The notes under the pieces are model-generated. The model saw only the letters and a list, made by a program, of their open reading frames with translations. It was not told the origin of the DNA and ran no database searches. From a virus (taxonomy: Duplodnaviria > Caudoviricetes), in IMG/VR virus record IMGVR_UViG_3300032280_000651, positions 1-64,000 of that record: a stretch of DNA of 64,000 nucleotides; one strand, given 5' to 3'. The position numbers were made by a program, and so were the translations under genes. Positions 1-64,000 of this stretch are shown in pieces (positions within the stretch are counted from its first letter, which is position 1; each line of letters opens with the position of its first letter).

Positions 1-89
1 CAAAAGGTCTAGGAAAGAGTTTAGAAGGAACCGTATATGAGTCCACTGCAGACATTAGAAATAAAAAGATAGAAAAAATATTAAAATAA
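1..89 (+). CDS. 3' end of a hypothetical protein, truncated by the window edge
   Basis: Frame from nt 3 reads KGLGKSLEGTVYESTADIRNKKIEKILK, stop TAA at 87-89. Confidence 0.6.
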   Translation, partial: KGLGKSLEGTVYESTADIRNKKIEKILK

Positions 90-95
90 TATATT

Positions 96-1691
96 ATGAG
101 TTTACAAAGACAAATTACTCGAAAATTAGAAAGAGCCATCGCTAATAAAGATTGGACTTCTTTAGAAGGTATTCAAAAATACCTTACAAAAATCATTACA
201 AAGCCAGACAACCTAATACTTTGTTCTGACGCATATAAATACTCACATCACCGATTTTATGGTACAGAAATGACTAAAATGGTTTCGTATATGGAATCTC
301 GTGGTGGTAAATTTTCTGAAACCTTATTCTATGGTTTGCAAATTTTACTTAAACAATACTTAGAAGGTATCGCTATTACTAAAGAAGAAGTTGATGAAGC
401 AGATGATTACTTAGCTTCTAAATTCGGAGTATTTGGTAGAGAAGATGTATTCGACCGTTCTAAGTTTGATTATATCGTTGATAAATACGATGGTAAACTT
501 CCTATTAGTATTAAAGCCGTTCCAGAGGGAACTGTTGTAAATACAAAAAATGTACTTTTCATTATTGAAAGTTTAGATGAACAATGTGCTTGGTTGACAA
601 ACTTCTTAGAAAGTATCTTACTACAAGTTTGGTATCCAATTACTGTTGCAACTCTTTCAAGAGAAGTTAGAAAAATCGTAACCAATTCATTTTTAGAATG
701 TACTTCTTATGATAATAAAACAATCAATTTCTTAGTTGATTTTGTTTTAAATGACTTTGGTTTCAGAGGTGTATCTTCTGTACAATCAGCGAAAATTGGT
801 GGGTCAGCACATTTAGTCAACTTCTTAGGTTCTGACACTGTAATCGCTTCTAAATTGATTAGAGACGTATATAATACAGATAGAGTATATGGTTTATCAA
901 TTCCAGCAACTGAACACTCTATTATGACACTTAAAGGTGAAGAAGGAGAGTTAGAGTTAATGATGCGAGTTTTAAAAACATTTCCTACTGGATTAGTTGC
1001 CTGTGTATCAGATTCATATAACATTTTTAGAGCTTGTTCTGAGTATTGGGGAACTGAGTTGAGAGATTTAGTTCTTTCAAGACCAGCAACACCTGGAAAT
1101 CAATTAGTTATTAGACCTGACTCTGGTCACGTTTTAAGAACATTAAAAGAAATCTTTGATATATTATTTGACAAGTTTGGTTATACTTTAAATGAAAAAG
1201 GTTACAAAGTACTTCCACCACAAGTTAGAGTAATTCAAGGTGATGGTGTAAATTTAGAATCAATTGGTGAAATATATGCGATGTTAAAAGCAGAGAAAAT
1301 TTCTCCAGAGAACTTAGCACTAGGTATGGGTGGTAAATTACTACAAGCCGATATAAATCGTGATACAAATAACTTTGCAACTAAAGCATGTTTTGCTGTA
1401 GTTGATGGTGAAGAAAGAAATGTAGTTAAATCTCCTACAGAAATGGATGCAGATGGTAACATTATGAAGTCTTTCAAAAAATCTAAACAAGGTCGTTTGA
1501 AACTTGTTAAAAATGATGATGGTTCTTACAGAACTGTTACATCAATGGATGCAGACTTTGATACGGTTAAAGACGAGTTAGTTGAAGTATTTAGAATGGG
1601 AGAAATTATTAAAGAGTGGAACTTTGATGAAATTAGACAAAGAGCAACAGTTTTACAAGAAGAACTTGAAACAGAAGAATTGATTGCATAA
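96..1691 (+). CDS. nadV: Nicotinamide phosphoribosyltransferase (NAMPT)
   Basis: DAYKYSH, DFGFRG, SIPATEHS, VSDSY, IRPDSG, IQGDG and GMGGKLLQ motifs of the NAMPT family. Confidence 0.95.
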   Translation: MSLQRQITRKLERAIANKDWTSLEGIQKYLTKIITKPDNLILCSDAYKYSHHRFYGTEMTKMVSYMESRGGKFSETLFYGLQILLKQYLEGIAITKEEVDEADDYLASKFGVFGREDVFDRSKFDYIVDKYDGKLPISIKAVPEGTVVNTKNVLFIIESLDEQCAWLTNFLESILLQVWYPITVATLSREVRKIVTNSFLECTSYDNKTINFLVDFVLNDFGFRGVSSVQSAKIGGSAHLVNFLGSDTVIASKLIRDVYNTDRVYGLSIPATEHSIMTLKGEEGELELMMRVLKTFPTGLVACVSDSYNIFRACSEYWGTELRDLVLSRPATPGNQLVIRPDSGHVLRTLKEIFDILFDKFGYTLNEKGYKVLPPQVRVIQGDGVNLESIGEIYAMLKAEKISPENLALGMGGKLLQADINRDTNNFATKACFAVVDGEERNVVKSPTEMDADGNIMKSFKKSKQGRLKLVKNDDGSYRTVTSMDADFDTVKDELVEVFRMGEIIKEWNFDEIRQRATVLQEELETEELIA

Positions 1692-1713
1692 TATATAAAA
1701 ATAAAAATATATT

Positions 1714-1881
1714 ATGAACTTAAAATTTCCAATTTGGTCACTAGTACTTGCAATTCTTTGTTATGTACCAATTGCTTGGTTAGATCTAAATATTTGGTAT
1801 GCTTTAGTACCAACTGCATATCTAGCATTTGTATTTATAACAGTATCTTTCTATGCTATAAAAAGAACTTTCTTTAAGTGA
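1714..1881 (+). CDS. Small membrane protein, 55 aa (not in ORF track)
   Basis: MNLKFPIWSLVLAILCYVPIAWLDLNIWYALVPTAYLAFVFITVSFYAIKRTFFK; two hydrophobic segments; TGA overlaps the next start. Confidence 0.65.
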   Translation: MNLKFPIWSLVLAILCYVPIAWLDLNIWYALVPTAYLAFVFITVSFYAIKRTFFK

Positions 1882-2357
1882 TTTTTAAAATTAAAAAGAA
1901 CTCACACTTCTCAGGGTTTAAATTACCACGTTTAACCTTTAGTAGAAAATTAAAAGCAAGTATTACTTTACTTGGAGATTTCTCTTATAAGTGTGATTTT
2001 GTTGAAAATCAAAAAGCAACAAATAAAATAATTGGTTTATCTGATGATTACTTTCATCAGATAAACTCAGTTAGAATAGGATTTAGGTATTTAAACAACA
2101 AAATAGAACTAATGTTATATTATTATAATAATAAAAATCATTACTCTATTAAAATAGGTGAAGTTATATGTAATCAAGAGTTTAAAATTGAAATCGAAAT
2201 TCAAGATCATAAATACTTGGTTAAGTTTAACGATGATATATTTTATGCACCAAGAACATCAAAATGGAATTTTATAAGATATGTCTTATTTCCATACTTT
2301 GGTGGTAAAGAAAAATCAAAATCAGAACTATTATTTAATATAAAATATGAAGTGTAA
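1878..2357 (+). CDS. Hypothetical protein
   Basis: 159 aa ORF overlapping both neighbours. Confidence 0.6.
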   Translation: MIFKIKKNSHFSGFKLPRLTFSRKLKASITLLGDFSYKCDFVENQKATNKIIGLSDDYFHQINSVRIGFRYLNNKIELMLYYYNNKNHYSIKIGEVICNQEFKIEIEIQDHKYLVKFNDDIFYAPRTSKWNFIRYVLFPYFGGKEKSKSELLFNIKYEV

Positions 2358-2676
2358 AGTAGTACATTTTAGAAAAGAACCTTATGATATAATGATAGAT
2401 AGGACAACCAAATGGGGTTGTCCTTTCTCTCATATAAGAGATAGAAAAACAAAAGCCAAGTACCTTGTAAACTCAAGAAAAGAAGCCATTGAAGCTTATA
2501 GAGAATGGATTACAAAAGGTGAAGGTCAGTACTTATTGAATGACTTACATGAGTTAAAAGGTAAAACATTGGGTTGTTGGTGTAAAGATGAAAATGGTAA
2601 AGGTAAATCTTGTCACGGTGATGTTCTAGTAGAACTAGTGAATGATATGTTTAGAACAGATGGGTTTACTATTTAA
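2347..2676 (+). CDS. DUF4326 family protein
   Basis: VVHFRKEPYDIMIDRTTKWGCPF ... LKGKTLGCWC ... CHGDVL signature. Confidence 0.85.
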   Translation: MKCKVVHFRKEPYDIMIDRTTKWGCPFSHIRDRKTKAKYLVNSRKEAIEAYREWITKGEGQYLLNDLHELKGKTLGCWCKDENGKGKSCHGDVLVELVNDMFRTDGFTI

Positions 2677-3187
2677 TAGTAACCATAAAGTAAACTTCTC
2701 TTAATTTCTTTGTATCTAAAGCATTATGTCTTTCTTCAAGAAGTCCTTTAGTTTGATACATTATACCATGCCATCTGTAATCTACAAATTTTATATCTGC
2801 CTTTCTGTGGTAAGGTACAGTTGAACTTGGATCTACTCTTTCTAAGTTATAATTATCTTTTAGAAATTTAAGAAATGGTAGAAATTGATCGATTATATCG
2901 TGCCAAGAAAAAATAGACTGATCTTGTTTTACTAAAGAAATTTGAAAAGGATTTTGTTTTATTACATTATCATTACTGGTAAGTTGACTACCACCATAAA
3001 TCCTTAATTCAAATCCTTCATCTAAAAGATAAGCTAGGTATGTTTCACAGAAATCACGTAGTTCTTCTTTCTTTAAACTAATTTCTTCTGGAGTTAGTGC
3101 TTTAACTCCTGGTAGAAATTTTAGTTCTAAACTTTCATTATGCTCAAGCAGAGAGTGTATAGCACTAAATCTTTTTAAATGCTTCAT
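2669..3187 (-). CDS. Hypothetical protein, paralog of 3184..3669
   Basis: LRDFCETYLAYLLDEGF versus LKDYCEMNLAYLIDEGF; N-terminus MKHLKRF. Confidence 0.7.
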   Translation of the reverse strand: MKHLKRFSAIHSLLEHNESLELKFLPGVKALTPEEISLKKEELRDFCETYLAYLLDEGFELRIYGGSQLTSNDNVIKQNPFQISLVKQDQSIFSWHDIIDQFLPFLKFLKDNYNLERVDPSSTVPYHRKADIKFVDYRWHGIMYQTKGLLEERHNALDTKKLREVYFMVTIK

Positions 3188-3669
3188 AAACTATATTCTT
3201 CTATTTTAAATGTTATTCTAGAAAGATCCCAATATATATTAGTATTATCTAAAGTACTAATCAACTCAGATTTTAAGTCCATATTATTTGACGAAGTGAA
3301 ATTTATATAATTACTAGCTAGTTTATATTTCTTTTGTATTCTTAATATAAATGGTATATAATGATTCTTTACATCATCCCATTTAAAATAAGGAGTGATA
3401 ACACCATGTTGATTTGTAGTTGAACTTTTTCTAAGAATAATATTATAGTAAGCTCCACTATGTGGTTGTACATCAATAAAAAATCCTTCATCTATTAGAT
3501 AAGCTAAATTCATTTCACAATAATCTTTTAACATTGCGGTATCATACTCAGCTTTTACCATTTTATATTGTTTATCATCAATCGGTTTCATATCTAAATT
3601 CTCTTCAGCCCAAGCTAATACTTCTGGATCAAAATCTAAGGATTCATTAAACTTTTTTAAATGTCTCAT
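3184..3669 (-). CDS. Hypothetical protein, paralog of 2669..3187
   Basis: N-terminus MRHLKKFNES; TTTTTATATATA motif just upstream. Confidence 0.7.
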   Translation of the reverse strand: MRHLKKFNESLDFDPEVLAWAEENLDMKPIDDKQYKMVKAEYDTAMLKDYCEMNLAYLIDEGFFIDVQPHSGAYYNIILRKSSTTNQHGVITPYFKWDDVKNHYIPFILRIQKKYKLASNYINFTSSNNMDLKSELISTLDNTNIYWDLSRITFKIEEYSL

Positions 3670-3725
3670 AAACTATATATAAAAACATTTGACTAATAAA
3701 ATCATATAATAAGAAAAAACTTTTT

Positions 3726-4379
3726 ATGGAATTATTCATGTTTGATATAGAAACAGCAGGGCAATATAAAGACTTTACAGAATTTGAAAAAAATGATGAA
3801 CGTGGTTCAAACCTTTTTAAAGGTAAATACCAAAAAATGGGTTGGGAAGAAAAATACGGAAACATATACGAAGCTTATTTAGATAATGCTGGTATTGTAC
3901 CAACTTATGGTAGAATAGTTTGTATCTCATTTGGTTACTTAGATAATGGACAAGAAAGAATTTCAAGTTTCTACGGTGATGATGAAAAAGAAATTGTAGA
4001 GAAATTTAATAATCTACTTAAAAAGATTGAAACAAAATCATTTAATCTTTCAGGTTTCAGAATCGCTTACTTCGATATACCTTGGATTATGCATAAACTA
4101 GCTAAGTATGGTATTAAACCAGCTGATATAATTACGACTTATAATAAGAAACCTTGGGAAATGAGAATCACTGATATGTCAGATGATTGGAAATCTAAAT
4201 TTGCTTGGGCATTCTCATTTGACGAAATGTGTTATGAATTAGGAGTTGAATCACCTAAAGATAATATGAATGGTTCAGAAGTACATATTGCTTACTGGGA
4301 AGGTCGTGTAAATGATGTTAAAACTTATTGTGAGAAAGATGTTAGAGCTTCAATTAAAGTTTCGGAACTAATTTATTAA
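3726..4379 (+). CDS. 3'-5' exonuclease, PolB-exo-like / RNase H-like
   Basis: FDIET, FDIPWI and YCEKDV DEDD motifs. Confidence 0.85.
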   Translation: MELFMFDIETAGQYKDFTEFEKNDERGSNLFKGKYQKMGWEEKYGNIYEAYLDNAGIVPTYGRIVCISFGYLDNGQERISSFYGDDEKEIVEKFNNLLKKIETKSFNLSGFRIAYFDIPWIMHKLAKYGIKPADIITTYNKKPWEMRITDMSDDWKSKFAWAFSFDEMCYELGVESPKDNMNGSEVHIAYWEGRVNDVKTYCEKDVRASIKVSELIY

Positions 4380-4428
4380 ACCTGTAGAAATACAGGTTTT
4401 TTGTTTTATTTTTGTGATATATAGTTTT

Positions 4429-4761
4429 ATGGAGAACCTTATTATCACTTACATTAAGACGAATGGTCAAACATTAGAAATGTGGACTGCAATCGATACT
4501 GAAAAAAATCTTTCAGTAGGACATATCTTTATGAATGTTGAAAAGGATAATCGGATAAAATTCTTAGATGCTTGGGTACACGATGATTACCGTAGAAGAG
4601 GTATTTACAGAAAGTTATGGGAAACTAGATGGGAATTTGTACTAGATAATTATAAAGGATATACTGTATATGCTTGGTGCAAAGACAGTTCACTACCATT
4701 ACTTTTAGAAAAAGAATTCACTCCAGGTGAAATAGTTACTTATGTTGAGAAAAAAATATAA
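4429..4761 (+). CDS. GNAT family N-acetyltransferase
   Basis: AWVHDDYRRRGIYRKL acetyl-CoA binding motif; ATG at 4429 preferred to GTG at 4414. Confidence 0.8.
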   Translation: MENLIITYIKTNGQTLEMWTAIDTEKNLSVGHIFMNVEKDNRIKFLDAWVHDDYRRRGIYRKLWETRWEFVLDNYKGYTVYAWCKDSSLPLLLEKEFTPGEIVTYVEKKI

Positions 4762-4818
4762 ACTATTTTAAAAAAATTAGTATAAGTAGCATGATTAAAT
4801 CCGTGAACTTAATAAATT

Positions 4819-4995
4819 ATGGCAAATAAAGACAGAAACTTTATAATTAGAATATCAGAGAAATTATTGGAAGAGTTTCAAGAATTTTGTGATGATAATT
4901 CAATGAATGCTTCTAAAAGAATTAGAAAGTATATCGAGAATGATGTTGAATCTTGGAAGAAAAGAAAACAACAGCAACAAAATAATCAAAAATAA
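4819..4995 (+). CDS. Ribbon-helix-helix DNA-binding protein, 58 aa (not in ORF track)
   Basis: MANKDRNFIIRISEKLLEEFQEFCDDNSMNASKRIRKYIENDV: beta strand then two helices. Confidence 0.7.
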   Translation: MANKDRNFIIRISEKLLEEFQEFCDDNSMNASKRIRKYIENDVESWKKRKQQQQNNQK

Positions 4996-5116
4996 TTTGG
5001 TAGTTTAAAACTTATGAGTATCTTTGTACTCTATTAAAATAAAAATAAAATATGGGATTTCTATTCGGATTACTACTAGGTTACTTACTTTGGGGAAATA
5101 AAAATAACTAAAATAA

Positions 5117-5347
5117 ATGGAAAAGTTTTTCTTAACAATTATGCACTCTTGGGGTTCAGATACTCCACAAGAAGTATTCTGGGGACTAAATGATTTGATC
5201 ACCTGGGCAAAAACAAAGGGGTTTGATAATAAAGGATTATTTTTTGATGATCCAATTGGTTACAATGTAGATGAAGATAAAGCACAAAAAGATAATGAAC
5301 AGTTAGTAAAAGAACTTTCAGAGTTTTTTGAAAAAAATTTAAAATAA
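5117..5347 (+). CDS. Hypothetical protein
   Basis: 76 aa ORF with AT-rich initiation region. Confidence 0.6.
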   Translation: MEKFFLTIMHSWGSDTPQEVFWGLNDLITWAKTKGFDNKGLFFDDPIGYNVDEDKAQKDNEQLVKELSEFFEKNLK

Positions 5348-5348
5348 A

Positions 5349-5380
5349 TTTGGTACAATAGAAAACTTTTTATACTTTTG
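5349..5380 (+). promoter_or_regulatory. Bacteroidota-type sigma promoter of tRNA operon 1
   Basis: TTTG (5349-5352), 20 nt, TACTTTTG (5373-5380); matches the -33/-7 consensus TTTG/TAnnTTTG. Confidence 0.75.
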
Positions 5381-5391
5381 TACTATAAAAA

Positions 5392-5423
5392 TAACAAAAT
5401 AACAAAATAACAAAATAACAAAA
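5392..5423 (+). repeat. Tandem 8-mer (TAACAAAA)x4
   Basis: Units start at 5392, 5400, 5408 and 5416. Confidence 0.9.
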
Positions 5424-5453
5424 AGGGAGAATAAACTTTTAATATATACAATA

Positions 5454-5555
5454 ATGAAAACAACTAATCTAAATATTAACTTAACGCTGAATGTCTTATG
5501 TCTAAGACAAAGACCGGGTTTTGCTATATTTAGAGCAAATGATTTTAGTTGGTAA
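5454..5555 (+). CDS. Attenuator leader peptide 1 (Leu/Arg), 33 aa
   Basis: MKTTNLNINLTLNVLCLRQRPGFAIFRANDFSW; 5 Leu (CTA, TTA, CTG, TTA, CTA) and 3 Arg (all AGA); lies between promoter and terminator. Confidence 0.8.
   Translation: MKTTNLNINLTLNVLCLRQRPGFAIFRANDFSW
5515..5523 (+). promoter_or_regulatory. Antiterminator strand of attenuator 1
   Basis: CGGGTTTTG is the exact reverse complement of CAAAACCCG (5584-5592), the 5' arm of the terminator. Confidence 0.7.
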
Positions 5556-5584
5556 TAACTGAAAGTATATCTAAATAATATAAC

Positions 5585-5617
5585 AAAACCCGAAATGTAA
5601 AAGTTTCGGGTTTTTTT
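5585..5617 (+). terminator. Intrinsic terminator of attenuator 1
   Basis: AAAACCCGAAA-tgtaaaag-TTTCGGGTTTT plus T-tract, 20 nt before the first tRNA. Confidence 0.85.
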
Positions 5618-5637
5618 ATGTAAAAAAATAAATAATT

Positions 5638-5709
5638 GGCCTCATCGTTCAACGGATAGGACTAAAGCCTTCTAAGCTTTCAATCGGGGTTCGAATCCCT
5701 GTGGGGTCA
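5638..5709 (+). tRNA. tRNA-Arg(UCU)
   Basis: Cloverleaf; anticodon arm aaagc-CTTCTAA-gcttt; GGTTCGAATCC T-arm. Confidence 0.9.
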
Positions 5710-5721
5710 CAAAATAAATAT

Positions 5722-5808
5722 GCGTCTGTGGTGAAATTGGTAGTACACGCAGGTCTTAAAAATCTGTGGTCAGGAATGACCGTGAGGGTTCGACTCCCTC
5801 CAGACGTA
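5722..5808 (+). tRNA. tRNA-Leu(UAA)
   Basis: caggt-CTTAAAA-atctg; long variable arm; GTTCGACTC. Confidence 0.9.
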
Positions 5809-5817
5809 CAAAAATAT

Positions 5818-5898
5818 GCCCCGTTAGTTCCGACTGTCTTCTAAACAGTTAAGGATAATTGGACGCTGAAAATGTAGGTTCGAGTCCTACACGGGGTA
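5818..5898 (+). ncRNA. D-arm-less tRNA-like RNA, anticodon UCU (Arg)
   Basis: 7-bp acceptor, 8-nt linker instead of a D arm, actgt-CTTCTAA-acagt, 24-nt extra region, canonical T arm. Confidence 0.75.
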
Positions 5899-5909
5899 CA
5901 AAATCACTT

Positions 5910-5994
5910 GTCGGAGTGGTGGAATGGTAGACACGCAGGTCTTAAACACCTGTGCTCCGGAAGGGGCGTGAGGGTTCGAGTCCCTCCTCCGATA
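5910..5994 (+). tRNA. tRNA-Leu(UAA), second copy
   Basis: caggt-CTTAAAC-acctg; long variable arm. Confidence 0.9.
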
Positions 5995-6002
5995 CAATAT
6001 AT

Positions 6003-6085
6003 GCCGAGGTGGTGGAATGGTAGACACGCTGGTCTAAGAAGCCAGTGTCCGAAAGGACGTGCGGGTTCGAGTCCCGCTCTCGGTA
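6003..6085 (+). tRNA. tRNA-Leu(AAG)
   Basis: ctggt-CTAAGAA-gccag; variable arm gtcc-gaaa-ggac. Confidence 0.9.
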
Positions 6086-6090
6086 CAAAA

Positions 6091-6173
6091 GCACCAGTGG
6101 TGGAACTGGTATACACGGTGGCCTCAAAAGCTACTATCTATATGATGTGTGGGTTCGACTCCCACCTGGTGTA
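6091..6173 (+). tRNA. tRNA-Leu(CAA)
   Basis: gtggc-CTCAAAA-gctac. Confidence 0.9.
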
Positions 6174-6180
6174 CAAAAAT

Positions 6181-6263
6181 GCGGGTATGGGGGAATGGTA
6201 GACCCGCCAGATTTAGGATCTGGTGTCCGAAAGGACGTGTCGGTTCGAGTCCGACTACCCGTA
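6181..6263 (+). tRNA. tRNA-Leu(UAG)
   Basis: ccaga-TTTAGGA-tctgg; long variable arm. Confidence 0.9.
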
Positions 6264-6277
6264 CAAAAATTAAAAAT

Positions 6278-6502
6278 ATGAAACTAATTAAAGTTGAAGA
6301 TAAGATATATGAAGTGAAACCTTGTTTACATTGTAAGAAGGATGAAGTAGAATATGTCGAACAAGATCTTCCTTTTAATAATGAAGGATGGGCATGTAAT
6401 TATTGTGATTCAACATATGTGATTTTCAATACTGAGATAGCTGAAGATGTTACTCTTAGAGAAGAAAGAGAAGAAAAGTTAAAAAATATAATAAAAGATT
6501 AG
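6278..6502 (+). CDS. Small zinc-ribbon protein
   Basis: CLHC...CNYC; true start ATG 6278, since the ORF-track extension runs through tRNA genes. Confidence 0.7.
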   Translation: MKLIKVEDKIYEVKPCLHCKKDEVEYVEQDLPFNNEGWACNYCDSTYVIFNTEIAEDVTLREEREEKLKNIIKD

Positions 6503-6532
6503 GTAGTAGAACAAAAAAATATGATAATATTT

Positions 6533-6563
6533 TTTGTAGATTAAAAAACTTATAGTATATTTG
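6533..6563 (+). promoter_or_regulatory. Bacteroidota-type promoter of tRNA operon 2
   Basis: TTTG (6533-6536), 19 nt, TATATTTG (6556-6563). Confidence 0.7.
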
Positions 6564-6649
6564 TACTCTGTAATAATACAGAAAGTGTTTTACACTACTA
6601 TAATTAAAGAAAAACAAAAAGGGACAATAAAAATATAATATATAATACA

Positions 6650-6739
6650 ATGAAAACAAATACTATAAATATTAATGTGATTACGATTACGAATTGTGTG
6701 AATAGCACGACTTCGGGTAAGCGATTATGTATAGTATAA
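6650..6739 (+). CDS. Attenuator leader peptide 2 (Thr/Ile/Asn/Val/Cys), 29 aa
   Basis: MKTNTININVITITNCVNSTTSGKRLCIV; codons 3-18 are only T, N, I, V or C. Confidence 0.8.
   Translation: MKTNTININVITITNCVNSTTSGKRLCIV
6712..6718 (+). promoter_or_regulatory. Antiterminator strand of attenuator 2
   Basis: TTCGGGT is complementary to ACCCGAA (6768-6774) in the terminator 5' arm; can instead pair upstream in hairpin 6690-6715. Confidence 0.65.
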
Positions 6740-6763
6740 TGACATATATTATATACAATTTAT

Positions 6764-6800
6764 AAAGACCCGAACTCAAAAAGTTTGGGTCTTTTCTTTT
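6764..6800 (+). terminator. Intrinsic terminator of attenuator 2
   Basis: AAAGACCCGAAC-tcaaaaa-GTTTGGGTCTTT plus TCTTTT, 6 nt before the first tRNA. Confidence 0.85.
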
Positions 6801-6806
6801 ATATAT

Positions 6807-6878
6807 TCTCCTATGGTGAAATGGTTATCACGTCTGACTGTTAATCAGTTATTCCAGGTTCGAGTCCTGGTGGGAGAG
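6807..6878 (+). tRNA. tRNA-Asn(GUU)
   Basis: Loop CTGTTAA; G73. Confidence 0.9.
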
Positions 6879-6885
6879 CAAATAT

Positions 6886-6960
6886 TCCTCCGTAGCTATA
6901 ATGGTTTAGAGCGGCGTTTTGTTAAAGCGATGGTTACAGGTTCGAGTCCTGTCGGAGGAG
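6886..6960 (+). tRNA. tRNA-Asn(GUU), second copy
   Basis: Loop TTGTTAA; G73; 27:43 mismatch. Confidence 0.85.
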
Positions 6961-6969
6961 CAAATATAT

Positions 6970-7050
6970 TGGCACATACCAGCCCAACCTGATAAGTTGG
7001 AGAACTGTAAATGGTTGTTGAAAATGTGGGTTCAAATCCCTCTGTGCCAA
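6970..7050 (+). ncRNA. D-arm-less tRNA-like RNA, anticodon GAU (Ile)
   Basis: 7-bp acceptor, 7-nt linker, ccaac-CTGATAA-gttgg, 25-nt extra region ending TGAAAAT, T arm; same length and layout as 5818..5898. Confidence 0.75.
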
Positions 7051-7063
7051 CAAAAAAATATAT

Positions 7064-7149
7064 GGGACTGTGGTGTAGTTGGTTAAACATCCCACTCTTA
7101 CAAAGTGGAGACGAGAAGTATAACGTAGGTTCGAATCCTACCAGTCCTA
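7064..7149 (+). tRNA. tRNA-Val(UAC) with 16-nt variable region
   Basis: ccact-CTTACAA-agtgg. Confidence 0.85.
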
Positions 7150-7160
7150 CAAAAATACCT

Positions 7161-7235
7161 TGGTCGGTATATCAATTGGTTTAGATTATCACGCTGATAC
7201 CGTGAAGGTTGCGAGTTCGAGTCTCGCCCGACCAA
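7161..7235 (+). tRNA. tRNA-Ile(GAU)
   Basis: tcacg-CTGATAC-cgtga. Confidence 0.9.
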
Positions 7236-7301
7236 CAAAAAATTAAAGGTTCGAAACAGATGGAAGTGTCAATTTTTAATATATATAAATAAAAAACATA
7301 T

Positions 7302-8018
7302 ATGTTAAAAATAGAAAAATTACAATTAGAATTACTAATAGATAAAGGACTCTCTTTAAAAATTATTGCAGAAGAATTAAATATATCATATTCGACTATT
7401 AATAGACTATGTAATAAATATAATTTAAAGTCTAAATTTAATGAGTCAAAAAATGAACTAGTTAATTGTATTGAATGTGATATAGAATTTAATGGAAATA
7501 AAAAAGAAGAAAGAAAGTTTTGTAGTAGATCGTGTTCGGTTACTTATAATAATAGAATTAAAATTTTCACAGATGATACTAAACTAAAAATAAGTAATAC
7601 ATTAAAAAGTAGAAATAAAAAAGTAATTAAAATAAGACTATGTAAAAATTGTGATAATCTAGTTGGATATAAAAAAATAATATGTGATAGTTGTAGAGTA
7701 GATTATTATCAGTATTATAGACCAGCATCAAATTTCAATTTCGATATAAATCTCTACAAAGATAAGTTTGAACTTTCATTAGTTACTAAATATGGTTGGT
7801 ACAGCCCTTCAAATAAAGGTAATAACCTAAACGGTGTGAGTAAAGATCATTTATTTAGTGTTAAAGATGGTTTCGATAATAAAGTTAGTGTAGATCTAAT
7901 AAAACATCCGGCGAATTGTAAATTAATGATACATAAGGATAACCAAGTTAAAAATAGTAAAAGTGTAATAACACTAGAAGAATTGTTAAAAAGAATAGAA
8001 GAATGGAATAAGAAATAA
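7302..8018 (+). CDS. Putative HNH-like homing endonuclease inside tRNA array 2
   Basis: N-terminal HTH, CxxC zinc motifs, C-terminal SKDHLFS...HPANC...HKDNQVK His-Me finger. Confidence 0.65.
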   Translation: MLKIEKLQLELLIDKGLSLKIIAEELNISYSTINRLCNKYNLKSKFNESKNELVNCIECDIEFNGNKKEERKFCSRSCSVTYNNRIKIFTDDTKLKISNTLKSRNKKVIKIRLCKNCDNLVGYKKIICDSCRVDYYQYYRPASNFNFDINLYKDKFELSLVTKYGWYSPSNKGNNLNGVSKDHLFSVKDGFDNKVSVDLIKHPANCKLMIHKDNQVKNSKSVITLEELLKRIEEWNKK

Positions 8019-8020
8019 AT

Positions 8021-8108
8021 GGTATAGTGCCTGAGTGGTCGAAAGGTGCGGTCTGCAAAACCGTAATGATTAATTTCATCATCGTGGGTTCAAATCCTAC
8101 CTATACCT
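8021..8108 (+). tRNA. tRNA-Cys(GCA) with long variable arm
   Basis: gcggt-CTGCAAA-accgt; U73; variable stem atga/tcat. Confidence 0.85.
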
Positions 8109-8112
8109 CAAA

Positions 8113-8199
8113 TGTAGAGACAACAAGGATGATAGGAAAAAGTATTAACTAGTTCGAATCTAGGCCGGGTCTTAACGGACCTGGCATTACAACTCTACA
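8113..8199 (+). ncRNA. Rearranged tRNA-like RNA (terminal stem, T-arm, closed 8-bp hairpin)
   Basis: TGTAGAG/CTCTACA terminal stem; ctag-TTCGAAT-ctag followed directly by gccgggtc-ttaacg-gacctggc. Confidence 0.55.
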
Positions 8200-8203
8200 A
8201 ATT

Positions 8204-8276
8204 GCCGATATAGCTCAATAGGTAGAGTGCCAACTTGGTAGGTTGGAGGTTAAGGGTTCGATTCCCTTTATCGGAT
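8204..8276 (+). tRNA. tRNA-Thr(GGU)
   Basis: ccaac-TTGGTAG-gttgg; G1:A72 mismatch. Confidence 0.85.
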
Positions 8277-8284
8277 CAAATAAT

Positions 8285-8364
8285 GCTGGTGTCGCATAGT
8301 GGCCGATTGCACCTACCTTGTAAGTAGGAATTCCACACCGCAGGTTCGAATCCTGTCACTAGCT
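8285..8364 (+). tRNA. tRNA-Thr(UGU)
   Basis: cctac-CTTGTAA-gtagg; 11-nt variable loop. Confidence 0.85.
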
Positions 8365-8369
8365 CTGAA

Positions 8370-8401
8370 AAAAGACTTCTTTTAATTAAGAAGTCTTTTT
8401 T
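8370..8401 (+). terminator. Terminator closing tRNA operon 2
   Basis: AAAAGACTTCTT/AAGAAGTCTTTT hairpin plus T-tract. Confidence 0.75.
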
Positions 8402-8485
8402 ATTTTAAACTAAATCCGTATCTTTGTATATAAATAAAAAGTAAAATATGTTGATATGGACTAATATACTTTTAATATATAGTAT

Positions 8486-9262
8486 ATGGATACAAATAAA
8501 ATAATTGAACTATCAAAAGATAAAACTCAAAAAGAAATCGCAGAAATATTTAAAGTTTCTTCTTCGACAATAGGAAGAATACTTAAAAAAAATAATATAA
8601 AAACAAATCGTTCAAGACTAAATGAAAGTAAATTATATTTTAATATGAATTATTTTGATGATATTGATACAAATGAGAAAGCATACTGGTTGGGATTTAT
8701 TGCAGCAGATGGTTGTCTTAAATCTAATAAAGTTAGACTTGTTTCAAAAGATGAGGAAGTAATAGTAAAATTTAAAAATGCTATTGAGTCAGAACATAAA
8801 ATTGTAAGATCAATAACTACTGATAAACGTAGTGGAAAAAAATATGAACTATTTATAATTTCAATAACTAATAATATATTCACTAAAAAATTAGAAAAAT
8901 TTATAAATATCGATAAAAGCAATAATTTTAATCTTCCAAAAATAGACAATAGTTTATATCCATTTTTCCTCGCAGGTATGTTTGATGGAGATGGTTCTTT
9001 TTCAATATATGGTTGTAATAAAAATAAAATTAAAGCAAGTTTAATATCTACTAAAGAGTGTTTAGAACAAATAATAAATTTATTAGAGGTAGAGATAAAT
9101 TTAAAGAAAAGACCAACAATAATAAAACATTACACAACATATAGATTTTATCTGTATAAATATAGTACGTATTTTTTAGACTATATCTATAATGAAAAGT
9201 ATAAAACAATATATCTAAGTAGAAAATATAATAAATATTATGAATATAAAAATAGAAAGTAA
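8486..9262 (+). CDS. LAGLIDADG homing endonuclease with N-terminal HTH
   Basis: AYWLGFIAADGC and FLAGMFDGDGS motifs. Confidence 0.85.
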   Translation: MDTNKIIELSKDKTQKEIAEIFKVSSSTIGRILKKNNIKTNRSRLNESKLYFNMNYFDDIDTNEKAYWLGFIAADGCLKSNKVRLVSKDEEVIVKFKNAIESEHKIVRSITTDKRSGKKYELFIISITNNIFTKKLEKFINIDKSNNFNLPKIDNSLYPFFLAGMFDGDGSFSIYGCNKNKIKASLISTKECLEQIINLLEVEINLKKRPTIIKHYTTYRFYLYKYSTYFLDYIYNEKYKTIYLSRKYNKYYEYKNRK

Positions 9263-9698
9263 AAAAAAACGGATATTTGTTGATTTAGATGGAGTTTTGT
9301 GTGATTTTTTTGGAGCATTTAAAGATGTTCGTAGAAAAGACCCTGACTTTAAATTTCCTCAATCACGAATAGGTTTTTTCAAAAATCTTGAACCAATGCC
9401 AGATGCAATTGAGTCTTTTAATAAATTAAAAGAACATTATGACGTTTGGATTTTAACACGTCCTTCATTTAAAAATATCAATTGTTTTAACGAAAAAGCT
9501 GAGTGGGTATTAGAACATTTAGGTTTTGATATATTAGAAAAAACGATTATGTGCGGTGATAAATCTTTAGTGAAAGGTGACTACCTTATTGATGATAATG
9601 GTCAAAATGGGCAACCTGAATTTGAAGGTGAATGGATTGAATTTGCATCAGAAGAATTTCCTGATTGGACTGCAGTTATTGATTACTTAATTAAGTAA
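9240..9698 (+). CDS. 5'(3')-deoxyribonucleotidase (NT5C, HAD fold)
   Basis: IFVDLDGVLCDF, ILTRP, KGDYLIDD. Confidence 0.85.
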   Translation: MNIKIESKKKRIFVDLDGVLCDFFGAFKDVRRKDPDFKFPQSRIGFFKNLEPMPDAIESFNKLKEHYDVWILTRPSFKNINCFNEKAEWVLEHLGFDILEKTIMCGDKSLVKGDYLIDDNGQNGQPEFEGEWIEFASEEFPDWTAVIDYLIK

Positions 9699-9699
9699 A

Positions 9700-10038
9700 T
9701 TATCTAAGCCACCAATCACCACCTTTAATTTCTTCAAAGTCTTTAACATCATATTTATACTTATAAACCCAACACTCAATATCTTTTGATGTGTTTGTTT
9801 TAACTCTTATATACTCATCACCTTCAAAATCATCTAGTTCAGGAAATAATGATGAGTCTATAAGATATATATCACCTAAAACTTCACCAGAACCACTTAC
9901 AAAACCAGGATAGAATTCATTTACTTTATAGATCTTACCTTTGATTGTTGCTCTTCCAAAAAAAACAGGTTTCTTTAGTAGATTTTTCGCACTATCTCTA
10001 AATTGACCATATACAAATAAATATTCTTTCATAATCAA
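9700..10038 (-). CDS. Gamma-glutamylcyclotransferase (AIG2-like)
   Basis: LFVYGQFR and LDDFEG. Confidence 0.8.
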   Translation of the reverse strand: MIMKEYLFVYGQFRDSAKNLLKKPVFFGRATIKGKIYKVNEFYPGFVSGSGEVLGDIYLIDSSLFPELDDFEGDEYIRVKTNTSKDIECWVYKYKYDVKDFEEIKGGDWWLR

Positions 10039-10433
10039 TAATAACCTTTTCCCATAACAGAATGTCTAACACCACCTCTTGGATTTTCTACATCACCAGT
10101 ATATCTTGGAATTAAATGACAATGAAATTGCATTACTGTTTGTCCTGCTGGTTCACCACAATTCATTCCTATATTGTAACCATCTGGTTCATATTGTGAC
10201 TCAACTATCTCCTTTGCTTTATCTAACATTTCAGATAGTTTATTCTTTTTAGATTGACTTAAATCAAAGTAAGTTTCTTCTGGTCCATTTGTTATAATAA
10301 GGATGTGACCTGGACTTGTTGGAAATCCATCAAACATTATAAAGAAGTCACTATCTTGATACAAGACTTTATCGTCTTCTATCATATGTCTTCCGAACTT
10401 AACATCTTCATTTAAACTTGTAAACTTTCTCAT
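10035..10433 (-). CDS. HIT family hydrolase
   Basis: PTSPGHILI and QFHCHLIPRY; likely start MRKFTSLNE at 10433 behind a TATATA motif. Confidence 0.85.
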   Translation of the reverse strand: MRKFTSLNEDVKFGRHMIEDDKVLYQDSDFFIMFDGFPTSPGHILIITNGPEETYFDLSQSKKNKLSEMLDKAKEIVESQYEPDGYNIGMNCGEPAGQTVMQFHCHLIPRYTGDVENPRGGVRHSVMGKGYY

Positions 10434-10443
10434 ATAGTATATA

Positions 10444-11310
10444 TTAAAAATCAGATTTATATTTCCATATAAATCCAGCGTGTGATTTTCTCTTACCGGT
10501 ACAAACATTTATAACATTACTCTTTTGAAATCCCGAATCAACTAAACCATTTAAGTTACTCCACTCTTTTACTATATTACCATCCGTATCAATTTGTAGA
10601 ATAATATCTTTTATCTTACCTTTATTATGCGGTTCTTTCCCAAGTCTTGCAATAGATTGCTTTTGTCTTGTTTCATCAGATACTATTTTACCTCTATTGG
10701 ATTCTGCTAATTTATCTTTATGTTCCTGTGATAAAGGAACACCTCTTAATTTAGCAGTTCTTTTTTCAATCCATTCTTCACTCTGCTTAATACCAGTTTT
10801 AATTTCAATCATTTTATCAATAGACGATTGTTTATGTTTTTTACCATACATGGGATGATTTTTACCTGATAGTATGATATTTTTATTCCAATAATCTTGT
10901 AATCTTAGATGATTTTTATTCTCAACTGCTTTTATACTCATTTTTTCTTTAACATCATCAGTATATACATAACCAGATACACCATCACCACCATCAGTCA
11001 TATTATATAATAAGCCACCTGATTTCTTTCTACCTAAATACTTTATTAATTTAATCTCTAAATCAATAGCTTCTTCTTCACTTTCAAACTCTTTTAATTT
11101 TACTATTAATGGTATATTTTCTTCTAAAATCATTTTATTTAACTTATTATAAAAATAATATTTATATCTTTTCCTATCATTAAGATGTGTAAACATTCTA
11201 TTGTTTTGACCCTTACCAATATAAATAGGTCTATGTGTAAAAATAATATCACCAAAAGATATATTTTCTTCCATTTTTGAATCTAAATAACCATATACAT
11301 AATATTTCAT
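10444..11310 (-). CDS. GIY-YIG-type homing endonuclease with NUMOD3/NUMOD1 motifs
   Basis: YYVY...IYIGKG..NR; HPMYGKKH; AGFIWKY C-terminus. Confidence 0.8.
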   Translation of the reverse strand: MKYYVYGYLDSKMEENISFGDIIFTHRPIYIGKGQNNRMFTHLNDRKRYKYYFYNKLNKMILEENIPLIVKLKEFESEEEAIDLEIKLIKYLGRKKSGGLLYNMTDGGDGVSGYVYTDDVKEKMSIKAVENKNHLRLQDYWNKNIILSGKNHPMYGKKHKQSSIDKMIEIKTGIKQSEEWIEKRTAKLRGVPLSQEHKDKLAESNRGKIVSDETRQKQSIARLGKEPHNKGKIKDIILQIDTDGNIVKEWSNLNGLVDSGFQKSNVINVCTGKRKSHAGFIWKYKSDF

Positions 11311-11360
11311 ATACTATATATAAAATAAAATCAACTACCTTTTAGCATTATCAATAAAAA

Positions 11361-13577
11361 TTACTCAAATAAAGGAAACGAAGGAAGCACGAGACGAGTG
11401 TTCGCATTATCTGCAAAAACTAAATACTTAGAATCGTCTCTAATGATAGCTTGATTAAGTATCTTATCAAATGTAGATTCTGGTATAATGTCTGTGAATA
11501 ATCTTAAATTAGTAGCCCTCATATCAGAACCTAACAATTGAGGATTAGTATTCTCAATTTGGAATTCAATTGGTGTCATATCTTGTTCATCTGAATAAAC
11601 TTTTCTCAAGAAGTTATTGATTAGTTTACCAGCATCTTCTTCAAAATCAACATTACGTTTATAAATAAATTGAGACATTTTTCTATTTCTTTGATCTATA
11701 TTTAAAGTATAACAATACCAAACTTCTTCATCTAACATTAAATCAGAATTAGTTGTATAAGTATCACCATTTAAAGTAACTGTTATTACATCATTTTGTA
11801 AATTAACTTTCCAACCAATTGGATTACCAACAGTAGTATCATCATAATAATTAAAGAAGTTATAAACTTCATCTTGGATATAATTATTGATACTAAACCA
11901 AAGAGTAAATCCAATGTTATCAGATACCTTTAATATAGGATCGGAATTAAGGTAATTTACTGCTGGAGTTCCTGCATCAACTGAATATAAATCATAGTTA
12001 GATTTAGAAATAATAGTAGAAGCATTTTCAATAAGTTCTTTGTTAATCTTAGCCAAATATTCTAGTCTAATTAAATCTTTAGTTAGAACTTTAGTTTGAA
12101 TTTTATTAGCAACTGCTTTTTTATCATCAACATTCTCAACACCAAATAATGAATCAATAGTAGAGTTCTGTGTAAGCATATCCAATTTGTTTTGAATTTC
12201 CACAGTACCTGCTTGTACATTTGCTTTTTGGTTGTATTTTTTCAGAATTAATTTATAATAAACAGACGAGTTATTAAATCCTCTAAATTGAGATACGTGG
12301 TCTACTTGAAACATTCTATTTAATTGACAGAAGTACATAAAGTCTTCTTTACCTGGTCTTCTTTGAACACCAAATACTTGTTTAAATTGTTCTTTTGTAA
12401 TATGTACTTCCATATTATCAAACAAACTTAAATCAAATTGATTCATTGTGATTTGAGAATCTGGAAACTCATTATTATTCACAGATACTTTTATATCACC
12501 TTCACAAACAATGTTATATAATTGATACTCATGCATTGAATAATCTTGTCCTTTTGCATCAGGATCAGTTACAAAGTAAATAACTGAATGTCCGAATAAT
12601 AGTTGTGCATCTGTACTTAATTTATTTAAAAGATTAAGTGCAGTACCTTGATTATATGGATTATAAAGAAGTGCTTGTTGATCTGCAGTTGTTTTTGGAA
12701 ATAAGTTTGTTGCTTCACAACTACCTCCACCATCTGAGTTTAAATTAGTATTAGGTATGAAATTTCCATTTGCATCAAATGTACCAGTTAAATTAGATTG
12801 ACAACATTCTCTTAAACCATATAAATTAGTTTTTTGATAATCTAAAGTAACATTTTGAAAGTTTCCGATAAGATTTATGTCTTGTATTTTTACTGGTGAA
12901 TCAGAAGTGTTTTCGATAGAGTATTCAACCTCAAAAAATCTTGTAGGTGTCAATCTTTTAGTAGAAACATTTTCTTTTGTTAAAACCTCCCAATCAGACC
13001 AAGTTCTAGAGCTATCTTGTGAGTATCTCCATTTTAAAGTTGCACCTTCAACACCGGTCGATGAAATAACTTCTACATCTTCTAACTTAAATACTTTATA
13101 AATAAATGGTGGTTTAATAACTTGAGTACCACCAGGAACTAACTGTACTGCAGAACCATCATCAGTCATAGGTCTATCAATATTTCCCTCAATTTTATAT
13201 TCTAATATTCTAATAGAACCAATAGAGTTATTACCTTTTCTTACCCACTTAATATCTAAATATAAAGGATCTAATGGGTCGATTGTTGGAAAATTATCGA
13301 TATTCTTTTTAAGGTCAAACCAAGTAGTCCATTTATTACCGTCTCTTGATAATCTATAATACTGAGCCAAATATCTGGTATCAGTCATACCTAAAGTATC
13401 GTAAGTAAATTTGGATAATTTGCTAACATTTTGTATATTTGTAAAACTAATGATGTATTCTTCTGCTATACTATTAATATAGGGTGTTGCATCAGGTGCA
13501 GAAGCAGATGCACCGATGTTAAATTTATCAGAAATAACGATAGTTCCACTTAAAGTATTTGTATCTATTGTAAACAT
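11361..13577 (-). CDS. Neck protein, T4 gp14-like core with N- and C-terminal extensions
   Basis: Central LFGHSVIYF...FDLSLFDNMEVHITKEQF...RPGKEDFMYF...NRMFQVDHV resembles gp14; C-terminus LamG-like. Confidence 0.65.
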   Translation of the reverse strand: MFTIDTNTLSGTIVISDKFNIGASASAPDATPYINSIAEEYIISFTNIQNVSKLSKFTYDTLGMTDTRYLAQYYRLSRDGNKWTTWFDLKKNIDNFPTIDPLDPLYLDIKWVRKGNNSIGSIRILEYKIEGNIDRPMTDDGSAVQLVPGGTQVIKPPFIYKVFKLEDVEVISSTGVEGATLKWRYSQDSSRTWSDWEVLTKENVSTKRLTPTRFFEVEYSIENTSDSPVKIQDINLIGNFQNVTLDYQKTNLYGLRECCQSNLTGTFDANGNFIPNTNLNSDGGGSCEATNLFPKTTADQQALLYNPYNQGTALNLLNKLSTDAQLLFGHSVIYFVTDPDAKGQDYSMHEYQLYNIVCEGDIKVSVNNNEFPDSQITMNQFDLSLFDNMEVHITKEQFKQVFGVQRRPGKEDFMYFCQLNRMFQVDHVSQFRGFNNSSVYYKLILKKYNQKANVQAGTVEIQNKLDMLTQNSTIDSLFGVENVDDKKAVANKIQTKVLTKDLIRLEYLAKINKELIENASTIISKSNYDLYSVDAGTPAVNYLNSDPILKVSDNIGFTLWFSINNYIQDEVYNFFNYYDDTTVGNPIGWKVNLQNDVITVTLNGDTYTTNSDLMLDEEVWYCYTLNIDQRNRKMSQFIYKRNVDFEEDAGKLINNFLRKVYSDEQDMTPIEFQIENTNPQLLGSDMRATNLRLFTDIIPESTFDKILNQAIIRDDSKYLVFADNANTRLVLPSFPLFE

Positions 13578-13676
13578 AATTTATATATTAAAAAAATAAT
13601 TCTATAATGTTTGTATATTAAAATAATATGTGTATATTTGCATGTTATTAATTATAATAATAAAAAAATCGCTAAA

Positions 13677-14894
13677 ATGAATATAACAAAAAAATTCTTA
13701 CAACTAACATCTAAAACTTATCCTCACGGTACAGAGAGTGAGCTATTTCACTTGTTACCTAAAAGCTTACAAGAGGATGAATTTGGTAACTTATTTATTA
13801 AAATAGGTGAGAGCGATGCTATGTTTACTTCCCACTTAGATACTGCGACTAAAGCTAACACTAAAGTTAATCATATCTTTGATGGTGACATTATCAAAAC
13901 TGATGGTACTACTATATTAGGTGCTGACGACAAAGCTGGTGTAACAATTATGTTAAATATGATTGAAAACAAAATTCCAGGTTTGTATTACTTTTTCTTA
14001 GGTGAAGAAGTAGGTTGTGTTGGTTCTAGAAAAGTTGCTGATGTACAAAAAGTAGAGAAAATTCCAGGTATCAACAAAGTAATCTCTTTTGACCGTAGAG
14101 CTACAACTTCTATTATTACTTATCAAAGTTCAAAAAGATGTTGTTCAGATGCTTTCGGTGAAGCTCTTGCAAAAGCGTTTAACGATGTAGAATCAACATT
14201 TGATTATAAATTAGATAAAAATGGTGTTTTAACTGACTCTATACAATTCATTGGTATTTATCCAGAGTGTACAAACATTTCTGTTGGTTATTACGATGAA
14301 CACACATTTAGAGAAAGACAAGATATTGCTCACTTAACTAAACTTGCAGAAGCTTGTTTAAAAGTTGATTGGACAAGTTTACCTGTAGAAAGAGATCCTT
14401 CTAAAATCGAATACGATTACTCTTGGAGTGCTTATGGTGACGACTGGGGTTGGGGTGCTGGTGCTTGGGGTGGTTCTTCAAGATACGACACTGGTAACTA
14501 CACAAACGCTTATGCTCCGGTAAACAATGATTACAGTACATCAAGATCAAAATACGGTGCATACAAAGTAAAAACTGAGAAATCTTGGTTTTATGACGAG
14601 ACATTCCAATTCTTATCAATGGTTGAAACTAACGCTACAACTGGTAAAATAGTTAAAGTAGAATTGATTGAAGAAAGAGTTAAATACGAAGCTAAACTAA
14701 TCGAAAGATTATTCAAAGATATTGAATTACACTACACTAAAATGGAGTGGGATGGTTTCAAATGTACAGTATTCTATGAGTCTGAACACAGAACAGAATG
14801 TGATAGAAATGATTTATTAGATTACCTACCAGATTTAGACTATCGTGGTCTAGAAATTTTAGGTGATCCAGAAGATTCTACTTACATGAGCTAA
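13677..14894 (+). CDS. M28/M20-type Zn aminopeptidase
   Basis: SHLDT, LGADDKAG, GEEVG, SFDR and TNISVGYYDEH ligands; TATATTTG promoter upstream. Confidence 0.8.
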   Translation: MNITKKFLQLTSKTYPHGTESELFHLLPKSLQEDEFGNLFIKIGESDAMFTSHLDTATKANTKVNHIFDGDIIKTDGTTILGADDKAGVTIMLNMIENKIPGLYYFFLGEEVGCVGSRKVADVQKVEKIPGINKVISFDRRATTSIITYQSSKRCCSDAFGEALAKAFNDVESTFDYKLDKNGVLTDSIQFIGIYPECTNISVGYYDEHTFRERQDIAHLTKLAEACLKVDWTSLPVERDPSKIEYDYSWSAYGDDWGWGAGAWGGSSRYDTGNYTNAYAPVNNDYSTSRSKYGAYKVKTEKSWFYDETFQFLSMVETNATTGKIVKVELIEERVKYEAKLIERLFKDIELHYTKMEWDGFKCTVFYESEHRTECDRNDLLDYLPDLDYRGLEILGDPEDSTYMS

Positions 14895-14962
14895 TAAAAA
14901 AAAGTCGAGATTTCAAATCTCGACTTTTTTATTTTAATATATAAGAAAATAGAATTACTTAA

Positions 14963-15535
14963 ATGACAAACATATTTGATAGAGAAGTATGGAAAAAATA
15001 TCTACCTAAAAAATTAACTATTATTACAGATAATGGTAATTTTGATTTACTATTTTCGGAAGTATCAATAATTGGTAATATTAATGTTGCACAAATAACA
15101 TATCACCAAAACACATTTAAACATAATGAATTAAATGGTGAACCGGATTATTTAGAATTTGATATTCATTTAGTACAAGATAATGATGGTACAAAAGCTT
15201 TATCTGATCTTAAATTAAATATAGATATTACCTATGGTGATGCAATGGTATCAGAGTTTATTATAAAAATGCCCGGTAATATAGAAATTATACATTACAC
15301 AGGACTAGGCTCTAAATATGATAAAGAAACATTCTTTGGATTTGAAGATCAATCAATAAAAGATTTAGTAAACTTTTTTAATAGACTTGGATTTGAACTA
15401 GAACCTAAAGATTTCACATTTATTGATAAATACCCAGATAGCTATACTCATAAAGAGTCAATTAAATTAATAAGCGATATAAAGTATCTACAAACATATG
15501 AAGGTTTTAGAAAAAAAATAAAAAATAAACTATGA
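14963..15535 (+). CDS. Hypothetical protein
   Basis: 190 aa ORF behind TTTTAATATATA. Confidence 0.65.
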   Translation: MTNIFDREVWKKYLPKKLTIITDNGNFDLLFSEVSIIGNINVAQITYHQNTFKHNELNGEPDYLEFDIHLVQDNDGTKALSDLKLNIDITYGDAMVSEFIIKMPGNIEIIHYTGLGSKYDKETFFGFEDQSIKDLVNFFNRLGFELEPKDFTFIDKYPDSYTHKESIKLISDIKYLQTYEGFRKKIKNKL

Positions 15536-15759
15536 TACCACAAATTGAAATTACAGAAGAACAAATTCAAAAATCCGTATCTGCTGCATTTGACTCTGTC
15601 AATCTAATAAATGAACTAAATGCACAACCTTCTTTAACTGAAGAAGATCAAGATAGATTAAATAGAAATAAAGAACATCTAACAATAATGTTAGATAAAG
15701 ATTGGTTTTTTGCTACTTTAACAGAAGAACAAAAAACTGACATTAACGCTTGTCTATAA
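15532..15759 (+). CDS. Hypothetical protein
   Basis: 75 aa ORF overlapping the previous stop. Confidence 0.6.
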   Translation: MIPQIEITEEQIQKSVSAAFDSVNLINELNAQPSLTEEDQDRLNRNKEHLTIMLDKDWFFATLTEEQKTDINACL

Positions 15760-15777
15760 AAAAAACAAAAAAAAACA

Positions 15778-16200
15778 ATGGCTATAGTAAAATTTGACGA
15801 TTTCAAAAAAGAAGAAGAACAAAGTAAACTTCAAGACTTCAAAAGAGGATTCACTAAAAATAGTGACAATCAACAATTTCCTAAAAATACAAAATCACGT
15901 TTTAATAATAAAACTAGAAAAATAGATGATTTATCTGCTGAAGAAGTTGATGATAAAATTGAAGTTTTAGAAGAATCTAAAATCAATGAATCTAGTATTG
16001 ACTATGATGTATTAGATAAAATGGTTAAACTACCTTGTTATAACAAACTAAGAGAAGATCTTAGAAGTGCTATAAACGAGTTTACAACTAGTTTATCTGA
16101 TAGTTCATCAGAAATTGGATATGACGAAGGTGATACAGATCATGATATGGCTTTTAATGCAGCAATTCAACAAGCAATTGATGAAATAGTTGGTTGGTAG
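15778..16200 (+). CDS. Hypothetical protein
   Basis: N-terminus MAIVKFDDFK. Confidence 0.6.
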   Translation: MAIVKFDDFKKEEEQSKLQDFKRGFTKNSDNQQFPKNTKSRFNNKTRKIDDLSAEEVDDKIEVLEESKINESSIDYDVLDKMVKLPCYNKLREDLRSAINEFTTSLSDSSSEIGYDEGDTDHDMAFNAAIQQAIDEIVGW

Positions 16201-16241
16201 TTTGGAAAAATAATTCTATATTTGCAGAATAATAATATAAG

Positions 16242-16775
16242 ATGATAAAAAAATTTGAAAACTTCAATAAGAAGAAAGTTATAGTATTTCACGGACTAGG
16301 TGGAGAACCTAATTCAGAAAGAACTAACATATTAAGAAACTTTGGATATGAAGTAGTTTATCCACACATTGATTTTGAAATGGAATGGTCTAAAGATAAA
16401 GGTAAATCCTTATTTGAAAGAACTTCAAGATTAGCAGAAGGATGTGATCTAATAATAGGTGTTAGTTTAGGTGGTTATCTAGCAAGTTTAATTGGTAATT
16501 ATTTAGGTATTGATTGTATCTTAATAAATCCCGCACTAGACAGAAACAAAACAAGATTAGATATAAAAAATCTAGATTGTCCACACCTATCTAATAAATG
16601 TAATATGGAAGTATTCATCGGAGATAAAGATACTTTAATACCAAAAGAATATACATTAGATTATATTAAAGATAATAATATTAATTGTAAAATTCATCAT
16701 ATCATTGGTATGGAACACAGATGCTCACTAAATAACTTTTTAGAGATTTTAAATCAAAGTAGTTTGGTAGTTTAG
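16242..16775 (+). CDS. Alpha/beta hydrolase (YqiA-like esterase)
   Basis: FHGLGG, GVSLGG nucleophile elbow, LINPAL, D...H. Confidence 0.8.
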   Translation: MIKKFENFNKKKVIVFHGLGGEPNSERTNILRNFGYEVVYPHIDFEMEWSKDKGKSLFERTSRLAEGCDLIIGVSLGGYLASLIGNYLGIDCILINPALDRNKTRLDIKNLDCPHLSNKCNMEVFIGDKDTLIPKEYTLDYIKDNNINCKIHHIIGMEHRCSLNNFLEILNQSSLVV

Positions 16776-16865
16776 AAAAAAGTAGTATCTTTGTAAAACA
16801 AATGAGATAAAACTCAAATAAAAATAAAAAAAGTTTGGTAAAATGAAAACTTTGTATTACTTTTG
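16763..16865 (+). promoter_or_regulatory. Two tandem Bacteroidota-type promoters of tRNA operon 3
   Basis: TTTG 16763 + 19 nt + TATCTTTG 16786; TTTG 16834 + 20 nt + TACTTTTG 16858. Confidence 0.7.
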
Positions 16866-16921
16866 TAGTATAAAATCAAAGAAAAACAAAAAGGAACAAT
16901 AAAAGTTTAATATATAGTAAT

Positions 16922-17020
16922 ATGAAAAATGTAAATGTAAATATCGTAGTTATGCCGCAGCCGATGCAGGATCAGGATCGTTTCACGAACCAGACTAACT
17001 ATGTATTTATATCACATTAA
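16922..17020 (+). CDS. Attenuator leader peptide 3 (Met/Pro/Gln/Asp), 32 aa
   Basis: MKNVNVNIVVMPQPMQDQDRFTNQTNYVFISH; codons 11-19 are only M, P, Q or D. Confidence 0.8.
   Translation: MKNVNVNIVVMPQPMQDQDRFTNQTNYVFISH
16992..16999 (+). promoter_or_regulatory. Antiterminator strand of attenuator 3
   Basis: AGACTAAC is complementary to GTTAGTCT (17050-17057) in the terminator 5' arm. Confidence 0.65.
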
Positions 17021-17043
17021 GAAATTACGTGTATAAAAATTAC

Positions 17044-17078
17044 AAATCCGTTAGTCTTTGAGACTAACGGATTTTTTT
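17044..17078 (+). terminator. Intrinsic terminator of attenuator 3
   Basis: AAATCCGTTAGTCT-ttg-AGACTAACGGATTT plus T-tract. Confidence 0.9.
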
Positions 17079-17097
17079 ATGGAATAAAATTAAATAT

Positions 17098-17169
17098 TGG
17101 AGTATCGTATAATGGTAATTATTCAGGGTGTTGGCCCCTGCGATTTGGGTTCGAATCCTAATACTCTAA
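17098..17169 (+). tRNA. tRNA-Gln(UUG) with G33
   Basis: caggg-TGTTGGC-ccctg. Confidence 0.75.
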
Positions 17170-17175
17170 CAAATA

Positions 17176-17261
17176 CTAGGCATTGGGCAGAGGCTATACC
17201 CACCTGATTTGGGATCAGGATTCTTAACAGATAATCGTCAGTTCGAATCTGACTGCTTAGA
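17176..17261 (+). tRNA. tRNA-Pro(UGG) with 17-nt variable region
   Basis: cctga-TTTGGGA-tcagg. Confidence 0.8.
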
Positions 17262-17268
17262 CAAAAAT

Positions 17269-17357
17269 AGTCGTGTGGTGGCAAAGGTTGCCGACCTGCC
17301 TGTCACGCAGGGTTGTCTTCGGACATTGATATGCCGGTTCGAGTCCGGTCACGACTG
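17269..17357 (+). tRNA. tRNA-Asp(GUC) with long variable arm
   Basis: cctgc-CTGTCAC-gcagg; G73; variable hairpin tgtc-TTCG-gaca. Confidence 0.8.
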
Positions 17358-17365
17358 CAATATAC

Positions 17366-17439
17366 TGGAGTATCGTATAATGGCATAATTACACTGCGTT
17401 TTGACCGCAGCAACATAGGTTCGATTCCTATTACTCCAA
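17366..17439 (+). tRNA. tRNA-Gln(UUG)
   Basis: ctgcg-TTTTGAC-cgcag. Confidence 0.85.
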
Positions 17440-17448
17440 CAAAAATAA

Positions 17449-17522
17449 CGCGTAACGATCCACAGAGAGAGGTTACCCGACTTGGTATCGGGGTTATTGT
17501 CAGTTCGAGTCTGACTTACGCG
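17449..17522 (+). tRNA. tRNA-Pro(UGG), divergent D arm and U37
   Basis: cccga-CTTGGTA-tcggg; gtcag-TTCGAGT-ctgac. Confidence 0.7.
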
Positions 17523-17528
17523 ACGAAA

Positions 17529-17601
17529 TAGTGCTGTAGCTCAGTGGAAGAGTGTCTGGTTGTCGCCCAGAAGGTCGCGGGTTCAATCCCCGTCAGTACT
17601 G
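17529..17601 (+). tRNA. tRNA-Asp(GUC)
   Basis: tctgg-TTGTCGC-ccaga; G73. Confidence 0.85.
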
Positions 17602-17663
17602 CAATTTCGATTCCGATAGGGACCGATAATTATTTAATATATATAATAAAATAATTATTTATT

Positions 17664-18473
17664 ATGTATGAAAAAGTTTGTAAGTGGTGTGGTAATTTAA
17701 TCTCTGTTGAAAAACAACAATCATTTGCATCACATGTCGCTGGATGTATTATGAATCCAAAAGTAGAAGAACGATATAAAAAGAATAGTGAGCGATTCAA
17801 GGGTGTTCTAAAGGTTGAACGAATCGAAATATCTAAAGAGTGTCCTAAATGTAAAGAAATTTTTAAAGTAATTGCAACTGAATCAGAAATTAGACGTAAT
17901 AAGGTCAGATTATTTTGTTCTAGAAAGTGTTCCAATACAAGAATACATTCAGAGAAAACTAAAGAAAAAATGTCATCGGCATCAATTGGTATTATTCCTT
18001 ATAATAAAGGAGTTAAAAAAATTAAAAAATTTACTTGTCTTAAATGTGGTAAAGAAGGTATTATAAAAAGATATAACAATAAACAGAAGTATCATTCAGA
18101 ATGTTGGAGATTATCATCTGGTGGTATAAGACAGGGAAGTAGTAGAGGTAAAAGTGGTTGGTATAAAGGTTACTGGTGTGATAGTAGTTATGAACTAGCA
18201 TATCTTATTTACAATTTAGATAATTCTATTTTGATTGAAAGAAATAAAAATGGTTTTGAATATACTCATAATGATGAAAAACATTTATTCTATCCTGATT
18301 TCATAATAGGAGGTAAATATATTGAGATAAAGAATTATAAATCGGAACTTACTGATAGTAAAATATCACAATTTCCATATGAAATAGAAATATATTATAA
18401 AGAAGAAATGAAACCATTCATAGAATATGTAAAAAATAAATATGGTAAGGATTTTATAAAATTATATGAATAA
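17664..18473 (+). CDS. Putative zinc-finger PD-(D/E)xK homing endonuclease inside tRNA array 3
   Basis: CxxC repeats; CDSSYELAY...YPDF...YIEIK. Confidence 0.65.
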   Translation: MYEKVCKWCGNLISVEKQQSFASHVAGCIMNPKVEERYKKNSERFKGVLKVERIEISKECPKCKEIFKVIATESEIRRNKVRLFCSRKCSNTRIHSEKTKEKMSSASIGIIPYNKGVKKIKKFTCLKCGKEGIIKRYNNKQKYHSECWRLSSGGIRQGSSRGKSGWYKGYWCDSSYELAYLIYNLDNSILIERNKNGFEYTHNDEKHLFYPDFIIGGKYIEIKNYKSELTDSKISQFPYEIEIYYKEEMKPFIEYVKNKYGKDFIKLYE

Positions 18474-18474
18474 T

Positions 18475-18544
18475 ACCGAGTGATCTTGGGGATCAGAGAC
18501 GGTTCATATCTGACTCTAGAAGGGTTCGATCCCCTTGCTCGGTA
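18475..18544 (+). tRNA. tRNA with CAU anticodon (Met)
   Basis: Loop TTCATAT; short D arm gatc/gatc; mismatch in anticodon stem. Confidence 0.7.
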
Positions 18545-18550
18545 CAAATT

Positions 18551-18683
18551 GGTAGTGTTAGCACTAAAGTCAGAGATTTAATCGGATGACGGGATTATAT
18601 GATAATGTGAGTTATGTAATTCTAGGAATGGGTGCACCTTGAGGAGGAAATCACATTTGCTGGTTCGAGTCCAGCCACTACCG
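18551..18683 (+). ncRNA. 133-nt tRNA-like RNA with expanded interior
   Basis: ggtagtg/cactacc acceptor plus gctgg-TTCGAGT-ccagc T arm; interior stems gtca/tgac and aatgtga/tcacatt; no 7-nt anticodon loop. Confidence 0.6.
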
Positions 18684-18689
18684 CAAAAT

Positions 18690-18761
18690 GGCGTTGTATC
18701 TCAGAGGCAGAGAAGTCGGCTCATATCCGAACGGTCGGGATCTCGGAATTCCCCAACGCTA
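18690..18761 (+). tRNA. tRNA with CAU anticodon (Met), atypical T loop
   Basis: tcgg-CTCATAT-ccga; T loop CTCGGAA. Confidence 0.7.
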
Positions 18762-18796
18762 CTAACAAATAAGATTTCATTTTTAATATATAAATA

Positions 18797-19417
18797 ATGA
18801 GTGATTTATTTAAGAAAGGTAAAGATTTAATTGATAAAGATATTGTCAAAGTTGAAATATCATTTATTAATTTTGAAGGAAAAGAAGATACAGGTATCTT
18901 AGAAGTTCATAAAGATGTTAAAGATGAAGTAGTTAAAATATTTAACGAAGTAAAAGAAATCAATTTTCCAATATTTAAAATGGAAACCGTTGATAAATAT
19001 GACTTTGATGATGAGAAATCAGTTGTTGCAAACAACTCGTCGGCTTATAACTTTAGATTTGTTAGTGGTACAACAAAATTAAGTGACCACGCAATTGGAC
19101 TAGCAATTGATATAAATCCCAAACAAAATCCTTGGGTACACCCATCAGCACTAAATAAATTTCCTTATGTTCCAGGTGAAAAAGGAACTATTGAAAAAGG
19201 TGACAAAGTAGTGACAATATTTGAAAAGTATGGTTGGTCTTGGGGAGGTAATTGGAGAAATCCAGATTATCAACACTTTTTTAAAGGTGGTGATGTAAAT
19301 AAAAGAGTAAAGAATAAATTATATGATGATTTAGGTATAGATAATCCTTACTTACAGAATCAACCTAAAGGTAGAATAGATAGATTTAAAGATTTTGTTA
19401 AAAGAATTATAAAATAA
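18797..19417 (+). CDS. M15 family metallopeptidase (peptidoglycan peptidase)
   Basis: NFR...SDHAIGLAIDINP...WGGNW...DYQHF. Confidence 0.85.
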   Translation: MSDLFKKGKDLIDKDIVKVEISFINFEGKEDTGILEVHKDVKDEVVKIFNEVKEINFPIFKMETVDKYDFDDEKSVVANNSSAYNFRFVSGTTKLSDHAIGLAIDINPKQNPWVHPSALNKFPYVPGEKGTIEKGDKVVTIFEKYGWSWGGNWRNPDYQHFFKGGDVNKRVKNKLYDDLGIDNPYLQNQPKGRIDRFKDFVKRIIK

Positions 19418-19446
19418 AAAACCTCTCAAATGAGAGGTTTTATCTG

Positions 19447-19641
19447 TTAGTTTTCTAATACTTTATCAATATTAGCATCTCTAACTTTAGCTTTTACAAT
19501 ACTTGGACTTTCCATATCCTCATCTGTAATTCCTAATTGAGTTTTGATGATATTTAATAAATATCTCTCATTTTGACGATAGTAATTTGGTGCTTCTGAC
19601 ATAGCTTCTGACATCATTCCACCACTAAGATTCTTATTCAT
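19447..19641 (-). CDS. Hypothetical protein
   Basis: 64 aa; C-terminal VRDANIDKVL. Confidence 0.55.
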   Translation of the reverse strand: MNKNLSGGMMSEAMSEAPNYYRQNERYLLNIIKTQLGITDEDMESPSIVKAKVRDANIDKVLEN

Positions 19642-19693
19642 AGTAATTAATTATTTTTTAATTATATATAGAAACATAAAATAAGTTTAACCA

Positions 19694-19945
19694 ATGAAAA
19701 AACTAATAGTAAAATCCGCAACTCAACTTTGGACAGTTCTTAAAAACAAAGAAGAAATCTTTGAGAATAATAAAGAGCTAGCAAGATTTATATTTGTCAC
19801 AGAAAAATTCATAAAAGGATGTCAATGTGGTTCAGATAATAAAACTTTAATGGATAATCAATACAACTATATTTCTACAAACGAAGAAATTATAACTATT
19901 CTAAAAAATGAATTAGGTTATGAAGAAATTATCTTTGAAAAATAA
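19694..19945 (+). CDS. Hypothetical protein
   Basis: 83 aa ORF. Confidence 0.55.
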   Translation: MKKLIVKSATQLWTVLKNKEEIFENNKELARFIFVTEKFIKGCQCGSDNKTLMDNQYNYISTNEEIITILKNELGYEEIIFEK

Positions 19946-19982
19946 AATACATTTCGTATCTTTGTAATTAAATATATACATT

Positions 19983-20438
19983 ATGGCGAATCGTGTATAT
20001 AAGATAAGATATTCAAAATCCTCATTAGAACTAAATGAAGACTACGACTGTTTATCAGATTACGAAAAAGAAGTTATCTCTGAGTTAGATGCAGAAGGTT
20101 TCTTTGACTATGAAGATAATCATATCTATTGTTGCTATGTTATATCTACACCAATCGAAGTAGCTAAATATAGTAAAATACTTACTAATAATTTAATTGC
20201 TCACGAATGTTTAGATTTATCAGAAGATATAATTTACAATAGAATAGACGTTGAGTATGAATTAGAAGATAAATTGGATGAAAAGAATCTTTTTAAATAT
20301 GATTTCTTTTTAGAAGATATAAATTCTTGGATTTATAATAACTTAGAAATCGACATTGTTCTCGATAGAATAACAGATGTCGGTATAGATTCCCTAAAAC
20401 AAATAGAAAAAGACTTTTTAAAACATTACTCAATATGA
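19983..20438 (+). CDS. Hypothetical protein
   Basis: 151 aa acidic ORF behind TATCTTTG. Confidence 0.6.
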   Translation: MANRVYKIRYSKSSLELNEDYDCLSDYEKEVISELDAEGFFDYEDNHIYCCYVISTPIEVAKYSKILTNNLIAHECLDLSEDIIYNRIDVEYELEDKLDEKNLFKYDFFLEDINSWIYNNLEIDIVLDRITDVGIDSLKQIEKDFLKHYSI

Positions 20439-20848
20439 ACATATTTTTAGATGATATCCGAGTTCCATCAATGTCTCACAATGTAGGCAAGGGTCTTGGT
20501 GTGGATTATTCTGATAAAGATAAATGGGTAATTGTTAGAGATTATTTCGACTTTGTTGATTTAGTTGATAAATATTTTGATGATATTGATTTAATTTCTT
20601 TTGACCATGATTTAGCTTGTTATAAAGATGATGTTGAATACACAGGTAAGTCGGCAGTAGATTATTTAATCAATTATTGTTTAGATCATAATAAAGAATT
20701 TCCAGATTGGTATGCTCATACCGACAACACTTCTGGAAAAAGAAATATAATAGGAGCAGTGCTAAACTTTTTAAATAAAGTTGAAGGAAAAAACATTACT
20801 AACTTTAGATACTATAATAATGGTATCGTTAATAATTCACCAGTATGA
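20435..20848 (+). CDS. Cyclic-phosphate processing receiver-domain protein
   Basis: IFLDDIRVP and ISFDHDL motifs. Confidence 0.7.
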   Translation: MNIFLDDIRVPSMSHNVGKGLGVDYSDKDKWVIVRDYFDFVDLVDKYFDDIDLISFDHDLACYKDDVEYTGKSAVDYLINYCLDHNKEFPDWYAHTDNTSGKRNIIGAVLNFLNKVEGKNITNFRYYNNGIVNNSPV

Positions 20849-21147
20849 CATTTTTAGATACACATCTAATTATTAAAATTAGAGACAAAATCAAATCTAT
20901 GGATTTCTCAGGATTCGTATGGCTTGACAAACCTATCTATGATAAAAATTGTGTTATTGATAGAATTAAAATGGAACCATATCAGTGTGAGGAAGTTCTA
21001 CCACTTAGTTGGTATGCTTTAAGTAAACAAACAAGATTTAAAATTTACAAAGCTTTATGTAACAATGAAGTTTATGTTAAGCAAAAATTAAATGATGATT
21101 ATTATATAAACATCAAACCAAAATACAAACAAAATGAACTTAAATAG
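20845..21147 (+). CDS. Hypothetical protein
   Basis: Overlapping operonic ORF. Confidence 0.55.
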   Translation: MTFLDTHLIIKIRDKIKSMDFSGFVWLDKPIYDKNCVIDRIKMEPYQCEEVLPLSWYALSKQTRFKIYKALCNNEVYVKQKLNDDYYINIKPKYKQNELK

Positions 21148-21856
21148 TATAGATTTACATTATCGTTGTGTTGATATAGACTATCACACAGAATACGACT
21201 GTAGTAATAACGGCTGTGATGATGAAGGAATTTGTCGTTGTGGTGTGATTTATGACTCAGAAGTTACTCATGTTGATGTTAGTAAAATGGTAAATCTAAT
21301 TTATGATGAAATGTTTGACAATAGTACTTTATCTGGTAAAAGAGAAGATAAATTAAATCAATTACTTTATGGTATAGGTGAAGATATAAACCGTTATACT
21401 ATTGATAGAGTATTAAGAAAATATAAAATATGGGATCCTTATTATTATCAAATTGAAGTATGTGGTGGTTATTACGGACAAGAAATTGATGGAGTTTTTA
21501 TAAGTAGCAACATTGCTTCTAAAATAGAACAAGAACTAGAAATAGCTTTCTCTATCGATGATTTAACAGGACGTGTCGAGTACTTATTAGGATTAGAGTA
21601 TGGTTCAGTATTACCAGACTTAGCACATTGTCAATATGAAATAATTGAAATAGATAAAACGGAAATAAACTTTGGTTCTATTTCACATCATAGTAAAGTA
21701 AAGAAAAAAGATTTAGAGTTCTATAGTGATAAAAACTATAAAGGAATTAGAGGTGTAGTCACATTTACTAATGGAAAATATCGACTAATCGATGGTTATC
21801 ATAGAGTTCATACAACAGCAGGACATAAAGTAAAAGTTTTAAATGCGATAAAATAA
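21134..21856 (+). CDS. Hypothetical protein with ParB/Srx-like C-terminal motif
   Basis: YRLIDGYHRV. Confidence 0.55.
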   Translation: MNLNSIDLHYRCVDIDYHTEYDCSNNGCDDEGICRCGVIYDSEVTHVDVSKMVNLIYDEMFDNSTLSGKREDKLNQLLYGIGEDINRYTIDRVLRKYKIWDPYYYQIEVCGGYYGQEIDGVFISSNIASKIEQELEIAFSIDDLTGRVEYLLGLEYGSVLPDLAHCQYEIIEIDKTEINFGSISHHSKVKKKDLEFYSDKNYKGIRGVVTFTNGKYRLIDGYHRVHTTAGHKVKVLNAIK

Positions 21857-21880
21857 AAAGACTCCAATTGGAGTCTTTTT

Positions 21881-23749
21881 TTATTCTTCTATCATAAATT
21901 CATTTATAAATGACTTTCTTTTCTCCATTTCTTCATCTGAAAAAGTATCGGAATCAGCTTCGGTCTCAATCTTTTTAAATAATTCATCTAATGTTATAAT
22001 TGGAGTATCTCTAAATAATGATACATTATTCTCATAAGATCTTATTTCTTTATAATAATCAAACCAATCAGTCTTACGGCTATTTGGTACATCATCAACT
22101 TCTGTAGTAGTCTCTAATTCATAATCAAATAACTTAGCGTCTTCTTTAGTTAAATAGAAATGATCTTTCTCATTATCAGTTTTTATTAAGAATGTTTCAA
22201 TAGAAAATATATCTAAAATATACTCTTCTTTATAATCTAGTGTAAGTAAGTCTTTATGAACTGCATCTGTATTTGACCAATCAGAGTATTTATCAGATAA
22301 CTTTTCAAACCATTCTTTTTTCATTAAATATTTAACCATAATAATATCTCTTGCATCTCTATGGAATGGTTCATAAACCGTGTAGTTATATTCTTCTGGT
22401 TCGGCAGTATCTTCATCAATTCTTACAATAGTATCAACTGTAGTTCCTTCTAAGAAGTATTCATTGTTATATTCTGACCAAACTGCATCCTCAACATGAC
22501 AATAAGTATTTTCATATTCTAAATAAACAATATCATCATAACTTTCAGGATAATAACCTCTTCTTCTATCAGAACCAACCGTAACTTCTACATTATCATG
22601 ATCATAAATCCAATCCTGTAAAGGTCTTGAGAAAACCGCTTCTGATCTATCAATCTCGGTATCATACCAATCTGAGTAAACTGCATCTCTTACTTCTTCA
22701 TAACCTCCAGAAGTACTTGATAAAATATAACATCCAATTGCTTCCTCACCATTTTCATAATCATTATAAAGTGTTCCTGTACTAGGATCATATCTTCTAA
22801 ACGTATCTACATAAGGAAATTCCCTATAGTTCTTTTTCTTAACTTTAACAGTCATATTTGTAGCTTTAGACTCATCATTGTAAGTTACTGCAGCTAAATT
22901 AGTATGATTATTATATGTTTTATAAGACCAACCTTTTTCTTTAGCATAAGTTCTAAACTTTTCTACATCAGATTCTTTTATAGTATATTGTCTATCTAAG
23001 AAGTATTCTGCATCATTATCTGATGTCTCGATTTTCCAAATTAAAGCTCTACCAATTACCATATCGTCTTCTAATAAAACTAACATTCTACAAACTTCTG
23101 TATTTTCCATATAGATTTGAAAAGTTTCTTTATTTTGTTTGGCCATACAAGAACTACCTAAAGTACCTGACATTGTTTTATAATTTTTATGATCGTAATA
23201 ATCACCAATTTCTTCTCCAGAAACCTCAATAAATCTTTCTCCTGATTGTTCTAGAGCAGCTTTGAACTTATTTACAAAATCTTCAACTTCTTTAGCAGAA
23301 AATTCAGAGGTTAAAATATTATTTACAAAACGACCTAATTTAACTGGATTTCTACCTTTCTTATAAGGATCACCATCACCTATCTCACCTCGACCATTTA
23401 AAGGAGAATAACTTCTAATCGGATAATCTTGCATGTGTAATTTCCAAATATCATTACCAATCTCTTCATCATTATCCAATATTCTACCCATTTCATCTTC
23501 TGGTATCTGGAACTTAGCTGCTAAAATCTTTTTAGAGTTTTTCATTGTTGTAAATGAAACATAACCTTCTTTATCCAAATTGACAAATGTTATATCTGGT
23601 TTTATATTATCTCTTTCTATATCTAATAATTTCCTTGCAATAGGTTCACTTTTTAATTTACTTAATGCCCTTCTAAACGGTGGTGCAAAGTGAATTACTG
23701 ACTCAGTTAGTAATTTCTCTAAAATAAAATCATCATATTTGTTTAACAT
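21881..23749 (-). CDS. Large hypothetical protein
   Basis: 622 aa; GTLGSSCM...IGRALIW block; N-terminus MLNKYDDF. Confidence 0.7.
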   Translation of the reverse strand: MLNKYDDFILEKLLTESVIHFAPPFRRALSKLKSEPIARKLLDIERDNIKPDITFVNLDKEGYVSFTTMKNSKKILAAKFQIPEDEMGRILDNDEEIGNDIWKLHMQDYPIRSYSPLNGRGEIGDGDPYKKGRNPVKLGRFVNNILTSEFSAKEVEDFVNKFKAALEQSGERFIEVSGEEIGDYYDHKNYKTMSGTLGSSCMAKQNKETFQIYMENTEVCRMLVLLEDDMVIGRALIWKIETSDNDAEYFLDRQYTIKESDVEKFRTYAKEKGWSYKTYNNHTNLAAVTYNDESKATNMTVKVKKKNYREFPYVDTFRRYDPSTGTLYNDYENGEEAIGCYILSSTSGGYEEVRDAVYSDWYDTEIDRSEAVFSRPLQDWIYDHDNVEVTVGSDRRRGYYPESYDDIVYLEYENTYCHVEDAVWSEYNNEYFLEGTTVDTIVRIDEDTAEPEEYNYTVYEPFHRDARDIIMVKYLMKKEWFEKLSDKYSDWSNTDAVHKDLLTLDYKEEYILDIFSIETFLIKTDNEKDHFYLTKEDAKLFDYELETTTEVDDVPNSRKTDWFDYYKEIRSYENNVSLFRDTPIITLDELFKKIETEADSDTFSDEEMEKRKSFINEFMIEE

Positions 23750-23822
23750 ATTATTTAAAAACTTTTACTTTTTCTTATATATAAAATTTGTTAACTCGAA
23801 TTTTATTTGTACATTTGTAACT

Positions 23823-24299
23823 ATGAAAGCAAAATCACCATTCGTTATATTATTATCTGGCATACCAATGTCTGGTAAATCTACTTGGGTAAGAGAAAAC
23901 TACCCAGACACTCTAACTATTTCTAGAGACGAGCTTGTTATGGAAGTTGCTGGTACAAGAGATTATAACCTAGCCTTTAAAACTGTAAATCAAAAAGCAG
24001 TTGATAAACTATTGGTTAAAAGAATAACTGATGCAGCTACTCAAAAAGTAGATGTTATCATCGATATGACAAATGTATCAACAAAAGTTAGAGCTAAAAA
24101 TCTTTCTTACTTTTCTGACGACTACTACAAAGTAGCAGTGGTTTTACCAATCTTAGATTCAGCAGAATACAAAAGAAGAAACGAGTTTAGATCAATGAAC
24201 GAAAACAAATTCATTCCACCATTTGTAATTAAATCAATGATGGACTCTTTTGTTGTACCAACAGAAGCAGAAGGATTTGATAAAATAATTTTAGTGTAA
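23823..24299 (+). CDS. P-loop kinase (AAA_33 / polynucleotide-kinase-like)
   Basis: SGIPMSGKSTW, ISRDE, IIDMTN; ATG at 23823 behind TACATTTG. Confidence 0.75.
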   Translation: MKAKSPFVILLSGIPMSGKSTWVRENYPDTLTISRDELVMEVAGTRDYNLAFKTVNQKAVDKLLVKRITDAATQKVDVIIDMTNVSTKVRAKNLSYFSDDYYKVAVVLPILDSAEYKRRNEFRSMNENKFIPPFVIKSMMDSFVVPTEAEGFDKIILV

Positions 24300-24667
24300 T
24301 GGCAAGAATGATTAAAAAATATGATCTGGGTCAATCCAGAGACCTTTATAAACAAATGAAGGAACAAATCAAGGAAAAAGAAAAAAACAAAAATATGGAT
24401 ATAATAAACATTCTAGTAGATGCAGTTGTTGCATCAGGGAAGAAATTTAATGAGATACCTAAAGAAAGTATCTTTGCTTACCTTGATAAGGCGGGTATAG
24501 GGAAGTCTAAATGGCAGAGTACCTATGATACTTTAGCAAGTAACTTCAAAGAAACTGTTCCGATTGTTAAAAAAATTGAACAATCACATACACAATCTAA
24601 GACTGATTTAAAACAAAGACAACCAAGGAAAAGTATTTTCTCAGAAATTAAAAAAATTACCCCATAA
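24299..24667 (+). CDS. Hypothetical protein
   Basis: 122 aa ORF. Confidence 0.55.
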   Translation: MARMIKKYDLGQSRDLYKQMKEQIKEKEKNKNMDIINILVDAVVASGKKFNEIPKESIFAYLDKAGIGKSKWQSTYDTLASNFKETVPIVKKIEQSHTQSKTDLKQRQPRKSIFSEIKKITP

Positions 24668-24733
24668 TATTTGGATTATCGGGGTAATCACCGTATATTT
24701 GTACTGTAATCAAATAACAACAAATATATCACT

Positions 24734-25072
24734 ATGAACTCTATAGACACTTTAAAATTCGTTGACGGTAACTTTATATCTTCTGACTCTTTCTCTGATA
24801 TGGTATATGAAAATGAAGGTTCTTTCACTGAAAAAGATCAATATATGTTCTTTGAGTATGGTGACACAGAAGTAACCGTTAACTACGAACTTTATGTTGA
24901 TGGTACTATCGAAGAAGAAAGTGGTGACTGGTACACACCAGGTTCTTGTGAAGTTTTTATAACTGACACTGACATAACTATCACCGAAGTATTCGTTGAT
25001 GGTGTTCTAACAAATGTAGATGCTCAAGACTTAACGAAACTTGAGAAATTAATAAAAACACAATTATCATAA
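24734..25072 (+). CDS. Hypothetical protein
   Basis: Preceded by TTTG-20 nt-TATATTTG promoter (24670-24701). Confidence 0.65.
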   Translation: MNSIDTLKFVDGNFISSDSFSDMVYENEGSFTEKDQYMFFEYGDTEVTVNYELYVDGTIEEESGDWYTPGSCEVFITDTDITITEVFVDGVLTNVDAQDLTKLEKLIKTQLS

Positions 25073-25117
25073 TAGAAAAACTCAGATTTATAGTCTGAGT
25101 TTTTTTATATATATGAT

Positions 25118-25969
25118 ATGCAAATTAGAAAACTAGGGGATAATAAACCAAAAATATTAATAATACAAGGCTCACCAAGGGATAAAGACACTTGTTCTGA
25201 TATGAGTTCTAAAAGTCATGATATAGTTGATTACATCAAAGATAAATGGTTACCATTTATTGACTTTCACACAATTGATTTAGCAGTCAACCATTCAAAA
25301 CAACCAATTATTCAACCGTGTAAAGGTTGTGTATCAACTGCAGGTGGTTATCATTGTCATTTTCCTTGCTCTTGTTATTTCAAAGGTGATAAGAAGAAAC
25401 CCGATTTAATGCACGACTTAGATATATATCAATTACTACAAGAATGTGACGCATTTATTATTATATCACCTGTTCACTGGTTTTCTTTAACTTCACAAGT
25501 AAAATCTTTTTTCGATAGATTAGTTTGTGTTAACCAAACACTTGCAGTTGATGATGCCAAAAATCTAATGGGTCCTAAAAATATTAAAAACTCGGAAATT
25601 ACTGGTAAACTTTCAAAGTCCGGTAAATATGAAAATATGTTAAGAAATCACTTAGATGGTAAGGTTGGTGCTTTTTATGTACACGGTGATGATGGTGCTA
25701 ATGATTATGTAAAAAATAACTTACCTGAATCATATGATGTAATATCAGATCCTTTTTCAATTGATCCTAAATCGGCAGTATTACCTTATATTATGCAGAT
25801 GAAATACTCAGGTGTATTTGTACCGGATAATCTAGTACAAGCGTTCCATGTAAATAAGGGTTTAGATTATTATACTGCAAATAAAACCTTTGATAAACAA
25901 AAGGAATTTAAAGAAAGAGCGGATGTTCTTATAGAAAATTTATTAAATTATTTAGATGAAAAAGATTAA
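25118..25969 (+). CDS. Flavodoxin-fold FMN reductase / iron-sulfur flavoprotein
   Basis: IQGSPR, PCKGCVS, SPVHWFSLTSQVKSFFDRL. Confidence 0.75.
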   Translation: MQIRKLGDNKPKILIIQGSPRDKDTCSDMSSKSHDIVDYIKDKWLPFIDFHTIDLAVNHSKQPIIQPCKGCVSTAGGYHCHFPCSCYFKGDKKKPDLMHDLDIYQLLQECDAFIIISPVHWFSLTSQVKSFFDRLVCVNQTLAVDDAKNLMGPKNIKNSEITGKLSKSGKYENMLRNHLDGKVGAFYVHGDDGANDYVKNNLPESYDVISDPFSIDPKSAVLPYIMQMKYSGVFVPDNLVQAFHVNKGLDYYTANKTFDKQKEFKERADVLIENLLNYLDEKD

Positions 25970-26438
25970 AAGATTATTAGAGTTCTTCGATGATGAAGAT
26001 TTTAAATCTGAATACGAGATACCTTATTTAAAAGGTGAAATGCCGGAAGTAATAAGTAAGTTTAAAAGTTATGAGTCTGGTGAAGATATTAGATTTTTAG
26101 ATGTAATGAGATACCAATTCCCAGTACTTAATCACTTTAACTATAAAGTAGTTGAGAAAGGTGAACAAAAGATACATCTTCTTTTTGCTACATCTTTAAA
26201 ACATGTAAATGGTGACGATTATTATGGTTCTATTACGTTTGCTTTCTACAAACAACAATACAATGTAATTACAATCTTTAGAAAATTAAAAGAAAATGAT
26301 AAATCTAAGTGGGATGTTAAAGAGAATAAATTTGATGATATTCAATCAACATTCCCAGTTGTTGAAGATTTTATAAAAAGATGTGAAGATTTTAACATTA
26401 TAGAATCGGATCTTAATTTTAATATACAAAGTAACTAA
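25956..26438 (+). CDS. Hypothetical protein
   Basis: 160 aa ORF. Confidence 0.6.
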   Translation: MKKIKRLLEFFDDEDFKSEYEIPYLKGEMPEVISKFKSYESGEDIRFLDVMRYQFPVLNHFNYKVVEKGEQKIHLLFATSLKHVNGDDYYGSITFAFYKQQYNVITIFRKLKENDKSKWDVKENKFDDIQSTFPVVEDFIKRCEDFNIIESDLNFNIQSN

Positions 26439-26483
26439 ACAAATTCCTAACATTTCTGTATAACATAAAAATTAAATTTTTTT

Positions 26484-26813
26484 ATGTGGGTAAAAATTGA
26501 CAATGAAGTTTTTCATGTCGAAGATATAAGTGTGCAATTATCCATTGCTAAACACGCAACTATTTATCTCGAATTAAATATTGAAAACAATCAACATTAC
26601 TATGCTTTCTTTGTAGATAAGTATGAAAACATCAAACGATTTACAATAGAACACCCTAAGTATATTGCTAAAAACTGTAAGATAAAAACTATTGATATAG
26701 TTTTCAATTCTAAACTAAATCTAAATATATTCTGTGAACATATTGATACAGACATATCTGAAAGAAGAGACTCAATCATTGAACAAATTTTAGAAGAAAA
26801 TAAAAAACTTTAA
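26484..26813 (+). CDS. Hypothetical protein
   Basis: C-terminal RRDSIIEQIL. Confidence 0.6.
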   Translation: MWVKIDNEVFHVEDISVQLSIAKHATIYLELNIENNQHYYAFFVDKYENIKRFTIEHPKYIAKNCKIKTIDIVFNSKLNLNIFCEHIDTDISERRDSIIEQILEENKKL

Positions 26814-26860
26814 CCAATTACCGAATATAAAACTTATTATAAATCTTAATTAAATAAATT

Positions 26861-28963
26861 ATGGAGATAAACAAACAATATCTAACAAAAACTCTTGATG
26901 TTAAAGCTTCTTTAGAGGATGATGACGATGAAGATTACAACAAATTTGGTGGTGCTGGTAAAAAATCCGATACTAAATCTAAAACTCCGGTATTAGATAC
27001 CTATAGTCGTGATTTAACCAAATACGCTGAAGAAGGTAAACTTGATCCTATTGTTGGTAGAGATAAAGAAATTGAAAGAGTTTCTCAAATTCTTTCACGT
27101 AGAAAGAAAAATAATCCTATCTTACTTGGTGAAGCCGGAGTTGGTAAATCTTCTATTGCAGAAGGATTAGCACTTAGAATCGCACAACGTAAAGTTAGTA
27201 GAATTCTTTTTGACAAAAGAGTAGTTATGTTAGATCTAGCTTCTATGGTTGCTGGTACTAAATACCGTGGTCAATTTGAAGAAAGAATCAAAGCACTTAT
27301 GGCAGAAGTTGAAGATGATAAATCAATTATCCTTTTCATTGACGAGATTCACACTATGATTGGTGCAGGTGGTTCAAGTGGTTCTATGGATGCTTCTAAT
27401 ATGTTCAAACCTGCTTTAGCTAGAGGTGAGATACAAATTATCGGTGCAACAACACTTGATGAATATAGAAAACACGTTGAAAAAGATGCTGCTTTAGAAA
27501 GACGTTTTCAAAAAGTCACTATCGAACCTGCTACACCAGAAGAAACTATACAAATCTTAACAAACATAAAAGATAAGTATGAGTCTCACCACAATGTAAC
27601 CTATACTGATGAAGCTATCAAAGCTTGTGTTGATTTAACTGTTAGATATATGTCTGACAGACACTTACCAGATAAAGCTATTGATGCTTTAGATGAAGCT
27701 GGTGCAAGAGTACACATTTCTAACATTGTTGTACCACAAGAAATTACTGACATCGAACAGAAGATTGTGGACATCAAAGAAAAGAAAAATGATGTTATCA
27801 AACGTCAGAAGTATGAAGAAGCTGCTAAATTGAGAGACGTTGAAAAACAATTAAACATTCAATTAGAAACCGCTAAACAAAAGTGGGAAGAAGAAACTTT
27901 GAAAAACAGACAAATAGTAAGTGAAGATAATGTAGCTGAAGTTGTTTCAATGATGACTGGTATTCCAGTTCAGAAAGTAAATCAAAGTGAAAACAAAAAA
28001 CTTGCCAAAATGTATGATAACATTGCAGGTAAAGTTATTGGACAAGATGACGCTGTTAAGAAAATTATAAAATCTATCCAAAGAGGTAGAGTTGGTATGA
28101 AAGATCCAAACAAACCAATCTTTAGTGGTATCTTAATTGGTAACTCTGGAGTTGGTAAAACAGAATTGGCTAAACAATTAGCTAAGTATTTGTTTGAATC
28201 AGAAGATTCTTTAATCAGATTAGATATGTCTGAATATATGGATAAAATCTCATTATCAAGAATTCAAGGTGCTGCACCTGGATATGTTGGATATGATGAT
28301 GCGAATGTATTAGACAAAATCAGAAGAAAACCTTATTCAGTAATTCTTCTTGATGAGATTGAGAAAGCTCACGGAGATATATTCAACCTGTTCTTACAAA
28401 TGTTAGATGAAGGACATATTACAGATTCTCACGGTAGAAAAGTTAGTTTTAAAAACTGTGTAATCTTAATGACTTCAAATGTTGGTACTAAAACAGTTAA
28501 AGAATTTGGGGCAGGAGTTGGTTTCAATACCAAAACTAAAGAATCTAAAAAAGATGAAGACATCAAAGGTATCTTAGAGAAAGAATTGGCAAAGAAATTT
28601 GCTCCTGAATTTATCAACAGATTAGATGAAATCATTTACTTTAAAGATTTAGGTAAAGAAGAGATTATGAAAATCGTTGAGTTAGAGTTGAGAAAAACTT
28701 TAGCAAGAGGTTTAGAGATTGGATTTACTTTAGAAGTTTCTGACTCATTAAAAGAACATTTAGTTGAAATAGGATATGATCCTAAGTTTGGTGCTCGTCC
28801 TTTAAAAAGAGCTATTCAAAGAAGTATCGATGATGCAGTAACTGAGTTTATTATTGAAAGTGAACCAAAAGAAGGTACTACATTAGTACTTGATTATGAC
28901 GCTGAGAAAGAAGAAACAACAGTCAACTTGAAAAAGAGAAAGAAAATTAAAAAAGAAGAGTAA
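26861..28963 (+). CDS. clpC: ClpC-like AAA+ chaperone lacking the Clp_N domain
   Basis: Two Walker A motifs ([16 protein letters not shown]), UVR-type middle domain, GVGF ClpP-docking loop. Confidence 0.9.
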
Positions 28964-28993
28964 TACTCTTCTTTTTTTGTTTACTAGTTATTA

Positions 28994-29518
28994 TTAAATT
29001 GACTTTGCATTATGTGCTAATTTACCTTTGGATTTGTTTTCATAATCATCCCATTGAAATAAAACTTCACCATCAGCCATCTGATATAATGAGGTAGATT
29101 GTCCTCTAGAATCTTTTCCACCTTCAGCACTGTTATAAACATCTAAAGTACAAAATTTGCCAGGATTCTCATTGTAATATATTTTTCTTCTAAAACCATA
29201 AAAGGGAATTCTTAAAATTTCAATACAGTCAGCCGGTGCTATTATACTGAAGCTTTGACAAATTTGACCAGACCACTTCATTATACCATATACTTCTTTA
29301 CAGTTTTCTTCTTTAACCTTCTGAATAGCATCTTCTCTCATCTTATTAGTATCATCTGACGATGATACGTCTTTTGATATGAATTTGAATCCTTTCAACA
29401 TATTTTCAATCTTTTTAGCTTGTTCAACCATTTTAGGACTTTCATCCCTCATTTTGTTATCAGTAGCATAATCTATATCCATTTCTTCAAAAATTTTGAA
29501 TGACTTTAAGTACTTCAT
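28994..29518 (-). CDS. Hypothetical protein
   Basis: N-terminus MKYLKSFKIFE; TATATA motif upstream. Confidence 0.6.
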   Translation of the reverse strand: MKYLKSFKIFEEMDIDYATDNKMRDESPKMVEQAKKIENMLKGFKFISKDVSSSDDTNKMREDAIQKVKEENCKEVYGIMKWSGQICQSFSIIAPADCIEILRIPFYGFRRKIYYNENPGKFCTLDVYNSAEGGKDSRGQSTSLYQMADGEVLFQWDDYENKSKGKLAHNAKSI

Positions 29519-29597
29519 AATAATTTAATTTTTTTTTATAATCTATATATTAAAACAAAAACATCATTTTCTATATAAATAAAAAATAATTTTGTAT

Positions 29598-30518
29598 ATG
29601 CAAAAAGACTCAAAAATATTTATAGCCGGTCACAAAGGTATGGTCGGTTCTGCTATACATAGAAAACTAACCGAACTAGGTTATACTAATATAATAACTG
29701 CTACAAAAGAAGAATTAAATTTAAAAAATCAAGAAGACGTTAGAAACTTTTTCTGGCATCATTCTTTTGAATATGTCTTCTTATGTGCTGCCAAAGTTGG
29801 TGGTATAAAAGCTAACTCTGACTTTAAAGGTGATTTTATCTATGATAATATAATGATACAATCTAACATCATTCACTCAGCTAAGATGTTTGGTGTTAAA
29901 AAATTACTTTTCTTAGGTTCATCTTGTATTTATCCTAAGTTATGTGAACAACCAATCAAAGAAGAATACTTACTTACAGGTTCATTAGAACCAACTAACG
30001 ATGCTTATGCAATTGCAAAGATTGCTGGTATTAAAATGTGTCAAAGTTTTAATGAACAGTATGGTACTAATTTTATTTCAGTTATGCCAACAAATCTTTA
30101 TGGTTATAATGATAACTATGATTTAAAAAACTCTCACGTTCTTCCTGCAATGATTAGAAAGTTTCACGAGGCTAAAATCAATAATGTACCACACGTAGAG
30201 ATATGGGGAGATGGAACTCCAATGAGAGAGTTTTTATTTGTTGACGATTTGGCAGAAGCTTGTTTACACTTAATGGAAAATTACAATGATTCTGAAATAG
30301 TAAACATTGGTACAGGAGAAGATATAACAATTAAAGATTTAGCTTACTTAGTCAAAGAAGTTGTTGGATTTGAAGGAAATATATTCTTTAATACACAGAT
30401 GCCAAATGGAACACCTAGAAAATTATTAGATGTTTCTAAACTAACAAACTTAGGTTGGCAGTACAAAACATCCCTTAGGGAGGGAATAGAAAAAACATAT
30501 AAAGATTATGTCAAATAA
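29598..30518 (+). CDS. fcl: GDP-L-fucose synthase
   Basis: [36 protein letters not shown]. Confidence 0.95.
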
Positions 30519-31539
30519 AAAAGCACTTATAACCGGTATAACAGGACAAGACGGTTCCCATTTAGCAGAACTTCTTTTAGAGAAAGGTTATGAAGTACAC
30601 GGTATTATTAGAAGATGTTCTTCATTTAATACTGATCGTATCGATCATATATACGATAGAATAAAATTACATTATGGAGATTTAACTGATCCACTAGTTA
30701 TGTCAAACTTAATCAGTTCGATTCAACCAGATGAAGTTTATAACTTAGGTGCTCAGTCACACGTTAGAGTTTCATTTGAAATACCTTACTATACAGCACA
30801 AGTTGATGGATTAGGTACACTAGCAGTTTTAGAAGCTGTAAAAAACCACTGTCCTAAAGCAAGAGTATATCAAGCTTCTACTTCTGAATTATATGGTGGT
30901 ATGTCTTATAATATGCCTGTAACCGGATATACAGAAGAATCTGTAATGCATCCACGTTCACCTTATGGATGTGCTAAGATGTATGGTCTTTGGATAACAA
31001 AGAACTATAGAGAATCTTATGGGATGCACATTAGTAATGGAATACTTTTTAATCACGAAGGTGAAAGAAGAGGTGAAACATTTGTTACGAGAAAAGTAAC
31101 AATGGCTTTAGGAGTTATTAAAAATTACTTAGATCATAGAAGATTTGACTTCCCTACGTTAAAATTAGGTAACCTTTATTCTAAAAGAGATTGGGGTTAT
31201 GCTAAGGATTATGTTTATGGTATGTGGTTAATGACACAACAAGACGTACCAGACGATTATGTTTTAGCAACCAATGAAACACACTCAATCAAAGAATTCG
31301 TTAATCTAGCGGCTTTAGAATGTGGAATGGAACTGAAATGGGTTGGCGAAGGAGTAAATGAAAAAGCTTATTATGAAGGCAATGTAATTGTTGAGATTGA
31401 TGAGAGATACTATAGACCAGCAGAAGTTGATGTACTTTTAGGAGACTACACAAAAGCTAAAGAAAAGCTAGGTTGGGAACCAAAGGTCGACTTTGAAAAT
31501 TTAGTTAAAATTATGATGAATCATGATATAAAAAATTAA
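30508..31539 (+). CDS. gmd: GDP-mannose 4,6-dehydratase
   Basis: [33 protein letters not shown]. Confidence 0.95.
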
Positions 31540-31550
31540 CAAACTCCTTA

Positions 31551-32378
31551 ATGAAAAGAAAAATTAAAATTGACTTCTCAGATTTCTGGGGAGGATTTGA
31601 CAAAACAAATAACTACTTCTATAATCTTCTTAAAGATGAATTTGATGTAGTTATTACAGAAAATCCAGATTACCTATTCTTTTCTATTTTTGGTAATAAA
31701 CACTTAAACTATAAATGTAAGAAAATATTCTATACTGGTGAGAACATAGCACCACCTTTACATTATTGTGATTATTCTTTCTCATTTGATTATTTAGATG
31801 ATGAAAGAAATTATAGACTACCACATTATTTATTGTATGATGGTTACTATGAACTACAAAGACCTAAGATCATTGATGAAATTTTAGCTAAACGTAAGTT
31901 TTGTAACTTTGTTGTTTCTAACAATGGTTGTCAAGAAAGAAATAACTTTTATACTGAACTATCTAAATATAAAAAAGTTGATTCTGGTGGTAGATTTGCT
32001 AATAATATAGGATATGCAGTTGATAATAAAGTAAAGTTTCAATCTGAATATAAGTTCTCGATTGCGTTTGAAAACAATGCTTACCGACCTCAACATCCTG
32101 GTTATACAACCGAAAAGATAATGGAACCAATGACGGTCAACTCTATTCCAATCTATTGGGGAAATCCAGATATAGGAAAAGAATTTAATACTAAATCATT
32201 CATCAATGTATATGATTTTGACTCTATTGATAGTGTCATAAATTATATTGAATACCTTGATAATAATGATAAAAAATATCTGGAACTGTTAAACCAACCT
32301 TGGTTTACTGACTATAATATACCAGAAAATAATAAGATTGAAAATATAAAATCATTCTTATATAAAATATTTGAATAA
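31551..32378 (+). CDS. Alpha-1,3-fucosyltransferase (GT10)
   Basis: YKFSIAFEN...YTTEKI...IPIYWG. Confidence 0.9.
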   Translation: MKRKIKIDFSDFWGGFDKTNNYFYNLLKDEFDVVITENPDYLFFSIFGNKHLNYKCKKIFYTGENIAPPLHYCDYSFSFDYLDDERNYRLPHYLLYDGYYELQRPKIIDEILAKRKFCNFVVSNNGCQERNNFYTELSKYKKVDSGGRFANNIGYAVDNKVKFQSEYKFSIAFENNAYRPQHPGYTTEKIMEPMTVNSIPIYWGNPDIGKEFNTKSFINVYDFDSIDSVINYIEYLDNNDKKYLELLNQPWFTDYNIPENNKIENIKSFLYKIFE

Positions 32379-33189
32379 AAAAGTGAAATATACAATAGGA
32401 ATAACAACTTTTGAACATAGATTTGAAAAATACTTTAAACCACTAATTAAACAGATTAAATCTGTAAAACCAGATTTAGAAGTTATAGTTTATATAAATG
32501 CCCAGTACGGTACTGGACTAAATGAAAATTATCGAAAAGACATATTAAAGTTTATTTCAGAGTACGATAATATATATCCACTAATTACACCTCACTTTAA
32601 AGGTTTATCAAAAATGTGGAATAACATAATTATACATTCTTCAAATAACAATGTACTTGTAATGAATGATGATATATCGATAGAACCTACATTCTTCACA
32701 CAAATAGAAGAAGTTTTTAAACAAACAACCTCATCTTTTAGAATAAACAATTCTTTTAGCCACTTTCATGTAAATCGAGAGGAAGTATTTGAAGTTGGAT
32801 TCTTTGACGAACGACTAATAGGTTTAGGTGAAGAAGATGGTGATTGGTGTTTTAGATGGGAAAGAAAATATCAAAAAAATCTACCATCATTAAATACACC
32901 TTTTGTAAAATCTTTCTACTATGTACTAGACGAAAATAATTCAGAAGGTATGGAAAAAGATACTACACATTCTAAATATACACCTTGGAATGCAAGATGG
33001 ATATTTAAAAACAAATATGATCCTGAAAATACTGAATTGGCACTTAAGCAAGGATTTCCTGCAGATGGACGTGGTGGTATGTATGGTAAACCAGTTGCAA
33101 TGAGAGAAGATAGTATTGAACTAGATTTCTATCCTGCTGAAAAATTCTTTTGGGAGCATATACATGAACTAAAAGAATTAAAAAAATAA
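32371..33189 (+). CDS. GT-A fold glycosyltransferase (GT2-like)
   Basis: VMNDD; VGFFDERL...GEEDGD. Confidence 0.75.
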   Translation: MNKKVKYTIGITTFEHRFEKYFKPLIKQIKSVKPDLEVIVYINAQYGTGLNENYRKDILKFISEYDNIYPLITPHFKGLSKMWNNIIIHSSNNNVLVMNDDISIEPTFFTQIEEVFKQTTSSFRINNSFSHFHVNREEVFEVGFFDERLIGLGEEDGDWCFRWERKYQKNLPSLNTPFVKSFYYVLDENNSEGMEKDTTHSKYTPWNARWIFKNKYDPENTELALKQGFPADGRGGMYGKPVAMREDSIELDFYPAEKFFWEHIHELKELKK

Positions 33190-33902
33190 TGAAAAAGAAT
33201 ATAATAGTATTTAGTTTATGGGGTGATCATCCAATGTATTGGAAAGGAGCACTTAGAAACATAGAGCTTGCCAAAATTAATTATCCAAAATTTATATGTA
33301 GATTCTACATAGATAAAAATTGTAATAACGAACTAATTGAATCTATTAAAGGTGATAATGTTGAAGTTATATTAATGGAACCAGAAACATATGAATATTC
33401 TAATATGAGTGTTCGTTTTAATCATAGTGGACTATTTTGGAGATTTCTTCCACTAAAAGAAAAAGATGTTAATGTTATCTTATTTAGAGATTGTGATTCC
33501 AGAATATCTGAAAGAGAAGTTAGTGCAGTAAATGAATGGTTAAGTAGTGATAAAGATTTTCACATAATGAGAGATCATCCTTATCATCCTTGGCCAATAT
33601 TGACTGGAATGTGGGGATGTAGAAACAATAAAATACCAAATATTGATGATTTATTGTTAAAATGGAAGAAACATACTCCAAAGGGAATTTATCAGGCAGA
33701 AGACCAAGATTTCTTAGGACAATTTATATATCCAATAACAATCAATAATTCTGTTGAACATTCTGAGTTTGGTATAAAATTTGGATCAGATACCAAACTT
33801 TTTCCAACAACAAGAAATGATTATGAGTTTGTAGGTGATGTTTTTGATGAAAATGATGTAAGACATCCAGATTATTGGAAGTTAATAAAAAAACATGAAT
33901 AA
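33189..33902 (+). CDS. Putative glycosyltransferase
   Basis: FWRFLP, FRDCDSR, HIMRDHP, DQDFL. Confidence 0.6.
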   Translation: MKKNIIVFSLWGDHPMYWKGALRNIELAKINYPKFICRFYIDKNCNNELIESIKGDNVEVILMEPETYEYSNMSVRFNHSGLFWRFLPLKEKDVNVILFRDCDSRISEREVSAVNEWLSSDKDFHIMRDHPYHPWPILTGMWGCRNNKIPNIDDLLLKWKKHTPKGIYQAEDQDFLGQFIYPITINNSVEHSEFGIKFGSDTKLFPTTRNDYEFVGDVFDENDVRHPDYWKLIKKHE

Positions 33903-33923
33903 TAAAAAAAAATAAATTTACAA

Positions 33924-34928
33924 GTGAAAAAAGTTTTAATAACAGGAGTTGCAGGTCTACTTGGATCTAGGCTAGCAGATTGGATAATAGAAAATAAACC
34001 CGAATATAAAGTTGTTGGTATTGATGATTTAAGTGGTGGATATAAAGAAAATATAAATACCAAAGTTGATTTTTGGAATATAAATATAATTGATTCTAAA
34101 AATAATATTGAAAAGTGTTTTTCTGAAAATAAATTTGATTATGTATTTCATTTTGCAGCATATGCTGCTGAAGGACTATCACCTTTTATAAGAACATATA
34201 ACTATGATAATAATTTAAAAGCTACTGCTAGAATTGTAAATGAATGTATAAAAAATGATATTAAAAGATTAATATTTACCTCTACTCTGGCGGTTTATGG
34301 TCACGGATATGGTGTAGTATTTGATGAAAAACAAATACCAAAACCTATTGACCCTTATGGTGTTGCTAAATACGCATGTGAGATGGATATACAAATTGCC
34401 GGAGAACAACATGGACTAGACTGGTGTATTATTAGGCCTCATAATGTTTATGGTGTAAATCAAAATATTTGGGATAAATATAGAAATGTTTTAGGTATTT
34501 GGATGTATCAATATCTAAATAATGAACCAATGACTATATTTGGTGATGGACTACAAACAAGAGCATTTAGTTTTATTGATGATTCACTGGAACCTTTGTG
34601 GAATTCCGCTGTTTTATCAGATGCATCTAAACAAATTATAAATTTAGGTGGTATTGAGGAGTATTCTATAAATGATGCTAATAAAATTCTTTGTAAAATA
34701 ATTGATAAAGATATAAAAGTTGATTATAAAGAAGGTAGACATGAAGTTAAACATTCAATACCTACCTATCAAAAATCAATCGATATATTGAAATTTCAAC
34801 ATAAAACATCACTAGAAGACGGCCTAAAACTAATGTGGGATTGGGCAAAAAAACAACCAACTAGATCAAGATTTATTTGGGAAAACTATGAACTAGATAA
34901 TGGTATTTACTCTTTCTGGAAAAATTAA
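33924..34928 (+). CDS. NAD-dependent epimerase/dehydratase
   Basis: ITGVAGLLG; YGVAK. Confidence 0.9.
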   Translation: MKKVLITGVAGLLGSRLADWIIENKPEYKVVGIDDLSGGYKENINTKVDFWNINIIDSKNNIEKCFSENKFDYVFHFAAYAAEGLSPFIRTYNYDNNLKATARIVNECIKNDIKRLIFTSTLAVYGHGYGVVFDEKQIPKPIDPYGVAKYACEMDIQIAGEQHGLDWCIIRPHNVYGVNQNIWDKYRNVLGIWMYQYLNNEPMTIFGDGLQTRAFSFIDDSLEPLWNSAVLSDASKQIINLGGIEEYSINDANKILCKIIDKDIKVDYKEGRHEVKHSIPTYQKSIDILKFQHKTSLEDGLKLMWDWAKKQPTRSRFIWENYELDNGIYSFWKN

Positions 34929-34984
34929 GACATCCAGACTACTGGAAAATAATAAAAAATATAAATAAAAAATAACAAATAAGA

Positions 34985-35758
34985 ATGGAAAATGATAAAC
35001 TTTCAATTGGTCTTATGACATCAACCAACCTTAGTAATAGATACAATGTTTGTAAATCAACATGGATTAAAGATTTTGACAACACATATCTATTTGGTGG
35101 GTATATAAAAGACCCAAACCTAATAATGATAGAGTCGGCCGGAGAAGATTGGGAAAGCTGTTTTCTTAAACAGCAATTAGGTTTAAAATATATGTATGAA
35201 CAAAACCCAAATAATGATTGGTATAACATAAGTGGATGTGACAACGTTTTATATAAATCAAATATAGTTAAATATCTATCAAATTTTAATCCAGATGAGG
35301 ATTTACTAATTGGTCAAGCAGGTGACGTATGGGTAGATATACCACATCTATATAAACCAGATAACTTAAATTTGAATAATAAATATTATAGGTCTAAAAC
35401 AGTCGGTAATGTGAATGGGTGTGTTTCATTTCAGATGTTATGTGGTGGAGCTACTTTTTTTATAAGCCGATCACTAATGTCAAAGCTATATCAACATATA
35501 GAAAAATTCAATATAGAGTGGAAAAGTATATCTGGTCACTATTATGGGTCAGCAGATCTGGCACTATCATACATGGCGAAGAAGTACTGTGGAGTTGATT
35601 TAACACACTCTAACTATATGTTTAGTCAACCACCGACACACTATGAATTAGAAAGAGATATGTATGATTATGATGTTGTGGAGTGTGGAAAAAATCCATT
35701 ATCATATCACTATATAAAACCAGATGAAATGAAAGAAATATATGATAGATATAAATAA
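34985..35758 (+). CDS. Fringe/GT31-like glycosyltransferase
   Basis: GCDN, CGGA, ADL and SYHY in GT31-like spacing. Confidence 0.55.
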   Translation: MENDKLSIGLMTSTNLSNRYNVCKSTWIKDFDNTYLFGGYIKDPNLIMIESAGEDWESCFLKQQLGLKYMYEQNPNNDWYNISGCDNVLYKSNIVKYLSNFNPDEDLLIGQAGDVWVDIPHLYKPDNLNLNNKYYRSKTVGNVNGCVSFQMLCGGATFFISRSLMSKLYQHIEKFNIEWKSISGHYYGSADLALSYMAKKYCGVDLTHSNYMFSQPPTHYELERDMYDYDVVECGKNPLSYHYIKPDEMKEIYDRYK

Positions 35759-36437
35759 TATAGGAGTAGTATTACAGGGACCACTATATAATGATGATTT
35801 CACTAATAAAATTATTGAAAAGTATAGTTGTATTAAAAATAATTGCGTTATATCTACTTGGTCTAATGAAAATTATAGTCTCATACAAAAATTAAATAGT
35901 TGTGGTTTTAAAGTTTTAGTTGATGACCAACCTGAATTTACTGGTAATCACAATTGTAATTTACAAACAAAATCATCTATTAATGGTATTAATTACTTAT
36001 CTGGATTCTCACACATACTAAGAATGAGAACAGACCTGATACCAAATGATGTAATTAAATTCGTTGATGTTTTATCTAAAATAACGAAGGATAAAATAAT
36101 TTTACTTTGTTGGATAGATGGATCTGATATTAATTATTTTGCTGACTTTTTTACTTTTGGACCAATTGATAGTTCTAAAAGATTCTGGAATGTTCAACAA
36201 GATAAATCTGAATCTGAAATGTTTACAGAACAATACCTATGCTACAAATATACTGGAATTAAATATCCAAAATATCTTGATATAAAAGATTTATTCTCAT
36301 TTTCAATAAATGAGTTACACAATGAAAATATTGAGCTCAATTGGATAAAACCTGGTAGAGATTGGGGTGATCATATTAAAAGATATATGTTTAGCACAAA
36401 TAATGATATATTTAAGTTTTATGTTAATGAGCCATAA
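35742..36437 (+). CDS. WavE-like polysaccharide synthesis protein
   Basis: VVLQGP, ISTW, LRMRTD. Confidence 0.55.
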   Translation: MIDINNIGVVLQGPLYNDDFTNKIIEKYSCIKNNCVISTWSNENYSLIQKLNSCGFKVLVDDQPEFTGNHNCNLQTKSSINGINYLSGFSHILRMRTDLIPNDVIKFVDVLSKITKDKIILLCWIDGSDINYFADFFTFGPIDSSKRFWNVQQDKSESEMFTEQYLCYKYTGIKYPKYLDIKDLFSFSINELHNENIELNWIKPGRDWGDHIKRYMFSTNNDIFKFYVNEP

Positions 36438-36481
36438 ACTTATAGTAAATATAAAATATAATATAAAAAAAAACATATAAA

Positions 36482-37585
36482 ATGAATATAGTAATTCCAA
36501 TGGCCGGACTAGGCCAAAGATTTAAAATAGAAGGTTTTACAGAAGAAAAACCATTGATTGAATTAATGGGTAAATCTTTAATAGAACATTCGATTGAATC
36601 ACTTAATATAGAAGGAAACTTTATATTTGTCACTAGAAAATATAGTGATAGTACAAGTAATGATAAACTATCTGAAATATTAAAACGACTTAAACCAAAT
36701 TCAATAGAGATACAACTTACCGATTTTACATCTGGTTCTGTAGAAACTGCATTAGCAGCATCTCACTTAATAAATAATGATGAAGAGCTTATAATAACAA
36801 ATTGTGATCAAAGACTTGAGTGGGATAGTGAGGAATTTATTACTTTTATAAATAACGATAGTATCGATGGATGTGTCGTAACATTTGATTCTGATAATCC
36901 AAAAAATAGCTTTGCAGAAATTGCGGAAGATGGATTTGTTACCAGATTTGTAGAAAAAGAAGCTATATCACGTAATGCACTTATAGGTCTTCACTATTGG
37001 AGAAAAGGATCGGATTTTGTTGAATCAGCTGAGAAACTATTCAAGATTTTTAAATCACAAGGTAAAAAAGAATGTTATATATCCGAGTCATATAATTTTT
37101 TGATCGAGAATAAAAAGAAAATTAAGTGTTATGAAATTCATAATAATGAATTTATATCTTTAGGTACACCATATGATTTGAGTATATTTCAAGCAAAAAT
37201 TAAAGAGTTTTATATTGAAAAACCAAAAACAATATTTTGTGATATTGATGGAACAATATTATCACACTTACATAGATTTAGTGATGTTGCATCACAAGAT
37301 CCGAAAATTTTGGAAAATGTTTTGAATAAATTTAATGAATGGGATTCACAAGGTAATAAAATAATTTTATGTACTGCAAGAAAAGAATCTGCTCGTGAGA
37401 TAACAGAAAGACATTTAAAAGATTTAGGTCTTTGTTGGGATCAACTAATAATGGGTTTAACAAGTGGACCAAGAGTATTGATAAATGATAAGTTAAATAA
37501 AATGGATCCCGATAGATCTATTTCAATAAATCTAACTACCAATGAAGGATTTGGAAAATTAGATTGGAAAAAATATAAATTATAA
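36482..37585 (+). CDS. Sugar nucleotidyltransferase fused to a HAD phosphatase
   Basis: IVIPMAGLGQRF...KPLI; C-terminal FCDIDGTI. Confidence 0.8.
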   Translation: MNIVIPMAGLGQRFKIEGFTEEKPLIELMGKSLIEHSIESLNIEGNFIFVTRKYSDSTSNDKLSEILKRLKPNSIEIQLTDFTSGSVETALAASHLINNDEELIITNCDQRLEWDSEEFITFINNDSIDGCVVTFDSDNPKNSFAEIAEDGFVTRFVEKEAISRNALIGLHYWRKGSDFVESAEKLFKIFKSQGKKECYISESYNFLIENKKKIKCYEIHNNEFISLGTPYDLSIFQAKIKEFYIEKPKTIFCDIDGTILSHLHRFSDVASQDPKILENVLNKFNEWDSQGNKIILCTARKESAREITERHLKDLGLCWDQLIMGLTSGPRVLINDKLNKMDPDRSISINLTTNEGFGKLDWKKYKL

Positions 37586-37586
37586 A

Positions 37587-37913
37587 ATGAAAATATCTAA
37601 AATAGATGATATGATAGGTGGTTGGTTTGTAGGCAATTTTGAACCGTCTGCATTTAAAACTGAAAACTTTGAGGTATCATACAAAAAACATTATAAAGGT
37701 GAGAAATGGGATATTCATTATCATCACACGGTAACAGAAATAAATCTCTTAATTCGAGGTAAACTAAAGATGCAAGGTAAAATTCTTGAGGATGGTGATA
37801 TTTTTTTATTAGAGCCTTATGAGATAGCAGACCCTATATTCTTAGAAGATTGTGATATAATATGCGTAAAAACACCCTCTATGAACGATAAAATAATTTT
37901 AAAAAATGAATGA
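37587..37913 (+). CDS. Cupin-fold protein
   Basis: GWFVGNF; HYHHTVTEINLL. Confidence 0.65.
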   Translation: MKISKIDDMIGGWFVGNFEPSAFKTENFEVSYKKHYKGEKWDIHYHHTVTEINLLIRGKLKMQGKILEDGDIFLLEPYEIADPIFLEDCDIICVKTPSMNDKIILKNE

Positions 37914-38637
37914 TAATCTAAAATCTAGACTACAAAAAAATGGATTAGTTTCAGAAAGAGTTGTATATTTAGTAGATAAATATGATCTTTCTTCAATAAA
38001 TGAAATACTAGATATTGGTTCTTGGCACTTAGGCCAAGCAATAGAGTTATATCAACTTTTTCCAGATGCCAAAGTATCTGCATTTGAACCTGTTCCTGAA
38101 TCATATAATCTTTGTCTACAGAATAGAAATAGTTATGGAATAGATGATTCAAAAATATCTGTATTTAATGTTGCATTATCTGATGTTATTGGAGAAGTTA
38201 AATTCTATGCAGTAGATCCTACGACAAGTTCTAGTCCAAATATAGGTGCGTCATCACTATTGAAATTCATAGATGGATTAAATGGTAGTTTTTTCTCACA
38301 AACCTGGAATCAAAAAGAAATACTAGTGGATTGTCTAACACTTGATAAGTGGTGTAATGACAATCAAAAAGATAGAATTGATTTAATATGGATGGATACT
38401 CAAGGAACTGAATTAAATGTTCTTAAAGGTGCAGAAAAAACTCTCAAAAATGTAAAGGTCATTCTTACTGAAGTTGGTTTAAAACCATATTATGAAGGAC
38501 ATTCTATGAAGAAAGAAATTGATGAATTTTTACTTGAGAGAGGATTTATTGAAATTGACGAATCATTTGAACTTAATGGTTTTGACTATGAAGCAAATAC
38601 AATATATGTAAATGAGAATAATTTCACACAGAGGTAA
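37906..38637 (+). CDS. FkbM family methyltransferase
   Basis: LDIGS, AFEP, MDTQGTE. Confidence 0.85.
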   Translation: MNDNLKSRLQKNGLVSERVVYLVDKYDLSSINEILDIGSWHLGQAIELYQLFPDAKVSAFEPVPESYNLCLQNRNSYGIDDSKISVFNVALSDVIGEVKFYAVDPTTSSSPNIGASSLLKFIDGLNGSFFSQTWNQKEILVDCLTLDKWCNDNQKDRIDLIWMDTQGTELNVLKGAEKTLKNVKVILTEVGLKPYYEGHSMKKEIDEFLLERGFIEIDESFELNGFDYEANTIYVNENNFTQR

Positions 38638-39061
38638 TTTAGATGGACGTAATATTTATCTGGAGAATAGTACTAACTATATTCTAAGAGCCATTGAACT
38701 TGGATTCGATGTTGAGATAGATTTGTGGTATGAGAATAATAAGTTCTACCTAGGACATGATCTACCACAATACGAGATTGATATAGAATGGATAATAAGT
38801 CTAAAGAATAATCTATGGGTTCATTGTAAAAATATTAGTTGTATGGATAAACTATATGACACAGATATAAATTATTTTTGGCATGATAAAGATTTAACTA
38901 CAATTACCAGTAAAGGATATTTCTGGTCACAACCAGATATATTCCTAAAAAATGGAATAACGGTAAATGTAGATTATAAAGAGATAACAGAAGATATTCT
39001 CGGTATATGTTCAGATTACGTAATTGAATTTAAAAAATACTACAATAAAAATAATAAATAA
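38612..39061 (+). CDS. Glycerophosphodiester-phosphodiesterase-like protein
   Basis: ISHRGN, GFDVEIDLW, LGHD, WVHCKN. Confidence 0.7.
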   Translation: MRIISHRGNLDGRNIYLENSTNYILRAIELGFDVEIDLWYENNKFYLGHDLPQYEIDIEWIISLKNNLWVHCKNISCMDKLYDTDINYFWHDKDLTTITSKGYFWSQPDIFLKNGITVNVDYKEITEDILGICSDYVIEFKKYYNKNNK

Positions 39062-39065
39062 ATAA

Positions 39066-40124
39066 ATGAAATATAAAGTATTATTTATACACGCAAATAA
39101 CTCCTTAGCTCTTTTTAAAGAAAAAGTAGAGAAAACCACCACCGATAGACAGGAATCAAATGATTATTTAACTGATGCAATTTATTTAGAATTAAAAGGT
39201 AGAAGTGACTTTGATGTATATGATTGTCCTGCCATGTTACATATGTATTCAGAATCCATAACCGATATAAATAATATAACGGGATTCGGATTTGCACTCA
39301 GAAAAAAGTTGAAAGGTGAACCAAATTCTCTAAACTTAGAGGAAACTATTTCAAAAATAGAAGATAACTTTTTTGACTTAATAATCACCGACTCTAGAAC
39401 AATGAATCAATGGTGGTCTGATAGAGGACTATCACCATTTTATGAACATGCTAAGATACTTAAAGATAATATACTTAGATATTATCCAAAAAATAAAATT
39501 ATACTTTTAGATGGAGAAGATCAACCAGAATCAATCTTATCAGATTTTTATGGTAAATGTTTATACTTTAAAAGAGAGTTGAGATATAATGACGATAATC
39601 TAATCCCAATTGGATATTGTTTTCCTCAACAATATTTTAGAAAATCAACAATTGAAGATAAGATTAGGTCAGTTGCTACTTGTCGACCTTGGGAAAAAAA
39701 CACATATATTTTTAATAATGAGAATGACTTCTATGAGGATTATAGAACTTCTTTCTTCGGATTAACTTGTAAAAAATTAGGATGGGATTGTTTTAGACAT
39801 CACGAAATTATATTCTCATCTTGTTTACCAATATTTCCTGATGTTGATAATTGTCCTGTATATACAATGACTCAGTATCCTAAGGATATATGTAAAAAGA
39901 TTTTAAAAATGGATGTATTAAAGGATATAAATTTCTCCAAGAATTGGATATCATACCCACCAGATTTTGTAGATGGATTATATAAGTATAATCTACCACA
40001 TATTGATGTTGATAGAATTAACATCAACCAATATCAAGAATTACTTGATGAGATTCTAGAATTCTCATTTAATAATAACTCATCAAAAAAAGTTGTTGAT
40101 TATATACTAAATTTTACAAAATAA
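39066..40124 (+). CDS. Putative glycosyltransferase
   Basis: LDGED, YFKRE, GWDCFRHHEI. Confidence 0.55.
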   Translation: MKYKVLFIHANNSLALFKEKVEKTTTDRQESNDYLTDAIYLELKGRSDFDVYDCPAMLHMYSESITDINNITGFGFALRKKLKGEPNSLNLEETISKIEDNFFDLIITDSRTMNQWWSDRGLSPFYEHAKILKDNILRYYPKNKIILLDGEDQPESILSDFYGKCLYFKRELRYNDDNLIPIGYCFPQQYFRKSTIEDKIRSVATCRPWEKNTYIFNNENDFYEDYRTSFFGLTCKKLGWDCFRHHEIIFSSCLPIFPDVDNCPVYTMTQYPKDICKKILKMDVLKDINFSKNWISYPPDFVDGLYKYNLPHIDVDRININQYQELLDEILEFSFNNNSSKKVVDYILNFTK

Positions 40125-40125
40125 A

Positions 40126-40704
40126 ATGAATTTTAAAAACCTAATAAGGAACATTGATAACGGATACTTTATACAGATAGGAGCATATGATGGTGTATCA
40201 AATGATGAATTTGGATTAAAAGATAAACTATTTAATGAATCACATACCACAATATTAGTAGAGCCAATACCCGAATACTTTGATAACCTGGTTGAAAACT
40301 ATAAAACATCAAAATCAAAAGTATATTTTGAAAATATTGCAATAAGTGATAAAAAAGAAATTAAAAAAATACAACTTAACGGTCAAGATACATCCTTTGT
40401 TAGAAAATTTGATAGTGATGTTGACTTACTTGATGTTAATTGTGAGCCATTTAGTTATTTAGTAGATAAATATAAAATTACAAAAGTAGATGCTTTAGTA
40501 ATAGATACAGAAGCATATGAACTAGTAGTAATAGAATCTGTAATCTCAGCTAATATAGATATTGATATTATCAGATATGAATTTGTACACCTTAGTGATA
40601 CCGATTTAGATAAATTAGAAAAGATTCTGATAGAAAATGGATATGACATTTTTCAAGATGAAACAAGTTATGCAGATAAGATTGCAATAAAAAAAATTAA
40701 ATAA
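40126..40704 (+). CDS. FkbM family methyltransferase
   Basis: QIGAYDG, VEP, IDTEAYE. Confidence 0.8.
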   Translation: MNFKNLIRNIDNGYFIQIGAYDGVSNDEFGLKDKLFNESHTTILVEPIPEYFDNLVENYKTSKSKVYFENIAISDKKEIKKIQLNGQDTSFVRKFDSDVDLLDVNCEPFSYLVDKYKITKVDALVIDTEAYELVVIESVISANIDIDIIRYEFVHLSDTDLDKLEKILIENGYDIFQDETSYADKIAIKKIK

Positions 40705-40707
40705 TAA

Positions 40708-41625
40708 ATGGAAACAAAAGATTTCTTATTCTTAAATTATAACTGGGTTAAGAACTCAACTTTTATATTTGAGAGTTTCAGAAAAAAAGGACATGAAATT
40801 GATATTATAGGTGAAGAGGAATTGCGAGATTTCAAGCCTGAATATAAATATAAAAATGTCGTACTATACCTACATGAGGATTGGAGTATTCCTATAACAA
40901 ATCATATAATAGATAATTATTGTCAGGATAGTTTTTTAATACAACATGATGATACCGATTTTGAAAATTTACAAAAATGGTCAAATAGAACACCTGATCT
41001 TTTTATGCAAAGAGAATATACTAATAACACTGACTTAAATAATGTTTACTTTGGATATAATAGAAATGGTATTAGAATAGAACAAAAACCAGTAAAACCA
41101 TTTCATTTTCCTATAGAAAGTATGTATGATGAGTCTTTACAGGATAAGAAGTGGGATATATGTTTCTTGGGAAGACCAACTAATCATAGAAGACAACTTT
41201 TTATAAATAAAATAAATGAACTCGCAAATGGTAAATTAAGTCATTTAAAATGGTTCATTAAATATGAATATGTTCAAACACCAGAACTTTATAAGGAAAT
41301 AATAAATGGATCAAAGATAGGTCTCAACTCACCTGGTAATAGTTATGATAGTTGGAGAAACTGGGAATTGGCATCCGCTAAATCTTGTATTATTCAACCA
41401 AAATTAAAAGTTAAGTCTTGTGATGAAGATTATATGCCATTCAGTGATTATATTGAGTTAAGTGAAGACTATTCTGACTTAGAAGAGAAGATATTATATG
41501 CTTTAGATAATGATCGATATAAAGATATTGCACAAAGAGCATATGATAACTATAATAGTAATCACACACCAGACAAATGTTTTGAGTATTATTATGAGAC
41601 TATAATGAAATATACAAATAAATAA
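40708..41625 (+). CDS. CgeB-like GT-B glycosyltransferase
   Basis: DICFLG; SKIGLN..G...RNWE. Confidence 0.65.
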   Translation: METKDFLFLNYNWVKNSTFIFESFRKKGHEIDIIGEEELRDFKPEYKYKNVVLYLHEDWSIPITNHIIDNYCQDSFLIQHDDTDFENLQKWSNRTPDLFMQREYTNNTDLNNVYFGYNRNGIRIEQKPVKPFHFPIESMYDESLQDKKWDICFLGRPTNHRRQLFINKINELANGKLSHLKWFIKYEYVQTPELYKEIINGSKIGLNSPGNSYDSWRNWELASAKSCIIQPKLKVKSCDEDYMPFSDYIELSEDYSDLEEKILYALDNDRYKDIAQRAYDNYNSNHTPDKCFEYYYETIMKYTNK

Positions 41626-42683
41626 TGAGATTCTTTAATATAGACCTACATATATCAGTTATTGCAGATATTAAAAAAATATTTGGTGATCTAGAACATA
41701 ATGTTGATAGTTGGTCACTTTCTGGTCATAACTGGATATTTAATAGAGAACCATCAAAGGTCGATATAGTAAACCAAAATACTTGGAGAAATCTAGACCA
41801 AGATATGTGTGATAGATTCTATGAAAGATATAAGGACGAATTATCAAAATATGATGGATTTATCTGTACATACCCACCTTCTTTCTCAATGATATATGAA
41901 AAATTTAAAAAACCTATTATAATTCAAGTACCGATAAGATACGAAGTTCCATTTCAAAGAAATTCACAAAAGTGGAATGAATTTAATGAGTATTTAAGAA
42001 ATGGTATAGATAGTGGTATGATTATTGCAGTTGCAAATTCAGAATATGATAAGAGATACTTTGAGTTTTTTGTAAAAAGAGAATGCAAACTAATACCTAG
42101 TATATGTGAATATAGTAATTCTGATTGGAATCCTATTATAGACAAATTTTTATATTCTAGTAGACTCCCTATTAATTTTGGTTCAGATAAAATTGTTGAT
42201 AAATCAAATCTAATTAAGTATGATTGGCAAGATATTGCAAATTATAAAGGTATTATTATAATACCTTATAATTGTTCGACTATGTCTATATTTGAATACT
42301 ATACTTCAAATATTCCAATATTTTGTCCATCAAAAAAATTAATGAAGGAGTTATATTCAAACTATAGTAATTATGTATTATCTGAATTAACTTGGAACCA
42401 AACTTTTGGATATGGACCTGGTTCTATAATAGAATGTGATAGAACAAACGATCCTAACGACTATTCAAATCTAAATATAATGAGTAATTGGATTGATTAT
42501 TCTGACTTTTATAATACAGAATGGATGCCACACATAGTATATTTTGACACTTTTGAAGAGTTACCATCAAAACTAACAATAGATTTAGCAGAAGTTAGTA
42601 AAAACATGAAAGAGTTTAATATAATTAGAAAAGATAAAATATACAAAGAATGGAATAAAATAATAAGTTGCATAAATGAATAA
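41625..42683 (+). CDS. Putative glycosyltransferase
   Basis: IPYNCSTMSIFEYY; located in the glycan cluster. Confidence 0.55.
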   Translation: MRFFNIDLHISVIADIKKIFGDLEHNVDSWSLSGHNWIFNREPSKVDIVNQNTWRNLDQDMCDRFYERYKDELSKYDGFICTYPPSFSMIYEKFKKPIIIQVPIRYEVPFQRNSQKWNEFNEYLRNGIDSGMIIAVANSEYDKRYFEFFVKRECKLIPSICEYSNSDWNPIIDKFLYSSRLPINFGSDKIVDKSNLIKYDWQDIANYKGIIIIPYNCSTMSIFEYYTSNIPIFCPSKKLMKELYSNYSNYVLSELTWNQTFGYGPGSIIECDRTNDPNDYSNLNIMSNWIDYSDFYNTEWMPHIVYFDTFEELPSKLTIDLAEVSKNMKEFNIIRKDKIYKEWNKIISCINE

Positions 42684-43461
42684 TTTAATAATAGGAAATA
42701 CATCACAATTATCATATTACTTTCCTGAGGACTACGAACGAATATCATCTAGAAATATTAACTATGATTATTTACTTAGTAAAGAATGGAATACAATATT
42801 TATATGTTTCGGAGAATCAAGAAAGTTTATTGGTGATATACAACTTCATGATGATATAAACTTCTATCTAACTATAGAAGTAATAAATAAACTAAAAAGT
42901 ATATCTGAACGAATAATTATCTATTCTACTTGTGAACTTTGGAATCAATATGATGGGCAAATAAATTTAAACTTAGACTTCAATTTCTATATAAGTTCAT
43001 ATACACAGTCAAAATATAAATTATCTAAATACATTTTGAATAATGTTGGATATGAAAATGTATTTATTATGTATCCATTCAATTTTAATTCTACCTATCG
43101 TAGTACAGAATTTTTATTTGGTAAAATATTTGATTCTATAATAAATAAGAAGAAAATAGAGATAGGTGATACTTATTTCTATAGAGATATTATACATCCA
43201 AAACATGTTGTTGAAGAATCAATATCTTCAAATGATCATAAAATAATAGGATCTGGAAGATTAACATTTGTTAATGACTTCATAAGAGATTTATATAAAA
43301 GTTATAATTTAAAATTTGAGGACTACGTTACTGAGGAAATTGGTAGTTATAACGAATATAGTAAAAGAAATGAATATTATTTAAAATCTAAGATATGTAA
43401 ATACTCATATGATAATTTATTAAAAGATACAATAAGTGATATTGAAAAAATAAAAAAATAA
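42676..43461 (+). CDS. NAD-dependent epimerase-like protein
   Basis: IIGNTSQLS; YTQSK; RDIIH. Confidence 0.65.
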   Translation: MNNLIIGNTSQLSYYFPEDYERISSRNINYDYLLSKEWNTIFICFGESRKFIGDIQLHDDINFYLTIEVINKLKSISERIIIYSTCELWNQYDGQINLNLDFNFYISSYTQSKYKLSKYILNNVGYENVFIMYPFNFNSTYRSTEFLFGKIFDSIINKKKIEIGDTYFYRDIIHPKHVVEESISSNDHKIIGSGRLTFVNDFIRDLYKSYNLKFEDYVTEEIGSYNEYSKRNEYYLKSKICKYSYDNLLKDTISDIEKIKK

Positions 43462-43462
43462 A

Positions 43463-43646
43463 ATGAGTGGACAAATAAACATTGGAACAGAATTAGGTAA
43501 TATTATCTATGAATAGTTTAGATGACTTAAAATATAAAATTAATAATACTAACTTTAAAGAAGTAAGTGAAAAAATGAGAACTCATAATATAGATAGAAA
43601 AGAATCTATATTAGAGAGCTGGAAAAAAATATTAGAAAATATATGA
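43463..43646 (+). pseudogene. Two overlapping gene fragments (17 aa + 45 aa)
   Basis: MSGQINIGTELGNIIYE* overlapped by MNSLDDL...RKESILESWKKILENI*, which resembles the C-terminus of 41625..42683. Confidence 0.5.
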
Positions 43647-44491
43647 AAATTTTAATAGCAGACGTATTATTGGCAGGAAGACCACACTCTGATTGGAAAG
43701 AAGGTTATGAGTTTTGTTATGCCTTTAGAAATTTAGGACATGAATGTGATGTTTATGGTCCTAATGGAGAAAATTCTGAAGTAGATATACCTAAAGTGGC
43801 CGATAATTATGATTTAATAATTATTACTGAAAACTATCCACAAGCGTCAGGATGGAAATGGTGGGATTGGGGTTCTATAAAAACACCGAAACTATTTTGG
43901 GCGATTGATACACATTTAGTAAACTTTTTACCTTGGTTACAAAATGCTGGTATAAACTATGTAGCCTTTAATAATCCTGATGATTTAGAAAGATATAAAC
44001 TAAATAATTCATTTTGGATGCCATATGGCTCCTCTAAAATACATCACATGGTAAAATATACTGATGAAAAAACTAGAGATCTAGTTTTTATCGGTGGTCT
44101 ACTACCAGAGAGAAAAAGAATATGTGACAAGTTTGGTATAGAATGTTTATCGGCATTTGGTATTGACTATGTTAAAGAAATGCAAGCATCTAAAATTTGT
44201 TTCAATCAATCAATGTCATATGATATAAACTCAAAATATTTTGAAATTATGTCAAGTGGTTCATTTATGTTGACAAATTATAATAAATATTTTCACGAAT
44301 TTTTAGACTTTAATGAGGATGTTGAGAAGATGTTTTATTATAATGATGATGATTTAGGAGAAAAGATAAACTACTATTTAAACAATCCTGAAGAAAGGGA
44401 AGAGATTGCAAAAAGAGTATATGACTTTATTTATGAAAATCATACTTATGAGAATAGAGCTAAACTAATACTTTCAAAATTGATAGTATAA
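43643..44491 (+). CDS. CgeB-like GT-B glycosyltransferase
   Basis: DLVFIG; SKICFN; KYFEIMSSG; HTYENR. Confidence 0.7.
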   Translation: MKILIADVLLAGRPHSDWKEGYEFCYAFRNLGHECDVYGPNGENSEVDIPKVADNYDLIIITENYPQASGWKWWDWGSIKTPKLFWAIDTHLVNFLPWLQNAGINYVAFNNPDDLERYKLNNSFWMPYGSSKIHHMVKYTDEKTRDLVFIGGLLPERKRICDKFGIECLSAFGIDYVKEMQASKICFNQSMSYDINSKYFEIMSSGSFMLTNYNKYFHEFLDFNEDVEKMFYYNDDDLGEKINYYLNNPEEREEIAKRVYDFIYENHTYENRAKLILSKLIV

Positions 44492-44512
44492 AAAATAAAA
44501 ATAAAAATAAAA

Positions 44513-45121
44513 ATGTATAAAAGTCAACAAAATGAAGATGAAGTATTATTTCAAAAATACTTAAACTATGAAAACGGTTTTTTTATAGAACTCGGTGCAA
44601 TGGATGGATTACTTTATTCAAACTCATACTTTTATGAAATGAACTTAAATTGGAAAGGTATTCTTATAGAACCAACGGATCTATATAACTCTCTAATTAT
44701 AAATAGACCCAATTGTTACAACTTTAATTATGCAATATCTGAGATTGAAGGAGAAGTAGAATTTATAGGTGGTGATGCTATCGGTGGAATGACACATACA
44801 ATGGATGATAAACATAGAAAAGGATGGGAGTTAGATAGGAATTCAACTTTTATGGTTAAATCTGTTCCTATATCAAAAATAGTAGACGAACTTAAAGTCG
44901 AAAAAGTTGATCTATTTTCAATAGATGTAGAAGGTGGTGAGTTAGAAGTTTTAAAAACTTTTAATTGGAATATACCGGTTTATATAGTTTTAATTGAGAT
45001 GGCAAAACATGATCTAGTAAAAGATGATGAATGTCGTGAATTTTTAATTAAAAAAGGATTTGGATTTGACATGGAAATAGGTTGTAATGAAGTTTGGATA
45101 AATAAAAATTTTATGAAATGA
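44513..45121 (+). CDS. FkbM family methyltransferase
   Basis: ELGAMDG, IEP, IDVEGGE. Confidence 0.85.
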   Translation: MYKSQQNEDEVLFQKYLNYENGFFIELGAMDGLLYSNSYFYEMNLNWKGILIEPTDLYNSLIINRPNCYNFNYAISEIEGEVEFIGGDAIGGMTHTMDDKHRKGWELDRNSTFMVKSVPISKIVDELKVEKVDLFSIDVEGGELEVLKTFNWNIPVYIVLIEMAKHDLVKDDECREFLIKKGFGFDMEIGCNEVWINKNFMK

Positions 45122-45318
45122 AAAAAATCGGTGCAGGTGGTGAGATTTATGATCAACCTTTAGGAAAATCATACGGTATTGATATAGAAGCTAAAATGAC
45201 ACAAATGTTAGCTGATGAACTATCAAAATCAATAGATACTCAAATACTAAATGAACTTTTTAGTAAAAGAAATAAAAGAAAAATAAAGATTGAAAATATA
45301 CTTAAATCTTTTGTATAA
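45118..45318 (+). CDS. Hypothetical protein
   Basis: 66 aa; C-terminal RKIKIENIL. Confidence 0.55.
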   Translation: MKKIGAGGEIYDQPLGKSYGIDIEAKMTQMLADELSKSIDTQILNELFSKRNKRKIKIENILKSFV

Positions 45319-45901
45319 TCTGTGGAACATTACCTAATTCAAGTACTTTACTTTGATTAAGTAAGAACTCAATATCATAAAAGTTAAAATGGAAGGTTAT
45401 CGTAAATTCTTTTGCGTTAACCTTTTGTTGTGAATAGTTGAAAGTATTATCAGATAAAGATTTTAAAATAATCTCATAAAATCTTATAACATAAATTGCA
45501 TCTCTATGTATATCAACACAAGCAATTGTAAATGGTTCTAGAAAAGCATTCTCTACATCTAAATAATGTTTACTAATAATATCAAACATCAACCAATAAT
45601 TTAAGTCAGAATCAACCGATCTAAATGTAACTGTTAAATCATGTGTAGTTGTTATATCTTGAATATTCTTGGCAGGTTTTAAGAATCTTTCCTTACCTCT
45701 AACTTCAATACGTTTTACTAAATCAAAAGATATACCAGGGAAATTTACACCCTTAATAGTAGAGTTTAAATAATCAATTACATTCTCATATTGAACCCAG
45801 TTCTTCTCAAGAATTGGTGTATAAGTATCTATAACCTCAGGTTTTAAAAAAGCTTGAGGTAGATTGAATATAAACTGACTGGCCTGACTGGATAATCTCA
45901 T
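45302..45901 (-). CDS. Tail tube / baseplate tube-initiator-like protein (T4 gp54/gp19 fold)
   Basis: TIKGVNFPGISF...LTVTFRSVDSDLNYW...FTITFHF. Confidence 0.5.
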   Translation of the reverse strand: MRLSSQASQFIFNLPQAFLKPEVIDTYTPILEKNWVQYENVIDYLNSTIKGVNFPGISFDLVKRIEVRGKERFLKPAKNIQDITTTHDLTVTFRSVDSDLNYWLMFDIISKHYLDVENAFLEPFTIACVDIHRDAIYVIRFYEIILKSLSDNTFNYSQQKVNAKEFTITFHFNFYDIEFLLNQSKVLELGNVPQIIQKI

Positions 45902-45911
45902 ATTTTACTTA

Positions 45912-47786
45912 TTAGTTTGTTGCTCCTGGTTTTGGAGTAGGTACTTGTTCATTTATTAGTTTTCTTGTTACAATCGCAGTTTCCTTAGTTGTGTTAGGAT
46001 CTAATATAATACTTGGATTAACTGTTGCCGCAAATGCCGCTTGATCATTTAAAGCAGATACATTCGATTTACTGTCATATATTTTAAATAATCCTGTATA
46101 GATTACTGACGTGGTAGATTGGCTCTTACCTGTAATATAAAACACATTTACACCAGAATCATATATCTTTTTGATCTCGTTAAATCTATTTTGATTTACT
46201 TTGAATACTACTTGACCAATTGCTAAATTTATATCACCTGATTCCGTAAATAATGGAAATGTAATTTGATTTTGATCATTTTTAATAACAAAACTAATCT
46301 CACTAATACCAGTTAAGTTAAAGTATTCTGGTTTACTATCTGGTCCAGTTGCAATATAAAACTTAACAACATTATCAAATGGATATAAAAGTATTTGAAT
46401 TTTACCAAATCCATAGAACATAGTATTATTAAAAAGTGCATTGTCAGACTTAGCAATAATATTGAATCTATCAACTAATACTGGAAAAGGAACTTTAACA
46501 GTCTCAACTATTACACCACCTTGTGATGTTAGATTATTCATACCTTGTGTATTACCATTACCACCATTTAATCCATTTCCATTTATACCACCTAAAACTA
46601 ATGAACCATTTGTGTTTCCTAAACCACCAATTAATGCAGTATTAATAGATGTTTTAATGTTATAAATCTTAGGATTGGCCACATTTTTAACATTTATCTT
46701 CATCATATTCAATGAATACTTTGATAATTGATCCTGTAGCATACCATAAGAAGCTTTTCTAATAATAGTAGTTTCATCAACTGAATCAATCAATCTCATT
46801 TCAACATCAATGATAGCAGTAGTTGTAGAATATTTTATAATAGGTCTGTATTCAATAGTTTCATTGAAGTTATCTGTTACCGTAATTGTAATAGTTTTTC
46901 CACGAATATTTTGTTCATAAGTTGTAATATCATATTGTACATAGTAATTTCTATCTAAAGTATATGAATCATCTATAAACTTTTTAAATCCAAAAATTGT
47001 ATCATTATAAGTACCATATATCTCAAAGAAATCTCCATTTGATGAATGTTGAATAACTAAACCTAATTTTTCAAATTCTGGAGTTTGTGGTATTGTAGTT
47101 GTATTTGCAGCAGTTAGTAAATAAGTAGTTACACTATTAACTGTTTGTATATTAGTTATAAAGTGAAAATCTATAAATACTGGTGCAGTTGTACTTAAAC
47201 CAACATTATTAGTTAAGTTGTAGTTAACACTATTTTCTTTTGGTGCGCCATTAAGAATTTGTGATGATATTTCACTTAAAGCAGGAATATCAACTGATAT
47301 GTTTTTACCCCATAACTTTTCTTGAAATAATAGTGGTGGTGAAGTAAAGTTCAACAAATATTGTTGACTAATACTTGTCATATCAAAGTAAAAGTTTGAT
47401 AGTTCATAACTCTTAGTATTAGTATAATCATAAGCATAAACTCTTATATGAAATCCTAAATACTCACCAAATATCCAATTTATAGGTACGTGTATTCTTA
47501 AAGTATCATGTCTTAATGGATTACCAGCAGAATAATTTTTAATTTGTAGAAATGAATATTTTGTAGTATCTACTTTACCAAATTTAGTAGATAAACTATC
47601 TAATTTGAATAATTGATTACCAATTATATTACCAGTCATACTGCTTTCACCAGCAATATAGGAATTACCCCTTGATTTAGAATTAACTAAAATATTATAG
47701 GAATCTGCAATAAGATTACCATCATCGTAAATATACTCTAAAAGAATATTTTTATCAAGCTTTATATACTTAGAAATTTTAGACAT
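45912..47786 (-). CDS. Probable virion structural protein
   Basis: 624 aa, beta-rich, TATATA motif upstream, next to the tube-like gene. Confidence 0.55.
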   Translation of the reverse strand: MSKISKYIKLDKNILLEYIYDDGNLIADSYNILVNSKSRGNSYIAGESSMTGNIIGNQLFKLDSLSTKFGKVDTTKYSFLQIKNYSAGNPLRHDTLRIHVPINWIFGEYLGFHIRVYAYDYTNTKSYELSNFYFDMTSISQQYLLNFTSPPLLFQEKLWGKNISVDIPALSEISSQILNGAPKENSVNYNLTNNVGLSTTAPVFIDFHFITNIQTVNSVTTYLLTAANTTTIPQTPEFEKLGLVIQHSSNGDFFEIYGTYNDTIFGFKKFIDDSYTLDRNYYVQYDITTYEQNIRGKTITITVTDNFNETIEYRPIIKYSTTTAIIDVEMRLIDSVDETTIIRKASYGMLQDQLSKYSLNMMKINVKNVANPKIYNIKTSINTALIGGLGNTNGSLVLGGINGNGLNGGNGNTQGMNNLTSQGGVIVETVKVPFPVLVDRFNIIAKSDNALFNNTMFYGFGKIQILLYPFDNVVKFYIATGPDSKPEYFNLTGISEISFVIKNDQNQITFPLFTESGDINLAIGQVVFKVNQNRFNEIKKIYDSGVNVFYITGKSQSTTSVIYTGLFKIYDSKSNVSALNDQAAFAATVNPSIILDPNTTKETAIVTRKLINEQVPTPKPGATN

Positions 47787-47832
47787 TTGTTGTAAAACAA
47801 TTTTAAGATATATATAAAAAAAAAGAACCTTC

Positions 47833-48246
47833 TTATTGAAGGTTCTCTTTAATTAATCTATTCTGAACAGATGTTATTATTTGTTCATCTGTTAAGTCAA
47901 AATGTTTTTCTTTTATTTGTCTATACAGTTCTTGTTCTTCTAAAGCTAGTTTCTCAATCTCTTTATTTAAAGGATCTACAGAACTTTCTAATGCCTTTCC
48001 ATCTTCTTCAACCTCATTTAGAATCTTAACTAACTCTATTAAAAATTGATTAGAATCTTTCTTACCACTCTTATCATTTTTACTTTCTTCAACCTGATGT
48101 TGAAGATCATCTATTTTAGAAATAGTTGCTTCAAGTTTATCAGATACTTCCTGAGCTTTCTTTTGATAAAGTTCCATATTATTTGATAACTTTAAATAAG
48201 TTCTTCTAATTCTTACTGCATTTTGTAAGTAAATCTCATCAACCAT
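47833..48246 (-). CDS. Coiled-coil hypothetical protein
   Basis: Heptad-rich, 137 aa. Confidence 0.6.
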   Translation of the reverse strand: MVDEIYLQNAVRIRRTYLKLSNNMELYQKKAQEVSDKLEATISKIDDLQHQVEESKNDKSGKKDSNQFLIELVKILNEVEEDGKALESSVDPLNKEIEKLALEEQELYRQIKEKHFDLTDEQIITSVQNRLIKENLQ

Positions 48247-49214
48247 TATTTTACCATTTCTTTTTTAACACGTGGCTTACGTGGTGCTCTTGTTTTAGTA
48301 GTCTTAACAGGATCCTCACCTTCTTTTATTACTTGTGATGATGGTGGTGTTGGTTTCTGTGTTACCGAATCCGTTATTTGATCATTTATTGGTTTTGGAA
48401 ATGATTCAACTTTATCCTTACCATAAACCAATGTATTGATTTTACTTTTAATCATACTTCTAATCACTTCTGGATTTTTCAAAAGTTCATTAGTAAATTC
48501 ATCTGCTAAGAAATCAATAATACTTGTCTCATAGGAATCTTCCATCATTTCGATAAAATCTAAACGAGGAATTTTATTTTTAATATCCAAATTGATATTA
48601 AACTCAACAATTCTTTTTACTCCTTTAAACATTTTTATAATAGGATCTTCTACCTCTACTCTTTGAACTGGTTGAACATACTCTCTATTAACTTCTTCTA
48701 ACGGTTCTCTATTTACTTCAACTCTTGTTACTTGCTCTTGAACCGGTTGTTGATATTGAGGAACTTGTGGTAATTCATCTTGTGAATCTTCTCCTAATAT
48801 TTTAGCAAACGCTTCATTTTGTCTTTGTAATGATTCTACTGGTGGACTAACAATACCATACTTAGCAGCTAATGCTGCTTTTTCATCTTCTTCTGTTGTC
48901 ATTGAAACAATAGATTCTTCAACACCTCTTGGTATATCAATTCTTTCAACACCAGCAACATTTACTTCACCAGAATCATCAACGATTTGATCAGTTGGTA
49001 TATTTTTAATCTTTTCTGCTAATATATTATAAGCACCTTGATTATTAAAGAAACTTAATGGATCAATTTCTTCTGTGTATAGTGCTGGATTCATAAGAGC
49101 ATTTACATTTACTTTTTGTTTATTCTCCAAAATTGCAATGTTCTCAAATGAATCAATAACGGTTACTATTTCACCTGTTAAGTTGTTTTTAAAACTTTTA
49201 TTTGCTAAACTCAT
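48246..49214 (-). CDS. Hypothetical protein
   Basis: 322 aa ORF. Confidence 0.65.
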   Translation of the reverse strand: MSLANKSFKNNLTGEIVTVIDSFENIAILENKQKVNVNALMNPALYTEEIDPLSFFNNQGAYNILAEKIKNIPTDQIVDDSGEVNVAGVERIDIPRGVEESIVSMTTEEDEKAALAAKYGIVSPPVESLQRQNEAFAKILGEDSQDELPQVPQYQQPVQEQVTRVEVNREPLEEVNREYVQPVQRVEVEDPIIKMFKGVKRIVEFNINLDIKNKIPRLDFIEMMEDSYETSIIDFLADEFTNELLKNPEVIRSMIKSKINTLVYGKDKVESFPKPINDQITDSVTQKPTPPSSQVIKEGEDPVKTTKTRAPRKPRVKKEMVK

Positions 49215-49340
49215 AGTTTATTTATATTTTTTTTCAGTGTTCCTTAATAGATTATATTAAATAATTATCAAAAGTTCATACTATATTAAATAAAAAATCC
49301 CTAAATTATTAGGGATTTTTATTTATTCTAAGAGTAAATC

Positions 49341-50300
49341 TTACAAGTCACTAAAGAAATCGTCTTCGTCTTCGGTAGCTGTTGCAGTTGAAGTAGTATT
49401 TGTGAAACTATCTTCAAATTCAAAGTCTTCTGAAGCTGGTTTAGCAGCATTAGCACTTGGATAAGAAGCTGAAGCTTTACCAGTTAAGAAATTAGAAATT
49501 TCATTGATTTTAGCTTGTTGCTCTTCTGTTAGTTGTTTTGGTGCAAAGTCTTCTAACTCGTTACCTCTGTCAAGTAAAAATTCTTTTACTTTACCTTGTG
49601 CATTTGGATCAATTTTACCATCTACAATTGGAGCGTTTTTGAAAACTGCTTTATCTTTAAAGTAGATTGGTAAAGAAGTAGCTTCTGGTTTGAACATACT
49701 CATTTTGTAATCTGGGTAAGTTTCGTCTCCTGTTTGAATTTCTTTAACAACCAATACGAAATCTTTACCAGCTGATAAATCAAATACGTTACAAGGAACG
49801 CCAGAGATTTCACCATTTTTCTCAGCAGAGATTTTATCTTTAATAGTTTTACCGTATTGGAAGATTAAGATTTTACCAACTAATTCTGGTTGTTGTTCGT
49901 CTTCAACTACTAAAACATAAGAATAGTATTTTTTAGAGTATTTTAATTGTTTTGATTTTTCAATTAAGATTGCATTTTTAGAGTTTTGCATTGTGTAATA
50001 CAAATCTGTTAAAGGACATTTCTCATTAAAGTTTTTAGGTGAATCAAACCATCCACTTAATTCTTTTTGATTTTTGATGTCCACGTAATGCGTTATCTTT
50101 TCAATCGCGGATTGGCCTATCTTTCCTTCTTGAGTTAAGTTAGGTAAAAATCTTACTACTGATCTCCATCCTTTTTTCTTGTCTTTACATTTTGATAAAT
50201 CTACTCTGTAAATTCCGTCATTGTTTGTTGTTTTTGCTTCATTTAAGAAGTCCATTTTGCTGTCTAGGCCGCCATTAAATAAATCGTCAAGTTCGTTCAT
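49341..50300 (-). CDS. T4 gp32-like single-stranded DNA-binding protein
   Basis: VVRFLP, CPL, GKILIFQYGKTI, GKDFVL, YPDY and acidic tail DDFFSDL. Confidence 0.85.
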   Translation of the reverse strand: MNELDDLFNGGLDSKMDFLNEAKTTNNDGIYRVDLSKCKDKKKGWRSVVRFLPNLTQEGKIGQSAIEKITHYVDIKNQKELSGWFDSPKNFNEKCPLTDLYYTMQNSKNAILIEKSKQLKYSKKYYSYVLVVEDEQQPELVGKILIFQYGKTIKDKISAEKNGEISGVPCNVFDLSAGKDFVLVVKEIQTGDETYPDYKMSMFKPEATSLPIYFKDKAVFKNAPIVDGKIDPNAQGKVKEFLLDRGNELEDFAPKQLTEEQQAKINEISNFLTGKASASYPSANAAKPASEDFEFEDSFTNTTSTATATEDEDDFFSDL

Positions 50301-50389
50301 TGCTTTTAATTTTTTTTTCTATATCGGTTTGACCCGATTACTATTTATATGAAAAAATTAAAAAAAGTTTAAAAAAAAGTTATATTTTA

Positions 50390-50551
50390 TTAGGTTATTT
50401 TTAATTTTTTTTGTATATACTCGTCAATTAGTTTTTCAATAACTTTTGACTTGTCATATAGATTTTCATCTATATGTTTTTCAAAAACCTCGTATAGGTC
50501 CGGATCCATACTAAAATATATTTTAATTTTTCGTTTTCCTTTTTCTTTCAT
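50390..50551 (-). CDS. Ribbon-helix-helix protein, 53 aa (not in ORF track)
   Basis: MKEKGKRKIKIYFSMDPDLYEVFEKHIDENLYDKSKVIEKLIDEY. Confidence 0.65.
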   Translation of the reverse strand: MKEKGKRKIKIYFSMDPDLYEVFEKHIDENLYDKSKVIEKLIDEYIQKKLKIT

Positions 50552-50581
50552 AATTCTTTTATATTTTTAATGTTTGTTTGT

Positions 50582-51169
50582 TTAGTCGGAGTATCTATTT
50601 CCTTTAGATAAATTATCAGTTGCCCATAATGGTTGAAAGTTTGTGTATTTATTTAACTCATATACTTGTTCTTCTGTTTCTGCCCAACTTACTGGTGTCT
50701 TATGATCTAAGTGCCATTCTCCTTGGTTATCCCAGGACATTCCTTCAGTAAATAATCCTTCTATATATGATTTAAACTCTTCAAAAGAACATCCCAAAAT
50801 CTCATTAGTTTTTGACCTTTTTGAAAAACCACCATTATAAAATGATATGTATATTAAGTTTCTAATTTTTACGGTTAAATGAAATAAATTATCATTCTTC
50901 TTCCTATTTGAGAGATAAATATTTCTTTTATCTCTATTCCTTATAGAGTATTCCTTATTTCTAGTTTTAATATATTCTCTATTATTGTTGTAATTTAACT
51001 TATTTCTATCTTTAAGTAATTCCTTATTTTCTTGATAGTATTCTTTCATTTTTTCTTTTCTACTATCATTATAGATCTTATTCATCATTTTATTACAATC
51101 TATACATACCGAATACCTTTTAAATTGAGATAACTCCTTTTCTATTTCACATTTACTACACTTTTTCAT
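50582..51169 (-). CDS. HNH-type endonuclease
   Basis: CSKC; WHLDHKTP...NFQPLWATDNLSKG. Confidence 0.8.
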   Translation of the reverse strand: MKKCSKCEIEKELSQFKRYSVCIDCNKMMNKIYNDSRKEKMKEYYQENKELLKDRNKLNYNNNREYIKTRNKEYSIRNRDKRNIYLSNRKKNDNLFHLTVKIRNLIYISFYNGGFSKRSKTNEILGCSFEEFKSYIEGLFTEGMSWDNQGEWHLDHKTPVSWAETEEQVYELNKYTNFQPLWATDNLSKGNRYSD

Positions 51170-51260
51170 ACTATTATATATTAAATAAGTGTTTCTCCCT
51201 TTTCTACTTTTTCTCCCTTATTTAAAAAATAAAAAGTCGAACAAATGTTCGACTTTATTT

Positions 51261-51743
51261 TTAAAACTTCATATCTAATATGAACTCATAACTGATACCT
51301 CTATCATTGTGAGTTAGTTTTACCGTATGTGAAAACTCAGTATGTGGAAACTCTTCTCCAAATATACTTTCATTTTTAAACTCCATTTCTAAGTGTTTGA
51401 GTCCAGTTTCAATGTCAAGAAAGTCTTCTGTTAAAGAGCCAAATACCTTTGCATAACCACCTAATGTTTTATCTTCTTTACTATAATTACCTATAATTCT
51501 ATATCTACCATAAAATCCAATGTGATCTGCTTTATTTACTTTTGATATAGAAGTTTGTGCATCACGATCAAGTGCGGCCACAAAGTGATCATCTAATAAA
51601 TCCTTAGTATCTTCTAAAATCTCATTGAAAATAGTTTTTAGATACAACATATCATAATCCTTTTTAGGTGGTGTTCTATCATCATCATAACCCCAGAGTT
51701 CTCTTGCACTAAATAGTGCTTCGTTATACTTTCTTAATTTCAT
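51261..51743 (-). CDS. Hypothetical protein
   Basis: N-terminus MKLRKYNE. Confidence 0.6.
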   Translation of the reverse strand: MKLRKYNEALFSARELWGYDDDRTPPKKDYDMLYLKTIFNEILEDTKDLLDDHFVAALDRDAQTSISKVNKADHIGFYGRYRIIGNYSKEDKTLGGYAKVFGSLTEDFLDIETGLKHLEMEFKNESIFGEEFPHTEFSHTVKLTHNDRGISYEFILDMKF

Positions 51744-53035
51744 TACTTTAATCTAATACTTTTTATCCTTTCGGTTTGATACTTAGATATATCTATATTT
51801 TTATGTTGATCTAATAAATCAACAATCTTTTGATACATTTGAATTGTGATGCGACAATCTGTAATAGCATCATGATAACCAGACATATTAATTCCAAGTG
51901 CCGGGCCCACTTTACTCATTGAAGATGAAATCAATCCATTATCTCTTGTTGAAGTTCCAATAAAATCTACCATTTTTTGATAAGTTACATCAGTTTCTGC
52001 TAACTTTTGAAGAAGTGGTAAGAAATATAATTGAATTAACATTTTCGTGTCTAAGACTTCATTATTTATTTTATGACCATATCTACCAGATAACATTTGC
52101 ATATCAAATCCCGCGTTCTGTGCAACTAATAAACAAGGTGAGAACTCATTTATCCAATCGAAAAACTCATCTACGATTTGTCTTTCATCTTTATATTTAT
52201 ATCCACCTGAACCATAATGATTAAAACTTAGAATTCTTCTGTTACCACCATCAGGTTGGTTATATCTTGTCTTTAATTCAGATGTTAGTTTTATCTTCTC
52301 ATCAAAAGAACCAATCTCATTAAATGTATTTGAATTGAAATCGTATTCAGTTGCAAGAGCAGAAACTTGTGTTAGTTGTTCGTGTTTAGGTCCTAATAAG
52401 CCGGTAGTTTCCGTGTCTAAAAATAACCAAGGTAGATTAGACTTACTTTTAAGAAATTTTAACATTTCAGGTATAGTTTTATACCACATTTTATTTTCAT
52501 TTACTTTATATAAACTATCTTCTCCTTTATGAGAATATGTTATTTTATCAATTCCATTTATTTCTAATCTTAAATCTTTACAATACTTATCGCCAGTACC
52601 TTTCTTAATATAACCAATTGTTATATGTGGATTAAATGAATGTCTATTATAGTTATGTATATGTTGACTTAAATAAGTATGTATCTTTTTCAAATAAGGA
52701 TTATCTTCAACTTTTATAACTAATATATCATAGTTATTACCTTCAAATACTTCAATGTTCTTAGTGACTACCGTAATTGGTTCATCTTTCACGACTGCAT
52801 CTAAATGTGGTTTAACCTCATCAAATGTTATTGACTTTTTAATTGGATAAAGTAAAGTTAAGTGAGCTCTCTTTTGAAGACCAAATGGTATCTTACCACC
52901 CTGAACATCATAAATGTCTTCTTCGTTAATAATAGATAATATCTCATCCCAGTTAGAAATTGGAAGTTCTAACATTATACAACCATTTTCATATTCAAAT
53001 GATTCAAAAACATTATATTTTATTATGTGGTTCAT
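51743..53035 (-). CDS. 2H phosphoesterase (Acb1/LigT-like) fused to a DEDDh exonuclease
   Basis: HLT and HIT 2H motifs; then LDTETTG, QNAGFD, HDAITDC. Confidence 0.75.
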   Translation of the reverse strand: MNHIIKYNVFESFEYENGCIMLELPISNWDEILSIINEEDIYDVQGGKIPFGLQKRAHLTLLYPIKKSITFDEVKPHLDAVVKDEPITVVTKNIEVFEGNNYDILVIKVEDNPYLKKIHTYLSQHIHNYNRHSFNPHITIGYIKKGTGDKYCKDLRLEINGIDKITYSHKGEDSLYKVNENKMWYKTIPEMLKFLKSKSNLPWLFLDTETTGLLGPKHEQLTQVSALATEYDFNSNTFNEIGSFDEKIKLTSELKTRYNQPDGGNRRILSFNHYGSGGYKYKDERQIVDEFFDWINEFSPCLLVAQNAGFDMQMLSGRYGHKINNEVLDTKMLIQLYFLPLLQKLAETDVTYQKMVDFIGTSTRDNGLISSSMSKVGPALGINMSGYHDAITDCRITIQMYQKIVDLLDQHKNIDISKYQTERIKSIRLK

Positions 53036-53370
53036 TATTTCTTTACTTTACCTTGTTTCTTTTCATAATCTAAATCAAACTTAACTTTTGGTTTAGGTTC
53101 TGGTGCAAATGGTCCAATAAGATTCTTTAGGTTCCAAGATGGAATAAATTTCTTATTGTGTTTCTCGAAATCTTCATAAGATTCAATCCCAGTATCAATA
53201 GGATTTTGAATATAATCTATATTCGCTCCTTGTTTATTCATATCAGATATTCTGTTACCAATGTCAGTACTTGCAGACACCTTCATAACTTTTTTTAACT
53301 GATCTACCGATTGTTGTCTAGGAAGTGCTTCATTCACTTCATCAAACTCATTAAATTTTAATATTTTCAT
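53035..53370 (-). CDS. Hypothetical protein
   Basis: N-terminus MKILKFNEF; TATATA motif upstream. Confidence 0.6.
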   Translation of the reverse strand: MKILKFNEFDEVNEALPRQQSVDQLKKVMKVSASTDIGNRISDMNKQGANIDYIQNPIDTGIESYEDFEKHNKKFIPSWNLKNLIGPFAPEPKPKVKFDLDYEKKQGKVKK

Positions 53371-53425
53371 AATGTTATATATTAAAATCTATAACTAAAA
53401 AACCCACTCGAAAGTGGGTTGGTTT

Positions 53426-54385
53426 TTAGAAGTCTTCATTAAGATTGTCAAAGTCAATTACTTTGTCAGAAACTTTTTGATAATCACCATTTCTTTTTTC
53501 AAAGAAATTAACTTTGCCTTGTAATGAAAGCATTTCCATAAAGTCAAATGGATTTTCAGAGTTATAAACTTTAGAACAACCTAATTCAACTAACCAGAAG
53601 TCAGCAACGAACTCAATATATTGTGACATAAGTTTTTCATTCATACCAATCAAAGATACTGGTAATGAATCTGAAATAAATTCTTTCTCAATTTCCACCG
53701 CATCACAAATGATTTCTTTAATTCTTTCTTCTGAAACTTTGTTTTGAATATATTTGTTATGTAACAAACAAGCAAATTGACAGTGTAAAGCCTCATCTCT
53801 AGAAATCAACTCATTAGAGAAAGATAATCCAGGCATTAAACCTCTTTTCTTTAACCAGAAAATTGCACAGAATGATCCAGAGAAGAAAATACCTTCTACT
53901 GCAGCAAACGCAATTAATCTTTCTGCAAATGATTCAGAATCTATCCATTTTAAAGCCCATTTAGCTTTCTTTTGAACTGATGGTACAGTATCGATTGCAT
54001 TAAATAAACGGTCTTTCTCATCATTATCTTTAATATAAGTATCAATCAATAAAGAGTAAGTTTCAGAGTGTACATTCTCCATAGCAATTTGAAAACCATA
54101 AAATGATTTTGCTTCTGGATATTGTACTTCTTTTAAGAAGTTTTCTGCTAAGTTTTCATTTACGATACCATCTGATGCCGCAAAGAAAGCTAATACGTTT
54201 TTAATGTAATGTCTTTCATTATCATTTAATTTTTCTTCCCAGTCTGTAATGTCTTGAGATAAATCGATTTCCTCGCTAGTCCAAAATGAATGCTCCTCGG
54301 TTTTATAAAGTTCCCAAATGTCGTGATACTTCAAAGGAAAAATTACAAATCTACCAGGATTCTCTTTTAAAATATGTTCTTCCAT
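53426..54385 (-). CDS. nrdB: Class Ia ribonucleotide reductase beta subunit
   Basis: [34 protein letters not shown]. Confidence 0.95.
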
Positions 54386-54390
54386 AATAA

Positions 54391-55326
54391 TTATTTATTT
54401 ATTTTATTTATATTATATAATTTTTTATTAATTTGTTTGATAAAATCATCCTCCCATATGGTAATTAAATTATATCCCTTACTTCTAAGAAAATCCTCTC
54501 TTCTTATAGTTTTTTTATATAGATCAACAAATGTTTCTTTAGACTTATGATTTATATCACCTTTATATAATTTATTAGGATTTCCATGCCAGTAATCACC
54601 ATAAAACTCATAAATTGTATTTGTTTCCGGTATATAAGCATCAAACTTAAATAGTTTATCATCTATTATAATTCTCTTATTTCTATATTTTTTATCAATT
54701 CCTAAATAATCTAACCAATCGTTTTCTAATTTAGATGAATTACTCCACTGACAATCAGGACAACCTCTACCTCTTAAATGTGAATTTGGAGTTTGTTGAA
54801 AATCTCCATGTTTAGTACAACTTATATTTATTGGAATATGAGCACCTTTATATTCATCGTTATAATTATATTTGTAACTATGTACTTTATTTGCCTGCTC
54901 TACAAACTTACTATTGGACTTATTTTCTTTTTTTGGTGTACAACCTCTACACCCAAATCCTTTTAAATGAGATTGTGGAGTTTGTTGAAAGTCTCCATGT
55001 ATAGGACAAACAATGGTAACTGGAGTTTTATTACTTTTATAGATAACTTTATCATAATTATATTTATTCTGATGTATTCTAGACGCATCAAATATAAAGG
55101 AGTCTATAATTTTTCTACTAGAATCTGACGATTTTATAAATCCACATTTTGGACATCCAATTCCTTGTAAGTGAGAGTATGGTTTTTGTTCAAACTCACC
55201 ATGTAGAGGACATATAATTTTAATTTTTGTTCGAGCATTCTTATATTCTTCAACATAATCATAAAAGTTATTATGTAAAGTATTTGATCTCTTTAAGAAA
55301 TCATCGTTTGTTAGTTTTCTAGCCAT
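54391..55326 (-). CDS. Zinc-ribbon repeat (DUF723-like) protein with Vsr-like nuclease domain
   Basis: Three CPxHGxFxQ...HLxGxGCxxC repeats; EFYGDYWHG. Confidence 0.75.
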
Positions 55327-55344
55327 AGATTATATATAAAAAGT

Positions 55345-55423
55345 GAAAACACCGAGTAGCGAATTCGGTGTTTTCTTAGTCTGCCTCGGTTTGCGAAGTA
55401 ACTATTACGGGTCCTAAGCCGTA
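55345..55423 (-). ncRNA. Candidate structured cis-regulatory RNA plus terminator
   Basis: GC-rich intergenic: TACGG/CCGTA hairpin, TAGTT..CTTCG/CGAGG..GACTA hairpin, GAAAACACCGA/TCGGTGTTTTC hairpin. Confidence 0.4.
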
Positions 55424-55427
55424 TATT

Positions 55428-56303
55428 TTAATAAAAGTGTCCGTATAGTGAATAAAGTTTTCTTTCCAACTTTTTACCTTGTTTATTAATCCAATTATCA
55501 TAGAACTTTATACCTCTTTTTGGTATATAAGTTTTACCATCATCTTCTAAATCTTCTTTATTAAAGAACTTTTTTATCATATGTCCCATAAATTTAAACT
55601 TTCTAAATGGGCCAGATGTTGCAGCATCTAACTCTTTTTTATTTTGTTCAATTATCCAAAAAAATTTATTTATTTGATTTTTTGTAAATTTTCTAAAGTG
55701 TTTTTCACAACTAAATTCTTTCATCATTTCAGCATCTATGAATCCCGGAGTAGATTGTATGATCCATTTAAAATCATCATTGGTGTTCTTACTACCAAAA
55801 TTAGTAAATTTTTTAAGTTTATTTTTAACTTCTTCAAATGTTTCAATTACAGTTGAGTTTATTTCCTCATCATTTGCCATATAAATAATATAGAAAAAAT
55901 CCCTAATATCTTCATCTTTATGAAATGGTAAGGTTTTTAAATAATTAAGATTTTTTATAGAAGCTACTTTACCTATTTTTGTTAATCTAAATGCATGATT
56001 TAACTCATGTTTAAAGGTGGAAATATCTGCACTCGGTGTCAAACTTATCTTAATAAACCATTTACCATTACTAAGTTTTCTAGACTTTGATACATCCAAA
56101 GAACCTGATACATTTGGATTAAGCCTATTTTTCCTAATATTTACTACTAACTCTTGAAAATCAAGATTTGTTTTACCATTATTTATAAAACTAATAACAC
56201 CTTCACCTTTTTCTTTTATTTTTGGAAAAAGTTCTTCAGCTAATTGATCTACATCTTTATTTATGTGTAAAGCTTCGTTAAATGAGTTAAATCTTTTAAT
56301 CAT
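55428..56303 (-). CDS. Hypothetical protein with HExxH motif
   Basis: FKHELNHAF; N-terminus MIKRFNSFNE. Confidence 0.6.
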   Translation of the reverse strand: MIKRFNSFNEALHINKDVDQLAEELFPKIKEKGEGVISFINNGKTNLDFQELVVNIRKNRLNPNVSGSLDVSKSRKLSNGKWFIKISLTPSADISTFKHELNHAFRLTKIGKVASIKNLNYLKTLPFHKDEDIRDFFYIIYMANDEEINSTVIETFEEVKNKLKKFTNFGSKNTNDDFKWIIQSTPGFIDAEMMKEFSCEKHFRKFTKNQINKFFWIIEQNKKELDAATSGPFRKFKFMGHMIKKFFNKEDLEDDGKTYIPKRGIKFYDNWINKQGKKLERKLYSLYGHFY

Positions 56304-56402
56304 AAATTATATATTAAAAAATAAAAATAACAATTCAACTTTTATCAAAAATAACATAAAACATAAGTAAATAATTTATTGTCTAATTAAAAAACCAAAA
56401 CA

Positions 56403-56708
56403 ATGGTAAAACATGAAATTAAAGTAGAGTTGTCTGACTCTACAACAATCCAACAAATTATCGAGAAAGCTTACTTTGAAGAAGGTTTCAAAGGAAAAAT
56501 CTTAGGTAAAAAACACTTCTTAACAATAGACGAAAGTGACGAAATTAATCACACCATTTTTAAAGGACTTAACAATGCAACCGTTAAGATAACCAACGAA
56601 ATTATTGATGGTTCAATGAGATTTATGGTTGACGAAACCGAAGGTGAAGTAAGACTTTATCCTATCTCAATCTATTGTGTTAAAGAAGAAAAATACTCTT
56701 TCTATTAA
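56403..56708 (+). CDS. Hypothetical protein
   Basis: 101 aa ORF. Confidence 0.6.
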   Translation: MVKHEIKVELSDSTTIQQIIEKAYFEEGFKGKILGKKHFLTIDESDEINHTIFKGLNNATVKITNEIIDGSMRFMVDETEGEVRLYPISIYCVKEEKYSFY

Positions 56709-56711
56709 TAT

Positions 56712-57731
56712 ATGAAAAAATTCGACTGGAATGACATTACAATAATACCAGATACACTGAGTACTATTGCATCTCGTAGTGAGATAAATCCATTACAAAA
56801 TGGAAAGCTTCCTATCTTTACTGCACCAATGGATATGGTTATTGACGAAAATAACATATCTACTTTTGAAGATAATTATACCAACATTTGTTTACCAAGA
56901 AATGTTAAATATGATAATCTTAAAAATAATAACTACTTCTATTCTTACGGACTTGATGAAATGATTGAGTTGTTTGAGTCCGGTGAGGAAATGCCTAAGA
57001 AAGTGCTAATCGATGTGGCGAACGGCCATATGTTTAAGCTGTGGGAGATATCCAAAAGAATAAAAGAAAAATTTGGTAACGAAATTGAACTAATGGTTGG
57101 TAACATTGCCAACCCAGAAACTTACAGAAAATACTGTGAGATTGGAGTTGATTGGATTAGAGTTGGTATTGGTGGAGGATCTGCTTGTACTACTTCCGCG
57201 AATGTTTCAATACATTTTCCAATGGCATCATTAGTAAATGAATGTTACGAAATCTCAAAAGAGTTTGACAATCCTACTAAGATCTTAGCAGACGGTGGAT
57301 TTAGAAACTTCTCTGATATAATCAAAGCTTTGGCACTTGGTGCTCATGCCATTATGTTAGGTGGAGTGTTTAACAAATGTTTAGAAAGTTGTTCTGATAA
57401 CTTTTTAAAGGATTCTACCGGTGTATTTCACTTAATAACAGAAGAACAAGCAATCACTAACTTTAGTGAGGGTATTGATGTTTGGAAGTATTATAGAGGA
57501 ATGTCGACAAAAGAAGTTCAAAAAGCTTGGGAAAGAAAAGAACTTAAAACTGGTGAGGGAATTTCTAAATACAATAAAGTAGAATATACTTTAGCTGGAT
57601 GGAAAGAAAACTTTACCGATTATTTAAGATCTGCAATGTCTTACTCAAATAGTAGAACTTTAGAAGAATTTATTGGTAAAGCAAACTGGGTTAAAATATC
57701 ACAGAATGCTTTTAATAGATTCAATAAATAG
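56712..57731 (+). CDS. guaC: GMP reductase (IMPDH/GMPR family)
   Basis: APMD, IDVANGH, VGIGGGSACTT, ADGG, YYRGMST. Confidence 0.85.
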   Translation: MKKFDWNDITIIPDTLSTIASRSEINPLQNGKLPIFTAPMDMVIDENNISTFEDNYTNICLPRNVKYDNLKNNNYFYSYGLDEMIELFESGEEMPKKVLIDVANGHMFKLWEISKRIKEKFGNEIELMVGNIANPETYRKYCEIGVDWIRVGIGGGSACTTSANVSIHFPMASLVNECYEISKEFDNPTKILADGGFRNFSDIIKALALGAHAIMLGGVFNKCLESCSDNFLKDSTGVFHLITEEQAITNFSEGIDVWKYYRGMSTKEVQKAWERKELKTGEGISKYNKVEYTLAGWKENFTDYLRSAMSYSNSRTLEEFIGKANWVKISQNAFNRFNK

Positions 57732-57770
57732 TAAAAAACCACTCATATGAGTGGTTTTCTTATTCTTTAT

Positions 57771-57851
57771 CTAAGAAAAAGTAAAACACATCTCGATATA
57801 ATCAGTGTCTAATTCTTCTGTACTTTCAAAAATTCTTTTTAAATGTTTCAT
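57771..57851 (-). pseudogene. 26-aa truncated remnant with the late N-terminal motif
   Basis: MKHLKRIFESTEELDTDYIEMCFTFS* behind a TATATA motif. Confidence 0.4.
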
Positions 57852-57861
57852 AAATTATATA

Positions 57862-58563
57862 TTAAATATCAATTTCATTTTTATATCTCCATATGAAACC
57901 ACCTGCGGATTTATACTTACCTTTACAACATTTCATTATATTTGATCTTACTATATTTGTCTTTCTCTCAGCATCTCTAATAGATGGATACTCATTAATA
58001 TAATTCATATCTTTATCATATTGAATTATACCTTTACACTTTTGTATTAAAATATCAGTTAATTTCTGTTCCTCTGTTTTAGAGTCCTCATATCTCTTAT
58101 TAGATATCCTTAACTTATTTCTCTCTTCTTCTTTTTGAAATCTCTCTTTTGATTTTATACTAAAATTTTTCTTCGCTTTATCAGTATGTACTAATTTAAA
58201 ATTTCTATTTTTCGCAGACTCGGACATCTTTCTTTTAGTTTCTTCGGACATCTTCTTATTTTTATTACCACCACTTGCGGAGTTGGTTAAATCACAACCA
58301 ATACTTCTATAATAATCTATATAGTATATCTCCTTTAAACAACAATCTTCATAAGATGATATGTTATCTTCAATAGATTCTATTATAGGTTTTAATCCTT
58401 GTGATTTTAATTTCCTTATCCAGTTACATTTGTGAGATTTGCTAGGTTCACTCATATGAGATCCTAGTCGTTGTTTGAGTGTATTAAAGGTCAATCCAAT
58501 GTATCTAATTTCATTAGATACCGGATCAATTAGTTTGTATATTGTATATTTAATTTCTTCCAT
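57862..58563 (-). CDS. GIY-YIG homing endonuclease with NUMOD motifs
   Basis: TIYKL...RYIGLT...RL..H; AGGFIWRY. Confidence 0.85.
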   Translation of the reverse strand: MEEIKYTIYKLIDPVSNEIRYIGLTFNTLKQRLGSHMSEPSKSHKCNWIRKLKSQGLKPIIESIEDNISSYEDCCLKEIYYIDYYRSIGCDLTNSASGGNKNKKMSEETKRKMSESAKNRNFKLVHTDKAKKNFSIKSKERFQKEEERNKLRISNKRYEDSKTEEQKLTDILIQKCKGIIQYDKDMNYINEYPSIRDAERKTNIVRSNIMKCCKGKYKSAGGFIWRYKNEIDI

Positions 58564-58608
58564 ATACTATATATAAAAATTCTAACTCCCCCTAGTAGTC
58601 TAATAGAA

Positions 58609-59388
58609 TTATCTCTTGACCATTATAAAAAAACTTGAATTAGATTGTCCTTTGATTTCTTCCTCAACCTCTTTTACTTCTGCTTGACCTTGTGTAACTA
58701 AATTAGCATGGTTGATTTTTACTGAACCTGGAAGTGTAAAATCATACATTCCTAACATATTTCCTAATTGAACTTTAGTCCAACCAACAACATACTTATA
58801 AAACAAATCATCTTTAAATAAATTTTCTTGTGGGATATTAGCATATCCTTCGATAATTACATCATTTTCAACTTTAGTTAAAATATGTAATCTATGATTT
58901 AGTTGATTGAATGAATATCTAAGTGTGTATTTATTTAATTGGTTCAACATATCAGACATATTATCTAACATTGTTTTATAAACCCCTAACTCTCCAATTG
59001 TTGTAACATAAGAAGATAGGTAAGGTTGATTAGTAACTCCTAAGTTTACTGATAAGTTTGGTGTATTTATACCTAATTGAAAAAGAGACGCTCCTTTAAC
59101 TTCATATAGATAAACAACTGATTGTATTTCACAAGGAACGGTTACATAATTATATTTAGTAAATTCTTCTGCAGTAAAAGCTTCTTTTCTAATAAGGAAA
59201 TACATTTTTTGAACTGCATATTGATACCATCTATAAAAATAAGGAAGTGCCCTAGATTCAATTATTTGACGTATATTTGCATCTGGCATTGTTTTAGGTA
59301 AAGCACACGATACACTTATTTCCGTTTGAATTGTATCAATAAATTCTTCTATTGTTAAACCACCTTGAAAAGGAATATAATCAGCCAT
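58609..59388 (-). CDS. T4 gp13-like neck protein
   Basis: QLGNMLGMYDFTLPGSVKIN...QGQAEVKEVEEEI. Confidence 0.75.
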   Translation of the reverse strand: MADYIPFQGGLTIEEFIDTIQTEISVSCALPKTMPDANIRQIIESRALPYFYRWYQYAVQKMYFLIRKEAFTAEEFTKYNYVTVPCEIQSVVYLYEVKGASLFQLGINTPNLSVNLGVTNQPYLSSYVTTIGELGVYKTMLDNMSDMLNQLNKYTLRYSFNQLNHRLHILTKVENDVIIEGYANIPQENLFKDDLFYKYVVGWTKVQLGNMLGMYDFTLPGSVKINHANLVTQGQAEVKEVEEEIKGQSNSSFFIMVKR

Positions 59389-59460
59389 AAAAATTTTTAA
59401 TATTTATTGTATATATTAAAATTTTATATTATCTTTGTATCACTAAAAAAGATAGAAACT

Positions 59461-59631
59461 ATGGCAACAATTGGTAAAATAACAAAAGAACAAATCATCA
59501 AATCTAGAAAGAAAGCTTCAAGAGAAATGGAGATCGAGGCTAATGCTGGTTGGGTTGCTACTCATAAAGTACATAAATCTCAAAAAGACTATAATAGAAA
59601 ACCTAAACATAGAAATAGAACTGATTTCTAA
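59461..59631 (+). CDS. Small basic protein
   Basis: 56 aa from ATG 59461; TATCTTTG upstream. Confidence 0.6.
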   Translation: MATIGKITKEQIIKSRKKASREMEIEANAGWVATHKVHKSQKDYNRKPKHRNRTDF

Positions 59632-59644
59632 TAAAAAGGCCATA

Positions 59645-59827
59645 TTATTTTAATATGGCTTTTATTTTTTCTTTTCTTTCTAAATTTTTTGATAAACTTA
59701 CTTTTAACTCAAACCATTGACCATTTGAGTACATATTATGTTTACCTGTGGCTAAATCATAATACATGTCACCATCATTAGGATTACTTGGTGGTGAACC
59801 ATACGAATAACTTGTACTCATCAACAT
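59645..59827 (-). CDS. Hypothetical protein
   Basis: 60 aa; C-terminal RKEKIKAIL. Confidence 0.55.
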   Translation of the reverse strand: MLMSTSYSYGSPPSNPNDGDMYYDLATGKHNMYSNGQWFELKVSLSKNLERKEKIKAILK

Positions 59828-60888
59828 TAGAAATTACCTGAACTTTTTAACTTTTCTAAAATGGCTTTCTGATCTAGGTTTATAGATTTCGGTATTCTAA
59901 TCTTAATATTTACTACTAAACTTCCCATACCTTCGTGTATATCTTGAACACCTTTCCCGTGTATTCTTATAATCTTACCGTGTTCTGTACCTGGTTCAAT
60001 TGCTATCATTATATCTCCGTGTGGAGTTTTAACAGGTATATTCGCACCAATAATTGCATCAATGACAGAAATTTCTTGGTCAACTATAATGTTACCACCT
60101 TCTCTTCTAAAGTACATTTCTCTTACTTCATCAAATACAATATACAAATCTCCTGGAAAACCATTTAGTATATGGTTACCAAAACCCGCCATTGTCATTT
60201 GCATTCCGTTTCCAACACCTTTAGGTATTTCAACATCAACTGTTTGTTCTTTTGGTACAGTCGCTTGTCCGTGACAAACATTACATTTATTTGTTATTTG
60301 ATTTCCAGTACCATTACAATCAGGACACATAGATGAATTTCTAATTTGCCCGAATGGAGTATTTTGTACTACTGTTCTATGTCCAGATCCATTACAAGGA
60401 ATACAAGTTCTTACATCAGAACCACCTTTTCCATTACAACCATTACAAGGCTCTTGTCTTTTATATTTTAATTTCTTTGTAGTACCATTGATTATTTCTT
60501 CAATAGTTAAAGAAACCTTTATTCTTAAATCAGATCCTTTAGATTGTCTTTGTTGTTGTCTTTGTCCACCGAATCCACCACCGAATATATCACCAAATTG
60601 GTTAAATATATCGTTCATATTGAATCCGTGACCTTGACCACCTCCAAATCCACCGAATGGATTTCCACCACCATCGGCTGACCCGAATCTATCGTAGTTT
60701 GATTTCTTATCTGGAGTAGAAAGAACATCATAAGCTTCTGCTGCTTCTTTAAATTTAGTTTCCGCTTCGGGATTATCAGGATTTTTATCAGGATGCCATT
60801 TCATAGCCATTTTACGATAAGACTTCTTAATCTCATCTTCTGTTGCATTTCTGTCAACACCTAGTACGTCATAATAATCTTTTGCCAT
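59827..60888 (-). CDS. dnaJ: DnaJ chaperone
   Basis: HPD J domain, G/F region, four CxxCxGxG repeats. Confidence 0.95.
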
Positions 60889-60892
60889 AGTT

Positions 60893-61207
60893 TTATGCTA
60901 ATATTTTTTCTAATTTTATATCTCTATATATTTGTTTGGTTGTGTCTGTTAGTTTAATAGAAGTCCATTTATTATATCTTATAATAAATTCGTTGTCATA
61001 AACTGTTGAAGACATAATCGGCATTTCGTCAATTATATCTTTAAATACATTTTGAGCATCCTCTATTTTCCAATTATCAACATCTGATAATCTCTTACAG
61101 AAATACTCCATAAACGGAGTTGCAGTATCAATAACAGTACCTATATAACTATCAGAATTGAAACCTTGTGGTGCAGATTCTGATATTTGTACATACCAAT
61201 TAATCAT
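60893..61207 (-). CDS. Hypothetical protein
   Basis: C-terminal RDIKLEKIL. Confidence 0.6.
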
Positions 61208-61724
61208 TTATTATATTCTTTAAATTTTTATTTCTTTTTGCGGATTTTATATCTTCATTAAGAGTTTCAGAGTTGTAAGCTTGTTGAAATAATCCTGCAA
61301 TATAATTATCAACTATAAGTTGTAATGTTTCTTGTGTTCTATCTAAATTATCAAACATTTCTAATTTATTTGCAGTTTTTGGTAAAATCAAAACCAAATA
61401 ATCTAAAAAATCATCTATATCAAATAATAATTCGAATAACTCTAATCTCTTCTCTCTTAACATAGAAGGTGGGGTAATATAAACTTTACCCCACACTCTT
61501 CTAATTGATGGCATTATCAAATCTAAAATTTCTTCATCACCATCATATAAAGTTCCTTGAAACTCAAACCCTTCAAATAAGTAAATCTTTTTATCTAAAA
61601 CATAATCTAATACATCACGAAAATCAGAAGAATTCTTAATACCCTGACATAAAGTATCAAGTATTATCTCTCGATAAGATGCATTTTGATTTATATTCAA
61701 AATTGAAGGTTTGGTATCCATCAT
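61200..61724 (-). CDS. Hypothetical protein
   Basis: C-terminal RNKNLKNII. Confidence 0.6.
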   Translation of the reverse strand: MMDTKPSILNINQNASYREIILDTLCQGIKNSSDFRDVLDYVLDKKIYLFEGFEFQGTLYDGDEEILDLIMPSIRRVWGKVYITPPSMLREKRLELFELLFDIDDFLDYLVLILPKTANKLEMFDNLDRTQETLQLIVDNYIAGLFQQAYNSETLNEDIKSAKRNKNLKNIIND

Positions 61725-61727
61725 AAC

Positions 61728-62180
61728 TTATCTTCCTAAAACGATTTTTGGATATCTAAATGGTTTACCATTTAATGAATAACCTTTTGATACTACATCA
61801 ACTACCTTTTGCACATCCGAGGGAATCACAGAAATAACTTCGTGTAAATCCTCATCATAAACTTCAGTTTGTATTGTTTCGATACCTTGTGATTTTAAAA
61901 AAGTATCTAATTTGTGTGCTATTAATAAAACACCTTCATCAACTTTATCCATTGACTTTAAAGCAATACTAATGTCATTATCCATATCAAGTATAGATGA
62001 TAACATTTTTGTTTTTGTATTTAATACTAATTCTTCTTTATCTTTTTGAACTCTTCTTTTGTAGTTTTCAAAATCTGCATAAAGACGTAAGTATTTCTCT
62101 TCTGATTCTTGTAACTTTTGTTCTACTGTTACTTCAACAACAGTTTCCTCTAAAATTTCTTTTTGTTCTTCGTTTTCCAT
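61728..62180 (-). CDS. grpE: GrpE nucleotide exchange factor
   Basis: YLRLYADFENYKRR; LHEVI; KGYSLNGKPFRYPKIV; start ATG 62180. Confidence 0.9.
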   Translation of the reverse strand: MENEEQKEILEETVVEVTVEQKLQESEEKYLRLYADFENYKRRVQKDKEELVLNTKTKMLSSILDMDNDISIALKSMDKVDEGVLLIAHKLDTFLKSQGIETIQTEVYDEDLHEVISVIPSDVQKVVDVVSKGYSLNGKPFRYPKIVLGR

Positions 62181-62181
62181 A

Positions 62182-62679
62182 TTAATAATTAAATTTAAGT
62201 AATTTTTTAACTGCACTCGAATTATAAAACTCATAGATAACATTCTTATCTTCAAGCTCAATAACTTCTAATTTTTCTAACTCTATTTTCATCTCATCAA
62301 TGTATTCAACAAGTTCTTTTAATGAATTAACCCAACCTGCACTAGGTTCCCAATAATCTGGAAACTTATCTAAAAACTTATCAACTGCATAGTCTAAGTT
62401 TTTCTTTCTAACTAGTAAGGTACCATCTTTTTTAGGATTACCAATAGATTTATTACTTAAAAATTCAGTTATATAAGTATTAAACTTATGAATTAAATTT
62501 ATAGTTTCTATTATTTTTAGTAAACCCATTACTAAAGCATCTCTTTCAGATACTTCTATCTCTTCATTTTCTTTAAGTATTCTTTCTGCTTCTTTTTCGG
62601 TACATTGTAGTACGTAATATACATAAGTGTCCCAAAGACATCTCTTTACAATTTCTTCTGGACGTATCATTATTTTCAT
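62182..62679 (-). CDS. Hypothetical protein
   Basis: 165 aa ORF. Confidence 0.6.
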   Translation of the reverse strand: MKIMIRPEEIVKRCLWDTYVYYVLQCTEKEAERILKENEEIEVSERDALVMGLLKIIETINLIHKFNTYITEFLSNKSIGNPKKDGTLLVRKKNLDYAVDKFLDKFPDYWEPSAGWVNSLKELVEYIDEMKIELEKLEVIELEDKNVIYEFYNSSAVKKLLKFNY

Positions 62680-62758
62680 ATATTTTCAATAATTTTATTA
62701 TTATATACGTATTTAGTAAGAAGTTTTTCTTATCTTTGTCAAAAATATAATTTAAAAC

Positions 62759-62950
62759 ATGGAAATAAACGAAAAAGTAGAACTAAACAAGAAAATCAAA
62801 TCTTACGATGGTACTAATTCATTTTTACTATCATTACAGAAACAATTAAAAACAAATACAAAACTAAACAAAGAAGATTTTAAAGGTAGACAAGTAAAAG
62901 TTTTAAGTGATAAACAATACTCTGTTGCAGAAAACTTATTAAAAGACTAA
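62759..62950 (+). CDS. Hypothetical protein
   Basis: 63 aa behind TATCTTTG. Confidence 0.55.
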   Translation: MEINEKVELNKKIKSYDGTNSFLLSLQKQLKTNTKLNKEDFKGRQVKVLSDKQYSVAENLLKD

Positions 62951-63062
62951 AATATGAATAATAAAAATGAGAAGTGAAAACTTCTCATTTTTTTTGTTAA
63001 AACAAATAGGGTTGATTTTTTTTTATATATATTATATCTTAGATAAAAAATAAATATAAAAT

Positions 63063-63527
63063 ATGAAATTGTCAGAAAACTTAGACTTAGGTGAATTAAC
63101 AAGAAGTGAAGCTGCTAAAAGAAATCGTATAAGTAATATGCCAACAGCTGAACACATTGAGAATATGAAAAAGTTAGCAACCAATATTTTTCAACCAATT
63201 AGAGAAAATTTTGGTGTTCCTATTTTTATTAGCTCAGGTTATAGAAGCAAAGCATTAAACTCTAAAATCGGAGGAAGTTCAACAAGCCAACATAGTACAG
63301 GAGAAGCAATTGATATTGATATGGATGGTAGTTCAAGTGGTGTTACTAACAAACAAGTTTTTGATTACATAAAAGATAATTTAGATTTTGATCAACTTAT
63401 ATGGGAATTTGGTAATAAAAATAATCCTGACTGGGTACATGTTTCTTATGAAAGTACTGGTAAACAAAGAAAACAAGTTTTAAGAGCAGTTAGAGTAAAA
63501 GGTGTTACAAAATATGAAAATTATTAA
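63063..63527 (+). CDS. Peptidase M15A (D-Ala-D-Ala-peptidase-like), possible endolysin
   Basis: ISSGYRS, SQHSTGEAIDI, WVHVSY. Confidence 0.85.
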   Translation: MKLSENLDLGELTRSEAAKRNRISNMPTAEHIENMKKLATNIFQPIRENFGVPIFISSGYRSKALNSKIGGSSTSQHSTGEAIDIDMDGSSSGVTNKQVFDYIKDNLDFDQLIWEFGNKNNPDWVHVSYESTGKQRKQVLRAVRVKGVTKYENY

Positions 63528-63659
63528 ATTAAAAACCTCAATTTTATTGAGGTTTTTTTAGTATTATCTAATCTTAAACTTTCAAATAACTCAAAGAAAA
63601 GTTCAAATAAATTTCTACTTATAGAATAATTCATTATCTTTGTAAAAATTAAAAAAGAA

Positions 63660-64000
63660 ATGAAAGTAATTCCAACATATGAAGAAGCAGTTGCATTGAC
63701 ATTGCTACCTAACTCACCATTTTATGAGTCTAGGTCTATTGTTGGTGGATATACTGTATCTACTTTCAACTATAGATTAGCTTCTTGGTCAGACTTCAAC
63801 GCACCAGGTGCGAAAGAAATGAGAGGAATTACTTATGTATTCAACTCTGACGGATCTTTGTTTAAAAGATACTTATTATTAGAGAAATTCTTTAACTTGA
63901 ACCAAGTACCAGATACTATGTATTCAGAAGTTAAAGATTTCAAAATCAAATCTATCTACAACAAAGAAGATGGTTCTGTAGCATCATTTATCAAACTACC
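63660..64000 (+). CDS. T4 Rnl1-like RNA ligase, N-terminal part (runs off the window)
   Basis: EMRGITYVF, LEKFFNL and adenylation motif KEDGS. Confidence 0.8.
   Translation, partial: MKVIPTYEEAVALTLLPNSPFYESRSIVGGYTVSTFNYRLASWSDFNAPGAKEMRGITYVFNSDGSLFKRYLLLEKFFNLNQVPDTMYSEVKDFKIKSIYNKEDGSVASFIKL

Follow-up and report, generated by a model that had tools for sequence, protein, structure and literature searches.

A putative leader-peptide attenuator ahead of a tRNA operon in a huge phage

Leader-peptide attenuators are familiar from the enterobacteria, where trpL, hisL, pheL and leuL stand beside multivalent leaders, such as that of ilvGMEDA, which senses Ile, Val and Leu, and the thr leader, which senses Thr and Ile; in the pheST operon of E. 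coli, which encodes phenylalanyl-tRNA synthetase, the attenuator is the pheM leader. T-boxes, which occur mostly in Firmicutes and ahead of synthetase, biosynthesis and transporter genes, bind uncharged tRNA directly and have no ORF. To our knowledge, all the leader-peptide attenuators described so far regulate genes of amino-acid biosynthesis or of aminoacyl-tRNA synthetases. The tRNA genes of phages are usually viewed as constitutive helpers in codon usage, or as spares against the cleavage of host tRNAs, and we know of essentially nothing about how their expression is controlled.

The locus considered here, unit 3, departs from the known attenuator family in that the genes it would regulate are tRNA genes, neither biosynthetic nor synthetase. 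It has several of the features expected of an attenuator, namely a short leader ORF, a cluster of regulatory codons, a terminator before the first regulated gene and a predicted antiterminator, and it is in our judgement probably a transcription attenuator of the leader-peptide, or ribosome-mediated, type with a phage tRNA operon under its control, as the preliminary description had proposed. This proposal draws support from (i) the anatomy of the unit, (ii) the lack of a promoter before the tRNAs, (iii) the co-variation of leader and tRNAs over 19 classes of leader, and (iv) the geometry put forward for its RNA; it is an inference that the leader is translated, that ribosomes stall on it and that read-through is regulated in the direction proposed, and there are no expression data.

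Layout of unit 3 and its control codons

The features of unit 3 are collected in Table 1; the window is the whole stretch of DNA that was analysed, 64,000 nucleotides long.

Table 1. Positions, strands and bases of the features assigned to unit 3
Feature	Position	Strand	Remarks
Distal Bacteroidota-type promoter match	16763-16793	+	TTTG, 19-nt spacer, TAnnTTTG; pattern scan, function inferred
Proximal Bacteroidota-type promoter match	16834-16865	+	position conserved in relatives and shared with units 1 and 2
Conserved 5' UTR motif	16888-16916	+	ends in TTAATATATA, 5 nt upstream of leader ATG
Leader ORF	16922-17020	+	32 codons, ATG at 16922, TAA stop at 17018-17020
Segment 1 (5' strand of putative anti-antiterminator helix)	16928-16952	+	pairs with 16996-17018 in minimum-energy folds
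Control run Met-Pro-Gln-Pro-Met-Gln-Asp-Gln-Asp	16952-16978	+	codons 11-19 of leader ORF
Segment 2	16992-17020	+	putative antiterminator strand AGACUAAC at 16992-16999; partner of segment 1 at 16996-17018
Inner hairpin	17002-17044	+	stacks beneath the 2:3 helix in the antiterminator fold
Intrinsic terminator	17044-17081	+	14-bp stem (17044-17074), then U-tract
Terminator 5' arm (segment 3)	17044-17057	+	
Terminator loop	17058-17060	+	
Terminator 3' arm (segment 4)	17061-17074	+	
tRNA-Gln(UUG)	17098-17170	+	ARAGORN, Rfam
tRNA-Pro(UGG)	17176-17262	+	ARAGORN, Rfam
tRNA-Asp(GUC)	17269-17358	+	ARAGORN, Rfam
tRNA-Gln(UUG), second copy	17366-17440	+	ARAGORN, Rfam
tRNA-Pro(UGG), second copy	17449-17524	+	ARAGORN, Rfam
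tRNA-Asp(GUC), second copy	17530-17602	+	ARAGORN, Rfam
Inserted endonuclease-like ORF, 269 aa	17664-18473	+	own upstream TTAATATATA motif at 17634
CAU-anticodon tRNA (Met-like), weak call	18474-18545	+	ARAGORN tRNA-Met(CAU), relaxed threshold only
tRNA-like gene, identity uncertain	18551-18684	+	good acceptor stem and T arm, insert of ~50 nt
CAU-anticodon tRNA (Met-like)	18690-18761	+	Rfam tRNA 38.9 bits (cut-off 29)

The preliminary description had seen nine consecutive Met, Pro, Gln and Asp codons ahead of a tRNA array of matching specificity, and both the ORF, read directly, and the ARAGORN and Rfam calls bear this out. The codons of the run are ATG CCG CAG CCG ATG CAG GAT CAG GAT; as these four residues make up 15.3% of the ORF residues of the contig, a run of nine has a probability of about 5e-8, and in six frames of the whole 79-kb contig it is the sole Met/Pro/Gln/Asp run of at least seven. 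The leader ORF is identical or nearly so in 11 distinct sequence variants, none of which shows any change in the last four control codons, CAG GAT CAG GAT. In L018 and L122 a deletion of 1 nt right behind the control run alters the C-terminal part of the peptide and leaves the nucleotides of segment 2 untouched, and in L082 three transitions within segment 2 alter two residues while the 1:2 pairing is retained; this points to conservation of the control run at the level of codons and of the 3' part at the level of RNA.

It had also been pointed out that the Pro and Gln codons of the run all end in G, and in unit 3 this bias is real (P ~6e-6 against phage codon usage; more exactly ~5.6e-6 for two CCG and three CAG, because CCG represents 6% of the Pro codons and CAG 12% of the Gln codons of the phage). 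A conserved and specific design of G-ending control codons is not borne out, given that relatives carry CAA, CCA and CCT at the same control positions, and that G-ending codons are enriched in leaders outside the tRNA-matching positions too (42% of matching and 31% of non-matching codons, with a background of 13.7%). It is possible, as was suggested alongside, that through such codons the leader could report on host C34 isoacceptors or on U34 modification. There remains also the doubtful possibility that the leaders, beyond a generic sensing of shortage, are tuned to the weakest decoding by the U34 tRNAs of the phage, that is, to U:G wobble on CCG, CAG, ACG, GTG and the like, in which case read-through could report on U34 modification or on the loss of host tRNAs through anticodon nucleases or host shut-off. 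Were this so, the units would be a codon-resolved circuit of both counter-defence and supply, evolving through duplication and retuning of one ancestral attenuator.

Behind the terminator, the tRNAs begin 17–24 nt past the U-tract, and the Gln/Pro/Asp array (17098-17602) has spacers of 5–8 nt. The ORF inserted further on, which is missing from the array of L082, probably encodes a homing endonuclease, with a NUMOD3 match of 18.9 bits that falls under the Pfam cut-off of 20.4. As for the two Met tRNAs previously listed, both CAU genes are present, the calls being weaker than for the rest of the array and that of 18474-18545 depending on a relaxed ARAGORN threshold; the orthologue of this latter gene lies contiguous within the Gln/Pro/Asp array of L082, with no ORF between. 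The CAU tRNAs of unit 3 sit behind an ORF of 810 nt with its own upstream motif, and this, like the weakness of their calls, counts against the proposal. Similarity to Lak phages is confined to part of the endonuclease-like ORF, and recoding of stop codons as in those phages is not evident in the contig, where code 11 gives a coding density of 86% and TAG is used 8 times to end an ORF.

The promoter pattern of the Bacteroidota type occurs 14 times in the window, where 3.3 matches are expected, and none of 100 shuffled sequences reaches 14; a scan for the sigma-70 consensus was uninformative (15 sites, 15.5 expected). On the 3' side of the proximal match the next one is at 19934, so that the pattern scan finds no host-type promoter between the terminator and the tRNAs, which therefore must be reached via read-through.

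Leaders and tRNA sets across related phages

Related units were retrieved from IMG/VR and from metagenomes by means of the 5' UTR motif; a looser pattern, applied to the metagenomes, gave many unrelated AT-rich contigs, and the loci kept were those that passed a filter of terminator plus tRNA. The set assembled in this way is drawn from related huge-phage contigs and counts 53 distinct leaders, which fall into 19 classes. A complete relative of 634,780 bp holds seven such units, ahead of its main tRNA arrays. BLAST against GenBank phages gave short matches only, one of which is the leader region of LR745206.1, a key relative.

Over the 53 leaders, the operon behind contains a cognate tRNA for 40.5% of the leader residues, compared with 19.3% after permutation (the maximum in 1e5 permutations being 32.1%, p<=1e-5), and, conversely, the leader covers 95.8% of the tRNA specificities of its own operon, compared with 65.9%. 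The match is restricted to the frame of the ORF (0.405, as opposed to 0.145–0.231 in the other five frames) and reaches the level of the codon, as 203 of the 221 matched codons can be read by an encoded anticodon, with pairings such as ATA with Ile(UAU), ATT with Ile(GAU), AGA with Arg(UCU) and CGC with Arg(ACG). In the closest divergent relative the task is divided: one leader, in which Pro and Asp abound and Gln codons also occur, stands ahead of an array made up of Pro and Asp tRNAs; another, separate and rich in Gln, has its own terminator and precedes three tRNA-Gln genes. This comparative evidence, the co-variation of leader codons with tRNA sets, is the strongest argument for an attenuator. 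At the level of the RNA, the complementarity between leader and terminator 5' arm exceeds that of shuffled sequences across the classes (mean z of -2.18, with p<0.05 in 58% of units); in the Ser/Arg and Gln-only classes of leader a simple duplex of leader and terminator was not significant in the shuffle test.

It is against these data that another explanation has to be weighed, in which the terminator would insulate constitutively and leakily, or would close a transcript coming from upstream, the small ORF would encode an unrelated micro-protein or be non-functional, and the tRNAs would arise from unregulated read-through. Regulation is certainly without direct evidence, the intrinsic terminators before the tRNA blocks of phiCbK have been annotated without comment, and the leaders are rich in G-ending codons outside the control residues too, so part of their composition may be structural. 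Nonetheless we consider this alternative unlikely, since it leaves unexplained that leader composition follows the tRNA set from one class to the next, both in frame and at the level of codons, that a leader segment is complementary to the 5' arm of the terminator, and that a frameshift is tolerated in the C-terminal part of the peptide with the control run kept in frame; moreover, the promoter is located upstream of the ORF and not of the tRNAs.

Predicted alternative RNA folds and the inferred direction of the switch

For unit 3, folding predicts three structures that exclude one another, as in classical leader-peptide attenuation. The strand AGACUAAC (16992-16999) is perfectly complementary to GUUAGUCU (17050-17057), within the 5' arm of the terminator, and the 8-bp antiterminator earlier proposed from these two strands, starting 13 nt past the control run, proved to have the correct geometry: with the A site of a ribosome placed at each of the eight control codons from Pro to Asp, the free downstream RNA is predicted to fold as the 2:3 antiterminator in 8 of 8 positions. 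The predicted energies are -23.8 kcal/mol for the ORF region with the 1:2 helix, -17.9 for the terminator and -13.1 for the antiterminator, an order that fits the classical attenuator hierarchy.

Across nine variants, the three structures keep 85.7%, 88.3% and 89.7% of cells paired, compared with 17–59% in slid controls (24–44% for the 1:2 helix, to which the first figure belongs); the 2:3 helix alone reaches 95.8%. Changes on both sides are found at three pairs of the inner hairpin, and compensatory changes among relatives at the base of the terminator stem. The core sequence GUUAGUC in the 5' arm of the terminator never varies, in contrast to its partner in the 3' arm and to the stem base, a pattern to be expected of an arm with two partners. 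The 2:3 helix has just 8 bp, 6 of which never vary, and shows no double compensatory change, and the covariation of the 1:2 helix is not above that of shuffles because the variants are close kin. With nine closely related variants the covariation statistics of unit 3 are weak, and weight is placed on the evidence across classes.

If these folds are taken together with the leader codons, the operation of the unit could have the following form. Host RNA polymerase would start at the proximal promoter and transcribe the leader ORF; where the ribosome passes quickly through the Met, Pro, Gln and Asp codons, it would reach the stop codon and depart, segment 1 would then pair with segment 2, and the terminator stem would form, stopping transcription short of the tRNA genes. 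Slow decoding of any control codon, on the other hand, would stall the ribosome in the control run and keep segment 1 off segment 2, in such a way that the two antiterminator strands could pair atop the inner hairpin and block the terminator; the polymerase would enter the genes for tRNA-Gln, Pro and Asp, each present twice, and later those for the CAU tRNAs. The tRNAs so made would in turn quicken the decoding of the leader and switch the operon off again, closing a negative feedback on tRNA supply. This sensing of demand is the best reading of the unit, its direction being inferred. Starvation for an amino acid would stall the ribosome too, and extra tRNA would be no cure for it; the coupling of transcription and translation in the presumed Bacteroidota host is likewise an assumption.

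The same parts could also be read with a feed-forward logic, in which an abundance of cognate tRNAs would let the leader be translated efficiently, so melting the 1:2 helix and giving read-through, and a stall or a lack of translation would give termination. A ribosome at the stop codon leaves 16992-16999 just behind its footprint, nominally unpaired, and when the footprint alone is masked and pairs may span the ribosome, thermodynamic folds retain the 1:2 helix if the stall is at one of the later codons, so that the switch rests on steric and kinetic assumptions of the usual kind. However, a 2:3 helix formed with the ribosome at the stop codon would need to enclose the ribosome, and after its release the far more stable 1:2 helix (by the energies given above) should win over the antiterminator and permit termination. 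The layout is, besides, that of classical attenuators, where stalling gives read-through, and there is no evident benefit in making extra tRNA when tRNA is already plentiful, all of which makes the feed-forward direction rather improbable and leaves demand-sensing feedback as the preferred one.

Unit 3 among known regulatory systems

It is hardly credible that the leader RNA senses tRNAs directly, in the manner of a T-box, through codon-like triplets that pair with anticodons without translation: the codons do match the tRNAs, and the output, as in T-boxes, is a choice between terminator and antiterminator, but the T-box model (RF00230) has no match at the gathering score in the window and none at E<=5 on 16750-17110, no other leader or riboswitch family of Rfam reaches threshold in either, including the amino-acid operon leaders (His, Trp, Thr, Leu, Phe), the triplets share a single frame, opened by a conserved ATG and closed by a stop, outside which the match vanishes, nine adjacent specifiers for four different tRNAs would be without precedent, and a conserved bulge like that of T-boxes is not evident. 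Sub-threshold Rfam hits to tsr31, L10_leader and RybB were set aside as chance, driven by the terminator hairpin.

In the searchable full-text literature, including the papers on huge phages and Lak phages (PMC6784885, PMC8346664, PMC7162821), no account was found of an attenuator or a leader peptide ahead of tRNA genes. If the proposal is correct, the phage would gauge the speed of decoding for exactly those codons that a tRNA block serves, and would make the block on demand. The order of promoter, mini-ORF, terminator and tRNAs would provide a sequence rule for finding regulated tRNA operons, one that predicts which tRNAs share a transcription unit; the paralogous units, with their 19 classes of leader, would represent a natural series of retuned switches in which the evolution of attenuators could be followed, and a possible use would be that of compact, programmable multi-codon sensors for synthetic biology.

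A comparable arrangement occurs in the phiCbK-like Caulobacter phage NC_019405, where a 45-codon "hypothetical protein" and an annotated rho-independent terminator stand directly before tRNA-Pro (two), Lys (two), Leu (three) and Ser (two). As in unit 3, a mini-ORF and a terminator precede a tRNA block, and Ser, Leu, Pro and Lys abound in the ORF; however, so do Ala and Thr, which are absent from the block behind, and the phiCbK-like phages belong to an unrelated lineage with a different host phylum and have no sequence similarity to unit 3.

With the T-box, unit 3 would share the reading of tRNA status and a decision between terminator and antiterminator, although the T-box does so by direct binding of tRNA without an ORF, and unit 3 has an ORF and lacks a T-box match. 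With pheM it would share a leader-peptide attenuator that governs a component of the translation apparatus through the decoding of cognate codons; pheM, in contrast, is cellular and answers to one amino acid ahead of a synthetase gene, whereas unit 3 would answer to four specificities ahead of tRNA genes. The likeness extends to the enterobacterial attenuators as a whole, in the promoter, the short ORF with regulatory codons, the 1:2, 2:3 and 3:4 helices, predicted in unit 3 to be mutually exclusive, and the terminator just before the genes, and to ilvGMEDA and thr in particular, where several amino acids are sensed by one leader, with a stall that in unit 3 too is predicted to favour the antiterminator. 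The differences are that unit 3 is borne by a phage, presumably in a Bacteroidota host, that it recurs as paralogous units, every one of them retuned to the tRNA array behind it, and that the enterobacterial leaders control biosynthetic enzymes while unit 3 would control tRNA genes; a textbook mechanism would thus have reached targets of a new kind, where one and the same molecule is both the product under control and what is sensed.

Organization of unit 3 and its neighborhood

The run of nine Met, Pro, Gln and Asp codons that the preliminary description had placed ahead of Gln, Pro and Asp tRNAs is confirmed in unit 3, the proposed leader-peptide attenuator with its tRNA genes; given the phage's own amino-acid usage, a nine-residue run of these four amino acids alone has p ~5e-8, and it is unique among all six frames of the contig. 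The whole contig (79,181 bases, 28.8% G+C), of which the window is AT-rich phage DNA, has a coding density of 86% under the standard code 11, with TAG used as a stop 8 times and no sign of TAG recoding in the whole contig under that code, which distinguishes it from the Lak phages, where TAG is recoded.

Features of unit 3 and of the region immediately upstream
Feature	Positions	Remarks
Bacteroidota-consensus promoter match	16763-16793	
Bacteroidota-consensus promoter match	16834-16865	
Leader ORF	16922-17020	32 codons
Control run	16952-16978	codons 11-19, ATG CCG CAG CCG ATG CAG GAT CAG GAT
Terminator hairpin	17044-17081	14-bp stem and U-tract
tRNA array	17098-17602	Gln(UUG), Pro(UGG), Asp(GUC), Gln, Pro, Asp, tightly packed
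ORF, probably a homing endonuclease	17664-18473	269 aa; sub-threshold NUMOD3 match, 18.9 bits against a cut-off of 20.4
CAU-anticodon tRNA-like gene	18474-18545	called by ARAGORN at relaxed threshold only
Odd tRNA-like gene	18551-18684	insert of ~50 nt; called by ARAGORN at relaxed threshold only
CAU-anticodon tRNA-like gene	18690-18761	Rfam tRNA, 38.9 bits

A scan of the window with the Bacteroidota promoter consensus (TTTG, 18-21 nt, TAnnTTTG) gave 14 matches against 3.3 expected, 13 of them on the + strand, and none between the leader and the next one downstream, at 19934; without a host-type promoter of its own, the tRNA array could thus be reached only through the terminator. The window's other two tRNA arrays, at 5349-6264 and 6533-8365, are likewise headed by the same promoter, then a conserved 5′ UTR whose 3′ end is TTAATATATA, then a leader ORF and a terminator. 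The motif TTAATATATA is itself found on the + strand at 5439, 7276, 8472, 14934, 16907, 17634 and 18783, and on the - strand at 10447, 13591, 29553, 51184, 53385, 56317, 57865 and 59419, ending some 5-12 nt upstream of the ATG in many ORFs of both strands, among them the three leaders and the endonuclease-like ORFs of the tRNA arrays; it could act in translation start, or could be a promoter specific to the phage, from which near-leaderless mRNAs would arise.

The first tRNA begins seventeen bases past the terminator U-tract, and of the eight tRNAs originally proposed the six Gln, Pro and Asp genes hold, the two "Met" (CAU) genes being weaker calls. In the related contig L082, the CAU tRNA lies directly 3′ of the Gln/Pro/Asp genes with no intervening ORF. 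The array thus does contain a gene cognate to the leader's Met codons, and the intervening ORF of unit 3, which its NUMOD3 match suggests to be a homing endonuclease, is a later insertion. The odd gene between the CAU genes has a perfect 7-bp acceptor stem and a T arm, and is labeled by ARAGORN as an intron-containing tRNA, although its identity is doubtful; intron-containing tRNAs have been described in Lak phages (PMC6784885).

Other peculiarities of the arrays may be recorded here. Two ORFs are inserted within them (17664-18473 and 7303-8019), each with its own TTAATATATA motif. Five tRNAs (17176-17262, 17269-17358, 7064-7150, 8021-8109 and 8285-8365) are long, 81-90 nt, with the insert after the anticodon arm, in classes whose variable loop is normally short (Pro, Asp, Val, Cys, Thr); for Pro and Asp, the unit-3 array also carries a second copy of the usual size (76 and 73 nt, respectively), and the long copies have lower Rfam scores (38-40 bits vs. 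58-64). An atypical-looking tRNA within the Asn/Val/Ile array (6970-7050; Rfam, 34.5 bits) was missed by ARAGORN, and had appeared to lack the D arm on first inspection.

Predicted folds and proposed mechanism

The minimum-energy fold of 16900-17085 (z = -5.2 vs. shuffles) consists of the terminator and of a long helix, 16928-16952 with 16996-17018, which surrounds the control run. For the stalled state only the free RNA was folded, from A site +14 to the base before the terminator 3′ arm, with the A site placed in turn on each of the eight codons that run from the first Pro to the last Asp. In all eight cases AGACUAAC (16992-16999) is predicted to pair with GUUAGUCU (17050-17057) and the helix to stack on the inner hairpin 17002-17044; this fold has an energy of -13.1 kcal/mol, against -17.9 for the terminator fold and -23.8 for the ORF region with the long helix. 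The antiterminator strand starts exactly the 13 nt past the control run that had been estimated. If segments 1 (16928-16952), 2 (16992-17020), 3 (17044-17057) and 4 (17061-17074) are distinguished, the modeled pairings 1:2 (anti-antiterminator), 2:3 (antiterminator) and 3:4 (terminator) compose the classical three-state layout. With the mask restricted to the ribosome footprint, so that bases on either side of the ribosome can still pair with each other, the predicted 1:2 helix persists for late stalls, and the switch, as in every attenuator model, would depend on steric and kinetic exclusion.

In addition, UCAAAGA in the 5′ UTR (16876-16882) is complementary to UCUUUGA (17055-17061), which covers the terminator loop together with the last bases of the 5′ arm; this long-range pairing is used in full-length thermodynamic folds of the nascent RNA, and may be due to chance in AT-rich RNA.

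According to the proposed mechanism, a ribosome that decodes Met, Pro, Gln or Asp codons slowly would stall within the control run, the 2:3 antiterminator would then form and the polymerase would enter the tRNA genes, whose products would restore fast decoding, with the 1:2 helix and the terminator re-forming and the operon being turned off. We consider it likely that unit 3 is such a ribosome-stall attenuator with tRNA feedback, on the basis of the observed elements and their order, the predicted folds and the co-variation of leader and tRNAs; that the leader is translated, that ribosomes stall on it, that termination is conditional and which way the response goes are all inferences. The trigger could be a mismatch in codon usage between phage and host, host shut-off or loss of host tRNA to defence nucleases.

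Correspondence of leaders and tRNA genes among relatives

The decisive part of the case is comparative. By BLAST, the leader region was matched in LR745206.1, an uncultured phage of 634,780 bp, where Pro and Asp tRNAs form an array behind a homologous Pro/Asp-rich leader that also retains Gln codons, and three tRNA-Gln genes follow a separate leader, Gln-rich and equipped with a terminator of its own; in this complete genome seven leader units stand ahead of the main arrays, with 61 tRNA hits genome-wide. Pattern scans of IMG/VR and metagenomes with the conserved 5′ UTR motif, retaining loci where a strong hairpin plus U-tract is followed by a tRNA and taking as leader the ORF that ends just upstream, yielded 53 distinct leaders in 19 classes, every class being composed of the amino acids of its own array.

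Examples of leader classes and the arrays that follow them
Leader rich in	tRNA array
Leu, Arg	Arg(UCU), Leu
Asn, Ile, Val, Thr, Cys	Asn, Ile, Val, Thr, Cys
Phe, Lys, His, Trp, Ser	Lys, Trp, Phe, His
Ser, Arg	Arg(ACG), Ser
Tyr, Glu	Tyr, Glu
Ile, Glu, Ala, Gly, Tyr	Tyr, Glu, Ile(UAU), Gly, Ala
Ala, Gly	Ala, Gly

A cognate tRNA in the operon exists for 40.5% of leader residues, compared with 19.3% after random reassignment of the tRNA sets to classes (never above 32.1% in 1e5 permutations); likewise, 95.8% of the tRNA specificities are present in their own leader (65.9% permuted), and the best 12-residue window matches at 0.69 (0.31 permuted). The match is limited to the ORF frame (0.405 vs. 0.145-0.231 in the five other frames) and extends to codons, as the encoded anticodon can read 203 of the 221 matched codons and the codons chosen are those of the isoacceptor present (ATA with Ile(UAU), ATT with Ile(GAU), AGA with Arg(UCU), CGC with Arg(ACG)). 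A constitutively leaky terminator beside an unrelated micro-ORF is improbable, since it leaves unexplained this match, in frame, by codon and class by class. A reversed logic seems to us slightly less probable still, and direct, T-box-like sensing of tRNA can hardly be sustained, being contradicted by the frame dependence and having no T-box match found in its favor.

The leader 3′ half is complementary to the terminator 5′ arm beyond dinucleotide shuffles (mean z -2.18; p<0.05 in 58% of units), weakly so in the Ser/Arg and Gln-only classes. Among 11 distinct sequences of the unit-3 family, the last four control codons (CAG GAT CAG GAT) are constant and the first five vary, partly synonymously (CAG to CAA, CCG to CCA or CCT). 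In L018 (1489-1660) and L122, a 1-nt deletion directly behind the control run puts the rest of the leader ORF, which becomes longer, into another frame, so that the C-terminal peptide is wholly altered while the segment 2 nucleotides are retained; in L082, three transitions in segment 2 alter two residues, and 1:2 pairing is kept through G-U/G-C and A-U/G-U exchanges. Compensatory replacements occur at the terminator stem base, and the constant core of its 5′ arm (GUUAGUC) faces a variable 3′ partner (GACUAAC or GAUUAAC), which would follow from a requirement that the 5′ arm pair with the leader too. Pairable cells over nine variants amount to 85.7% for the 1:2 helix, 88.3% for the antiterminator (95.8% for the 2:3 helix) and 89.7% for the terminator, against 17-59% in slid controls; the close kinship of the variants leaves few true double compensatory changes. 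The unit-3 variant L058:812-974 has ATA (Ile) in place of both Met codons of the control run, TCA in place of the first Pro codon and CTG in place of one Gln codon; its contig ends too soon to show whether the tRNA set has changed to suit.

The bias toward G-ending Pro and Gln codons, also put forward in the preliminary description, is real: the phage uses CCG for 6% of Pro and CAG for 12% of Gln codons, which gives the leader's two CCG and three CAG P ~5.6e-6, and among the A/G-ending codons of class representatives 42% of those at matching positions end in G, the share in phage ORFs being 13.7% (p = 2e-12). Its interpretation through wobble, isoacceptors or modification is possible, without specific support, as the G share is 31% at non-matching positions and several G-ending control codons are replaced by synonyms in relatives; the need for stable RNA helices in AT-rich DNA could equally be the source.

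Relation to known attenuators

No Rfam family matches the leader, and a full-text literature search, including some huge-phage or Lak papers, found no description of attenuators before tRNA genes, although it was not exhaustive and priority is not guaranteed. In Caulobacter phage phiCbK (NC_019405, 49540-49769; L137:2541-2770), a 45-aa ORF annotated as a hypothetical protein, with abundant Ser, Leu, Pro and Lys but Ala and Thr as well, comes before an annotated rho-independent terminator, directly behind which lie two tRNA-Pro, two Lys, three Leu and two Ser genes; further annotated terminators stand ahead of Glu/Asp and Phe/Val/Ile/Gln blocks.

Unit 3 would work in the manner of the multivalent leader-peptide attenuators known from amino-acid operons, and of the pheST leader. 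As modeled it satisfies the structural attenuator criteria testable here, apart from the anti-antiterminator, where the 1:2 helix is predicted but shows no covariation beyond shuffles and its opening at late stalls rests on steric assumptions; it differs from both in that the regulated genes are tRNA genes and in belonging to a phage-borne family of paralogous, retuned units. In summary, the proposed attenuator reading is strongly supported by comparison across relatives, as yet without experimental support, and on that evidence unit 3 would be a switch of known type, the leader-peptide attenuator, whose novel part is its tRNA-gene target.
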